Positions 1 through 64,000 of a stretch of 64,000 nucleotides of DNA are shown in pieces. The notes under the pieces are model-generated. The model saw only the letters and a list, made by a program, of their open reading frames with translations. It had not been told where the DNA came from and made no database searches. Positions within the stretch are counted from its first letter, which is position 1; every line of letters begins with the position of its first letter. Origin of the DNA: Guillardia theta CCMP2712. Taxonomy: Eukaryota > Protista > Cryptophyta. Both the position numbers and the translations under genes were made by a program. The stretch covers positions 28,153 through 92,152 of the forward strand of contig NW_005434495.1 of the NCBI RefSeq assembly GCF_000315625.1, given 5' to 3'.

Positions 1-1486
1 GGTGGAAACGGGATGGAGACGTGGGGAGGTGAAAAATGTTGTCAGGGGAGCAGCAGTGGAAGATAGGCTGTGGAGATACTTCTTGTGCAGAAGGTCTTTG
101 TCTTGGCCCTTGAACCTTGAAAGTTTGTCTGAGCAACCTCATAGCTGCAAGAACCTCACCAATTCAACTTGTGTGCTGTTGAGCAAGAAATGCGAGTCTT
201 GCAGGTCAGCACCGCACGTTTCTGCAATATTCTTGATGCAATTAGCATGGCAGTCGATATGGAAACTGGGCATCCAAGGAAAAGGGCAGGAAAAGGGTGT
301 GGAGGTGTAGTTTTCATGCCTACGAGGTGGGAACGAGCGTCTCCATTTCCTTCTTTCCGTTCTCCACTAGCCTGACTGACCTTCCGTGCCGGCTCTCCAC
401 AGAGTGACGTGGATTTCGCACACTCTCAATGTCAGCATAGCGAAGGATGTAGTACCCTTGCTTCCTTCGGTGTCCCAGACGTATTTCTCCTCTCCCTCCC
501 TCCTCTCCCTCCTCCTCATTCACCACAACCACCGCCTTCTCCAACTCCTACTTCTTCACTCCACCCTCCCTTCTCCCTCTCCTCCTCCCTCTCCTCCTTC
601 TCCCTTTGCTCCTTCATCGTTCCTCGTCTCAATTGCTCCGCAGGGCAGGCCGATGTTCTGCCGCCTCCACAAGGACCCTGTGAACGATCGTCTCCTCATC
701 TCTCTTCTCGCCTCACTCACGGCGCAGAAACACGTGTCGGTCTCGCATCAACGACATTTCTGCACCCAGCCTGGCTGCAGGAACCGAGCTTGTTTTGGGA
801 CAGTGAGGCCGATGACCGAGGGGGAAGCGATGAGGTCTCATGCTGCTGGTCAACAGATCGTGCAAGGTGCTCCGAATCGACAGCATTGCTCCTTGCACAG
901 ACTGCCGGAGGAGAAGGACCTTGTCCACAGGTGCTGCGACTCTGCTCCTGGCCCTCGCGTTGACCTGACGTCTTCATCCTCAGAACGTGCGAAGGAGACG
1001 ACGGGACTTGCTCCAAGTTTCCAGTCTTCGGGGATCCCACCGAGAGAATACCGCGATGGTGCAGGGCCCATCGGAAAGAGGTGGAGGAGCTGACGGCAGA
1101 AGCTCTCGCTGACTGTCAGCATGTCACAAGGGGGTGCATGTGGACGTGAAGCACTTTCGTTGTGAGTTCAAGGGTTGCCGCCGTCACCCGATCTACACCA
1201 GGGCGAACAAGACGTGAGGACAGGGCTCGGGGCTCGTATGACCTCACGGCCGATGCAGGAGGCCCTCGATCTGCAGCGAGCACAAGGAGGAGGTGGAGGG
1301 GCAGACGATGGTGGTGGAGAAGGGGATGAAGCAAGAATCGAACAGAAGCTCCGAGGTGAAGCTTCAGTGTCTGACTGTCCGCCTCTCTATCCTGACGGCA
1401 TGGTCGCAGAGCCTTTCAGAGCCCAGCCAGACCGCCGGCTATGCTCCGCCAGACCCCACGAAGCCGAAGAGGCTGGTGAAACATGA
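1..1486 (+). CDS. Multi-exon protein with EsV-1-7-type cysteine/histidine repeats (possibly 5' partial; boundaries approximate)
   Basis: Repeated C-x3/4-C...FG...FC..HK/HR motifs across exons: QCQHSEGCSTLASFGVPD|GRPMFCRLHKDP, FCTQPGCRNRACFG, QHCSLHRLPEEKDLVHRCC, CEFKGCRRHPIY. A CT-rich intron lies at ~481-642. Confidence 0.6.
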
Positions 1487-1582
1487 CGACGACGACGACG
1501 ATGATGATGAGGTTTGTTGGAACCGCACACATGTTTCAAGTTTTATCGTATACTAAGATCATATCGCAGTCCGATATTCCAG

Positions 1583-1927
1583 ATGATGTCAGCTTCGGGT
1601 TTGTTTCACAGTAGCAGCCGTGGAGGTACTGAAGAAATTCACTGCAGGTGGCAAGAGCAAGCCTTTCTGAACGCAAGCTCGGCCTTGCCTCCCCATCAGC
1701 ACAACTTGTCGTATGAGATTTCTGTGAGGAGCGCCGACATGATACAGACAGAAGTTTCTGTCCACCACAGCTCCAAGACTTCCATCTCGTCTTGTCATAC
1801 TGACAACATCATGGCAGCAGCAAACATGCTCATCTCGTCCATGCAGAAGACGTTCGCTGCTGGCCTGTCTGGCGGCGCGAAGGCTGCCGACTCGTCCGAT
1901 GCTCAGCCCAGCGACGCAGAAATGTAA
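1583..1927 (+). CDS. Hypothetical protein
   Basis: ATG-initiated ORF of ~114 aa with no recognisable domain; converges on the next gene. Confidence 0.3.
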   Translation: MMSASGLFHSSSRGGTEEIHCRWQEQAFLNASSALPPHQHNLSYEISVRSADMIQTEVSVHHSSKTSISSCHTDNIMAAANMLISSMQKTFAAGLSGGAKAADSSDAQPSDAEM

Positions 1928-1932
1928 GATAT

Positions 1933-2411
1933 TCAATGAGATGTCCTATTACCCTCCTCCTCTTCCAAATCCCCGCGCAAAACTTCATTTCCCATCACGT
2001 AATCTGTTTTGCGCTTCACCAAGCGTATCAAAGGTTTCTTGCATCCTACACCTTATCCACGTTCAGCTCACACTGCTCGTACCACTTGAGCCAGTTGCGA
2101 TCTTTCGCGTCAAACGGCGTCCACAGGCAGGGCCAAGAACCCGACATGCTGCTGGACTCTGACTCCTCCACGCCCTGCTCTGAAGCCTCCGACTCACTCC
2201 CAGCAGAAACTACTCGATGCGATCGCTGCTGCTCGAAGGAGGCTGCAGGTGAGTCAAAGACTAGTATGCTCTCAGTCAAACCAGAGATCTCATCCTCTGA
2301 CTCCGCATCGTCCACACTGCCACAAGCTTCTTCTGATGCAGTAGTCATTGGTTGTTTAACGAACGGTTCGTTCTCATTCCAAGAGCTCGCGCGGCTCTGC
2401 TGTGCATCCAT
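1933..2411 (-). CDS. Hypothetical acidic protein (2 exons)
   Basis: ORF MDAQQSRASSW...WLKWYEQCELNVDK, then a short GT-AG intron and RKTDYVMGNEVLRGDLEEEEGNRTSH*. Confidence 0.4.
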
Positions 2412-3268
2412 GGGGTTGGGCTCAGGGGCTTCTCAGCGGCTACAGGGGTCGGTCAGCAAGTGTGCAACAGGAGAAGGATCATCGTACCAGAGGTAAAGTC
2501 ACCTACCGTAGTACAGAGGCAAGTAGGCTGAGATCAAGTCGCCGCCCGTCAAAGGCTTGACATTCCGAAGTTCACAGTGACTGCCACCGACTCGGACGGC
2601 GAGCGGCCCCGGGCCGGGCGCACTGTGACGGGCCCCGGCCCGGGGCCTTGTGAGTTAAATACTGTCAAGTGATAAGTGGGTTCGAACGCCTCGACAGTTA
2701 TGTCTGATTCAAATATGAAACGGTCGCCACCTTTAAGTAGGGTTGGGGTACTTTGTCCACCCACCCAATATCAGCGATTTGTACTAGTGAAGAGTTGATT
2801 TGTATCATTTCGAACATGGGGGGTAGTGATTGCGATTGAAGTACGGGGGTGGGTACGAGGCTGGAAATGGTGGCAGATCCATAGAGCAGAGGGAGGAGAT
2901 ACACAGAGAGGAAAGGAGAGGAGGAGGGAGAGTGAGTGAGAGAAATGGATAGAAGAGGGAAAGTGGACAGAGAAACATAGTAACGGCAGTGAATAAGGGG
3001 AATGAGGAAGAGGGGTTACTTCGGGTAGGAAATGCTGAACGGAAAGGACGAATCACAAGGGAGTCTCCGAAGACAACTGGAGTTTGGCTTTCATTCACGT
3101 CTGTTCTTGTTCTTTTGAATTATTGTACTATCTTGTTCTTTTCTCATCATAAGGTGGAGTTAGGCCGATTGAACGTGGCACTGACTTTTCCATGGTGCCT
3201 CAGATTCAGGGCTTTTTATGAGCAACGGCAGCCAGTCGTCGTGAACTTGTGAATCCCAAAGAAAAGAA

Positions 3269-4383
3269 ATGGAAGCAGTCGCATCGCACGACCTCTCTCA
3301 CGATCATCTTCCCTCCGCTCCTGCAGATACGGCCACAAGCTTCCTTGCCGAAGAGAAGACTTTAGACGGGGCCTCGTCTGAGGGCAACCAACAGCATGCT
3401 CTCGCCGGCATGTGCGCGCATGATGTCAGTTCTTCGAGCGCGTTTGCCATGTGGTCACTGATGATGATGTGACCAGGGAGACTCGATGCGATCATGTAGC
3501 CTCTGTGGAGAGACGGGGCACAACAGGAGGACTTGTCCGAAGCCTCCGAACGTCGAAATGTTGGATAAGATTGGTCTAGGCAGGTCTGCTGAGACGTGTG
3601 GAAGCTTGATGGTGATGACTAACTGCCCGATGACAGTAAACCGATCCCTTACAAGCGTCCTGAGGTGGAAGGAGACGTCGGCAAAGGAGTCTCTTTCAGC
3701 CAGTTCAACGTGGGAAACGTGAACGCCCCATTCTCGTACCTCCAGGTAAGATGTCTTGATGTCTTGTCTCCTGTGGGTGGCAGCTCACGGACTTGAACAG
3801 GCCTTCGCTGTTGGGACGGGCCTCATGAACAACCCGCAGACATCTTCCCAGCTGGCCGGCGGACTCCTCCAGCACTCCAACCTGATGATGTCGCCAAATG
3901 GCAGAGTCGTTCCGATCTCAACTCCGGACGGAGGATCCAACTCTGAAGAAGTGATGGCAGAGACGTTCTTGTCACAGGGGTCTCACTTGCCTGCTTGCTA
4001 GATGGTCAAGGCCGCGGAAGAAGCTGAGCGGCAAGCGAAGGAGAGGACGGCAGCGGCTTTAGAGAGAAAGAGAATAGCTGAGGAGATGGTGATAGTTCAA
4101 TGGCTGTCCTGCTTGCTCTGACCTGCTTGCTAGCTCGAGACAGCTCTGGCTGAGGCGCAAGTTGCGGAGAGGAAGCTTGAAGAAGCTCTTGCTCGCAAGG
4201 CCGCACTCTTGGGAGTGCCTGTTGGCTCCTTGTCAGGAGACAAGTCTGATGCCGAGCACGGAGCGGAGCATGCTGGGATGCACAACACAGACAACGACTC
4301 AGACTCAAATAAACACAACACAGCCAACAAGAGGAGCAGAAGTGCGTTCCAGGTAACCCCCTTCGTCCTCACTAGCTTGTGAT
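3269..4383 (+). CDS. Multi-exon protein with a CCHC zinc knuckle (3' end approximate)
   Basis: CSLCGETGHNRRTC (CX2CX4HX4C) at ~3495-3540; later coiled-coil-like KAAEEAERQAKERTAAALERKRIAE; short introns. Confidence 0.5.
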
Positions 4384-4570
4384 TCATGCGCATGAGAGCA
4401 GGTGGACGGAGAGCAGCGCGGTCGCGTGTTGAGGTCGCGGGGCCATTGACTGCGGGGACGCGCGAGGAGTGAAGAAGGAGGATGAAGCGAGAGGAGTGCG
4501 AGCCATGTCACATGGCCCTAGTGTAACGGATAGAGAGAAGATCTCAAGTTGATAATTAACTGAGTTGGTC

Positions 4571-5329
4571 TTACCTCCACCACTCCCGCCATGGCGGTCG
4601 AGGCCCCGTCATGCCGAATCGCGGCATCCAAGGGTAGTCCATGGAGACGTAGGGCGGCACGAAACCTTTGCGAGCAGCAGCTAGAGACAAGGCGAGCCGG
4701 CTGTACCTGCAGCAGGGACTGAGGACTAGGACATGGCGCTGGGACGAGCTACCCGCTCTGCAGGCCGAGGATAAGGTAATCACACTCCGCGAGGAGGAGG
4801 ATGTCAGTTAGAGTGGCCTCAGCGACTTGCTTGCGGTCGACTAGCGCCATCCTAAGGCGCATCTCGAGCAGCCAGTCGTGACTTAGAAACTCTCTGTCCG
4901 CCCTCGAGAAGAGGAAGGTGAATCCTTCTCCTTCAAACTGACAGCAAGCTCAGCCCTCTCCCTCTCCCTCTCCCTCCCCCTCCCCCTCCCCCTCTCCCTC
5001 TCCCTCTCCTCTCCCTCCCCCTCTCCCTCTCCCTCTCCCTCTCCCTCTCCCTCTTTCCTCCCAATTCTTCTCACCTCTGCTGTCTCAGTGTAGACGGAAG
5101 GACTGTCAGAGGTGACAAACACGGTCTTGACCCCATATAAGGCTGAAATGTTCCGCACGTGCGGCATAAAGTCCCTGAAGTGCTTGCAGCTTGCCAGTGG
5201 CATCCCATACCTGCCGACCAGAAAGACTCTTACGCTAAATCTCCTTCCTGGATTGCGAACCCCCTGCTCTCCCCCAAAATATCACCGTCCTCCTCCACCC
5301 TCATTACCAACTTCAAAGGGCTCCTCCTG

Positions 5330-5367
<38 letters not shown>

Positions 5368-7477
5368 ATACTCCTCTACCTGCTACTGCTGCTGCTGCTC
5401 CTCCTCCTGCCTCTCTCACCCCGGACTTGCTTTCAGCTTGCAGGAATCTCCTCTCCTCACGTGAACTCCTATGATCGGATTCCGAAAGCTCAAGGCCGAT
5501 TTGGCAGCTCGAAGGAGCCCCTGAGCAGGGAAGAGTGAGAGGAGGAAGCGGAGGAGGGAAGGAGGGCCAAAGAGTCGGAGAGAAACGAACATGAAAGAGG
5601 TCAATGAAGGAGACATGCAAGGGCAAAAGGAACATGAGAAGAGCGATGGCGGAACTGAAACTTGCAAGAGGCGAGGCGAGGCGAGGCGCGGAGCAGAGAG
5701 GGGCGGAGACGAGAGGAGACGAGACGAGCGGAGAGGGGAGGAGCGATGAAGGACTTGAGACTGAAGGAGGAGGGTCTGTTACCACAAGCTTCCTGTTAGG
5801 AGCCATGATGAAGCTGAGCAGATATGAATTCCACCAGAAGAAACCCCATGATTCGAAGTCAGCAGGAGGTTTGTAGTCTTCGATGTGCTCCAACACCTGC
5901 GCTATCCTCCTTACACCTCCTATCCCTCTCCCTCTCCCTCTCCCTCTCCCTCTCCCTCTCCCTCTCCCTCTCCCTCTCCCGGGCCGAGTCTCATCCCCTC
6001 TTGGAATCACCTCTGTGCTATCATGCCGGCTGACGTCTTCAGGACTGCATCCTGCAGCCTTTCAGAGGGGAAGGAGGGGAAAGGAGGGGGCTGGGATACC
6101 TGAGAACAAGGGCTGGAAGTAGCAGGAGAGATCTTCCTGCTCTGTGGATCTTCGAGGGCAACCGCGGTGATAGAGGTAGTCACAGAAATCTCTCACGTAG
6201 AGCATCGTGCCGTTGCGGAAAGCTCCCGCCAGTGCTCCAGCGATCTTGAATCGCCGTGGGGTTGCGAACAGGAGAAGCGTCAGGAGCATCTATCGCAAGG
6301 TTTTCTACCTGCTCCACGAATGAGGCAAACCCGGTATGCCCGTTGGTTCCCCGGATGCGAACTACTGAGATGCGAGAAGAGTTTCTGCATTGACGATGAT
6401 CGGTAGCGTGTTGAAGCTGTTCCAATCGCACTCGCAGCTCCTCTGCCATCTCCTCCCAGACCTTGCTCTGCCCGACACTTCACCATCTCCATCCCCGCCG
6501 CCATGGCATGTTACCTTGACGCAGCGATCGCCAGCCATGTGAGGGTCGCTGGTGGGGAGGTAGGCCAGATGGCTCAGTAGATGATGTTCACATCGCTCTC
6601 CTGTCCAATCTGGGGCACAGACACAGTGACTCTCAGATCTCCTCCCCATCTCCCCGCAGTCGTTCGGACATCTTGTTTCGGGGCATGGAGTTTCAACTTC
6701 CGCCATCTCCCCATCCTCGAGATATTCTTCGTCACTCGCAATGCTGAAGGAGACCGAGTGATTGATCCCCAGAGGCTGATTGTGCTTGTCTGAAACCTCC
6801 ACGTAGGCAGTATGATGTCCGTCCGGCAAGAAGCTCAGCCCCAGGAAGTAGACACTCCTCATCCTCTCCCCCATCTTCTCCCCGTTCACATAGTAGGACA
6901 CATGGTAGGCCATGGGCTCGTACCCCGAGCATGACGTCGATCCTTCTTGGCAGCGGCTCGGGTCACCGACATCGTCCACGGTGAAACGGAGGAACCTCTG
7001 CGAGTTTCGCTTGAAGACATACCCAGCTGGAGGGAAGACCCAGTTCAGCCGGGGGCGGAAGTCGCAGGTGAAGAAGAGGAAGAACTGCTCGTCGATAGCA
7101 TCCTCATCTCTCATGCTGCCATCCTCCTCCATCGCTCTCAACGACACCGCAAACTCGTGAGGGCCTGCAAGAAGCAGCGGGAGGGTGATCAGGAGGGGTT
7201 GAGGTTGAAAATCGTAGGATCTCAGATCCTCCCCATCCAGCCTTGTCATGAGTTTGACTTGACCCCCCGACCGATCAACTTCCTCCATGCAATGTGCCAT
7301 GGAGACATGCAGAAAGGGAAGCTCGCTTCCAAACTCGTGCATGCTCTTTCCATCCAGGACCAAGCACCCGGTCTTGACATCCAGGTCTGCCTCCGCATCC
7401 TGGGCAACCCCTCGCCACACAGCTGGAAAAAGCCAAAAGCACAAGCATGCAAGGGTCCGAATGGACCTGCCTTTCAT
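4571..7477 (-). CDS. Alpha-1,6-fucosyltransferase-like (GT23, FUT8/NodZ family) with signal peptide and EGF-like domain
   Basis: GT23 motifs PIIGVHVRRGDSC, VFVTSDSPSV, WWNSYLLSFIMAPN and LSCYFQPL. N-terminal MKGRSIRTLACLCFWLFPAVWRGVAQ; EGF-like CPNDC...CVCAPDWTGERCE. Introns are low-complexity. Confidence 0.75.
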
Positions 7478-7848
7478 TTCCTTTGCTCCCGTCAACCAGC
7501 AAGGGATATCATCAGCTCTGGATGAAACCGATTCTAAGAGATCATTCCTGTCAAAAGTGTTTGTCATGTCATGATCAGAATGATTTCAAGTGTTTGCCCT
7601 CTATGGTAGCTATCTAAATTCACTCTCTGACATCATTTCCTTGCACTTACTCTCTCGTCATATCTGGTGTTCCTTCTTCTACCCCCCCCCCCTTCCTCGT
7701 CCTTCCCTGTCGCCTGAGCAGTCGCTTCAATAAGTTTATAGGAAATTTTTGATATTTTGTAGTATATACAACGTTTCATATGAAAAATTTATAGTTTCAA
7801 TACTACAACCAAACCAACCTTTCCGCCGAACCCGATTTAGCTCTTGTC

Positions 7849-8586
7849 ATGTTCGCGCTGCTGGCCAGCATCGAGCTTGACTCGCCCATGGGATGCTCGG
7901 GCCCAGGATCTCAGGTGATGCAATGAGGGAGGAAGGGAGGGAGGGAGAGAGAGGGAGGGAGAGGGAGAGTGCATGATGTTTGGACCCGAAGGGTTTTGTA
8001 ATGCAGAAGACAATCTATACAAGATGGGGTTGGTCAGAGTAATTATGCAGCATGATGTGCAGAAGTTGATACGAGGCAATCCTCCCCTCCCTCCTCTCTC
8101 TCTCCCTCCCTCCCTCCCTCCCTCCCTCTCCCTCTCTCTGCAACGTGGTAGCCAGTGTGAGTGAGGTTCAGTTCACTGATGTACTTGTTGTCGGGTGTAA
8201 AAAAACTTTAATGTGAATTGAACTGAGGAGAACCAAAACGTCTGTTCGCCAGTGAATCCCTGGGGTTGACATCTCTCGCAGTACTGCAACTCGAGGGGGA
8301 GCAGCTACGGTGATTATGGCTTGAACATCGGTGACGCTGCAACGGGTACCTTCTGGATGTATCGGATCCCTGTCCTGACCATGACGTAGCTATGGCATCG
8401 TTCGATGGAGAGGGGAGTGGACACGACTTCTATGGGAGCTTTTGGCATCCTCGTAAGTGATCGATGACGTTGACTGCCTCGCAAATCATTGAGTGTTTTC
8501 CTCCTCAGCACATGGATGGCGCAGCAGCAACGACGCCGGGCGCAGCTCCTTCGGATATGACTATAGGCAGCAATGAAGGTCGATGA
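7849..8586 (+). CDS. Small multi-exon hypothetical protein
   Basis: MFALLASIELDSPMGCSGPGSQ|...|YCNSRGSSYGDYGLNIGDAATGTFW|...|HMDGAAATTPGAAPSDMTIGSNEGR*, joined by plausible GT-AG introns. Confidence 0.35.
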
Positions 8587-8717
8587 TGCGATGGAGAATC
8601 TTCATTGGACTCAGCTACATGATGCTGCTTCTGTGTTGAATCTCGACAAGCGCTTCATCTTTTTCTTTACTTGTACAAAATTTCGATATCCGAGCGAAGT
8701 ATCACTCTTTGATCGGA

Positions 8718-11700
8718 TCACTGAATGCCGTCCTCATACATGGACAGGTCGAGCGTAAAGACGTTGCTGTGACCTCCCGTTATGTCTCTGCATATGCCAA
8801 CCAGCCCGTCTGCCTTTTCGTAGAAACGCTCTTTGAGAGAGATGATTACACATTGCTGCTCGTGCCTTCGCGATTGGATGTAACGAGTGACTTTTGCCAC
8901 ATTGCGAGCGTCTAGAGCTGCATCCACCTCGTCGAGAACGATGAAGGGAGCTGGACAGTAGCTGTTGATGGCGAAAAGAAGCGCAAGCGCCGCAACCGTC
9001 TTCTCTCCTCCCGAGAGATGAGTCATGTCCATAAAGCGTTTGCCCGGAGGAATGGTGTCATACTTAATACCATCCATGTAGGGCTCCTCCTGATTGTTGA
9101 GGGTAAGATATGCAGATCCACCAACGCTCTGTTCAACTTTCGTTGGATCGCATGTGAGCTCCTTGTAAATCTCGTCGATACATCCTTTGACGTGGTCGAA
9201 GCATTTGTTAAACAACTCGCATCTTTTCTGCTTGACATCTTCGAATTGCTTTGTTAAATCCTGCGAATTCTGTTTGGCAGATGACAGTTCCTGCTGCACA
9301 GCTTCGTATCTTTCTTCGATCTCTTTGAGCTGTTCATGCGCCTTCATATTTGGATTCATCGTCTGGAGCGTTTCGTTGATCTTTTTTTGCTTCTCTTCAA
9401 GGTCCGACCGTATCTTTTCTTGGTCTTTCTCACCAAGATCACGCTTATGCTCCCTTGGCAGTTTCGAAAAATCTATGCGAGATTGCAACACTTCTTGTCT
9501 GATCTCTTTGGCAGTTTGGCTATGACCAGCTTCGATATCCATGTTGTCTTCTTCATCGTCATCAGTGCTTCCATCTTTTTTCTTCCTCGTGGGAATTTCG
9601 ATTTCATCCATTTTACATTGCTCAAAGACTCCATTTCTTTTGTCCCGCAATCGTTGCATCTGGGCTTCAGCCTTTTCCAATTGTCTTGAAATTTCCTCAC
9701 GATCTTCATTAGCTTTTTTCAAAACCTTGGTAATCTCCTTGTACTCCTTCTCAATTTCATCGATCTCCTCCTTAATTGCTTTTTGCTTTCTCAATTCTTC
9801 TTCCTTTGCATCCATGGCTTCCTTCATCTTCTTCTTGCTTGATTCTTCTTTGCTTTTGAGAGACGCAATTTCTTCCTCAAGTTTTTTTGTTTCTTGCTTC
9901 TTGTCCTCAAGCAGCTTGACGTACGCAGAGTAATTTGACTTGGATTTGGCAATGACGCCTTCAACTTTCGCTTTCTATGCAGATTAGCATGTAGTCAGTG
10001 ACCTTTTGTCACAGTAACAAAAGATCACCTGCTGGGTAAGATCGTTGATTCTGCTTTGGACTTCACGCTGTTCTTTCAAGGATCCACCTTCAAATTCAGC
10101 GATGCTCTTGATACCCATCTTCTTGCAGAAGTCCCGATAAACCATATCATGGATTTTGTCAAGCGCAGCCCTGTCTTCTTCAAGAGTTTTTCTCTGCGAA
10201 TCGATTTCTCGTTTCATGTGTTGGATGTTGGGAGCAAGTGTCTCCAGTTGTTTCTTGTGAATATTCACCTCCTTTTCCAAATTTTTCTGGTCAATATCGT
10301 GGATCTCTTTCAGTCTTTGAGCCGCAGTGAGTTCGGCGGAATTTTCTGAAAGCTTCTTTTCAAGGCCAAATTTAGCCCTCTCCAGAACTTCAATTGTTTT
10401 GCTGACTGACTGCAAATCAAGAGTTCATCAGTTATGCGATAGATCAGCTATAAATGTCTTACTTCCTGTTCTCTGCTGCATTTTTCTAATTTTTCTCTCA
10501 GCTTATCGAGTTCGTTTGCTTGCCATCGTTGGGCTTTCGATTGCAAATGTGAATTGTCTCCTCCCGTCATCGTTCCTGATTTTGAAATCAATGCACCATC
10601 ATGGCTTACAACCTGAGGAAATCATGTCACAATTTAACAATTTGGGAGAATATTACCTTGCATCTCAATGAACCAACTGATTGGGACTGATATGCCAAAT
10701 TTTTTGCATCCTGCAATGTAGGTACCAAGACAGTATTGCCCGTGACATACCACATCGCTTTTTCCACAGATTTTTCGTATTCGATACAATCCAATGCAAG
10801 CTTAGCTCCTTGAATCATTCTCAATCTGATTCAGCGTCAGTATCAAAACAAATAGCTTTGCAATCGAAGGGAGTACCTCTCGTCAGGAGGTTTTGCAGTA
10901 AGGGTATCCAAAGGAAGAAACGTCATCGCTGGAGCTTTCTGCTCCTTCAGATGCTCAATACAACGACGAGCAGTTTCTTCCTTGTCGATGACGACTGCAT
11001 CCATATTACCCTCCATGGTTATCGCCATTGCAAGCTCATGTTGTCGTTGGCGGACTTTGCACAAGTCCATCACACGTCCGCGAATACCAGGGAACGAGCT
11101 GGATAGGTGTTCCAGTCTGATCTTAAATTGCTCGTCTCTTTGATTCTGGTGGTGGTCAAAGCTTGCCTCTCGAATCTTTTCTTGCAATTCGCGGTTCTCG
11201 TTTACCAGGACCTTGATTCAGGTCAAAAGTATTGTTCAAATTTCTTATCGCTTCACCTTCTTTCTGGCGTATTCGTCCTTCAATTTCGCTGTGACATCCG
11301 TCAATTCGCTGCTGCACTTGTGCTTCTCTTCGTTCAACCCCTGATGTATATCAGATAATATCAACTGAAAAGCACAATTTCACCTGCAGCTTGTTCAGAT
11401 TCTTGCTATTGACTGCAGACTCATCCTTGATCTTGCTGCTGAGATGATCGATCCGTTGTTGACAACGCTTCATTGACACTTCCAATGTCTCAAGTTGACG
11501 TTTTGCTTCTTGATCAGCCCTTTCTGTCCTTTCCAATGCTGTTTTGGCTTTGTGAGACATTTGAAAAGCTTTGGATTTCAACTGGTTGTACTCCGAGACC
11601 TGTTCTCCAACCAGATCAATACCTCTTTTCTTGCTTTTGGACTCAATCTCCTTGAGAGCAGCTTCGAGGTCATCTCGTTCTTTTTCTTCAGACTTGAGTT

Positions 11701-12835
11701 TTTGAGTCATCTCCTGGAGTTTTTCTTTCGAATTCTTCATTTCCTCAGAATTTTTGGTGATGTCAGCTTTTCTTGAGCTTATCTCTGTTGACAGCTTGAG
11801 AAGATCTTGTCGTTGGATACTCTTCACTTTCTTTTCAAGGTCATCAACTTTCTTGTCAATCACTGACCACTCTTTTTGCTTTTCAGCCTTTTTTTTCGAC
11901 TTTTTGTCTGCTGCATTGGATACTGCTTTGCAATTTTTGGAGCATTCTTCAAGCTTTTCTCCCAAGGTTTCAGCTTCTGTTGCGTGGCTTTCGATCTGCT
12001 TTTCAATCTGATACAAATCAAAAAGAACGTGATGGGTTTTCAGATCATTCAAGTCGTTGAGCATCTTCTCATAAGTGTTTGCCTCCTTCACCTGTTCTTT
12101 GCACTGTTTCTTCTCGTTCGAGACCAAAAGGCTGCGTTTGTAAACTGCAACAGCGGTTTGAGATGCAGCACTTTTTTGCTCCATAAGTTCCTCGTACTGC
12201 TGCTTGAGATCCTCCGAACCAGAAATTCTTTCTAGCAGTTCAGTGAGTTGTTTTGGGGTCTTTTGGGCAACCGCTTCGACTTCGTTCTGAAAAACCAGGA
12301 AGTTGCGAGATTTCACCAGCAGACCAATAGATTTCAATCTCCTCTGGTACTCTTTCTCGTCGACTTTCTTATTGTCAATTTTATATTCGCTTGTGTCGCG
12401 TGAAGTAATCGTTCTGGTGAACTGAATCTCATCGAATTTGCCAGATCTAGTTGTTGCTGGTTAAAATTCAAGTGGTGATAGTAATGAATCACTTACCCCT
12501 TCTCAGGTCCTCGGTAGAAGAGCGACACAGAGGTTGGAGATGCACTGGCAGTGCTCAAATTTGATCGAAAATCCGCAATCCTCGATCCTCTGAGCGTAGT
12601 GGCTGTCACTCCAACAACGAAGCTGATTGCATCCATCAAGTTCGATTTCCCTGGCGAGAGATCACAAGCTGACTGAGCAGATATCTTAAAAGATAAACTC
12701 ACCTGATCCATTCGGTCCGATCACACATGTGAAATCTTTGAATGGACCGATCTCAAGGTATCCAGCATAACTTTTGAAATTTTGGACTACGAGCTTGTAC
12801 AGACATCCTCGTCCGTCGTCATCGCGTGCTGGCAT
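8718..12835 (-). CDS. SMC1: Structural maintenance of chromosomes protein 1 (cohesin subunit)
   Basis: N-terminal NFKSYAG..IGPFKDFTCVIGPNGSG|KSNLMDAISFV (Walker A) and GLLVKSRNFLVFQ; hinge FPGIRGRVMDLC...MTFLPLD; C-terminal PPGKRFMDMTHLSGGEKTVAALALLFAI and LDEVDAALD; long coiled coils. Confidence 0.97.
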
Positions 12836-13691
12836 CTCCGAAGAAACTGTGACAGCATCAAGTTACAACCAAACAATACTGACTGATGATTGCATTCACT
12901 GTTGTATATTTCTAAACTTGTTTACTCATGCTCAGCCCAACTTCACTTCATCAGCCTTCTACATGCTCCACCATTTCTGCACAACAATGCCTCCCTTCGA
13001 AACAAGACATCATCAGAAAGTCTTCCCATCTCTACCATTCGTGATATTCTCGCATGTTTCCTCTCATCAAACATGCTACGTCATCTTCTGCCTCCTGAAC
13101 CTTCTTCCCTCTTCCCGCCATTTCCCGCCTTTTTCACCGACAAACTTTCGGAGGGGCCGCGCCAAAGCTCCACCACTTACTACCCCTCTTGCGACCCTGG
13201 CAAATCCCTTCAAATACACCCCTATGAAATACCCCACCCCCTATTGACTACCCCTCGAAAGGATTGGCCGATGACCCCTGGCACACTGGTTTTGGCGGCA
13301 TCGTCGGATGGGGAAGACGCGGGGATGAGGGCTAAATCTGGGTCATTGGTGGAGATGAGGGCCCCATTTCCAACGCATACGATGGCGTGTAGACCTTGTG
13401 CAGCAATGTGTATGGCACAGAAGAGACGAGGAGAGAGATCAGACAAGAAGAGAAAGGAACATGTGATCAAGCTATGAGAAAGAGAGCCATGAAAGTGTGA
13501 GCATTCTAGAAAGATCGGACGGACCAATGACAACTCTGGATGAAACGTGAGAGATGAAGAAAATCAGCTCACGATGTTACAATTGCTGCGAAGCACATTT
13601 TGAAGGGAGATTAGTGGCAGAGAGTTAGCATTATGTCACGTGTAGTGAATGAGACCGACATCAGAGCACGGCTGAGCGTTTCTTCTGCAGG

Positions 13692-16600
13692 ATGCCTCTC
13701 ACTCCACAGTTCAAGTGGAATGAAGATGAAGAAAGCTGCTCTGTAGAAGTCATTCTTTCAAGTGCAGCTGGATCGACAAGGAATACCCGGGTGGAATGCA
13801 CAGATGCTATGATCAAAGTGACATCTCCACCATACTTCCTGCAAGTGAGCAAATGAGAGTTTTTCGCGGTGATTTGTTGTTGATTGCTTTGCAGCTTGAC
13901 TTGTACAAGGATATCGATGAATCAACCAGCAAGGCCACTGTTCTGCCGGGTGTTGTTTCGATCAAAGCGCGAAAGAAAGACAAGGGAATCTGGGGTCAGC
14001 TGAAGGCGGCTGGAGACGCTGCATCGGTGAAAGAGAGGCGGGAGGCTTCGATTCGAGAGAAAAGCCAGAGAGACGCGCGGCGCTACGAGGACACAAAGGA
14101 GAAGAAACGGCAGGACGATGATTACGTGTTCCACAAGCAGTGGGATCTAGAGAAGGACGAGAAGAGAGTCATTGAGCGCCTTGCTGAGCTGCACAAGAAA
14201 GATGCGGAGAAGCAGCTGTACGAGTGGGTTGATACCAAGGAAGCGAAGGAGGCTGCGGGCAGAGGTGCTGAGGATGAGCAGGTTTCGACTTACTTTGACA
14301 AGCAGCTGGTGGAGGGAGACGTCGATCCCTTCGAGGAGAAAGATGGACTCATTCCGCTCCCTGGCAGTTACCACAAGAAGACAGCAAGAAGTAGCGCCAT
14401 GGCAAACTCGCTCAAGGCTGAACCAGTACCAGAGTTTGACATTAGGAAGAAAGACAAGGAAGCATCGATCGAAAGACGAGATGAGGTTAGTGCAAAGAAA
14501 TCTCAGATAGAGGAGATAGAGGAGGAGGAGGAGGAGGAGGAGGAGGAGGAGATCAAGAAAGCAATGGAGCAGGAGGTCGACGAGGAGCAGAAGGCGAAGG
14601 AGCACAGACGACTTGAGGCAGAACGAGTGATGCCGCTGTCGATGACAGCCAAACAGAAACCTGATGCCAGTAGCTCTTCTAAGAACCCAGCAGTGGAGGA
14701 AGAGGAGAGCTGCCGTAACAAGAAGGAGGCAGAGGAAGGTGACTTGGGCAAGGAACTTGCGTCCGGGAAGAATGTCGAAGAGGAGGAGGAAAATGATGAA
14801 GACAAACCGGCCAACAAGAGAGAATCTTCACGATCGGACGTGGCAGATGAAGAGAAGCTGTTAGGAAGGAAGAAGGGAGCCTCTCTCAACAGGTCTCTTC
14901 TTTCTGCTGGCGATCCCCCATGACTCTCCTCCTCAGATGGGATGCAGAGGCTGTTGCGCAGAAGCACAGAATGATTGGAGACGCATACTTCAAGGCTGGT
15001 ATGGTTGAGGATGCAAAACGGCACGAGGCACTTGCGAGGGAAGCTGCTCCATGGGTAGAGGATCAGCTGAGAGTGTACGAGACGAAGGAGGTGAGGGATT
15101 GGTGGAGGTGGACAAGGAAGACCAGACGGTAATTCTGAACAGGAAGAGGAGTTGAGACTGCAAAAGGAGAAGGAGAAGGAGGAAAAGGATCGAGACACGC
15201 TCTCTGCGCTGCCTCCTCCTCGCTCAGCTGGAAGGGTCGAGCTGAACTTCACCAAAGGTCGTCGTAACCTGCCCGCAAGGTCTTGGAAATGATAAGGGGC
15301 GGGGGGCGGGGGCGAGGAGGAGGAGGAGGAGGAGGAAGGGAGGTGGGGGAATCTGACCGATGGAGCAGAGAAAGAATCGAGACAGACGAAGAGGTCAAAG
15401 TCCGCGAAGAGGAAGACTACCGCGAGAAGAAGCGGGCCAACCCCGACGCCAGGTATGCCGCTGGGTAGTGAAGGGTTGAGGTTGTGGAGAAGTCCATTGG
15501 GGATTTTGATTGCGGGTGGATGACGCAACCAGGATGAGGATGTGAAGCGAGTTCGTGATGCTTTTACTTTTGTTGTTGTCGATGTTGTCGTTGGTGATGA
15601 TGTTGGTTACCATGACGACGGTGTTGTGATGCTGTTAATGATCATGATGATTCAGGGGTCCCAATGAGGATCAGGCACAATGGCTGAAGATGCGAGGAGA
15701 TCATTTCTATAGGACGAGGGACTACAGGGCAGCTCTCAACGCCTACACTAGCTGCTTGCAATTGGACACCAGGAACGCTCAGGCATATAGCAACCGCAGC
15801 CTGTGCTCCCTCCGCCTCTTCCTCTTTGCAGACGTCATAGCAGACGCCAGCAAGGCTCTCGACCTCTTCAAGAAGGTGGAGGACAAGGAGGGGAGAGAGG
15901 TAGCTGACAGAAGGGTGCAGGTGAAGAAGGAGGGGAAAGATCCCGAGGATTGGGCGCAGGAGCTGGAGAAGCGAGCTCGATGTCTTCTGCGCCGCGGAAC
16001 AGCATACACGCGCTTGGGAATGTTCGACCTGGTGGACCTGCGATGAGCGAGAGGAAGGAGGAGCTTCTAACTGTCTCTCTCCTTGCAGGCCCTGCAGGAT
16101 CTTGACGCAGCGAGTAAGCTCCTTCCAGACAACGAGCTGATCAAGGACGACCTGGAGGGGCTGCGAGAGGTGAGGAGGGAGGCCGAGGACCAGGCAGTGG
16201 AAGGGGGGGGGGGGGAGGTCGATGAATATGGGTCCTGCAACATCAATATACAACGTTGACTGTGAGAGCAGGCGATCGCTCAGCATCCGTACGTGAAGGC
16301 GAAGGAGGAGGGGGACCGCGCTTTCAAGCAGGGGAACACCGATGAGGCCATTCGAGCATACGATGCTGCCATCGATGCAGATGGAGGATGCTTTCAGGTC
16401 CCTCTAGTTTCCTTCCTCTTGTTTCTCGTCCTTGTCTTTCGTTTCGCGTCCCCTCACAAGCTTTCACCTCAGGCTCTGTCCAACCGAGCAGCCTGCTGGC
16501 TCGCAAAGGAGGAGTATGTCCGCTGCATCGAGGACAGCACAGAGGCGCTGATGCTGCTCGACCCTTCTGGTCACTTCAACACGAAGCTGGCACTCCGTCT

Positions 16601-17038
16601 GCTTGTCCGCAGAGGCACAGCGTGAGGACCCGAGAGGCAGGGGAGGAGCAGGGATGACGAAGGCGCAGGAGGTGCTGGCACGGTGACTTCGAAGAGGGAA
16701 GAGCAGACTTCAAGCGCGCGCTCTTGCTCGACCCGCACAACAAACAGCTCCAAGACGATGTGAGCGATGCTGGAGGAGGAGGAGGAGGAGGAGGAGGAGG
16801 AGGAGGAGCAATCACCGTTGAATCTCTGAGACGGGGGAGGCGGAGGAGGAGGAGGAGGAGGAGGAGGAGGAGGAGGAGGAGGAGAACCTGACTGTCTGTT
16901 CAGGTTTCGATGCTCGTCACCACCACCGGAGCAGCCAAGAGTCTCTCAGAGTTCATGGGAAGCGCGTTGCCGGATGCAAGGAGCCATGCCCTCGCTGCCC
17001 TCGAGGCCGCAGGGATCCAGCGACCTCCGGGAGCATAG
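13692..17038 (+). CDS. DNAAF4: Dynein axonemal assembly factor 4 (DYX1C1): CS domain + coiled coil + TPR repeats
   Basis: N-terminal MPLTPQFKWNEDE...IKVTSPPYFLQLDLYKDIDESTSKA (CS/p23 domain); PPPRSAGRVELNFT motif; TPRs PQWLKMRGDHFYRTRDYRAALNAYT...YSNRSLC and KAKEEGDRAFKQG...LSNRAAC. Confidence 0.85.
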
Positions 17039-17124
17039 GGGGAAAGAGGGAGAGCAGGAGGATGACATGGAATGAAATATAATGATAACAAGAGCAAGCA
17101 GAGGCGGGGGAGGCAGCTCCTACT

Positions 17125-20100
17125 TTACATGTTCTCAGCGACACCTGCAGGTGCATCAGGAGAAGAGACGAGCAAGACAAGGAGCGATGAGGAGAGAGGG
17201 AGCAGGAGGAGAGAGTCTTGCCTGCCATGACGTCGAGGAACTGGCTGAGGTCGTTGGGGCTGACATGAAATTGGACCTGACACTGGGATTCAGCTGGGCT
17301 CCTGCTCTTTCTGACCTCCTGCTCACCCGGCAGAAGTCGTAGATGACGAACTGGAGGGCGATGAGAGCGCCGCCGAAGAGGATGCGAGGCTGAAGGCCGA
17401 TGAGGATATCTCCCCATCTCCTACTCGCTACCCACGTCCTCCACGCGCTCCCCAGTGTCGCTCCTCTCGACTCGCTAGCCTTGGCGAAGAGATAATCCCC
17501 CGGCTGTGACGTCACTGCCGACACCATCCCAGCTATCGTCCCTACACATCGTCACAATCGCGCCCAGCTCTGCTCGAGCTGATACCGCTGACCAACGAGA
17601 CGAAGAGGATGGAGCCGAGATCGTCGCGGAGTTCAGGGAAGGCGAGGAAGATGCTAGTCTTGGTCACATCGAAGACCGCAAACTTGGACATGACGAAGAG
17701 AACGTCTTTAACCAGCATTGGAACCTGCGAAAAAGCTCTCACTTCCTCCTCCTCCAGCTCCTCCTCCTCCCCTCACTCCTCCCCTCTGCTCCTGCTCACC
17801 AATCCACTAAACAGGGAAGACCACCCTTCCTCTTCCTGCATCCTGTTCCATCCCTTGATCAGGCTGCTCCCAGCGAATTTTTCGTCGGCGATCAGCCTGG
17901 CAATCGCATGAGCTGCGGTTGGAAGACAGCAGAGCTTCACCTCGTCTTGACGGCCATGAATGGACAAGCTGCTGCTGCCGCGAAGACAGCAGCTGTCACG
18001 CTGGACAACACAACGACGGGAACAGGGTAAAGCAGAGACTGCGAGGACCATTCAGTTCTTCCACCACAATTTGAGCAGACAGACCAGCTTGGGTCCAGCT
18101 AGATCCGCAAAGAACCTCCTGAAGAACTCTGTACCTCCGAAGGACAGAGCCCCGTAGATGCCGAACCCAGCCACCTCCGGCTGACGTGACGTGTCAAACT
18201 CACGGAGGCCTCACAGTTTTGAACCTGCAGGCCTCTGAGCAGAGCTGTCAGCCCTCCTTCCTTAGTCAAAACTTTGACTGCTGCATCCAGCAGCCCATCG
18301 TACGTGCCCTGTGGTGCTGTCTGCAAGAGGCCGTCACGCTCACGCGAGGGCCCAGCAGGTGTTCACCTGCATGCGGATCTTGACGGTGTCAAGAGGAACA
18401 AGAGCGGCGTGCGCGAAGCTGGCACAGATGGCTCCACTCGCTGCAAGGCGCCAGTAGACACTGCAAGGAGTTGAGAAGGAGGAGGAGGAGGAGGAGGAAG
18501 AGGACCTGCCATCTAGGTTCGACTCTTTCTCGATAGGAGCCCGTCTAGAAACTTTCCCCAGAGGCCCGAAGGGCGTAGAGATGTTGTTGCCCAAAAGAGA
18601 CTTCTCGACGAAGGAGAAGCGGTTGGAGGAGGGATCATACTCAACGCGGACCTGTGAGAGCAGGTGAGACATTTGCAGCTGCTGTAGGATTTAGAATCGA
18701 GAAGACCGATGAAGGGAGAAGACGCGTCAGAACTTCGTCAATGGTCTTGGTGTCCTGTGAGTTCATTGCAACCTTCTTGGCACTTGTGTTGCCTGAAGTA
18801 ACTCAGAAATGCCGTCCACCATCACCTCAACATACCGAGTCGTCCGAAGGTGGCAATCGCCGTTGCTGTTGTTCCGTTCGTGTCTCCCCCCGAGTCTATG
18901 GGAGATTGTACTTTGACCTGCGTCCTACATCATTCAGAGAGCGCTCAGTTCCAGGTCTACCTTCCACGGGCAAGAAGTTGTATATCCAGCTCCCGGGTTC
19001 AAGATCTCGATCCGATCTACCTCTTTATCCAGTACAGCATATCCTCTTCCTGCTGCTGCCATCTGATCCTCCGACTCGTCGGGCAGGAAGTTCACTCGCA
19101 GATATTCCTTAGAAACTCGTCCGATCCCGCTCCCTGCCGCCTTCATCTTCACTCCCACTACTCGCCCATCCTCCACGACAGCCTCTGCCTTGGGCTTCTT
19201 GAAATTTTCCTCCATCATCCCCATCTTGGCCAGTTCATCAAGCCCCTCAAACACTACACGCGGAGGCTTCGAGAAGTTTCCACCCCCGTCCTCAACCTCC
19301 ACTCTTAGGATCTTTCCGTTGGGCCGCAGGAGACATTTCGCTTGAGCTTTGACCGCAGGATCGTAGTCGACCAGCACATCGACTTCAGGCGCAGCTCCTG
19401 TGTACCCTGATCCTCGTGATACCAGCGAGACTTTGGTCAGGCTCGCGTTCTCCCACATTGACAGCACAGACTGAATCTCTTGGGTGGGTTGGAACTTGTC
19501 CATCAAGGTGAAGAGGAAGCCGATCTGCTGCAGGGCGTCTCGATCGGCCGATCCAAACCTTCGAACCAGCAGCTTGACCAGACGCGCAGCTCCTTCCGTC
19601 CCATTGTACGACTTGAGCCCATACTCCACCGAGGCAGAGAAAGATGCGAACTGCTCCAATCTCTTGTCTTGATATGCGTCCATCGGCAACACAGAAAGCT
19701 CCTCTCCTCTCCTCTTCCACAGTGCCATGCTGCTGGCATCATAATTCAGGAGAAATTTGGAAAGGTACTCTATGAAGCGCAGGGAATAAGTCGATTCAGC
19801 AGCGTTCATGTTGGTTCTGATCGCTGACCCCTCTGGCCCAGACACCGGACGCCAAACGAGACCAGGCGGCTGCTTGGCGGCGGCTCGGCGCTCTCCAACA
19901 GGAAGAAAGAACCCGGAGAGAGCAGCAGCGCTCACGACAAGCATGCTCCTTCGCGCTACTCCTTCTCTTCTGATCTCATCCTTGCCGCTTTCCGGGCGTG
20001 ACACTGCACTAAGCAATCGAAGCCCGCCACCCTTCTTGCGCAAGGTTTTCGGGGGGTTGGAAATCACCCTCCTTGTTGGGTGCAATGTCGAACCTGAGAA

Positions 20101-20166
20101 CAGAAAGCATTCTACTTGAAAGCACAATAACGCCCAAGCGAGGAGCAGGCAGAGAAAGGTTTTCAT
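17125..20166 (-). CDS. Mitochondrial carrier family protein (phosphate-carrier-like) with signal peptide + transit peptide and long N-terminal extension
   Basis: Carrier motifs SGAICASFAHAALVPLDTVKIRMQ, VSAVTSQPGD and GLQPRILFGGALIALQFVIYDF. Leader MKTFLCLLLAWALLCFQVEC-FLFS...; N-terminal GSGY/GAGY repeats. Confidence 0.8.
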
Positions 20167-20536
20167 GAGTTCCTTCACTGGACTTCGTCAGGTCATTTTA
20201 CCTAGAAAGCAGAAATCATGGAGTGAAATTACAGAGCATCAGACAACTTGTAAGCTGCAATTACACGTCTAGAGTTACAACCCATCTCTCACCTACACCT
20301 GACAACCCTGTCAAGTGCTGAGTGCTCCCTGGTAAACAACTCCTGCTGCTTTGGTACCATCTCTCATCTTTGGTCCGATCCTCTCAACTCACAGTCGTGC
20401 AGTTATCTTGTGGGTTGTTCTCACTTACACTTGTTTCTCTTTCGTCATTAGTAGGCTTGTTGCATCATCTAGCAGGTATAAAAATGGATATGGAGGTGTG
20501 TGGGGTCAATTCACATTCCTCTCTGCCGTTTCTCAT

Positions 20537-20591
20537 CAAGAGGACAAGAGGACAAGAGGACAAGAGGACAAGAGGACAAGAGGACAAGAGG
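20537..20591 (+). repeat. (CAAGAGGA)n tandem repeat, ~7 copies
   Basis: Directly visible in sequence. Confidence 0.9.
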
Positions 20592-21070
20592 CAGGAGAGC
20601 ATCATCTCTTGCTCTCTCTCTCTCTCTCTCTCTCTCGTCTTCTGCTCTCCTCTCTCCCTCTCCCTCGTCTTGTCTTGTCCAATCTCATCACATCACAACT
20701 CTACTTCAGGGTTCATGCGTTCGCCTCCGGATCAACACGGACCCTGGGGGCAAAAATTGGGGTGGGGTAACGGAGAAAAAGGGGTGGTCCAGCGGGAAAA
20801 GGGTTGGTCATCGACGTGGAGGAATCTTCACTATAGCAAAGTAGGGTTGACCTTGGGTAATCAGGGGGTGGGGTGGGCATGGGGGATATGGTCGCTTCTG
20901 GGGGTAGGGTACATTTGGACCCAGACCAGGGTGGGGTGGATACTGAAACAGTGGTAACGGTGGGGGGGAGCTGTCACAAGAGGGATGCGGCTGCTGTGCA
21001 AAGATGCGCTCTCGGGAGTCGTCGCTCAGTAGACATGTTGCTCTGATAGCGCATGACCATGCTTCAACCC

Positions 21071-21944
21071 TCAGATCGTTCTAGATGGAGAGAGAGCTTC
21101 AAAGTCCCTTCCCTTCTGTGCGCTCTCCCCGATCTTGCCCACGGGCTTCTGAAGGGCTTGAGGGCGAAGATTGTGACAACGCATTGAATTAGACGATTGA
21201 ATGTACAACCAAAATCCAGTATTTCTGGAGAAAAACAAAGAAAGACAATGCACGTTCTCTACCCATACAACCTTATCGCAAAAACTGCCGTCGAAATACA
21301 AAACAAAATCCGATGGAAGAGCTAGAAGGAAATGAGTTTCGATCATCAGAGAGTGTCGTCACAAAGACAGATGTGCTTACATGCGTTGATGGGAGCTGTG
21401 AAGGTGAAGCACCTGCCAGCAGATTAAGTTCAAGTTCGCCATCATTCTGGGTTCTACTGAGAAGTACTCCTCCGCTTATGAGTGATCCACTTGGTAATCC
21501 CTGACGCTCGATCAGTGATGTCCTGTGGTAACACTTGCTGGATTACCTGCTGCTGTAGATTGAAATTGATCCGCCGCTCCGTCAGCTTCTTTACCACCTT
21601 TCCACCAAATTCAACACAATTTGCAAGACTTTCGAACGTACAGTCGTCTGCAATGGCTTCGTAGTTGTGAACACCTGACCATAATTTAAGCACCGGATAA
21701 GAACACTGGAAATCCGTACAGTCGCAGTGACGTCGGAGGAAGACGATGGAGATGAGAGTCTTCGATCGCCTTCAAAATATGCACCCCTGGAGAAAGTTTT
21801 AGAGCACGTCTCGCCAAAACAATCGCGACAAACCCGCCAGAAGTATGACCATCTCCTGAGCCAGAGGAGGATGCTGATCCTGAGTTTGAGGACGACGAAC
21901 TGGCAGAGGAACTCGAAGTCTGAGATGAAGAACTCTGCTGGCTT

Positions 21945-21980
<36 letters not shown>

Positions 21981-23728
21981 CTCGTCGAGGTGGCTTGTGC
22001 GCTGTCGATGAGCTTGGTGATATTAACCTGGATGAAAGTCAGAAAGAGGGAACATTAGCTGATTTAGCTGACTCAACATACCATTTCGATGGTGACTTCC
22101 GATGCGTCGGCGATTGCTTGAATAAAAGGAAGTTGGAATTTGGCTTCAAAAGCGAAAAAGACGAAACGCATCAGATAATAAACTGAATTTCCATGTCATA
22201 CCTTTCATCTCAGTCACGGGAACAGGCAATCTGACTGTTACGGGAACATAGGTTGATGCAGCAGCAGTCTTCGATGTAGTACCACTACACAATTGTCAAA
22301 TCTTCTGTCCAACCTATGTGAAAGGAATGCTTACAATTCTGATGGACATGTTGAGTTCGATGTCCCACACCCCGGAATCTTGATTCCAGCAAAGCAAGCT
22401 GCTTCAAATCAGTCGCCCAAAAAACAAAGAAAACAATATACAGTAACAATTCATGCAGGTAGACTGATATGCAAAAAAGTTCTGTGAAAGCTTTAAGTGA
22501 CAAAAACAGCTTTCTATACTTCACCTGAGGACAAGCTCTGCAAGTTCCTGGTTTAGACCCTTGACACCCTGTCCATTTGCTTGAGTTCGGACTGTAGAAC
22601 AAGCCATGATGATTTTTCACCAGAAAGATATTCTCCGGTCTTGCAATTCGAACATTGCATGCACTCTGTTCATCCATTAGTCATCGTGAAACCACGGTAC
22701 ATCACAAGATTACTCTGTTGGCTACAATCTTTATAGTATCCAGCGCTACATGCTGTACAACTGCGAATACCAAGTCACTTAAATAAAACAAAATAAATAT
22801 TTAAGGTACTTTGCGGCCAGGCAAATTGCATCTGAAGTCTCTGAACCTTTAAACATCAATTAATAATTGTTTCCTGTACGAAAATCGTGGCTCACATTTG
22901 CTAACTTCCAGCTCCTGAGATGAGCAAGTCGAGCAAGAAGAACAAAGGGAACTAGAGTTAGCTCCGATGAATGTTGTGAATTTCCCTGCTGGGCATTGGG
23001 AACAAGATCCAGAACCACTCTTATCCTTGTACATCCCTGCTGGGCAAGGAAGACAGGTACTTCCCGTCTGATTGAACCCTGAAGGGCATACACAATCCGT
23101 CACAGATGAACTGCCAGCCGGTGACGTCATAATTCCAGGACACTTCGCACAGTTCCTACAGGTACACACGTGAGTCAGGAACCTGAGCAAATCGACATCA
23201 TTTCTCGCCATACCCTGTCGAATCTTTGTACGTGTTGGCTGGGCAAGAGGCCGGCACGATAGTGTAGACACAATCGGCAGTCTTCTTGATAGAGTCAGAC
23301 CTTGAGTTGGACCATGCGCCTCTCAAAGTGACGGTCCCCGAGGAAGGAAGAGTCACAGCACCGCCACAGCTAAGTGACCTGGTCATTGAACATTCCCCTC
23401 CTTGAATCCCCCATGTCCCTGTGCCTGCGCTCGAGACCATTTCGACGATGCAAAGACGGCCAGGATTGGAAAAACTGATAGAAAGTCCTGTGGTCGAGGT
23501 AGGGACATTGGACCCGCAACTGAGTGACTTTCCATTGGTAAGGCTGATAACCGCCTGTATCGATGTAACTACAGCTCCGTGGCCACTGAATTGCGCGCCG
23601 TCAACCAAGGGCTCAGCACATTGGAGAAGTGACGGAACAGCGGAAGAAATCTCAAGAAAACCCAAGAACAAGATGCAATGCAGGCTTGAAGCCAGCAGAC
23701 GAGCTGAAGCAAACGTTCGAAAACTCAT
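21071..23728 (-). CDS. Secreted/membrane Cys-rich surface protein (GCC2/GCC3 ephrin-receptor-like and TNFR-like repeats, Ser-rich stalk); 3' end approximate
   Basis: Signal peptide MSFRTFASARLLASSLHCILFLGFLEISSA; CPANTYK, TSPAGSSSVTDCVCPSGF, CLPCPAGMYKDKSGSGSCSQCPAGKF; poly-Ser tract at ~21880-21990; LTERRINFNLQQQ|GLPSGSL. Confidence 0.65.
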
Positions 23729-24111
23729 CCTGCCCCAGCGGTAACCCAGAAGAACCGGAGGATCAATCGGAATAGAGGGGGGGGAAGGAGAGAGGAGAGA
23801 GAGGAGGAGAGAGGAAGGCCGTGCAAAGCGGCAGCAAGTGGGGACGAGCAAGCAATTGGTTTCGATCAACTCCCCCTGTCAACAACTTGCCATGGCAACC
23901 ACGTCCCTGACAAACTCAACACTGTTACTCATAGGTACCCTTTTGTACCATCACCCCACCTATTTCCCTCTGTATGACCCCTCCTGGTGAGATTTTAAAA
24001 AAGAGGCCCGGCCGACTCATGTTTAACTAGTACTCCTTTGAGTAAAGAGTACTAGCCAGTGTACGGCCCCGGGCCCGGCCGGGGAATTCGGAACCGGTTG
24101 TAGAACTAGGG

Positions 24112-27100
24112 ATGAAAGTTGATTCCGAGGAGATAATCGGGCCGGTAGTAGCGCTATGGCGTCGCTACCAGCAGGTAGAAAATGTTCGCTTCTGCCTCAC
24201 CCTTCTCGTCTTTGTTTCATGAGTTGTGTCAATCTGCCAATGGCCCGACTTTCTCTTGTCTTCAATGAGAGCGAGAGATCTGACGGCTTGCGTTCAGTCC
24301 TGCGAGATGCGATTCAAACGACCTTCCATGATCTTGACATTCAACAAAATGGATTTCTTCAATTCAAGTCAGAAGTGTTCTTATTCTCGCTACATGTAGC
24401 TTGACTTCCTTCAGATTTTTTTCACAGTTGCTGCACAAATCTGGACTTTACATAAATGAGATGGAAACGAATGCTATAAAAAGACACCTCAGTCACATCA
24501 AGGTTAGATAACCTCAAGAATGCACCTGTCTTGTGACGCAAAGACAGGGAGCTGAGGACGAGGAAACCAAAATAGTTTTTACAATTGAAGACATACATTA
24601 CTTTTGCACGGTATAGCTATTATCTGATGAGAATTGCTGACTAAGGATGTTTGAAGAATCCTTCATTTATGATATGTCTACAAATCGAAGAATCGATGAG
24701 CTCGGAACGAGAAATCAGGTTATCCTGGTCATCTTCTTCCATCATTGTTATGATTCAGGCCCCACAGGATAAACCAATATGTCTCAAAAGTGCTTGAACA
24801 AGACGAAAAGACTATCGACGACTTCCTAAAATCTCCATCGTTGAGCATTGTTGGAGATAGACAAGCAGTGCTGTACTTGCTTTCATGTTTTCGGTTCCAG
24901 TATTCGTTGACCAGTATACATCAGGCGACTTGCCAAGATCTTGCGGGAAAAGTCTTTGGACATCGCAACTCGGAAGAATTTGGTAAGGAAAGAGGGGGAT
25001 GATATGTAGCCTGAGGTATCCATGATCAGACCAAAGCAATCTCAAAGATCTCCGAAAAGCCCAGAGAAGTGAAAGCTTGTGTATCCGAAAACTAATGTAA
25101 TGTGTTGACGAAGGCTTCGGGTGTTGATAGAATGCCTGGAGTGAAAAAGGATAAGATCTATGATGATCAAGCTATTGCAGGTATTGACCTGAGAGATAGT
25201 TTTGCTCTCCGCTGACCTGCAACAGCTTTTTCATGGATTCTGTGTCATGGATCACCAATCTACATGGATCAGCGGACCTTTACAAACCCAGAACACGAAA
25301 ACATCAGTCAAGATCTAGTATTCGTGTTCGTTTGAATACTTTTTGATCAACGATTTGAGATCAGATTCCACTGTATACGCATTGGATTCAGAAGTATGAA
25401 AAATCAACAAGACGTTTGGTAGCAATTATGGACACAAACACAGCTCACGAAGTCTGAACAGGAATTTGTTACAAAACTTCAAGAAGAAGGCTCTTCGAGG
25501 CAATCAGTGCCTCCAGAATTAGTTGAGTATAGGTGACCTCAGATTTGTTGCGGTGCGACAGGACTGACGTGGAAACTCAGAGAAACGTGCCATGAAGCTT
25601 GTGAGTTTGTTCGAATGGAGGCGATCAGAGGGTTGGGAAACATTTCAGACCACGAGCATGAGCATTCGCTCAAGGTAATATGGCGATTCGAAGCCTTGTT
25701 CGTTATGTATCGATACGTTCCTCCAGGTTCTGGAAAGATGTGCGACGTCGGATCCTTGCTGGGCAGTACGTGGCATGGCGCTTGAAATGTTTGAAGCGAC
25801 TGTTTGAAGATGAGCTGCAATGAGATTGATTCCTTAGGTTGAAAGCTTTTGCAGTGAACATCCGGTTTGTTCTTGGAGTTTTATGCTGCTCGTCACGTGA
25901 CGAGGATCATCGCAGGAAGGCTTCTTTCTTCGAGCGATGGGACATGCAGGAATACTGGTGGTCAGACCAAGATGAACCGTGGAGATCTCAAGACGAATCA
26001 AGGAAATATTTATGGCAGACTTTAGAAATCAGCACGAGAGATATAGCGTGGCAGGTATTAGCAATGATGATGAAGACAACCTTGTGGAATGAGTGTGCAG
26101 GTGCGAGTACGAGCTATCGAAGTGATCACAGAAACAGCTGAGATTGGGAATATCGATGCTCACCGAATCCTCGTGCCTCTCATTGAAGACCAATCCAACG
26201 TGAGATCTCCGAATTCTGTCACGATGTCCTTTGAATTGGATGCAAAGCGAGTCAAATCTGCCACACAGCGTGGACTTACCAACCTGGTATGCATGGATTT
26301 TTGTTTCAAAATTATTTTGAGGATGTCGTAAATAGCTCTACGGCCGTGGCGAGTGGGTTGCAAGGAGATGGGAGGAGTTACAAAAGTAATCATCTTTGCG
26401 GCTAAATACAATGTCTGACGTTGCTATCAAGAAATGTAAAGGACGGAATGGAACATGATTTAGCAGCAAGTGAGGCTGAAGAGAAAGCCACTAGGGCAAC
26501 AAGGAAGGATGCAGCGACAACTGTGATCGATGTGTTGATCGAGTACATCAAAAGTGGGAAGCATGGGTTCAGGTCCTTTCGGCTTTATGGCCTTGAGAAG
26601 CGTTTTGATCCATCTTGCAGGCAGCAAAATCTGATTACATTGGGTAAAGTAGTTCATTCCGCAACGATGAGAGGAGAAAACAAGTGCATCAGTAAGAAAT
26701 GTTGACCAGATCGCTTTCAGTTGAAGTTCCTCAGATTTTCTTGTCGATTGCATGGATTCCGACATTGCATCAGTGCGAACAAGCGCAATGGCTGCAGTAA
26801 GAGTTATCTGTCTGAAAGATGATAGGAGGGTGGTGCAGAAAATCATGGAGATGGCAGCCTATGATGTCGACGTTCATTGCAAACGATATGCGATCGAATC
26901 TCTCGAGGTCGTCTCCTCGCGAGGGCAGCGAGACCCTCTCGACGTACTCTGCGATCTCCTTGGTCATGGTGAAGCAGAAATTCGCGAATCCGCCGTGAGA
27001 TGATTGACATGCCCAACTGCTTTTGCTGAGCAATCGTGCGATGTACAGGTTAGGACGATAGAACATTTGGCAGACCACTGCGATTCGCATATGATAGGGA

Positions 27101-27301
27101 AGGTGTCCTAGATATCTCTTTTCTGCTTCTCCGTCATTCAGCTCTCAGATCCAGCTTCTGCTAAGCGACTCCAACTGGTCAGTGCGACGAGCTGCTGCAA
27201 CATGCCTCAAGCATCTCTGTGGCGATCATTCAAATGTGGAAAACTTGATCCCCGATCCGCAAGATCGCCGATGGTTCTTGAGATCTTGGCCACATCCCTG
27301 A
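24112..27301 (+). CDS. Multi-exon protein with N-terminal EF-hand-like segment and C-terminal HEAT repeats
   Basis: FHDLDIQQNGFLQF; HEAT-like DSDIASVRTSAMAAVRVI, DVDVHCKRYAIESLEVV, GEAEIRESA and LSDSNWSVRRAAATCL. Confidence 0.6.
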
Positions 27302-27700
27302 CAGAAGAAAGCCATGGCTTTCATGCGTCACTGCTGAGGTAGGCAGACCTCCATTGCTCTTGATTCTGATTCAACAGTACAGCTCATCTCACTAGTACTC
27401 TAGTCTTGAAGATTCACCTGGTGCTCGAAGGTCGTTTGACCAACGCTTCCGGCAGGCCCTAACCCTCACCCACCCCTTGATTTTATAACCCTCAAATTTC
27501 CACTCGAGAACCCACCCTATAAACATGGTTGTATAAAACGAGTGTTTTACCACCCCCTCCTCAGACCAATTCCGGGTGGTCAGACTGAGAATTTTTATGC
27601 ATGGAGCTGTGTTCCGCTTCCAGTCCCCTCGCCCCCCCTGTCGAGCGTCCGAGCGCTCCCTCCTTGCTGCAGCCTCTCCGCTCTCTCATCTGAAAGCTGT

Positions 27701-29036
<1,336 letters not shown>

Positions 29037-29829
29037 TCCTTGATTGACGCCAGGACAGAAGAAATTCAGGAAAGCAAAAACAAAAATTTATTTCCGAACA
29101 AAAATGATGTGATTTTTTTGTTGTTAAAGAAAGATGTACAATATATCAAATTACATAATAACACAAGGAATACAGATTGGGATGCAAACTGGCATTCCGT
29201 CGTCGTAATCACCTGAATGGATAACATCAGTTCGTCTTGAGGACATGTTCACTTATTCACCGCGAATGTCATTCAGAGCTCCACAAAAGGGACATCGAAA
29301 CACGGGACCGGGGGCATCAGCTACATTTCGACAGTTGTAGCATGCAACCTGTGTTGCAGTTCAGAACTTCCGCTCCTTGGGCAGACCGCTCCTTGGGCAG
29401 AGGAACAAGTATATGATCATTCAGAAATGACAAGGCTTTGACGAGATCCTCTCCCCTTACCCTGATAGTCGTCGTCGTCGTTGGCTCCACAGCCGTAGCC
29501 ACTGGGATGTCTTGCATCTTCTTCCTCCTCTCGTCTCCTTACCGTCTGCTCAGGGACGTGCTCCACCCACACTCCTGCGAACCTGCGGAAGTTCTTCAAA
29601 CTATGCTTTTTTAACTTAACTTTGAGTAAAGGCTAGTGCCGCAGCTTTGGTGCTCGGAGCTACCCGGTGACCGTACGGCCTGAGGCAAACTATCCCCGAC
29701 TATGAGTAAAAGATCCCCGACTTTGAGTGAACTTATCCGATGATCGGCCGCTGGCCCGGCCGGGCCGGACTCCGACCTGATACCGGGCCCGGGCTAACTT
29801 ACAAGCTTTTTCATTTTACTGTCATGACT

Positions 29830-30980
29830 TCAAGGCTTATGTAGGATTAATACCTCAGCTTTGAGGTCCGGAAACTCTGATTGCTCCAACCACCAGCTGT
29901 TGAATTCATGTTTCGAGCCTGCTTTCCCTCCGGCTTGACTCGATTCGTTCATGGTCTCAGCAATCTGATTCAAGACAACCCTAGAATGCTGCATCACATC
30001 AGCAAATATCATGACAGCTCCCTTCTTTGCTTTTTGCGCTAGAAAACTGTAAAACTCCCAACCTGTTCTCCAATTCAGTGATAGTGAATATCATTCAGAT
30101 TCCTGCAAACCAGTTTTCTTTGCCTTGTCCGAAGTTTCATTTGCGACATATGAGAAGATGAAGAGGTCATAAGTGTTTGCAGCAAGAAAGAGACGCTTGT
30201 TTGCATCATGATGCCTCCCAGCGGTCGCATCACAATGTTCGAATGAAAGCGCGATATCGTTACCCATCAATTCCTAGGGGTTTGAACTCATCAAATACTT
30301 CACCAACGACGGGGTTTCAACCTGTAGGGTAGGAAGATTTCTCCGCCAGCTTCTTTCGTTGTCATAAAGAACGCATTGAACGGTTGCATCCTTCTTTGCA
30401 TCGATACCAAAACCAAGATAATTTCGATTTGCCCAGAATAGTCCGCTGACATCCGTTCCTTTCAAAATCAAAGATAAATTGAGAGCAATCACAAGAGACT
30501 GCGCGCTGCTTGCAAGCATCTCCAAGTCGAGAACACGAACTTGCCTGGTCCACCGCCGATGGAAGCGACTCGCAGAAGAGGTTTTGACGACATGCTTTTG
30601 GTCAAGGATTTCTGTAGAGCCGACCGAAGATCAGGCACGACCGACGAGTTTGGATTGAGAATATTTCCCACAATCGAGTACAACAAGAGTCCCCGTCGCT
30701 CAAACTTGGTGCTGTAGTAGAGATGATGCAGCGCTTCTCCGGAGAATTTGATCCCCTTGGTGTCCTGCCCGTGAGCTAAGTTTGCTAGTCTCTGCTTCGC
30801 TTCCATCATAGACTTCTCATTGATGCCCCCCTGTGCTCTACGCTCCACACTCTCCATCATCTGGAATCGACCTGTTGCAAACCACTCCAAGACATTCTCC
30901 GGAATTTTCAAGCAACTCCGTTTGAGCGTCTGAGCGATTGGAAGTTTGGCTGTCTTGCTTGTAACCTTGGTTCGGGTCAT
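29830..30980 (-). CDS. Putative SAM-dependent methyltransferase-fold protein
   Basis: Motif I-like LRVASIGGGPG; VLYDNERSW; FEHCDAT; YDLFIFSYVANE; KKGAVMIFAD. Confidence 0.6.
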
Positions 30981-31555
30981 GATCTCTTATCTTGTTATGG
31001 CGTGACTTGAATAAAAAAAGCCTGCAAAGACAAAAGTCATGTAAATCCGATCAGATGCGACAGATGCAATGGAAGGGGGCTGATAGCTTTTTTGGCAGTG
31101 TTAGATCTTGCAAGCGTTGCTCAATAACCACGAAACTCCCAGCAAGATGACAGAACAAGAGACACCTGCAAACAGTCTCTTCGTAACATCATCTCCCAAT
31201 CTCTCTAGGGAATACATAGCCTATCTCGCCATCTGCCGCGGGCTTGCTCTGCTGTTCAGACTTGATCGCTAATGCGGGGGATAGAGTGCAAGGGGAAGGG
31301 TACTTGGGGAGTATTTGTACGAGGGTTTCGGTGTGGGGAATATCAAGATAAGACTCAAATAAAAAAACGTAGGACAATTGTTCCCCAGTGATCCTGCTCC
31401 CCGACCGCAAAACTTGACGGATGCTTGAGATGGGAGGGAGGGGAGAGCAGAGGGGATGGGGAGGAATCAGCTGAGCCAAGGGGGTGTGGAACTGATACAG
31501 TCACGCTTTTGACAGTTTGCTCAATATGTGTTCATGTCCTAGTTTACAATCAGAA

Positions 31556-32929
31556 TCATTCCTGGTAGAGTTCAGGAAGAGCCGAGGAAACGCCTCCGTC
31601 AGCGATGAGGTTGACCTGGAAACATAATCGCTCAGCAGACACAGGAACAAGAGAACTGAAGCGACGTAATGAACTCACGCGGCGACCGAGACGAAAGCCG
31701 CTGCCATCCCAGATCACCCAGCGAGAGCCGAGGTTGCCTATGCGGTACCTCCTGCCGCTGATGTCAGAGAAAGCCACACAAGAATCGGCTGCTCTACCGC
31801 TGAGGGTTGCGGTAGCCTGACTTGGCCTTGAGATAAGCCTCCACCTGCACCTCAGCTCACTGGAGGCCTGCACGCATAGACGCGCAGGTCACCGCATAGA
31901 TGACGCCGGCATGGCAAACGACGACCACTCGCTGTCCGGGATGCTGCACAAGCAACCTTACCCAGCTGATCCAATCCTCCTGCTCTCTTACGCACCTGCA
32001 TTCGAACATAATCTAGCGCTGAGAAAACGCGGGGGAGCACCTGAAGGTGAGGTCAGAGGTGGGAGCAGGACGCCACAGACACTACCATGTCATCGGTCTC
32101 ATACGAAGGGGGCAACAATCTTCGCTTGAGATATCCTGTGATCGCAAGCGCGTGAGGCAAGTCGAGTCATTTCAGAAATGGAGAAAAGAATGTATCAAAG
32201 AGGAAAAAGACGATCACCTGGCCACTTCTGCTGAACCTCTTCATATGTCAAACCTGCGCCCACGTCGATTTCTCGTCGTCACAGTATCATTCTTCTGCTT
32301 TACCTGACCATTCTCCAACGCTTCGCTCCCTGAATCTTTCATCTTCCATGATCTGATGTGAGAAGAGTCAAAAATCAATACAAGCTAGAAGATGAAATTC
32401 GAGGGGCGCATCACCTTTCCTAGTCCAGCTTGTGAGGAGAGGATTTGAGCTGTCTGCTTTGCTCGCTTCATGTTGGAGGAATAAACTGCAAATCAGTGAG
32501 GCTCTTCATTTTTTCAGCATTCACCGTCACTTGCGCCGATGTCAGGAATGCCGCCTCCCTCAGCCAACACCTGCGGTCCTCCTGACAGCCTGACAGCAAG
32601 CATGATCAGCACATCTCCCCTTTCCTCCAGGTGCGCTGCCACCTCAAAGCCGCCTGGACTGACTGAGCAACGCCGAGGCTGGAGAGCGACATGTCTGCTT
32701 GACCCTGCCACCTTCCCTCCGCGTTCCAGGTCGACTGTCCATGCCGAACGAGAAGGATTTGGGTTGTCGGGCCTGTGGCCTGTTTGCTGCTACCGTCAGC
32801 AGATTTGTTCGACTTCGTCCGTTGCTGCGCAGACTCTTTGGAAGGCGAGAAGTTGACGTTGAAGTTGCGGCGAAGTCTGAATGCCCCGCGAGCAATATCA
32901 GAAACTTGTCCGTCTGGTCTTCTGTTCAT
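31556..32929 (-). CDS. Histidine phosphatase / phosphoglycerate mutase family protein (start approximate)
   Basis: ILLVRHGQSTWNAEGRWQGQADMSLSSLG; YSSNMKRAKQTAQI; VVVCHAGVI. Confidence 0.85.
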
Positions 32930-32994
32930 TCCAAAGCTACGGGAGTTGTTCTTGGAGGACTCTCTCTTTTCCTGCGCGCGAAAGTGATGTCATT

Positions 32995-34389
32995 TTATAC
33001 AGCATGACCAAAAAGCACAAAAGGCTTGTCAAGTACCTGAGGCGGTGCTCGACGATACTGATTGAAGTTTAGCCGATTTTCTATCCCCGAGCTTTCAAGA
33101 TCATCAAGAATTTTCTTAGTCAGCTCCATGTACTTGTCTCTCTCTGCTAATGGTTTGTCTTCCAAGGTGTCCTGCGCACTCATTTCATCACTTTCGACAT
33201 CAAACTGCATGGAGTTTGGCGGTAAAATCCCATCATCATCGCCTGTTTGTACCAGTTCGCCCATTTCCTCATCCTCGTCGGATGAAAGAGGAATCTCTAA
33301 ATCAATCACATCCTCTTTCATTACTTGCGATTCAAGGCTCGGGAAATTCGATACCGGGGGATTAACACGCTGAGCATACAAGTTGAGGAGAGTTTCAATC
33401 CTTTGTTGAAGGCCTTTCTCCCACTTGTCATAAGCATTTCGAATCTTCTTTAGTGATCGTGCACTCTCGCCTCTGCCACGGAGGTTTGACAGGTAAAACT
33501 CGCACATTTGGAGGAATTTGTGGGGACGACGAGCCTGGCGATTCTCCTTCGGCACATCTGACAAGTCTGCCTCCATCAACGGAGCTCTCACTACAACGCC
33601 ATCTTCATCCACTGCCTCCAATGTGATTGAGCAGCTGTCAAGCTTGAGCTCGAGCGGTTTCAGCCTGTTTCCCATCGTCTTGGCGTAGGTGAGAGCCGCT
33701 GACTCGTTCTGAAACCTTCGAACGAGCAGCATCGGCGCACAAACGTCGCGCTCAACGATGATCCCAGCAATATTTGACAGCGCATTCTTGGTGGCCATGG
33801 CAACCTCTTGAATTCCTCTTTGGAACTCTGGAGTCCAGCTTTCTTCGCGCATCACCAGGAACACATTCCAACTCTCTGCTGCTTTCTTGTACTCGACAGT
33901 CGAGAGGTTCAGCGCCAGGGGTATCATGACGGCGACAGTTTGATTCACCTCGTTTGCCACTCGTTGAAAATCCTCGAGCGTCAAACGCGGATAGACGCCC
34001 CCGCTGCAGATCTTCTGCCGGACATTCGGCGAGTTCAGTGCCAGCTGAGATTCCTGCGAATTATGAGAAGAGTCGAAGTGAGGGAGGAGGGACAGCACCT
34101 GGATGACCCTCCTTGAGATTCTCCAACAGATGTAAAACCCTTGGCCGTCATCTGCTCCTGCTGCGGCAGCTTCCTGGTAGCTGTTACTTGGATATAGCAT
34201 CTTGGCACCCTTGCTCCTGGTGCATCGCGGCGAGGCTTCACAGCGAGGAAGCCGGTTCGCTCTCAACGATGAGAGAGAAACGTGCGAGACGGAATTAAAA
34301 TGAATAGGACTGAAAACATCGACAAAGGACGTTGACGAGACTAGAAGCACAAAGAGAATGTATTGGCGCAGAAGAAGTTTGCTGGACAT
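32995..34389 (-). CDS. Hypothetical protein with bipartite (signal + transit peptide) leader, probably plastid-targeted
   Basis: Long single ORF; MSSKLLLRQYILFVLLVSSTSFVDV-FSP followed by an S/R-rich segment. Confidence 0.65.
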   Translation of the reverse strand: MSSKLLLRQYILFVLLVSSTSFVDVFSPIHFNSVSHVSLSSLRANRLPRCEASPRCTRSKGAKMLYPSNSYQEAAAAGADDGQGFYICWRISRRVIQVLSLLPHFDSSHNSQESQLALNSPNVRQKICSGGVYPRLTLEDFQRVANEVNQTVAVMIPLALNLSTVEYKKAAESWNVFLVMREESWTPEFQRGIQEVAMATKNALSNIAGIIVERDVCAPMLLVRRFQNESAALTYAKTMGNRLKPLELKLDSCSITLEAVDEDGVVVRAPLMEADLSDVPKENRQARRPHKFLQMCEFYLSNLRGRGESARSLKKIRNAYDKWEKGLQQRIETLLNLYAQRVNPPVSNFPSLESQVMKEDVIDLEIPLSSDEDEEMGELVQTGDDDGILPPNSMQFDVESDEMSAQDTLEDKPLAERDKYMELTKKILDDLESSGIENRLNFNQYRRAPPQVLDKPFVLFGHAV

Positions 34390-34926
34390 TTGACGTTGTC
34401 CAAAGAAACTAATACACAAGAAAAAGGCACCAATACAAAGATAGGTTTCCCTTCATCAAAGAATATGCAAAATCTACCGAAGATGGGGAGGAGAAGGTGG
34501 AAAGGGGGAAGAGGGTTCAGCGATGCTTCGGACGCAACAGGAGCAATCGACCAAAAGGGTGGGAGAAGTTTTAGGAATCAGGAAGGGGAGGTTCCAGATG
34601 AGAGCGAGGAGATGATGGCAGGAGAGGGATGCTGAGGGAACAGGGAAGGCGGATGCTCTAAAGAGCAGGGGCGGGAGGAAGCGGAGGAGGGGCGAGGAGG
34701 ATGCGGATCTTCTCTCATGGCGGATCCGCAGGGGCCATCATGGAGGGGGCTGGAGGTAAAAGAAGACTAAAAACTTTCGCAAACTAAACCTTGCACTGAA
34801 CTAAACATGGAAGAACTTTTTCTCAGTTAAGTTTAGCAGGAGCCTCTCGATGGCTCAGGCAGTCTGCTATGTTTCCAACAAGAGACACTTGGAGACGCTT
34901 TCAAAACTTTTACTCCTTCCTAAAAC

Positions 34927-35190
34927 TTACATATCCTCCTCCTCCTCCTCCTCCTCCGTCCTGCGACGCTTTCGAACCATGATGAAGCCTTCCTCCTCCA
35001 CTGGCTTCGCGTCACTGTCCGCACTGCTCTCAGAGCTTGTGGTGTAGAGCTGATTGTTTGTGTCTGAAGTAGAACGTCAACTTTCGCTCGTTCCTTTGGC
35101 AGCTCAGCCTCTCATGCCCTTGGTCTCCTTCCCTTCCCTTCTCTCCCCTCCCTCCTGCCCGCCCGCCCCCCTCCTTCCTTCCTCGGGTAT

Positions 35191-35277
<87 letters not shown>

Positions 35278-38200
35278 CCCTTTCTAGTTTCTGGCCACAT
35301 CCGGTTTCTTACCGTCTTGTATGATCTCCAAACTCCTGCACCCCTGGTACACCAACCCGAGTATGGTAAGCCTACCAAGCTCCCCGTCTTCTTTCGGTTC
35401 CGTCCCATGTGCCTCCCCTAGGTCGATCTGATAAACCTCCGCCACCTCCTCCACTGCGCACTGCAGCAGTTTCCCTTCCATGCGGCTGCGAGGCCAGACG
35501 CCTACGAGAGGTGACAAGCAGGATGTGAGCAACAGGAGGCGACGAGGCGAGCCTACCAGACACGCGATAGCCCTCGGGCACGCTGAGACTCCAAGTAGCA
35601 TGAAGCTTGACAAGCTCGAGAGACGCGTGGAAGAAACAGCTGCGAGAAGTCAGAGAAGGAGCAGACGAGAAGGAGGAAAACCTCAACGCTTGTCCTCGCT
35701 TCTCCGGTGATTCGACTCCCATAGACACGAAATTCAAGAACTTGCTCAACTTCCTCCTCAACGCCACGAAGATGCGCATCACTACCTTCACGATCTGCTA
35801 CTCTCTCAGCAATGCTGAGGTTCCCATCAGTCTGCGAACCTGCAGCTTAACGGCGACGATGACGGAAGATGTCGACTTGATCAATTCACGAAAGGTGATA
35901 AAGCACTTAGTGATAGCGATTACCCATATGTAAGCAACATCCTACGATTGAATCAGATCTCATTTCAATCCTGCCTCCTCCTTCTCTTTCACTCCATTCC
36001 TCCCCCATCACCGCATTCAATTCAACACGTCCTCTACCTCCTCCCTCCTATTTCATTATTTGGATTTGCCTGTTGGACTTACTTTTCCAAACATCTTCGT
36101 TCCATCTGGGATTTCTGACAGAGGAAGCGAAAGAAATCCCAGAACAGGCAGGAGAAGCGCCTCAGTGAACTCAGGAATGGATTGAAATGTTTCTGCGCAC
36201 GTATGAATACTATCACAAGTCGCTCAGACACACCTGGACGGTCGTCCCTGAGAGCAGCTAACAGCTCTCGGATGCATTGCAAGGCTGAATCGAATGAAGT
36301 TGAGACTAGCGCTGCGATCACCATGTCAATGGATCTGTCATCATAAACGGGTGTCAACCTGTTTCAAGAAAGAACATGTAGGGAATGGAAGAAACCAACT
36401 TCCCGCCTTTGGCATGTTCGGCTAAAATCTTACAGTGCATCATCAGAGACTGGAATGCAACAGAGTGAAAATTCTCACGAGGGGAGGAGGATAAAGAAAC
36501 GATTGACAATTTAGCTTGTGATGAGATGAGAAAATTGACTTCGCAAGTTGAAGTGCAACATCTGAGATTTGAGCTTCTGATTTGCCACCTGCGAGCAATT
36601 AGAAGGTGACATTCTCTTTTTGTTTGCTTACAAATCTTCAAGAGGCGCAGGAGGAGTGAGAGATGTAGGCTGGCAAGTCCGCTATCTTCCACTCTGACGT
36701 ATCCATCTCAGAGGATACTCTCTCTGTCCCCACAACTCTTTCTCCATCTCTCTTGTCGTTTTTACCGCTCCCTCCTCTTCTCGTTTCTCTGCTCTACTTG
36801 TTTCCCTCTCGTTCGTCCTCCCCATTTCTTCTTTTCACTCCGCTCACCGGTCCGTGAGCTTCTTGAAGAATTCATATATTCTCTCCCAACGGACATCTGA
36901 CGGCTGTTAGGCTCCTTACAAGGAGCAGCAGGGCATCACCGTCATCAAATTCATCACGTGCGGCAGTTCGCTGCAGACATGCTCAGAACGCTTCTCATCA
37001 GACCTGTCCTCACCATTCCAACAAAGAAACTCTTTTCAACGTTTGCAAGCTGCTCGCCTTTGATGGCCAACTCAAGAAACATGCAGATTGCTACTCTTCA
37101 ATCAGAGCATCAACGAGCAGGAGCCCGGCATACCTTCATACAGCTCGGAGATGAGATCCATGTAATCAGATATGAGATTGCCCTGCTTACTATGGTCAGT
37201 AGCAGTCAGCAAGGTCACTTTTGTCGATTGCATTCATCAAAACAGTGATCAAGTCTCACTTTGTTGTTCTTGGTATTTTGTACTCGATGACTCCGAAGTT
37301 GATCCAAACAATTAATAAGCTGCAAAATCTTTCAACTTTCCTTCCTCTTCCTTGCCCCCTTGTCCCCGTTTCACTTATCCACTTCCAAACTCACTCCTCT
37401 CCTCACTTTCCCCTTGTATTCCTTGCAGTCACTAACATCACCTCACCTGCACAGGCAACCAACTGACAAATCCAGTGCTGCAACAAGTCGCGACCTTATA
37501 CGGGAAATCGTCGTTATCATTATCATCTGAGATTCAACGAGTGAATGAAGTCGAAGGAGACTCGTCCTCAACCCCCTCGCTTCTCTCTCTTTCCTCTCTG
37601 CTTTCTCCTTCTTTCCTTCTCTCCTTGTTTCTCCTCTTATCTGCCTTCCATGTCATTGGTTACCTTTGCTGTAAAGAATGCGGGTCAAGCTATCATCAGC
37701 TTCACGTGCACACAGGCGAGCGGCAACGGTGACGTCATCGTCATGACTGCAAGAGAAGAATCCTCGCGTTCTCAGCTCGTCCCTCAGCGTAACGTTCCAC
37801 TCCCGCATCATCTGCTCGCATTCAGTCTAGGCATCCCCAGCCGGTGACCACCTGCAGCATGGCAACTAATTGCTCATCATCCGTCTGCAACATGACAAGA
37901 ATCTTCGGGAAGATGCTGAAAGCGCAATCCGGAGAGATTGGAAGTCCTGCAAAGGCTTTCACGTCCCGCAACTCCTTCATCACATCTCACTTGTCTTCTC
38001 AAGGGACACGATTTCGTGGCGAAGAGATGTAGAAGAAAACTTGAAACCCTTGGAGCCCTACGCATTTGAAATAACAAACGAGTCATTGGAAATGCTTGAA
38101 AGGAGCCAAGACCTTCTTGCTGCCTTCAAAACCTTGTTTTCTGCACTCTGTGAAAACATTTAGAAGAGTTGAAGGCGGAAGCATGGGATATCACGAGAGA

Positions 38201-41200
38201 GAAAGGGAATTATGTGACTGGTGAGATGATGCCAGCAGTTCATTCCCTTGAGTGAAATCATTTCGCACTTCACTCCTCTTCGCCCTCACCTGCATCATTC
38301 GTCCGATCAAGCACGCCATGTCCATCTTGTCTTGGAGGCTTGACCTGAGACTGTCAGTTGAGCAGACAAGCATTTTTGGTGCTCTACTGGCAGTGATGAT
38401 ACTCGTGAAAGTATGCGCACGCAATCTTGAGCGCTGTTGCAGCATTCAACCAACAGCTCCAACCTGCAGCACCACGGGAGGGTCAACGAGCGAAAGTTAC
38501 CAGCAAGGAGATCGCGCGAGAGGGGTGACCTATTCTGATCGCATCCTTCAAGCGCGATGAAAGCTCCTCCATGTCATCGTTGCTCTCGTACAGTTCATGC
38601 AGGTCTGCCGGCATCTCGACCTTTCTTTCCCGTTCATCCAATCGCATCAGAAACATTGATATGCACCTTCCATCCGCACGTCTTGATCGCGATGTCTTTC
38701 CTTGTCAGCCCTTGCAAGTGACATCATCAAACATCATCGAGACCTGCAAGCCTACCGGACGAGTATTGCCAGACATGCAACGCGCTGAAGAATAGAGCAA
38801 CAATCTAAATCGAATGCTCAGTATGTCGCGTAGATAAAGATTGTATGCCACGTTGGAGAATCCTGATTCCAACTGCCAAAGCATGTCAACAATCGTAACT
38901 TTAACCTCATAAGAAGTGATCACATCGATCGAGCAAGTTTCTCTCTCAAACTTGTCAATCGTCTTGAATTTCAATGGTCAGCTCAATCAGAAAGAAGCAG
39001 TTTTCACCTTGCAAACACAGGTATGCAAGCAAACAACAGTCGAGTCGTCGAGCTCCTCTCCCTGGCAACTCAACAGCCCTTTGTTGAGGAGGCATGTCAG
39101 CACCATCCATGCAATCCACTTAGAACTCCGCCTGAGGCTGTAGTTGTGTGGTAAAGAAGACTATGGAAAGAAAGGCTCTCCATTAGGGAAGGGCTCTGAC
39201 AGCAGGTCATAAGAAAACATCTCACTTTAGCCAACCTTGATGGCCATTAGCACACAAACTTTGTAGAGATCAGCAGAACCGATCCACCTAGTCTGGGTCA
39301 AACGATTGATCTATAACACACTCCTTTCTCTGCCTTTCTCCACCCAGCTCCACCTCTCCCCCGCTCTCAACTACGAAGATTCAGCCTTCCGAGTCAGTCC
39401 TTACAGTGGATGAAATTGTAGACGCTTCGCACATCTACCCAACACCTCCAACTCCTGTAAGTCATGATCAAATATGAAACAATTCCAAACAACTGACAGT
39501 TTCTGCAATTTTGTCGTTGGATATCAGAAAACTCGCAAGAATCTTCAAAGGGCAGAATCAGAACTTGAAAATGATTCAGGGATGCTACCAAAGCCGCGGA
39601 AAGAGACGAGGGGCATGACCGAGCGAATAGCTTTTGGACTAAGAGCATGGCAGATGAAACAGCGGATCCACGTGCCTCTTGCTCGTTGCTCTCTGCATTT
39701 CCTTCTTGCAAGGTTGATGTGACGTGGGTGCTGCTGATCTTCTCGTCATGCCAGCATTCACAGACAGGCTATCACCATGTGGTTGTGTTGCCCATCCCCG
39801 CGAGGACGCAATGAAGTACGAAACGATCACACCTCGAAACGTTCTGTCGTTGTTCTCAAGCGAAGACAAAGTCATCACAAAATTGTACCTGCGATACAAA
39901 TTGAACTGAGAGATCATTGCACTCGTCCATCTGTGCAATCGAAAAATGTCATCTCAAGAAACGAGCAACGTCTCCTTCCTCTCTCGGATATTGCAAACAA
40001 AGCTTCATAAACGTGCGAGCTGCAATCCTTGCACTTGTAATATCTATAAAACTTGCACATCATGATGGAAATGAATCAGGTGGGAAATTTCTGTGACCTC
40101 TATTTCCCTCATTCGAGTCGTTTTCAAGAGGGTTTGTAGGAACAAGGCTGCGTTGACGGATAGATAAGGAGCGAATAGAATGAACATCTTGTTACACAAG
40201 ATGGAGCTTACAAGTGAGGGGTGGTGCAAGCCGCAAAGAGAGCAGTGCAGACGTGCTTGCGCAATTGCGGGCGTTGAGTAAGAATAATCTGAAAGACGAC
40301 ATCATGAAAGAGGTAGAGAGCGCACGACGCTTGGAACCTTCGACACTTGCCAAATGGGCGAGAACATTTTCATTTGAATCACTCTTTTTGAATGGCCACT
40401 TCGATCCTTGATGCTAACGGTCAAGTTGCATGAAGTAACAGCTTGGGTTCACCTGGGAGGTTACAGGTTGTCGCAAAAGGGCATACAAGGTCTCCATGAT
40501 CGTCTCATTGGCACTACTATGTGCAACTACTTGGTGTAAAAGATAAACAGAGATTTCATACAAGATTCGTACCTGCTTGCTTCAAACTTTCCAAGATTCC
40601 ATCACACTGATCTTGATTGCGATCCAAGAAAGATCGGAGGAAGGCAGAGCGGAAGGCTTCTTTGGCTGCAAGTCTCTTGTTTGCAACTTTGACATCAACA
40701 TGAATCATTCTTGACCCGTACAGAGAGTTCAAGAGACCTCGAAATAGAGCGATCAAGACGAAGAGGTCCAGTGTGGATAGATGATTGCCCCCTCTGATGT
40801 CCTTCAAGCCCGCAAAGAAAGCCTACTGAGAGTTAGATCGTCAAGCTTCACAAGCTCGGAACCTTTGCAAAGAATGGGCGTGTACGAATGGAAGAGACTA
40901 TAGATCCATGTAGAATGTAAGAGATTTCAACTGGAACATTCTTGCAGCCTTCGCGGATGGAATGAACCTTTAGCGAATTCAGATCTCTTAAGAGAAATCA
41001 TGTAAGATATGTCAGTAAGGCTTACAATGTGACAAGCATTGCTTTGTGTTGTAATTTGGAGCATTGCCTATGACGCAGATATGAGCTTATCATAATACTC
41101 CAACAGAATTCGATCGTCACGTTCACAACAACGGGCACGTCTTGATCCTTGACAACTTTCAAAGATCCTGAGACAAGTTAGGCGACTGCTCTCGAAGCAG

Positions 41201-42000
41201 AAGATTCCGCACCTGATATCAGTTCCAAGAAGCTTTCTCTCTGACTTATGCTCAGGTCGAGCTTCGTCACATGTCAGCCTTTTGATAACGCATTCCTGAC
41301 TCACCTCAGAAATGGAGCCGATGATGGGAACAAGGAGATCGCGATCCGAGTTCAAAAGGTCTCTGTACGTATCGAGGACCGGCGACAACTTCGACAGCAT
41401 AAGAGGTCTCTTCAATCGCTTTTTAATCGCTCACCTGCTCGGCTGAGCTCCCTGCAGCAGCGAGTGCAATACTTTCCATTTTGTCAGGACAGAAAACTCT
41501 ACACGAATCGACATCACCTATTGATGACTGGAACTTTGTGTTCTACAGTCATGAGCAACTTTGGCATATGGTTTTGTGAGGACAATAAAAACACGAAACG
41601 CATTCAAACCTCAAGCATCATATCAAGCAAGAACTGGTCCGAACTGCACGTTGTGGCAAGAAGCCGAAGGATCTTTTTGAATTCTTGTTCCCTTACGATC
41701 ATCATTACTACACGCTCACACACCATTGGTTGATATACTCTTCTGCATTGGTTTGCAATCTTCGCACGAGGAGTGCCGCGGTGGCCTTGGGAAAGGGTTA
41801 CAATGACATGAAGGCAGCCAGGTTCTCACCAGCCGCGAGTCTTCTGCCTGCAGCATGGGAGTGGCGACCTGCAGGTCGATCAAACGGCCACCAGCAAGAG
41901 GCATCAGGAGTTCGAAGAAGAGGTAGCAGGAGACGAGCAAGGAAAGGCTCACCTGCATCAGAACCGCCATGTCCGCCGTGAGAATCGCGTCCTCATCCAT
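34927..42000 (-). CDS. FANCD2: FANCD2-like protein (many short introns; continuity of 3' half inferred)
   Basis: VLDTYRDLLNSDRDLLVPIIGSISE|LDL...KDQDVPVV and AFFAGLKDIRGGNHLSTLDLFVLIALF resemble conserved FANCD2 N-terminal segments. Helical exons continue to an acidic C-terminus ...RRTEEEEEEDM*. Confidence 0.6.
35191..35278 (+). repeat. (GCCT)n microsatellite (intronic)
   Basis: Directly visible. Confidence 0.95.
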
Positions 42001-42139
42001 GTTGGCGGGACAGAGGTAGGAATGCAATCCAAGGCAGAACACACATTTTCATAATGATTATTTGCTGTCTTTCAGAAAACAATAAAATTAAAAATGAGGC
42101 GGATCCGCTCTCATCCTTTTCTCCCTCACCTGCAGGATC

Positions 42140-43331
42140 ATGGCGCGGTGGAGGTTGATTGTGCTGCTACTTGTGCAGCTTCCCGCGGCAATGGGGTTCC
42201 TCCTATCTTCTCCCCTCCTCTCTTCCTCCTCTTCTTGTGTGTCCATGTCCTCGTCCATGTCCCGGCTGTTGCCTCGAAGCGTCAACCTGCAATGCAACGG
42301 ACAGTGGGTGCAGTACGCAGCCGAGGTTCAACGACGAGATCCAGGGCGACTGATGCCACTGAAACAGCTTCCGCCCAACATCATCATACGTCCCGCAAAC
42401 AAGTTCTGTAATGAGATCATGGAGTGCAATCTGCTGGCTGAACGTGTCTCTTCCAGCCGAAGTGCCACTTTCCAAAATTGGGGCTATGATGAGGAACAGT
42501 GATCTAAACAATTTGGATATGAGGAATATCTTTCAGGTTTCTCAGAAAGCGATGGTGTGAGTAAATTGAATCAATACTTTTAGTTGTGCAGTGAAATGGG
42601 AGGGTACGGAAAGATTGATGAATTCAAGATGTACTTCTTGGAGCAGGTGGACGAGACAGAGCTTAATGGTATTTGACGATCTTGTCAGGGCTGGCGAAGC
42701 TACCTGGTGGCAGAAGACACAAATACGGGAGAAGTGGTTGGCTGTGCTCAGTTGACACGCATTCAGCTTGGTGGATACTTTTACATCAAAGATGATCTAC
42801 AGATCAAGAATCTGTTTGTGAAGCCAGAGTATCACAGAATGGTCGTCAACTTCCTCATCATCCTCCTCTTCTTTATGATTCTTCTTGGCAGGGCATCGCA
42901 AATCACCTCATTCATGGTCTGCTGCAGAGGCTGAAGCCCCGTGAGGTGTTGGCCTTGGACTGTAATCTCCTGTGGGAGTGACTCGTGCTCTGTGGTCAGC
43001 GTGCATGGAGCCTAGCGAGCAAGGACTCAGAAGCATTCTTTCTTCTCTTCGCGTGGGAGACACCTGTATCCGTCCTTGCTCTTTGACGCTTTATTAGATC
43101 TGGTTTTGTTGGACTGACGTGGAGTGAAGTCGGTCGAGTGTTCCCTGGGCTGCTGTGGTGGTTGATGTGGCCGTAAGGAGAGCAACTTGCTGTTTGCCAG
43201 CGATAACAATCTTCATAGATTTCACCTTCAACGCTTGGCTGATCCCAGCACAATCTACTTTGCTGCCGAAGGTCGTGGAGATGATAAGGCGTACAATCCT
43301 GCTGGTTAAGAATTTTATGATCCCACCCTAA
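42140..43331 (+). CDS. GNAT-family acetyltransferase with bipartite plastid leader (3' end approximate)
   Basis: MARWRLIVLLLVQLPAAMG-FLLSS leader; YLVAEDTNTGEVVGCAQL...IKNLFVKPEYHRM|GIANHLI (acetyl-CoA binding motif A). Confidence 0.75.
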
Positions 43332-43394
43332 ATTGTTTAGACATTAGAGAATTCATCAGACATCTCGTCAAAGAGACGAGAGAAAGAATCTGAT

Positions 43395-43814
43395 CTAGAC
43401 TAAGCCGATATGCATTACTGTACTGCCTCGAATCACCAAGTTCCCTTCTTCTGTTCGCACCAGGGTATTAGTTTTACCGTCCCATCTTTGTACAGGTCTT
43501 TGCAAAACTACATTCATCGATTCATCGAAGTCATTCAAAATGCCTCTGAGTTCCAACCCACTTTCTACCAAAACACACACTTGCTTGCCCTTCAATTCTT
43601 GGAACGCTGCTGGGTTGTATATGTCAGTGTGGTTTCTCAAAATGTTCTCCATGACTGAAAACCCCCCTCCTCGAAGACGATCTACAGCAATTTGTGTAGT
43701 TGAAATCCTCGCTGATGCAGAGGCGCTCTTCACTATCATCGCTGATGCAGCTGCGCTCTTCACTATCATCGCTGCAAGCACCATCATCGCTGTTGCTTTC
43801 CTCCACTCCGCCAT
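43395..43814 (-). CDS. Sm/LSm-fold snRNP protein (SmG/LSm7-like) with signal peptide and LRGG-ending leader
   Basis: Sm1 ELKGKQVCVLVESGLELRGILNDFDESMNVVL and Sm2 GNLVIRGSTVMHI; N-terminal hydrophobic leader ending VDRLRGGG; intronless. Confidence 0.85.
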   Translation of the reverse strand: MAEWRKATAMMVLAAMIVKSAAASAMIVKSASASARISTTQIAVDRLRGGGFSVMENILRNHTDIYNPAAFQELKGKQVCVLVESGLELRGILNDFDESMNVVLQRPVQRWDGKTNTLVRTEEGNLVIRGSTVMHIGLV

Positions 43815-43958
43815 CCTCGCTCCACCTCTATATTTATCACTCACCCCTTCTCACCTAGGGCTTTTAGGGGGTACCATGCCACTCAGGGTGGTGGAGGATG
43901 CTTGGTTCCAGTAGTAGTGAGTGAGCATAATGCACAGGGACTACCGACGACAGCGGCG

Positions 43959-45401
43959 ATGAGAAGGAGGGGGAGGACGAGGATGGTAAGGCGACTCACT
44001 TTGGCTTTGGTGATAGCGATGATGAAAGGGGATGTCGTGGACAGTGGGGAAAGACCAGTAGCCACCAAGATCCGAGAACATCTGCCGATGAAAACCAGAA
44101 GCGGTCCTTGGAGGGAGGGCTTGACAGACTTCAGAGATAGCTCTGAGTGGCATGTGAAATCATCCATCGGACTAAAACAATTTGTGTTCAGATGCACGAC
44201 ACTCTTCCGTGTGAGCCCCAACATTCATCTGCGGGGGGGTGAAGGATTGGACATTTTGAACTCTTTGAACGAAGAAAGGAGAGAACTTGTATGGAACATG
44301 ACAAGCGCTTTGAATGTTTGGCTTCTGAATTCGTTCGGTGTCGACTTTCTCCACTCTAACAAGACGCAAATCTTGTGCTGCTTGGACAGGCTCAGACGCG
44401 AGCATCGAGAAAGGAGGGAAGTGAATGTGCCGTCACCAAAGCTCCTCGTGAAGGTGGACGATACTTGGAAAGAGGAATTGATGGATCGCGACAGTCTGCA
44501 GCAGAGATTTTTCCTTGCTTGCCAAAATGGTGACAAGGAAATATTTCTTGACGCTGTGAACAAGGGAGCAGATCTGGACAGAAGTGACTGGGCCGGATTC
44601 ACGGCTTTGCACTATGCAGTTGCTCACTTTCAGCCAGGGATTGTTTCAATGCTTTTGTCTGCAGGAGTTGACGTGAACAGGAGGGACAAGAGAGGCTTCT
44701 CCCCCCTCATGCTCGCTGCTGCCTATCGCAGTAGGCTCATGGTAGACCTGCTTGTCATTACAGGGAAGGCCGACGTCAACCTTGCACAAGGGCACAACTC
44801 ATCCTTTCCCGGCGCTACAGCTTTGCATCAAGCTGCAAAGACTGGAGACCAAGAAGTGTGCAAGGCATTGATTGAAGGAGGCGCGCGAATGCATGCCGCT
44901 GATGCGTCCGGTCGTACTCCTGCCGATTGGGCTGCTATGTTCTCGCACTTCAAATTGCATGACTTCCTCAGAGGTTGCGAAGGAATTTTCGACATGTTCA
45001 ATGAAACTTTCTCGTACATTGAAAAGGAAAGGGTAAATCTCACAGAGCACGAGGCACTCATTGCAACCAAGGCTGGTTGGAATCTCGAAACTAGAAGGAA
45101 GTACAAGACAGAGTATCTCCGCCGCATACCTCGCGGTTCTGCCTTGCTCGACCGCATGGATCCTGTCAAGTACCACCAATGTCTCCCTGGAATGCCTCTG
45201 GTAAACTCAACTGTTGCAAAGCAGGCGAAGTATGCAGATATGATTGATCTTGATGCATCCGAAGATTTCTTTCCGGACACATCCACGAGCACAGAAGAAG
45301 AAGAAACGGCTCCGTGCAACATGACTTGGGCCGACCTTGCAGACACTGATAGTGAGAGTGATTCGGAATCTTCCCCTTTCATTGATCTCGATGAGCGATG
45401 A
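43959..45401 (+). CDS. Ankyrin-repeat protein with hydrophobic leader and LRGG motif
   Basis: GFTALHYAV, GFSPLMLAA, GATALHQAA and GRTPADWAA ankyrin repeats; intronless ORF; NIHLRGG at ~aa 90. Confidence 0.85.
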   Translation: MRRRGRTRMVRRLTLALVIAMMKGDVVDSGERPVATKIREHLPMKTRSGPWREGLTDFRDSSEWHVKSSIGLKQFVFRCTTLFRVSPNIHLRGGEGLDILNSLNEERRELVWNMTSALNVWLLNSFGVDFLHSNKTQILCCLDRLRREHRERREVNVPSPKLLVKVDDTWKEELMDRDSLQQRFFLACQNGDKEIFLDAVNKGADLDRSDWAGFTALHYAVAHFQPGIVSMLLSAGVDVNRRDKRGFSPLMLAAAYRSRLMVDLLVITGKADVNLAQGHNSSFPGATALHQAAKTGDQEVCKALIEGGARMHAADASGRTPADWAAMFSHFKLHDFLRGCEGIFDMFNETFSYIEKERVNLTEHEALIATKAGWNLETRRKYKTEYLRRIPRGSALLDRMDPVKYHQCLPGMPLVNSTVAKQAKYADMIDLDASEDFFPDTSTSTEEEETAPCNMTWADLADTDSESDSESSPFIDLDER

Positions 45402-45471
45402 TGAACAAGTTCTATTCGTGTATTGATTTCAAAGAATGCAAAGGAAATACATAGCAATAAAATTCAATATT

Positions 45472-48400
45472 TCATTCAGTTCTGCCTGATAATTCTGGAA
45501 GTAGAGACAATTTCAAGCTTGTCAGACGACCAAAGTCATATTTATCGAAACCGTGACGACGGCGCTTTGATTTTTCTTTCTTTTCCTTTCTGCGCATTCT
45601 GGTGAAGGTGGAGTGTGGTTCCTCGATGAAAGTCCATTGATACAGAACGTGATGCTTGCCAAATAGGTCGGTAGCTGTGACAGTCACGATGCTGTGGCGC
45701 TCCCAAAGCTCACAATCAAAGTCGGGCGGGCAAGGAATATTCACATGTCTTCTTCGCTCCGACGTCAAGGGCACAAAGTTTTCTCTCCTTCGCATCTGTA
45801 AAGCCTTCAACACCTCATCGCCCATGTCCCAGAATTCGTCGAAATGGTCTCGTTCAAACTGAATGTCTGGGATACGCTCCCTGCTCTGTACCAACAAGAG
45901 GCTCGAAGGCGACTTGAAGCTGGGTGTCGACATATTGACATGTGAAGACTTGACTTTCACCCAAACTCGCTCTCTGCTGGCTTGTGCAGAGCAAATCCTT
46001 TTGCCTGTCAAATCGTTATTGCAAGAGTCTTGGCACAACAAAATGACCTTGAGTCTTCGATGTACGGTTTGAAAAGAGCATCTCCCAACACGCTAGCGGC
46101 TGCTTCCAATATCGTTGATCTTCCGACCTGAGAAAAGCTGAGGATTCAACTTCCTGTCGATCAATCCGCTAACCTCGCCATGCAGTCATTCCATTCTTTC
46201 GATGTGACACAATTTTCTGTAGAACTGATGCATAAATGTCAGATTCCCAGAAACTCATGGTTTGGAATTATATACCTCGAGAAGAATCGATTGTCGTTGT
46301 AAATGATTGGAACATGCCCGGGAAGGCATCCGTCAAAGGCAGCGTTATCTCTCGTAGGAACTTGAGCACAAACTGACATAGGAACCTCCATAAACATGCT
46401 GTTTAATCCTTCATTCGATTTGGAGCATTCCGAACTTTCAGGGAAATGAGGAGGTTCATCTTCACTGAATTTTTGAAATCCACAATATGAAAGCTTTTTG
46501 TCAAAGGTTCGCACATATTGGTGATGGTCTGTAGCCATTCGCTGACTGTCTTTCATAGACGTGAAACCTTCCGTTAGTTGTGCAACTTGCTGCAGCGCAT
46601 TTTTCCAATCTCGCTGACTTGCAATCATGTCTAATCTACAGGTCGAAAGTAGTCTGGACGACTCCATTTCCCTTTTTTTCGTTTCATCTTTGTCTTGCAG
46701 ACACGCTTTGACAAGGGCTGTCAAATTACGATTTTGTTCAAAAAGAGCAGAATTGTTCAATTGAATTTGTTTGATAACCAAATCTTTGGTTTCAATAGAT
46801 TCCTTGCAATTTTTAGCTTTGATGTTTAAATCGTTGTAGTTTTGAATCTCTGATTGCAACTTCTTTGTGAGGGCATTGCACTCAACTGAGTCCTTTTTTG
46901 CTTGAGAAGTCACAGCAGAAATTTGAGCGTGAAGCGAATCTCTGATCTTCTTGCAATCCTGCACTTCTTTGCCGGTCCTGAACATTCCAAACGAAGCTTC
47001 ATTCTTCAAACAAGCTACTCTTCTGGCTGTGCCGTTTTGCAACTCAGAAATCTTGCCCAGAATGGAGCCTGCATTTTGTCGTTTGTGAAAAGTATTTGAA
47101 GCGAGTCTCCATCGAAGCTCTCCATAAATTTCTTCAGATTTGGAAAGCATTGCCTCATTATACTCGACATCATTGAGGTCACATATTCCCTCATTCATCT
47201 TGTTCATAACAACGCCGTGGACTCCATAGTGAATGAGATTACACTGCCTTGAGTGGTACTCATGAAGTGTCACAACCCAGGGTACTGTGAAGCACATTAG
47301 GAAAATAAATAATAATGACAGTGTTGTCCACATCGTTGAGGCTGGTTTGCAATCAGACGGGCAAAGCAATTTCAATTTCTTCTTAAGCTCGCTATTCTCT
47401 TTCTCACAAGCCGTCAGTTGTGCTCTTGCCTCATCAATTTCCTTCCAACATTCATTCCTTGTTGAACTGAAATCAAATCCTTGATCAATTTGCAGTTTTT
47501 CAATCTGCTTTTTGGCGTTTTGGCTTTCAATTCGAATCAACTCCATGTTGTGTTCAATGAGATCAAGAGTTTGCTCGGCTCGCACAGTGCAAAGTGCTTC
47601 CTTGGATAGCTGATGCTCAAGCTGTTGCCAAGAATCGCACACTTTAGAAACCAATCGATCCATCTCCTTCTCCACATGGACAACAAGATCTTGTCCTTCT
47701 TCTTCCATTTCTCGAATTCGAAGACATAACGCGTCATTTGTTCTACGTAGCCTCTCCAGCTCTCTATCTCGTTTCAAGAAAGCATCCCTGATCGAGTCAA
47801 ATGAGTAATCTCCTCTACTTGTTGGACTTGAAGGCTCTTGCACTGATCGGGAAACTTTTTCGCTCACGAGATAGATCAGACTTAATCTAGCACTTTCATT
47901 TTTCAACCCCTTCGAATCATCTGCAATCGTGAAGTCGTCAGATCGAATTTGTTGCGCATCTCTCTCAACTGGCACAAAACTTAGTTTCACATGACTGCCT
48001 GGTTTTCCGCGGAACATGCAATATAAGGTAGAGAGGTCTAGTGATCGTATGCTCATGTCGTTCACTGATTCCAATTTGTATCCCGATCTCAATCGCTCGA
48101 AGAGTGCTGCAAGTTTTTCTGACTTGACCGCACGGATCCAGCGAGCCACTGTATCAGTAACAAGAAGTTCGTTTGCAACTTGGCGAAAATGAATCCCAAA
48201 GAAGGTTGCCTTGCCCCCTGATCTGCTTCCAGAATCCATGCTAGCCATTCGAAAGAAAAGAACGGCTTGTGCAGATCCTGCGCTTCCATGAACCAATTCA
48301 AGAGTGTCTTCTGACAGGAAACTTGCGGCCATAGGGAAGGGAAGTCGGGGTGGAGCCAGCGGATTTCGCTTTTGTGGAGATTCTCTGCATGTGTCGCGAT

Positions 48401-48617
48401 AGTTTAGGTCAGGATTTGTGCGAGGAGAGTCCCTTTGCTTCAAATCTGGGTTGGAGACTGTATCGCTCGACAAGCCATCGTCATCATCGCCGTACATGCC
48501 GTTGCCTGGACAACGAAGCTGCCTCATCGAAACATCATCTACGATCTCATCCTCGTCTTCGTCCGCTCCTGTCAGATCTCGGAGCTGCTGCTCGACTCGC
48601 CATCCCAAGTCTTCCAT
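45472..48617 (-). CDS. Coiled-coil membrane protein with PDZ-like domain (792-codon first exon 46239-48617; probable further exons to 45472)
   Basis: PDZ-like FGIHF...LRSGYKLESVNDMSI...FRGKPGSHVKLSF; TM segment MWTTLSLLFIFLMCFTVPWVV; coiled coils; GT-AG introns at ~46225-46275 and ~46130-46173. Confidence 0.6.
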
Positions 48618-50293
48618 ATTTCCGACTCAAGAGTGTTGTTAGGGCCCTTAGAGGCGAACATTGGGTCCTAGGGATATGATAGGTCCGTTGCTTAATACAT
48701 TATAGTTTCATAGGATGAATAGAGGACAGAGTACAACCACGACTAAGCCTAGGGCTACGCCTAGGCGACCGAGGCTTTCACTGTACTACCGTAGTAGGGC
48801 CCTAGGTGCTACCCCGCGTCGGCGTATCATAATACAGTCACGACTCAGTTTTAAAAACGGCGACAGAAGAGGGTGTCACAAGTCCACGGTCTGCCACCCG
48901 CTCGAACCCGCACAATTCACGGAAAAGACGGGGTCACTCCACCCACCTGGCGACCCCTCACCCCTCCACATAGCGCGACTGCTCTGATTTAAAACTCGTG
49001 GGCTTTATTTGTGCCGTTGGCCCGTCGGATCGGCCGCTACCGTCCTATCGCCCCCCCTCTCAGAAGTTCACAGTTCAAGTAGGGCTCAAACTTTTTCCAA
49101 ACACTTCTGACCAACTTTCAACCAACAAACAATGAGATCATCAGAGTACCACTAACTATCATGATTCAATCAGGCAAAGTTTTCCTGAAAGCCCAGGCTT
49201 CCCGCGGCCGCCGCCCGGCTACCGGGATGATGCCTGATCGGACTCTCACTCTCAGTCTCGCCGGGACCGTCACTGACTCGGACCGCCCGGCCGCTACCGT
49301 ACCGTCACGGTAGACTCCCAGTCCCTGAATGGCGGCGCCGGGTCATGGGATTGATGCCGCCGAGTGCGTTGCGGCCCGGGACGGGTCGGTTAGTATACTG
49401 GCAAAATTTAGTAAATTATTATCCTTGTTTTTATCATGATTATTTTTATATCTTTATTATTATTTGTATTTGTATTTATTATGATTATTTGTATCTGTCA
49501 CCTGAGCCTCCTTGCTACGAATAATTTAAAACTATAATTTTGGTTTATTCCTTCCTCTTCTCATGGCACAGACTATAATAAAAAGCACTGTATTTTAAAA
49601 ACATCAAAAATGAACAAAAATGATTATATGAAATTATAAAAACCTTTTTATATGGACAGTACCAGATGGTGGAAGTAGTTCATCTGAATACTCTTCTGGT
49701 AGAATATATAAAACTTTTATTTCAATTTATAGTAAATGTAGCAACACTAGTGGTATCAAAATTTGAATCTTAAAACTAAGTTTAAAACCAAACTACCCTC
49801 GTGGAACCCCCCACCCCTACCCCCTCAACAACGACCTCATATGCCTAGGACCAAGTGTTAGACTCCCTTAGATTTCATAGGACCCCCAGGAACCTACAGG
49901 ATCCACGGCCCCTCAGCCATCAAACCCCACCCGCTTTTCGAGGTTGGATAGTGGGAACTAGGGGGTGGGGGTAAGGGGGGAGTGGGGAAGTGGGAGGGGA
50001 TGGGGGAAGGGAAGGGCAAGGTTGAAGGGCACAGGCAAGGTAGGCGATTTCTATAGTAGCACAATAAGCTAAAAGCTGCCCCTCTTCCTCATGGATGTCA
50101 CAGGCTTCTCAGGGGGGTGGAACAAGGAAGTTCCCCTTGCGGCTTCCCGCCCACTATGCCGATGTCATCCCTTCTACTTCTCCTTGCTCGATGCTCTGCC
50201 GCCTTGCCAGCTTCAACGAGAAAATCTTCCTTCCCATCACTTACACTCTATACTATCTTCCCAATCAATAGTGAAAGTAGTTCAGGACGAACC

Positions 50294-51081
50294 ATGGTGA
50301 AGAAGGCGGGAGATGGCAAACTTCAGGCAGTTTGTGGTGATTTGAGCCAAGGGAGAGCGAGGCACATGATGAGTGGAGACGAAGAGATTGAGTAGTATCT
50401 TCGTTTAAAAAGACTCGATAGTTAGTATGCTGATTGGATTCGACAGAATAAGTATGTAAATGAAAGGTATTCTAGGATTATTCGACACAGGATAGTGAAG
50501 CTTGAACTGGCAAATCATAGGCTCTTATAACGAATGTTCATACCTCTTCTGTTGCACTGCAGTTCTTTCCATTCCATGTCGATATCTTGTTTTTTATGAC
50601 TTGTGCTTTCCCTGAATACCAACAGCCCAGACCTTCCACCTCACCTCCCCCTGCAACCCTCAGCGACTGCAGCGATGCAACATGCTATTTTCAAACTGAA
50701 ATGCTTCCTTCTGGCAGTTATTATGTATTCAGCCACACCTTATACTGTGTCAGAGAAGCTGTGCTCTACCAGCAAGCGAGCTAGTTGATGGGAGATCGTA
50801 GGATAGAAATGGCATTGGACAGACAGGCAGCTTCGCCAAGACCACTTTTATCTCCGTCAAACTTCAATCGCCTCTCACCTATACCAACTGAACAGTCAAG
50901 CTTGCGGTCTAAGGCAAAGATGTCGGCAACAGACGCTGGGACCGGATCCTCAGCGCATGCATCGAGCTCCGCAGGATGGGCTTCACCTCCTTCCGTTGAC
51001 CTCAACGCAGCGAGACGTTCTCCTCGAGACAGGATGAACATCGATCACCTTCTCTCCTCCAGCCGGAGCCCGTGGTTCTAA
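50294..51081 (+). CDS. Hypothetical Ser/Pro-rich multi-exon protein
   Basis: Terminal exon MALDRQAASPRPLLSPS...RMNIDHLLSSSRSPWF*; upstream exons uncertain. Confidence 0.4.
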
Positions 51082-51287
51082 TGATGTTTCCTCTATATTG
51101 TAATTGGTGAAATGTATACAATCAGGTCGCCCCGACATTTCCGTGAATCGCGTCCTGTGCTTCAGCCGCCACGATTCACAAGTACTAACATGATGAAATT
51201 ATTGTCTCTGTGTCGCTTACTTTCTGCAGACTCTTTTCAGGATGCAACTGCGGTACAAAGGCCAACGGTAGCAGTATTCATAAACGT

Positions 51288-53722
51288 ATGGTCTCTGATG
51301 AGTCTTTTTTAGACGGGAAAAGGAATTTCACTGCAGCCAGTCCGTTCCCTGGCTCCTGGTTTCGATGCAGAGTCTCATTCGGACCAGCATGGGAGTGATA
51401 GCGATGGCCAAGCTGAGATCGCCGGAACGTCTGCGGATCTGAGAGCGCCAGCAGGTTGAATTGAACATACTTCAAAATTTAGACTGAAATGATTGCAGGG
51501 GAAACAGCAGCGTCAGGATCACTTCGATACCTCCCAGTTCATCTGTTCGTTGCAGCTGTTGGTGATGGAGATGTCAATCCTGATACCCCGCCCAAGACAA
51601 AAGAAATTCTAGATCAGGCAAGTTGTCATCGACTACAAATGTAGCAGCTCAAAACCCTGGATTATCAGGTGGTGAAGAAGGTCTCCAAGGAGCAAAACAC
51701 TGTGGTCAATGTGAAAGGAGAAGGAGCCCTTCACATTCAACTTCGTGTGTTTGCCGCCAGTAGTGTAGAGGCCAAGGCGCTCAAAGATTACATCACATCA
51801 CATCACGATCAAGTTCCTTGTCCTTTCATTATGTTGGCGAGACAACTTCCTATGGCAGTCGCCTACGACACAGCGATTTTGGATCCAACAAATGCAAATG
51901 TGACACTTTGATTTGTGCAATTTTTCGATTGACGTTTGCTGGTGATCAGGTTGCAGACAGGCTCAGGAAACAAGCGAAGACAAGAGCGATCAAGCTTCTT
52001 CGCGAAGTGATCTGGGACGAGGCCAGTGGTGTCACAGCCGCGATGCTACGGGGCAGACATGGACCTCTGGTCCCTGCTGAACGTCTGGAGGCTTTGATCA
52101 TGCAACGCGCGACTCCCCTGGATGGTGAACCCGGGTCGACGAGATTTATCTCCTTTCCTGCTGTCCGCAGACAAGGCGACCTTGCTCAAGGCGCCGACGG
52201 GGTTGTCGAGAGCTCACAGGTAGACAATCAACAAGGAAACGACAAACCCTCCGTGAGTCAAGCGAAGAGTGAAGGCCATGCCAAGGGCAATTTTCCATCG
52301 AGAAGAATAACAGAATCACACTTTCCTGTAAGTCTGACTGTCATCGCCATCGGAGAAGGGACGATAGCTCGGAACACTCAACCAAAGTTGCTTCATCGCC
52401 TTAAACAGTTGATGAACAAGGTATGCCAGTGACGATTGGCCATGCTCTGTGCGACTTGTAATGTTTTTCAGGTTCCCAAAGAGCATCATTGTTCCATCGA
52501 ACTTCCCAAATACGGTAGCATTCCATTGAGAATGCGGCTATTTGTAGCAAACAGTGAAGATGCCAAAGCTGCACGAGAGTGAGTCGTATTTGGCATGACT
52601 GCAATCAATGGTTGATCATTGGATTTCAGATATGTCAGTGCTAACCAGACGCAAAGACCTACCCCTTTTGTGATCCTCTCGCATGCTCTCCCCATTGCAG
52701 TTTCGTACGATTCCAGGACCTTGGATGTCAGCGATGCCAATGTTGTTGCAAGTGTTGCAGTTTTGCATAACTGATCTGAATCGAGACAGGTTGTAGATTG
52801 CTTAAGAAAGCAAGCAAAGACGAGAGCTGTGAAGCTGATCAAAGAGATTATCACCGACCCATCCGTCGGAGTTACGATGGAGTTATTGAGAGGCTACGAA
52901 GGAGCTTTGGCACTTGCAGACATGTTGAATGGCCCACTAATGAGCCACGCTGTCACTTTCGGGGGAGGTAAGAAGTACATCTCATTCCCTGCGAGGAATC
53001 GGCAGGTGAGGTTTTATCCCCCGTTTACTTGGCAGCTGATGTCATCTTAGGCGGTCGAAGGACCAAGCAATGAGCGTGGGGAGGAATTTCGAGGTCTGGA
53101 ATCCCTGGCAACGGCTGCTGTGTTTTCTACGAAAGGACAAGAAAGCATTGCTGAAGGGCTGGCAAGTGAAAACAGCTTGGAGCAACACATGATGAATCAG
53201 CAGAGAGTCTGTGAAATGTGCAAATCGATGAATGATGGAAGTTACGGAACGGTGAGGTTTGTACTAAGGTCAACTTATCTTACGTGAGACTTTTCAGGGA
53301 CGTTTCTGCAGCAAAGCTTGCCGCTACGAGGCTCATGCTCTGCGTGTTGCGCAGCAGCGGAGGAATCATTCGTCCTCCACACAGCCAATCAAAACAGAGA
53401 AGGGTGCGCCGGATCAAGGCACAAGCCTTGCTCATGGTGTGAAGATTGAAGGTTTGGAAGAAGTATTGACCTCTTTGCAGCTCCACTGACCATGATGGTA
53501 GGAGGAACTGTAGGCGTGGAACAAGAAATGCGGATGAGCATAGATGCACATCCGATGAAAGAGAACACCTCCATCTCCCTTGAGGGCAATGCCTCGGATC
53601 ATAAAACCTCAGATCGTACGAGGCTTTTCCCTCAAGATTTGAGGATGCAATTGTTTCAGGTGGCGAATCTAGCAGGCCTTGCTGGTGATCAGATGTCTGT
53701 TGGGAGCAAGAGAAAACGATGA
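51288..53722 (+). CDS. Hypothetical protein with a tandemly duplicated ~120-aa domain and a C-terminal C-x2-C...GRFCS..C zinc finger
   Basis: Two copies: LRVFAASSVEAKA...PFIMLARQLPMAVAYD...VADRLRKQAKTRAIKLLREVI and MRLFVANSEDAKA...PFVILSHALPIAVSYD...VVDCLRKQAKTRAVKLIKEII. Also CEMCKSMNDGSYGT|GRFCSKACR. Confidence 0.6.
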
Positions 53723-53862
53723 GTGAGATGACGTTGCGACACATAATCAAGGTGATCTGTGAAGTCAAGGAATTAATCCTGAATGTAAAAAAGTTGAGTC
53801 GTTTAATCATGAATAATGGTTTTATTTAAGTAAATATTCAAGTTGTGACAACGTTTTCTCAT

Positions 53863-55438
53863 TCATCGGGTAGTACGTAGAGGAAGAAAATTTCTGTGAG
53901 AGTTCTCGTTGTCATGCAGCCCCCTTTCTGCACGTATCTCTGCATCTATATTGGACACGTACCGTATGCGAGGGAAACTCTCCCCTTTTGATAGTGAGCC
54001 GATGATTTCTTCCTCAATCTCATCTTCATCACTTTCAAAGGTTTCGTCGTCGTACCTGTCAATTTGTTACACGATTCTCTTTTGCAATATCCAATTTCCA
54101 TACCCCATATCAGAAAGCAAACGCTTTTGCTCGCCCTCTGTGTAAAGAGGCTCGAATTCCCTACCACTCATGAAAGCAGGGCCAAGATTCATCTTCTCTG
54201 TCACCCCTGTTTGCAATTCCGCGAACTCTCTACTCCACAATGATGAACGACTTGAAGAGGACAGCCCCCTACGAGTTTCAGGTCTTTCGAGCTGCTGTAA
54301 ATCCGTGGGACAGAATGGCAATGGTGGGATCATCAACCTTCTTTCACACATTTCAGTTCGGGAGCAGAATGCGTTAACAAATATTTCACCTTTCAGCTCC
54401 AAGAGACTGTTTCGCATCGACATTGCCATCAACAATTTTCTGATTTGTTTTGCTCTCAACGACCATTTTTTCCATGGTTTCATTATCCTTCATCGTCACA
54501 GCATTTACCCGGATATTGGTTGTAGCAGGTCGTTTCGCTCCATTCATCAGTTGCCACTTTCTTGGGGAAATGTCAATTTTTCTTGGGTTAAACAGAGTAT
54601 TCAATGTGCTGTTGTTCCACGCTGGTCTCTTACATCGAGGTCTCTCAATATTCTCTCCATTATCGAACAACTTGTGTTCAGAATCTTTGTCATGATCTGC
54701 GGGAGGACTGGCTTGAGCGCGTTGTGACTTTTTCTTAGAGCTTGAAGTCCATGGCCTTGCTGAGCATGCCAATGGAGAGGATCGCAATCTAGTGTGCAGC
54801 CTCTCCATAATTCTAAATGTCATCTGTTCGTTGAATTCTATTCCTGGCCTTGGGGTGCACCTAACTCCATCCTCATAGGGGGGCTTAGGTTTCAAGGGTA
54901 TTCGGAGACCTTGGTCATTTCTTGCGCTGCTTACTGACCTTACACCGGTATTCGATCTTGTTGAGCTAGCAGATATCGGGGCCGGAATGCAAAGGCTTGG
55001 TATATTATGCTTGCGACTTGTGCAACTATTCTGTCGAGGTGTATTTCTTGCTTGAAGTTCTGTGATGTCACTTTGTTTCGTAATGTCTTTGACCTGATTC
55101 CTTCGCGTAACATTGGAATTGGTGTCAGATCGCCCCTGCATCATCGTTAATAAGCTCATAATGCAGACGATGCTCACCTTGTGAAAATGAGTGGTCTGAG
55201 GTCTGTCATGAACACTTCCTGGCTCAGAAGGGCGAACCACCTGATGCCTAGACGCGTTCCCCGTGCTTCTCGTGTTAATTTCAGAGCTGGCAGTTCCTAT
55301 TCTCAAACCCAAGCCTTCCTCCTGCGAAACATAGAATCAATCGAGTTACATTGATCATATCTCACATCTGACCTCTTCTAGGATGACTTTGTCAAACAAG
55401 GAGCTGTCTTTCCTGAACTCTGAGGGTTGCATCTTCAT
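53863..55438 (-). CDS. Hypothetical, largely disordered multi-exon protein; last ordinary gene before the subtelomere
   Basis: Overlapping long minus-strand ORFs (54386-55312, 54067-54483) joined by short GT-AG introns. Confidence 0.5.
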
Positions 55439-56261
55439 CGTTATTTGCTGCAACTTGATTCAAGAGCCATGCATGATTTTGACAGGTGTCATGTAGCAGA
55501 TGCGGTCTTTGTTTTGAATTGCATACGAAGATCTGATAAAGTATCGCTTCTTCTCTCACACAGACATCATCATGCTTTCTGGTCCACTATGCTTTGCCCA
55601 TGCTGTGCGTTACTGAACCGCCAAGCCCGACCCCACCCTCATCTGTCAAGCCACCCCTACCCTTTATATATGATCCCTGGTACCCCCATCATCCCTTTGT
55701 CCAATAAGCGGGAGCTTATTTACCTCGACTACCCTACCCATCTCTGTCCCTGCTTCTTTTTTTTAAACCCTACCCGGTGCAAATGTTCAACTGACTGCTG
55801 CTCCTTTCCCGTTCCTTTGGTGAGTAGTACGGGCCTACCATCGGGTTCAGCTAGCATCCCCCGTGTCCCTCCACAAGACTCGCCCATAAAGGGGGGTGAA
55901 GGGTACAGCAAAGTGAGTTTTTCACTTAACTTTGAGTAAAGAGTCTAGGTAGTACGGTACAGGATTCAATCATTGGGGGGTGGGGGATGGTGGGGTGGAG
56001 TGACTCAAATGTTACTCAACATCAGAGGCCGCGGCTGGCAAAGTTAACGTACGGTAGCAGAAGACATGCGGGCAGGTGGGGTGGGTCGCTCTTTTTTGGT
56101 CGGCCGACCGATGATACTCTACTTTTATAGTACTTTGGGAGGATACGGAGAAGGAAGATATCCTACCCCTCGACCAAGACTCTGTGCCAGGGGAAGTTGC
56201 GAAGCTGCCAGGAAACCGAATTCACATCATTCCAGGACATGAGGCGAGCAATTACTACCGG

Positions 56262-56277
56262 GGGTTTAGGGTTTAGG
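56262..56277 (+). repeat. Interstitial telomeric tract 1 (GGGTTTAGGGTTTAGG)
   Basis: Plant-type TTTAGGG repeat, directly visible. Confidence 0.85.
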
Positions 56278-56280
56278 ACT

Positions 56281-56356
56281 GAGCCGGCCCTTAGTAAGAG
56301 CAGCCGGCCCTTAGTAAGAGCAGCCGGCCCTTAGTAAGAGCAGCCGGCCCTTAGTA
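56281..56356 (+). repeat. 20-bp repeat GAGCAGCCGGCCCTTAGTAA, ~4 copies
   Basis: Directly visible; abuts the telomeric tract. Confidence 0.95.
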
Positions 56357-56514
56357 CTGAGAGCATGCTGCTCCGACTCTGCGGCGCGTAGGAAGAGCGC
56401 AACGGGACAGGAGGAAGCTGCGAGCAAGTTCTTGGTATAGTTCAAACAGCTTTCTAAGTATGGTACTGCAGTATGATGAGAGCGTTCGCAACCACGCAGG
56501 GCGAGCGCTCTGGA

Positions 56515-58556
56515 AGCTGCATCTTCGATGACTGCTGACAGCTCGCTGACGAGCTGGCATGTCCTCTTGGCTTGACGGAGATGCTGCCTCCATTGTGATC
56601 CCGGCTCTCCAGGTCTGTAAACTCCAGCCACTCTCCCTCGCTCTCCTCCTGTCGCTGCGCTGCGTCGCTGGTGCCCCGCTGACCAGCCGCCTCAGAGTCA
56701 GGCTCCTTGTCGAAGCCGACTGCTTCGAGCTTGGTTGCTGCGCCTTCGAGATAGAAGGGCAGCTCCTTCATCATGCGTCGAGCATCCTCCGTGGAGCCGA
56801 GGAGGATGCATAGCTTGGACCCGTTCCAGGACTTGGTGTTCAAATCCTCCTCCATGTCGATGCCTTCCGAACGTTGATCTCGAGCCTGTTAGCGATCTCC
56901 AACAAGACTCTCTTGACTCTTGCGATAGACGTGTTGCCGCCGTTGCACAGCCCCTCCATCTCCTTCCTCGTGAAGCGACCAGATGCCGCCGTCGACTTGA
57001 TGATGATCTTGATCTCCTTGCCGTCCTTGCCGCCTGCCTTCTTCTACATCCTTGATGCCTTCTTCAATTTATTTCTGGACACAAAGCGATCAGCTGTCAA
57101 CTCGACTGCGAGCGCCTCTCTGATCTTCGGGTCCTCGCTGAACAGAGTCAGGTGTACTCCCTCCATCGCTTCGCTCTCTCGGAAAGCTCGAAATGCTGTA
57201 TCATTCGCCTCTGGGCAGCTCGAGGAGACGATCCACTCCACCTCCCTCTGTCTCCAGATGACGTTGGCCCCTACAGCGATGAAGCCTTTCTGACCTAAGC
57301 CTTTGTGGACTTGCTGTCCTGGCGCCCCAGCGACCAGCATGCCTGCCAGCGGCTGGAGTTGGACCGCTGCAAGGGACTGGCGCAGCAGCTGATAGCGATA
57401 GACGGCAGCTATCTCAGCCGTTGTCATGCCGCCCAAGGTTAGCAGGTGAGTCAGCTCTGCCAAGCTGCCCCCTTTGCCCCAGGGTCCTCTCTTGGCTCGA
57501 ATCTTGAAAGATCGATCGTGCATGATGCTCACATGTACAGCTGTGAACTTGCGACCATCGATCGCGAAGTCCTCTCTTCCCTGCCAGAGCTTCTCCGCTT
57601 GTGCATTGCGGAGGAAGGAAACAGTCACCGGGATCTCCTCAGCACTCGCTATCTCGGGTCTATACGGAGCCTTCCACATGATTGCTTTACTCTCTTGCAC
57701 TGAGTCTACGATCAGTCCGATCTCTTCAAATTTCTTCTTCAGCTTTTCTTCATGGTTGACATACACCGAGGAGATGCCCAGGAGAGTCATGGAGATGAAG
57801 GAAGTCACCTCGTTGCCTGCTGAGGCGGTGTATGTCTCGACCTTCTCCTTCTTGGCTTCTTCAATCTGCTGCATAAACCACTCTCTGGATGCGTCACTCC
57901 ATCCAGTCATCGCTTCTTGCAGAAACTCACGTCGTGCCTGCTGACATGTCGAGCGGATGGCTTCTGCGATAGCGTCGGGGGTGCATCCCTCCACAGCCTT
58001 GCAAGCCTGGGCTGTCCTGCTGTTCGGATAACGCTTCGCGAAGCTCTTCACCCTCTCGACGAGATCAGCTTCGAGGACAGAGGCATCCACAAGTCCGCTC
58101 TGCGTGTGCTAGGTAGTTTGCATGGCTTGTTATCACCTTGCTCTATTCTAGTCTAACAGGGATCTCGTGACCTGGCAGTTCGGCCCGACTTGGCTGGCCC
58201 TTATGGCAGCCGTGCTTCTGCTCTGCTCCCTCCTCTGATATACTTCAGTGGTCTTCCCCGGCCTCAGCCAGTGGAGTTTCCTCCGCCTGCCTTGGCCTGG
58301 GTCGTCCGTGCTTTCAACTTGTGTTGCTTCCTCGTCTCCGACACACCTTGGCGGTCTCGGCCGGCCTTCGGCCAGTGAGTGAATGAGGGATAAGGTGGTA
58401 GGTGGAATGCATATGGGTCCCTGGAACTCACGTCCCTTCCGAGTCCCCCGGGCCTCGGTCCGGACCGGGCCCGAGAGCCCGGCCGGCCTCCGCCCGGCCT
58501 CCTCCTCCCCCCTCCCCCACCGGCTTACCTGCCCTTACCTTCGTTGCTTGCCCCAT
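56515..58556 (-). pseudogene. ORF1-like (RRM-type) gene of unit A, disrupted by a stop at 57044 and downstream frameshifts; possible first exon 58556-58539
   Basis: 348-aa ORF 57044-58090 is homologous to 60035+ and 62913+. Homology continues past the stop in other frames (SWNGSKLCILLGSTEDARRMMKELPFYLEG; WLEFTDL; MEAASPS). Confidence 0.7.
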
Positions 58557-59138
58557 GTCCACCTCATTTATTTCTTCCTCCTTCCCCCCATGGGGCCCAC
58601 AGCTCCGCTCCGCCTCTTGTCCACCTCTATCTGCAGAGCGTTACAACACGCGCAAGCCTGAAACAGGCTACAAGGAATGGCAAGCAGCAAAGCTCACCAT
58701 GGAACGTAGACCTAACCAGATGGAAAGGCGAGAGAATGGCCAAAAACGCGCAGGCGAGCTTCAGATGACCCAGGTAGCCGAAGATGCATGGCTAGAGGAG
58801 AGATGGAAAGACGGAGCGGCCCTGCAAATACCAGACAGGTCAGCTCAGGGGGACATCCTGCCATACCCCCCTCCACCACCTCCCGCCCCATGCCCCGTCT
58901 CTCCACTCCAGCCACCTTCCCCCCCACCAGACATGCACGCAGAGACAAACTCGAAGCACGACAAGGAGACTAGGGGGGAGGAGGAGCCATCAGCCCCAAC
59001 GAAGATGCAAGAGAGGTACGCGTCCCACCTTCAATGGGCATCGGAGGCGGAGGAGCAAATCCTAACAGCAAGCAGCAACGCACACGAGGCTACCACCGAT
59101 AGGTCAGTGCACTCAGCATGGGTGGAAACCCACAAGAG

Positions 59139-59175
59139 GGGTTTAGGGTTTAGGGTTTAGGGTTTAGGGTTTAGG
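59139..59175 (+). repeat. Interstitial telomeric tract 2, ~5 x TTTAGGG
   Basis: Directly visible. Confidence 0.95.
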
Positions 59176-59946
59176 AGCCGGCCCTTAGTAAGAGCAGCCG
59201 GCCCTTAGTAAGAGCAGCCGGCCCTTAGTAAGAGCAGAGCCGGCCCTTAGTAAGAGCAGCCGGCCCTTAGTAAGAGCAGCCGGCCCTTAGTAAGAGCAGC
59301 CGGCCCTTAGTAAGAGCAGCCGGCCCTTAGTAAGAGCAGCCGGCCCTTAGTAAGAGCAGCCGGCCCTTAGTAAGAGCAGAGCCGGCCCTTAGTAAGAGCA
59401 GAGCCGGCCCTTAGTAAGAGCAGCCGGCCCTTAGTAAGAGCAGCCGGCCCTTAGTAAGAGCAGAGCCGGCCCTTAGTAAGAGCAGCCGGCCCTTAGTAAG
59501 AGCAGCCGGCCCTTAGTAAGAGCAGCCGGCCCTTAGTAAGAGCAGCCGGCCCTTAGTAAGAGCAGCCGGCCCTTAGTAAGAGCAGCCGGCCCTTAGTAAG
59601 AGCAGCCGGCCCTTAGTAAGAGCAGCCGGCCCTTAGTAAGAGCAGCCGGCCCTTAGTAAGAGCAGCCGGCCCTTAGTAAGAGCAGCCGGCCCTTAGTAAG
59701 AGCAGCCGGCCCTTAGTAAGAGCAGCCGGCCCTTAGTAAGAGCAGCCGGCCCTTAGTAAGAGCAGCCGGCCCTTAGTAAGAGCAGCCGGCCCTTAGTAAG
59801 AGCAGCCGGCCCTTAGCCTAAGAGCAGCCGGCCCTTAGTAAGAGCAGCCGGCCCTTAGTAAGAGCAGCCGGCCCTTAGTAAGAGCAGCCGGCCCTTAGTA
59901 AGAGCAGCCGGCCCTTAGTAAGAGCAGCCGGCCCTTAGTAAGAGCA
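59176..59946 (+). repeat. Tandem array of the 20-bp repeat GAGCAGCCGGCCCTTAGTAA, ~38 copies
   Basis: Near-perfect units; four +AG variants and one +CC variant; no spacers. Confidence 0.97.
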
Positions 59947-60034
59947 TGCTGCCCTGCGGCGCGTAGGGAGAGCGCAAGGGGACCGGTGGAAGCTGCGAGC
60001 AAGAGGTTCGTATAGTTCAAACAGCTTTCTAAGC

Positions 60035-61536
60035 ATGGTACTACAGTATGATGAGAGCGTTCGCAACCTGCTGTATCGGAGATCATGCCAATACACGCAG
60101 GGTGAGCGCTCTGGAGGCCACGTCGAGGAGGCCGCCGACCTCGTCGAGAAGGTGAAGAACTTCACCAAGCGTTATCCGAATAGTCGGACAGCTTATGCTT
60201 GCAGAGCTGAGGGGGGATGCACTCCCGACGCTATCGCTGAAGCCATCCGCTCGACATGTCGGCAGGCGAGACGCGACCTGTTTGAAGACTCTCTGAGCGA
60301 ATGGAGCTCAGAGTCGAGAGCATGGTTTATTCAACAGATGGAGGAGGCCAAGAAGCAGAATGTCGAGACATACATCGGCACCGAAGGCACCGAGGGGACC
60401 TCCTTCATCTCCATGACTCTCCTAGGGATTTCCTCGATGTATGTTCGATGTATGTTCGAAGGCAGGACAGAATACGCCATCGAAGGGAGAGTCTTTCGAG
60501 CCACAGAGGTGAGCATTGCACATGACCGGTCGTTCAAGCTTCGAGCCAAGCGAGGACCTTGGGGCAAGGGAGGGAGCCTTGCCGAGCTATCACAGCTCTT
60601 AGCTCTTGGAGGAATGTCGACGGCTGAGATCGCTCAGATCTATCGATTTCAGCTGCTCTCGCAATCTCTTGCAGCCGCAGAGGTACAACCACTTGCGGGC
60701 ATGCTCGTGCAGGGTCCTGGGCAGAGAGGTCGCAAGGGGCCGAGCCCGAAGACGTATGTTGCTGTTGGGGCAAGTACCGGAGCTCTCCAGCAGAGAGAGC
60801 TAGAGTGGGTGCTCAGCTCGCCTTCGACGGCAAGCTGCGAGCAGACCTTGGCCTCGTTCAGAGAGAGCGAGGCGATGGAGGGGGTGCATCTCACTCTCAT
60901 CAGCGACGACGTCAAGCTCAGAGAGACGTTTGCAGTCGAGCTCACAGCCGACACCTTCGTGCCGAGGGGAAAGATTGCCAAGCAAAGGAGGGCACTTCGC
61001 GAGAGAGATCATGCGGGGCGCAGCAGCTTCAGAGTACAGATCAAGTCGAGGTCAAGCATGAGCACAGGCCGCTTCTCGAGGAAGGAGATGGAAGCGCTGT
61101 GCGGAGGAGGTAACACATCGATCACGAGAGTCAAGCGAGCCATGTTGGAGTTAGCAAGAAGAATGAACCTCAAGCTTGTCAGCGTCGAGGTCGAGGAGGA
61201 TCGTGACACGCTCAGCTGGGATGGGAGCCTGATAGCTCTCTCCCTGGCGACCAAGGCAGAGGCTCGACGCTTGATGGAAGACATGCCCTTCTACTTGGAA
61301 GGGATCCTGGAAGTCAAGCTGGAGGCGGTGGGGTTCAAACCCACTGTCAGCTCTCAGGAGGAAGAGGAGTGCGAGGAGCAAGCCCAAGAGCCCCAAGCCG
61401 CCGGGCAGCAGCAAGGCGCTGGATGGCTGGAGCTCAGCGACATCGACAGGATCACCATGGAAGCAGCGTCACCGTCAGGGCCAGTCGACCAACAGGTCTT
61501 GCTCGACCTCTCGACGATGCTCTTGGAGACATCAGA
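60035..61536 (+). CDS. ORF1-like protein of unit B (RRM-like folds; in-frame internal deletion; runs into gap)
   Basis: Open for 500 codons; homologous to unit A and C ORFs; lacks ~58 aa present in C. Confidence 0.65.
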
Positions 61537-62095
61537 NNNNNNNNNNNNNNNNNNNNNNNNNNNNNNNNNNNNNNNNNNNNNNNNNNNNNNNNNNNNNNNN
61601 NNNNNNNNNNNNNNNNNNNNNNNNNNNNNNNNNNNNNNNNNNNNNNNNNNNNNNNNNNNNNNNNNNNNNNNNNNNNNNNNNNNNNNNNNNNNNNNNNNNN
61701 NNNNNNNNNNNNNNNNNNNNNNNNNNNNNNNNNNNNNNNNNNNNNNNNNNNNNNNNNNNNNNNNNNNNNNNNNNNNNNNNNNNNNNNNNNNNNNNNNNNN
61801 NNNNNNNNNNNNNNNNNNNNNNNNNNNNNNNNNNNNNNNNNNNNNNNNNNNNNNNNNNNNNNNNNNNNNNNNNNNNNNNNNNNNNNNNNNNNNNNNNNNN
61901 NNNNNNNNNNNNNNNNNNNNNNNNNNNNNNNNNNNNNNNNNNNNNNNNNNNNNNNNNNNNNNNNNNNNNNNNNNNNNNNNNNNNNNNNNNNNNNNNNNNN
62001 NNNNNNNNNNNNNNNNNNNNNNNNNNNNNNNNNNNNNNNNNNNNNNNNNNNNNNNNNNNNNNNNNNNNNNNNNNNNNNNNNNNNNNNNNNNNNNN
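61537..62095. other. Assembly gap (N run)
   Basis: Ns. Confidence 1.
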
Positions 62096-62597
62096 AAATG
62101 AGAAAAAATGGGGCAAGCACCGAAGGTAAGGGCAGGTAAGCCCCTTCCGAGTGGGGAGGGGGAGGCGGGGGGGGAGGAGGCCGGGCGAAGGCCGGCCGGG
62201 CTCTCGGGCCCGGTCCGGACCGAGGCCCGGGTTAAGGGACGTGAGTCCCAGGGACCCATCCACAACCCACTTGCCACCTCATCCATCAGCCACTCACTGG
62301 CCGAAGGCCGGCCGAGACCGCAAAGGTGTGTCGGAGCCGAGAAAGCAACACAAGTAAAGCACGGACGTCCCAGGCCAAGGCCGGCGGAGGAAACTCCACT
62401 GGCTGAGGCCGGGGAAGACCACTGAAGTATATCAGAGGAGGGAGCAGAGCAGAAGCACGGCTGCCATAAGGGCCAGCCAAGTCGGGCCGAACTGCCAGGT
62501 CACGAGATCCCTGTTAGACTAGAATAGAGCAAGGTGAAAACAAGCCATGCAACCTACCTAGCATTCTAATAAACTCAACTACTACTACTACTACTAC

Positions 62598-62622
62598 TAG
62601 GGTTTAGGGTTTAGGGTTTAGG
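62598..62622 (+). repeat. Interstitial telomeric tract 3, preceded by an (ACT)n run at 62578-62599
   Basis: Directly visible. Confidence 0.95.
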
Positions 62623-62767
62623 AGGACTTACATGATCGGTTACTCACTTGCATGAAGAAACTCGAAGGAAGGGGAATCAGGATCCGACTCCAACTAGCAA
62701 AAGAATCTCAGAGACACATTCAAGAGGCAAAGGAAATGGCCAAGCAAGGAAAACAAGCATTCGCCTC

Positions 62768-62803
62768 GGGTTTAGGGTTTAGGGTTTAGGGTTTAGGGTT
62801 TAG
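62768..62803 (+). repeat. Interstitial telomeric tract 4, ~5 x TTTAGGG
   Basis: Directly visible. Confidence 0.95.
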
Positions 62804-64000
62804 CAGGCCGCCCCTTCCCGAGGCATGCACATCCGCGGCGCGTAGGGAGAGCGCAAGGGGACCGGTGGAAGCTGCGAGCAAGAGGTTCGTATAGTTCAAA
62901 CAGCTTCTAAGCATGGTACTACAGTATGATGAGAGCGTTCGCAACCTGCTGTATCGGAGATCATGCCAATACACGCAGGGTGAGCGCTCTGGAGGCCACG
63001 TCGAGGAGGCCGCCGACCTCGTCGAGAGGGTGAAGAGCTTCGCGAAGCGGTATCCTGGTAGTAGGACAGCTCAGGCTTGCAGAGCTGAGGGGGGATGCAC
63101 TCCCGACGCTATCGCTGAAGCCATCCGCTCGACATGTCGGCAGGCGAGACGCGACCTGTTTGAAGACTCTCTGAGTGAATGGAGCTCAGAGTCGAGAGCA
63201 TGGTTTATTCAACAGATGGAGGAGGCCAAGAAGCAGAATGTCGAGACATACATCGGCACAGAAGGCACCGAGGGGACCTCCTTCATCTCCATGACTCTCC
63301 TAGGGATTTCCTCGATGTATGTTCGACAAGAAGAAAAGTTGAAATCGAAGCTTATGGAGCTAGGTCTCATGGTAGACTCAGTCGATGGAGTCGACAAGGC
63401 CATCATGTGGAAAGCACCTTACAGACCTGAGATAGCACGAGCAGACGACATCTCAGTCACCGTCTCCTTCCTTCGGAATGAAGCAGCCATGGAGCTATGG
63501 GAAGGCAGGAAAGAATACTGCATAGAAGGGAGAGCCTTCCGAGCCACAGAGGTGAGCATTGCACACGACCGGTCGTTCAAGCTTCGAGCCAAGCGAGGAC
63601 CTTGGGGCAAGGGAGGGAGCCTTGCCGAGCTATCGCAGCTCTTAGCTCTCGGAGGAATGTCGACGGCTGAGATCGCTCAGATTTATCGATTTCAGCTGCT
63701 CTCGCAATCTCTTGCAGCCGCAGAGGTACAACCACTTGCAGGCATGCTCGTGCAGGGTCCTGGGCAGAGAGTTCGCAAGGGGCCGAGCCAGAAGACGTAT
63801 GTCTCTGTTGGGGCAAGTCCGGGCACTCTCCAGCAAAAAGAGATAGAGTGGGTGATGAGCTCGCCTTCGACGACAAGACAGGAGCAGACCTTGGCCTAGT
63901 TCAGAGAGAGCGAGGCGATGGAGGGGGTGCATCTCACTCTCATCAGCGACGACGCCAAGCTCAGAGAGGCGTTTGCAGTCGAGCTCACAGCCGACACCTT
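62804..64000 (+). mobile_element. Telomere-associated unit C (single diverged repeat monomer + module M + ORF1 62913-, premature TAG at 63897; runs off window)
   Basis: Near-identical to unit B across M and the start of ORF1. TCG in B is TAG here, and homology continues after the stop. Confidence 0.7.

Follow-up and report, generated by a model that had tools for sequence, protein, structure and literature searches.

Telomere-repeat-flanked ORF1-only LINE derivatives at a contig end of the cryptophyte alga Guillardia theta

The window analysed here, a stretch of 64,000 nucleotides, is the right end of a 92152-nt contig (C179) of Guillardia theta CCMP2712 and stops where the contig stops. TTTAGGG is the true telomere repeat of this genome. 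Four tandem units of it match 811 times on the forward strand and 964 times on the reverse strand genome-wide (0 for the controls). Left contig ends carry it on the minus strand, right ends on the plus strand. The two-unit 14-mer has seven matches in the window, whereas 100 shuffles gave none. The four short tracts described in the original prediction are all real and all G-rich on the plus strand (Table 1). They alternate with units that are non-autonomous, ORF1-only LINE derivatives, units 2 and 3 belonging to family A and unit 1 being a rearranged chimera of families A and B. The proposal that three of the tracts are followed by one ordered cassette (20-mers, module M, ORF1) is partly confirmed. 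A full copy lies 3' of tract 2. M and ORF1 are present behind tract 4, with the repeats reduced to one diverged 20-mer-like unit. Behind tract 1 the 20-mers (x3.8) and M are found, but the next ORF1 is inverted and comes from another family (99% to family B). Tract 3 precedes the 145-bp fragment of an RT-encoding LINE, with no cassette there. M (59947-60130 in unit 2) is not a separate module, but the 5'UTR together with the first ~32 codons of ORF1.

Table 1. Features of the telomere-repeat-containing end of the window.
Feature	Position	Strand	Description
Telomere tract 1	56262..56277	+	~2 units; proximal array boundary; upstream window DNA without element sequence
5' end, family-A-like ORF1-only element (unit 1)	56282..56516	+	20-mer x3.8 (56282-56356), 5'UTR, ATG, ~20 codons
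Family-B ORF1-only segment, inverted (unit 1)	56513..58107	-	positions 272-1859 of C64 copy, 99.0% identity
Family-A 3'UTR, inverted (unit 1)	58107..58629	-	93.5%; joined straight to family-B segment
Second RT-LINE family fragment (unit 1)	58629..59137	+	from C48-peptidase/APE ORF; 98.4% to C28 copy
Telomere tract 2	59138..59175	+	~5 units; final register TTTAGG, then AGCC
Unit 2 5' tandem array	59176..59946	+	38 copies of 20-mer AGCCGGCCCTTAGTAAGAGC
Unit 2 5'UTR (module M) and ORF1	59947..61536	+	ATG at 60035; open as far as gap
Assembly gap	61537..62095	.	size = missing ORF1 3' end + beginning of 3'UTR
Unit 2 3'UTR, terminal box TAGCATTCTAATAAA, tail CTCA(ACT)7	62096..62599	+	
Telomere tract 3	62600..62622	+	~3.5 units; starts in canonical register directly 3' of tail; ends TTTAGG, then AG
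Second RT-LINE ORF2 C-terminal fragment	62623..62767	+	145 bp, 99.3% to C2 copy, truncated at both ends
Telomere tract 4	62768..62803	+	~5 units; joined at GGG microhomology of truncated LINE fragment
Unit 3, family-A element	62804..64000	+	one diverged 20-mer-like unit, 5'UTR, ORF1 from 62913

A complete ORF1-only copy is an element of ~3 kb with a single ORF and with neither RT nor endonuclease. Its order is a 5' array of 20-mers, the 5'UTR with the start codon, ORF1, the 3'UTR, a terminal box and an (ACT)n tail, and the encoded protein is ~715 aa long (717 aa in the described unit). The ORF1 of unit 2 has an in-frame deletion of ~165 nt next to an 11-bp duplication (60434-60459), which takes away most of the first RRM-like domain. 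The gap in this unit is 559 N long, compared with 561 nt between the same flanks in a complete copy (L005), and both sides are thus compatible with a single uninterrupted element. The stop of this ORF1 is predicted to lie inside the gap, after ~480 nt, and hence no frame runs across it. Unit 3 carries a premature TAG in ORF1 (63897-63899) and runs off the contig end. The order of 3'UTR, tail, tract and LINE fragment seen behind unit 2 recurs on contig C1, but there the fragment extends further; the copy in the window stops at a GGG where that on C1 continues. Unit 1 is more disordered. Its family-A-like 5' end has a 26-nt deletion and is cut off and fused to inverted DNA. The inverted family-B ORF1 lacks its last ~160 codons, and the inverted family-A 3'UTR is without terminal box and tail. 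These inverted pieces go beyond what simple TPRT explains. The fragment of the second RT-LINE family that closes the unit is 3'-truncated, with tract 2 as its cap.

The protein of the ORF1-only units is a divergent version of the ORF1 protein that an autonomous LINE of ~10 kb encodes; this LINE lies outside the window, at other contig ends. The family-A and LINE proteins are 30% identical over 689 aa (E=3e-77), and an alignment takes in all 20 members of the family and has 45 invariant columns. Many ORF1-only copies are intact (690-717 aa), and the copies are under purifying selection, with dN/dS of 0.13-0.49 among them. The earlier description of this protein as a LINE-like RRM ORF1 is supported in part, by a low-confidence model that shows two RRM-like domains; a Pfam search with a complete ORF1-only copy gave no match. 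An RT search gave no match within the window region, and the prediction was correct that no RT is present here.

In the autonomous LINE, ORF2 encodes ~2500 aa with a C48 peptidase, an AP endonuclease (APE), an RT and, C-terminally, CCHC plus a restriction-like endonuclease (RLE). The RVT_1 match (E=4e-35, aa 1168-1421) exceeds the Pfam cut-off. N-terminal to the RT lies an Exo_endo_phos match (aa 450-633, E=6e-8, 33.2 bits against a Pfam cut-off of 24.5), and the C48 peptidase is matched in Pfam in the second RT-LINE family (E=2.6e-6). A model of the C-terminal 274 aa (pLDDT 94) has R2 proteins as its top Foldseek matches (E=4.5e-9, TM 0.69-0.72), followed by other PD-(D/E)xK nucleases, and the C-C-H-C, PD, R, K and Y residues of this region are invariant in 30 homologues. 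The best PDB match of the RT is R2 (1.2e-22), ahead of L1 (1.7e-18), while the C-terminal 954 aa have no PDB sequence match. The LINE has no match to Pfam RNase H at E up to 5, and no SET domain was found in it. By this domain set, the LINE matches the published architecture of cryptophyte Dualen (PMC5029228), so that the partner at least can be placed, where the original prediction could name no known family. A Penelope-like affinity (Athena/Coprina), suggested by an apparent intron and a pseudo-LTR, is not supported. The partner RT is LINE-type, matching RVT_1, R2 and L1, and is accompanied by both APE and RLE; the pseudo-LTR-like segment is an ordinary 3'UTR present in one direct and one inverted copy.

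The 3' ends tie the elements together. Two conserved boxes, TTAGACTAG and CTAGCATTCTAATAAA, precede a simple-repeat tail. The terminal and upstream boxes are identical in the LINE, family A and family B, and are kept in three 3'UTRs that are otherwise dissimilar. Since the paired boxes never vary, the stem proposed for them is without covariation support. Genome-wide, the 15-mer terminal box has 154 matches (0 for the control), with telomere repeats at most 45 nt downstream in 53 of the first 64 sites listed. The LINE ends in ATCG(ACT)n (5 sites), family A in CTCA(ACT)n (15 sites) and family B in CTCACA(TAA)n (34 sites). These tails vary in length, n being 3 to 8 for ACT and 0 to ~10 for TAA, and all three kinds meet the telomere repeat in one register. 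On the 5' side the junction is TTTAGG/AGCC at ~24 of 27 family-A sites, with the 20-mer phase constant, and the 5'-truncated LINE fragment in the window likewise adjoins TTTAGG/AG. Tracts in the fetched loci end in the TTTAGG phase in 18 of 48 cases (~7 expected). Insertion is thus found at a fixed site in the telomeric repeats. A Logan contig of another run, for which an RNA origin is only a guess, as for the other Logan runs, leads from telomere repeat through three 5' repeats of ~22-23 nt into a family-B ORF1. The few internal copies sampled (for example on C50) also have telomere repeats at the 5' junction, a finding that fits insertion into internal tracts.

The elements also share one polarity. 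Where a left contig end is no more than 40 kb away, 37 of 40 terminal boxes lie on the minus strand; the remaining 60 among the matches listed lie on the plus strand in 55 cases. M, the 3'UTR and the top RT matches follow the same pattern. The 3' tails point to the contig end, and it is the G-strand that carries the sense sequence. Two copies (L002 and L009) are cut inside ORF1, with telomere repeats directly after the cut.

We consider it likely, with a probability of about 0.85, that the end of the window represents the proximal portion of an array at a chromosome end, made up of LINEs that insert site-specifically into double-stranded TTTAGGG repeats, and that its units are non-autonomous, HeT-A-like partners mobilised in trans into these repeats, with breakage, telomerase healing and end exchange on top. 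The ORF1-only units are probably copied by the large LINE with two nucleases that occupies other chromosome ends; only the shared ends point to mobilisation in trans. The presumed intermediate, ORF1-only RNA, would be packaged by its own ORF1p, and the LINE ORF2p would recognise the shared 3' end and reverse-transcribe this RNA in trans. The C-strand may be nicked at ~TTT^AGGG (top-strand notation), with UA of the tail pairing with TA of the primer, and the cDNA would be joined upstream once the top strand is cut at TTTAGG^. These putative nick and joining steps would place the sense sequence on the G-strand, the arrangement also seen in silkworm SART1. The 5' array of 20-mers may have a promoter role. 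The distal end would then erode or break, telomerase would add repeats at G-rich microhomology, and more insertions would follow, while segments would also be exchanged between chromosome ends. Together, insertion, erosion with healing, and exchange would yield units that alternate with short telomere tracts.

The core of the original prediction, a family of retroelements with telomere repeats as their insertion target, is borne out at other contig ends by the LINE with its homologous ORF1, same terminal box, tail type and junctions. The rounds of breakage and telomerase healing that it envisaged are supported by 3'-truncated copies capped by new repeats. Extension of telomeres in the HeT-A/Athena sense is not supported. 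Because these copies have their sense sequence on the G-strand, priming by the G-overhang is excluded for them. The 5' ends of family A run against our reading: full-length 5' ends predominate, with the 20-mer array always in phase, a pattern unusual for LINEs, which are often 5'-truncated. Position near contig ends, moreover, counts for little on its own, as contigs of a Sanger assembly often stop at repeats.

The array order common to C1 and the window means that duplication at the DNA level between ends also builds arrays. It could be argued that nothing else is needed. In a Y'-like subtelomeric gene family, amplified without retrotransposition, a short telomere would invade an internal tract of another end and copy everything distal to it by break-induced replication. 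Such copying would account for that shared order and for the one polarity across units, and it predicts intact 5' ends behind each tract and truncated distal ends, both of which are seen. It leaves unexplained the defined 3' terminus with a variable simple-repeat tail that is common to an RT/endonuclease LINE, the same terminal boxes in three dissimilar 3'UTRs, the 5'-truncated LINE fragment in identical register, and the homology of ORF1 to that of the LINE. We regard this model as improbable. DNA-level amplification probably contributes, and it cannot be the origin of the arrays.

Even less credence is given to endonuclease-independent attachment of the HeT-A/TART or Athena type, in which element RNA is reverse-transcribed onto the chromosome 3' overhang. 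The location of the arrays at chromosome ends, the HeT-A-like ORF1-only partners and the short tracts between units, as in Athena arrays, would suit it. However, extension of a G-overhang would place the antisense on the G-rich strand, which here carries the sense; the partner encodes two endonucleases, both junctions are in fixed register within the repeat, and the internal copies on C50 and elsewhere also adjoin telomere repeats at the 5' junction. Misassembly of repeats at a Sanger-era contig end, with alternation and inversion as artefacts of collapse or chimerism, is just as slight a prospect. In its favour, a gap of estimated size lies within unit 2, the contig end falls inside unit 3, and the inverted joints of unit 1 are unusual. 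Set against this are identical junction sequences at >100 sites on many contigs, a gap length within 2 nt of the complete copy, and the same 5' junction in the contig of an independent run. Doubt of this kind remains only for the inverted joints of unit 1.

Site-specific insertion by the Guillardia elements works like that of SART1/TRAS1 of Bombyx mori (R1 clade), where endonuclease-mediated insertion into double-stranded telomere repeats also occurs at one fixed position, the sense strand is on the G-strand and telomerase-type repeats persist between copies. The SART1 tail is joined to AGG of TTAGG, i.e. TT^AGG (PMC7265360), the Guillardia tails to (A)GGG of TTTAGGG. Membership of SART/TRAS was nevertheless rejected. 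The Guillardia ORF2 combines C48 peptidase, APE, RT, CCHC and RLE, where SART1 has APE and RT; the clade differs, and the elements end in (ACT)n or (TAA)n, not in poly(A). Abundant ORF1-only partners, 5' 20-mer arrays and a cryptophyte host are further differences. With HeT-A/TART/TAHRE of Drosophila (Jockey clade) the likeness is in head-to-tail arrays at chromosome ends and in an ORF1(gag)-only member, HeT-A, that outnumbers the RT-encoding relatives on which it depends. The Drosophila elements, however, are added onto the chromosome terminus with their oligo(A) tail facing the centromere, and they replace telomerase, whereas those of Guillardia have the opposite orientation, insert into repeats and coexist with telomerase repeats. 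A terminal retrotransposon of the HeT-A/TART type was rejected, given 3' tails that face the contig end and not the centromere, and a sense strand that is the G-strand. ORF1 is also retained without ORF2 in HAL1 (half-L1) of mammals, LINE derivatives that have lost ORF2; unlike the Guillardia units, HAL1 elements are L1-derived, dispersed and without target specificity.

In domain content the LINE resembles cryptophyte Dualen (Dualen-1_GCr, Dualen-5_CCu), with C48 peptidase, APE, RT, CCHC and RLE, both endonucleases being verified here by sequence or model. The published elements were rebuilt from transcriptomes, each as one giant ORF (5287 aa) that includes SET and RNase H domains, and no target site, separate ORF1 or ORF1-only derivatives were reported for them (Lescot et al. 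2016, PMC5029228); the Guillardia LINE differs in having no SET and no detectable RNase H. Chlamydomonas Dualen-4b (Dualen/RandI) inserts genome-wide with long target duplications (PMC9977147). Athena/Coprina, MoTeR, Zepp and GilM/GilT are further retroelements that cluster at telomeres, among short telomere tracts (PMC10088271). None of these is known to have ORF1-only partners. The Penelope-like Athena/Coprina differ further in RT class, in being endonuclease-deficient and in the opposite logic of orientation, MoTeR and the Gil elements in being CRE-like with RLE only, and Zepp in being L1-like with poly(A). We found no account of telomere targeting by the Guillardia elements in the searchable literature. 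The Guillardia arrays would be an algal counterpart of the telomere transposons known from silkworm and fruit fly.

The array occupies the right end of its contig (C179, 92152 nt long, of which the window covers 28153-92152). Genome-wide, four consecutive TTTAGGG units gave 811 forward and 964 reverse matches, compared to none for the controls. At left contig ends the repeat is in minus orientation and at right ends in plus orientation (the distance to the contig end is documented for a subset of the matched contigs), and for that reason it is assigned as the nuclear telomere repeat. The four TTTAGGG tracts of the original prediction, all G-rich on the plus strand, proved to be real. They separate three retroelement units that carry ORF1 only and represent two non-autonomous families, A and B; units 2 and 3 belong to family A, and unit 1 is a chimera of the two. 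Tract 1 is followed by 3.8 copies of the 20-mer AGCCGGCCCTTAGTAAGAGC, and tract 2 by 38. Module M, the ~170-bp segment that follows the 20-mers, is present in three copies in the window, as is ORF1, one copy of the latter being inverted.

Features of the array, proximal to distal, and the reference copy (LINE, the ~10 kb autonomous RT-encoding partner found at other contig ends)
Feature	Coordinates	Strand or orientation	Remarks
Unique DNA	upstream of tract 1		
Telomere tract 1	56262-56277	+	distal to unique DNA
Unit 1, piece 1	up to ~56516	+	A-like 5' end
Unit 1, piece 2		inverted	family B positions 272-1859; 99% identity to C64 copy
Unit 1, piece 3		inverted	family A 3'UTR, without terminal box or tail
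Unit 1, piece 4		+	fragment of the C48/APE ORF of the second RT family; cut off, capped by tract 2
Telomere tract 2	59138-59175	+	caps RT-family fragment ending unit 1
Unit 2			full family-A element; 38 20-mers, assembly gap inside, (ACT)7 end
Telomere tract 3	62600-62622	+	between unit 2 and 145-bp LINE fragment
145-bp LINE fragment	starts 62623		after tract 3, before tract 4
Telomere tract 4	62768-62803	+	after GGG of 145-bp fragment
Unit 3			family A; premature TAG at 63897; runs off contig
Reference complete copy (L005)	C223, 3472 to 421	minus	

The complete copy L005 comprises, in order, the 20-mer array, a 5'UTR, a 717-aa ORF, a 529-nt 3'UTR, the terminal box TAGCATTCTAATAAA, the tail CTCA(ACT)3 and telomere repeat. 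Its ORF is 100% identical to GUITHDRAFT_121332 (Guillardia theta CCMP2712), and ~38 ORF1 paralogues are annotated as hypothetical proteins. Module M corresponds to the 5'UTR and the first ~32 codons of ORF1, with the ATG at 60035. Family B carries 5' repeats of its own, 19-23 nt in length, and its tail is CTCACA(TAA)n; it shares ~80% nucleotide and only ~60% protein identity with family A, whereas the 5'UTR and first ~32 codons of the two are ~90% identical (window 59947-60130 compared to, e.g., the genome locus L011:2222-2334). That this segment is conserved suggests that it holds a promoter or a signal for translation or packaging, or that the families have recombined. On C223, a C/T-rich unit of ~38 nt is repeated in tandem immediately proximal to the stack of elements (L005:4060-4300); this array is unrelated to them.

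A Pfam search of ORF1 returned nothing significant, and a search of the ESM Atlas gave no usable match. The model of the whole protein is poor (mean pLDDT 49.8), and two RRM-like domains are the only parts of this predicted structure that are interpretable; residues 383-493 and 123-219 superpose on RRMs with middling Z scores of 8-9.6 and an rmsd of 2.5 Å over 78 residues. The dN/dS values among ORF1 copies are 0.13-0.49. A 461-aa protein listed under the dinoflagellate 'Heterocapsa arctica' (EukProt P0032) shares 99.1% identity with the family-B ORF1 of G. theta. Most likely it derives from a G. theta transcript that strayed in by transcriptome cross-contamination, in which case family B would be transcribed.

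The best RVT_1 matches in the genome are at contig ends, in the same polarity, and the open frames that contain them reach 2504 aa. The LINE on C64 consists of a telomere tract, a 5'UTR, a 716-aa ORF1, a ~2500-aa ORF2, a 3'UTR with the same box, ATCG(ACT)4 and telomere repeat, and its ORF1 aligns end to end with that of the ORF1-only elements (30% identity, E=3e-77). AP endonuclease and RT domains were found in ORF2, both above the Pfam cut-offs. RNase H was not detected in the Pfam search (E up to 5), and the RNase H fragment of the original prediction is no more than possible. The C48 peptidase is weak in ORF2 of the LINE and stronger in a second RT family (E=2.6e-6). A PDB sequence search with the C-terminal 954 aa of ORF2 gave no match, and a fold search was required. 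The model of the last 274 aa (pLDDT 94), in which CCHC, PD, R and K...Y are invariant in 30 homologues, matched best the R2 proteins (E=4.5e-9, TM about 0.7), with other PD-(D/E)xK nucleases next. This domain set is that of the "cryptophyte Dualen" elements, described from transcriptomes as C48-APE-RT-CCHC-RLE, without a target site and without ORF1-only relatives (PMC5029228). In the second RT family, on C28, the C48 peptidase and APE share one frame (812 aa, L022:5573-8008:-), and the segment from RT to RLE is in the next (1729 aa, L022:235-5421:-). Compared to the single ~2500-aa frame of the first family, this split is either a copy-specific frameshift or a real difference. The Penelope-like nature that had been raised for these elements was rejected, the RT of the partner being of LINE type and accompanied by two endonucleases. 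The Repbase clade RTETP was considered as possibly telomere-related and dropped, the papers giving the name alone.

The terminal 15-mer box occurs 154 times in the genome, compared to none for the control, and telomere repeats are located within 45 nt downstream of it in 53 of the first 64 sites. With the addition of a site on C11, in which the upstream base differs, 54 repeat-flanked sites are at hand (LINE tail 5, A tail 15, B tail 34), and every tail among those listed is joined as ...TA|GGGTTTAGGG. This pattern mirrors that of SART1, the tail of which joins AGG at TT^AGG (PMC7265360). At about 24 of 27 sites, the 5' end of family A reads TTTAGG|AGCC. In the window, the LINE fragment at 62623, although 5'-truncated, is likewise preceded by TTTAGG|AG, and this register is therefore a property of the target cut and not of the element. 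Among the matches listed, the box is in minus polarity in 37/40 cases near left contig ends and in plus polarity in 55/60 others. A few copies that break this polarity or are far from contig ends (genome coordinates G000:C72:432720-438513; C14:12122; C118:23040; C144:3862; C3:943700; C26:734097; C134:163895) may have arisen by inverted duplication, old fusion or misassembly; the block near the right end of C72 is inverted with its telomere repeats. Neither of the boxes TTAGACTAG and CTAGCATTCTAA varies among the LINE, family A and family B, in contrast to the divergent ~40 nt that separate them (L005:431-542:- and the corresponding 3' ends of the other elements). The two can pair in a 9-bp stem that closes the 3' end, with nine invariant pairs and only -5 kcal/mol, and no covariation was seen in the alignment of homologous 3' ends. 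The paired boxes are a candidate recognition element, to be taken as a lead only.

Unit 1 has joints of its inverted pieces at ~56516, 58107 and 58629, and either DNA repair or an error of the assembly may account for this inverted block. The flanks of the gap in unit 2 are 561 nt apart on the complete copy, compared to 559 N in the window, so one continuous element fits, with the ORF stop inside the gap. ORF1 of this unit has an in-frame deletion of ~165 nt, marked by an 11-bp tandem duplication (60434-60459), which takes out most of the first RRM-like domain. The 145-bp fragment corresponds to a part of the LINE that lies between its RT and its CCHC motif. The order of 3'UTR, tail, tract and fragment recurs on C1, where the fragment extends further, whereas that in the window stops at GGG and gives way to tract 4. 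This ending is a signature of breakage and telomerase healing, and the common order is a signature of segment sharing between chromosome ends. Copying between ends at the DNA level clearly occurs, yet it cannot give rise to the defined 3' ends with tails that these units have in common with an RT element. As for insertion of the elements themselves, their sense strand is the G-strand; hence, the G-overhang cannot have primed the copies and insertion must follow a nick of the C-strand in duplex repeats. A route in which the C-strand would be cut within duplex telomere repeats and the element then inserted fits both the two endonucleases and the fixed registers. Metagenome runs from lake water, freshwater and runoff contain a fraction of about 0.3 of the 31-mers sampled from window 62096-64000. 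This is odd for a marine alga; possible sources are carry-over in the laboratory, close relatives living in freshwater and noise in the index.

The ORF1-only families outnumber the autonomous element ~10:1, are under purifying selection and have kept full-length 5' ends, and the arrays of 19-23-nt repeats at their 5' ends begin in phase on the telomere repeat in every case. These arrays could be the product of reiterative (telomerase-like) copying; they could also act as promoters specific to chromosome ends, or bind proteins and so buffer or cap ends that erode. That the families are a semi-domesticated layer of chromosome-end maintenance beside telomerase, more than parasites of the Dualen LINE, seems to us unlikely; if true, this would be the second independent retroelement-built telomere zone besides that of insects, and no telomerase-positive protist would have provided one before. 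Telomere-repeat-specific LINEs are known from few lineages (insects, anole lizard, Giardia, Chlorella, Magnaporthe), and to our knowledge an ORF1-only partner at telomeres is essentially confined to Drosophila HeT-A. Here a telomere-homing LINE and an ORF1-only partner are found together in a cryptophyte alga, on a two-endonuclease LINE of the Dualen type. No target specificity is reported for the Dualen clade in the searchable literature, and no description of the system was found in that on Guillardia or cryptophyte telomeres, subtelomeres and non-LTR/LINE elements. As a caution for annotation, dozens of Guillardia "hypothetical protein" gene models (GUITHDRAFT matches) are retroelement ORF1s. 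The Guillardia system is an independent origin of telomere-homing retroelements, a natural system for asking which of two endonucleases makes which nick, and an example of how 3' ends are recognised when their tails are not poly(A).
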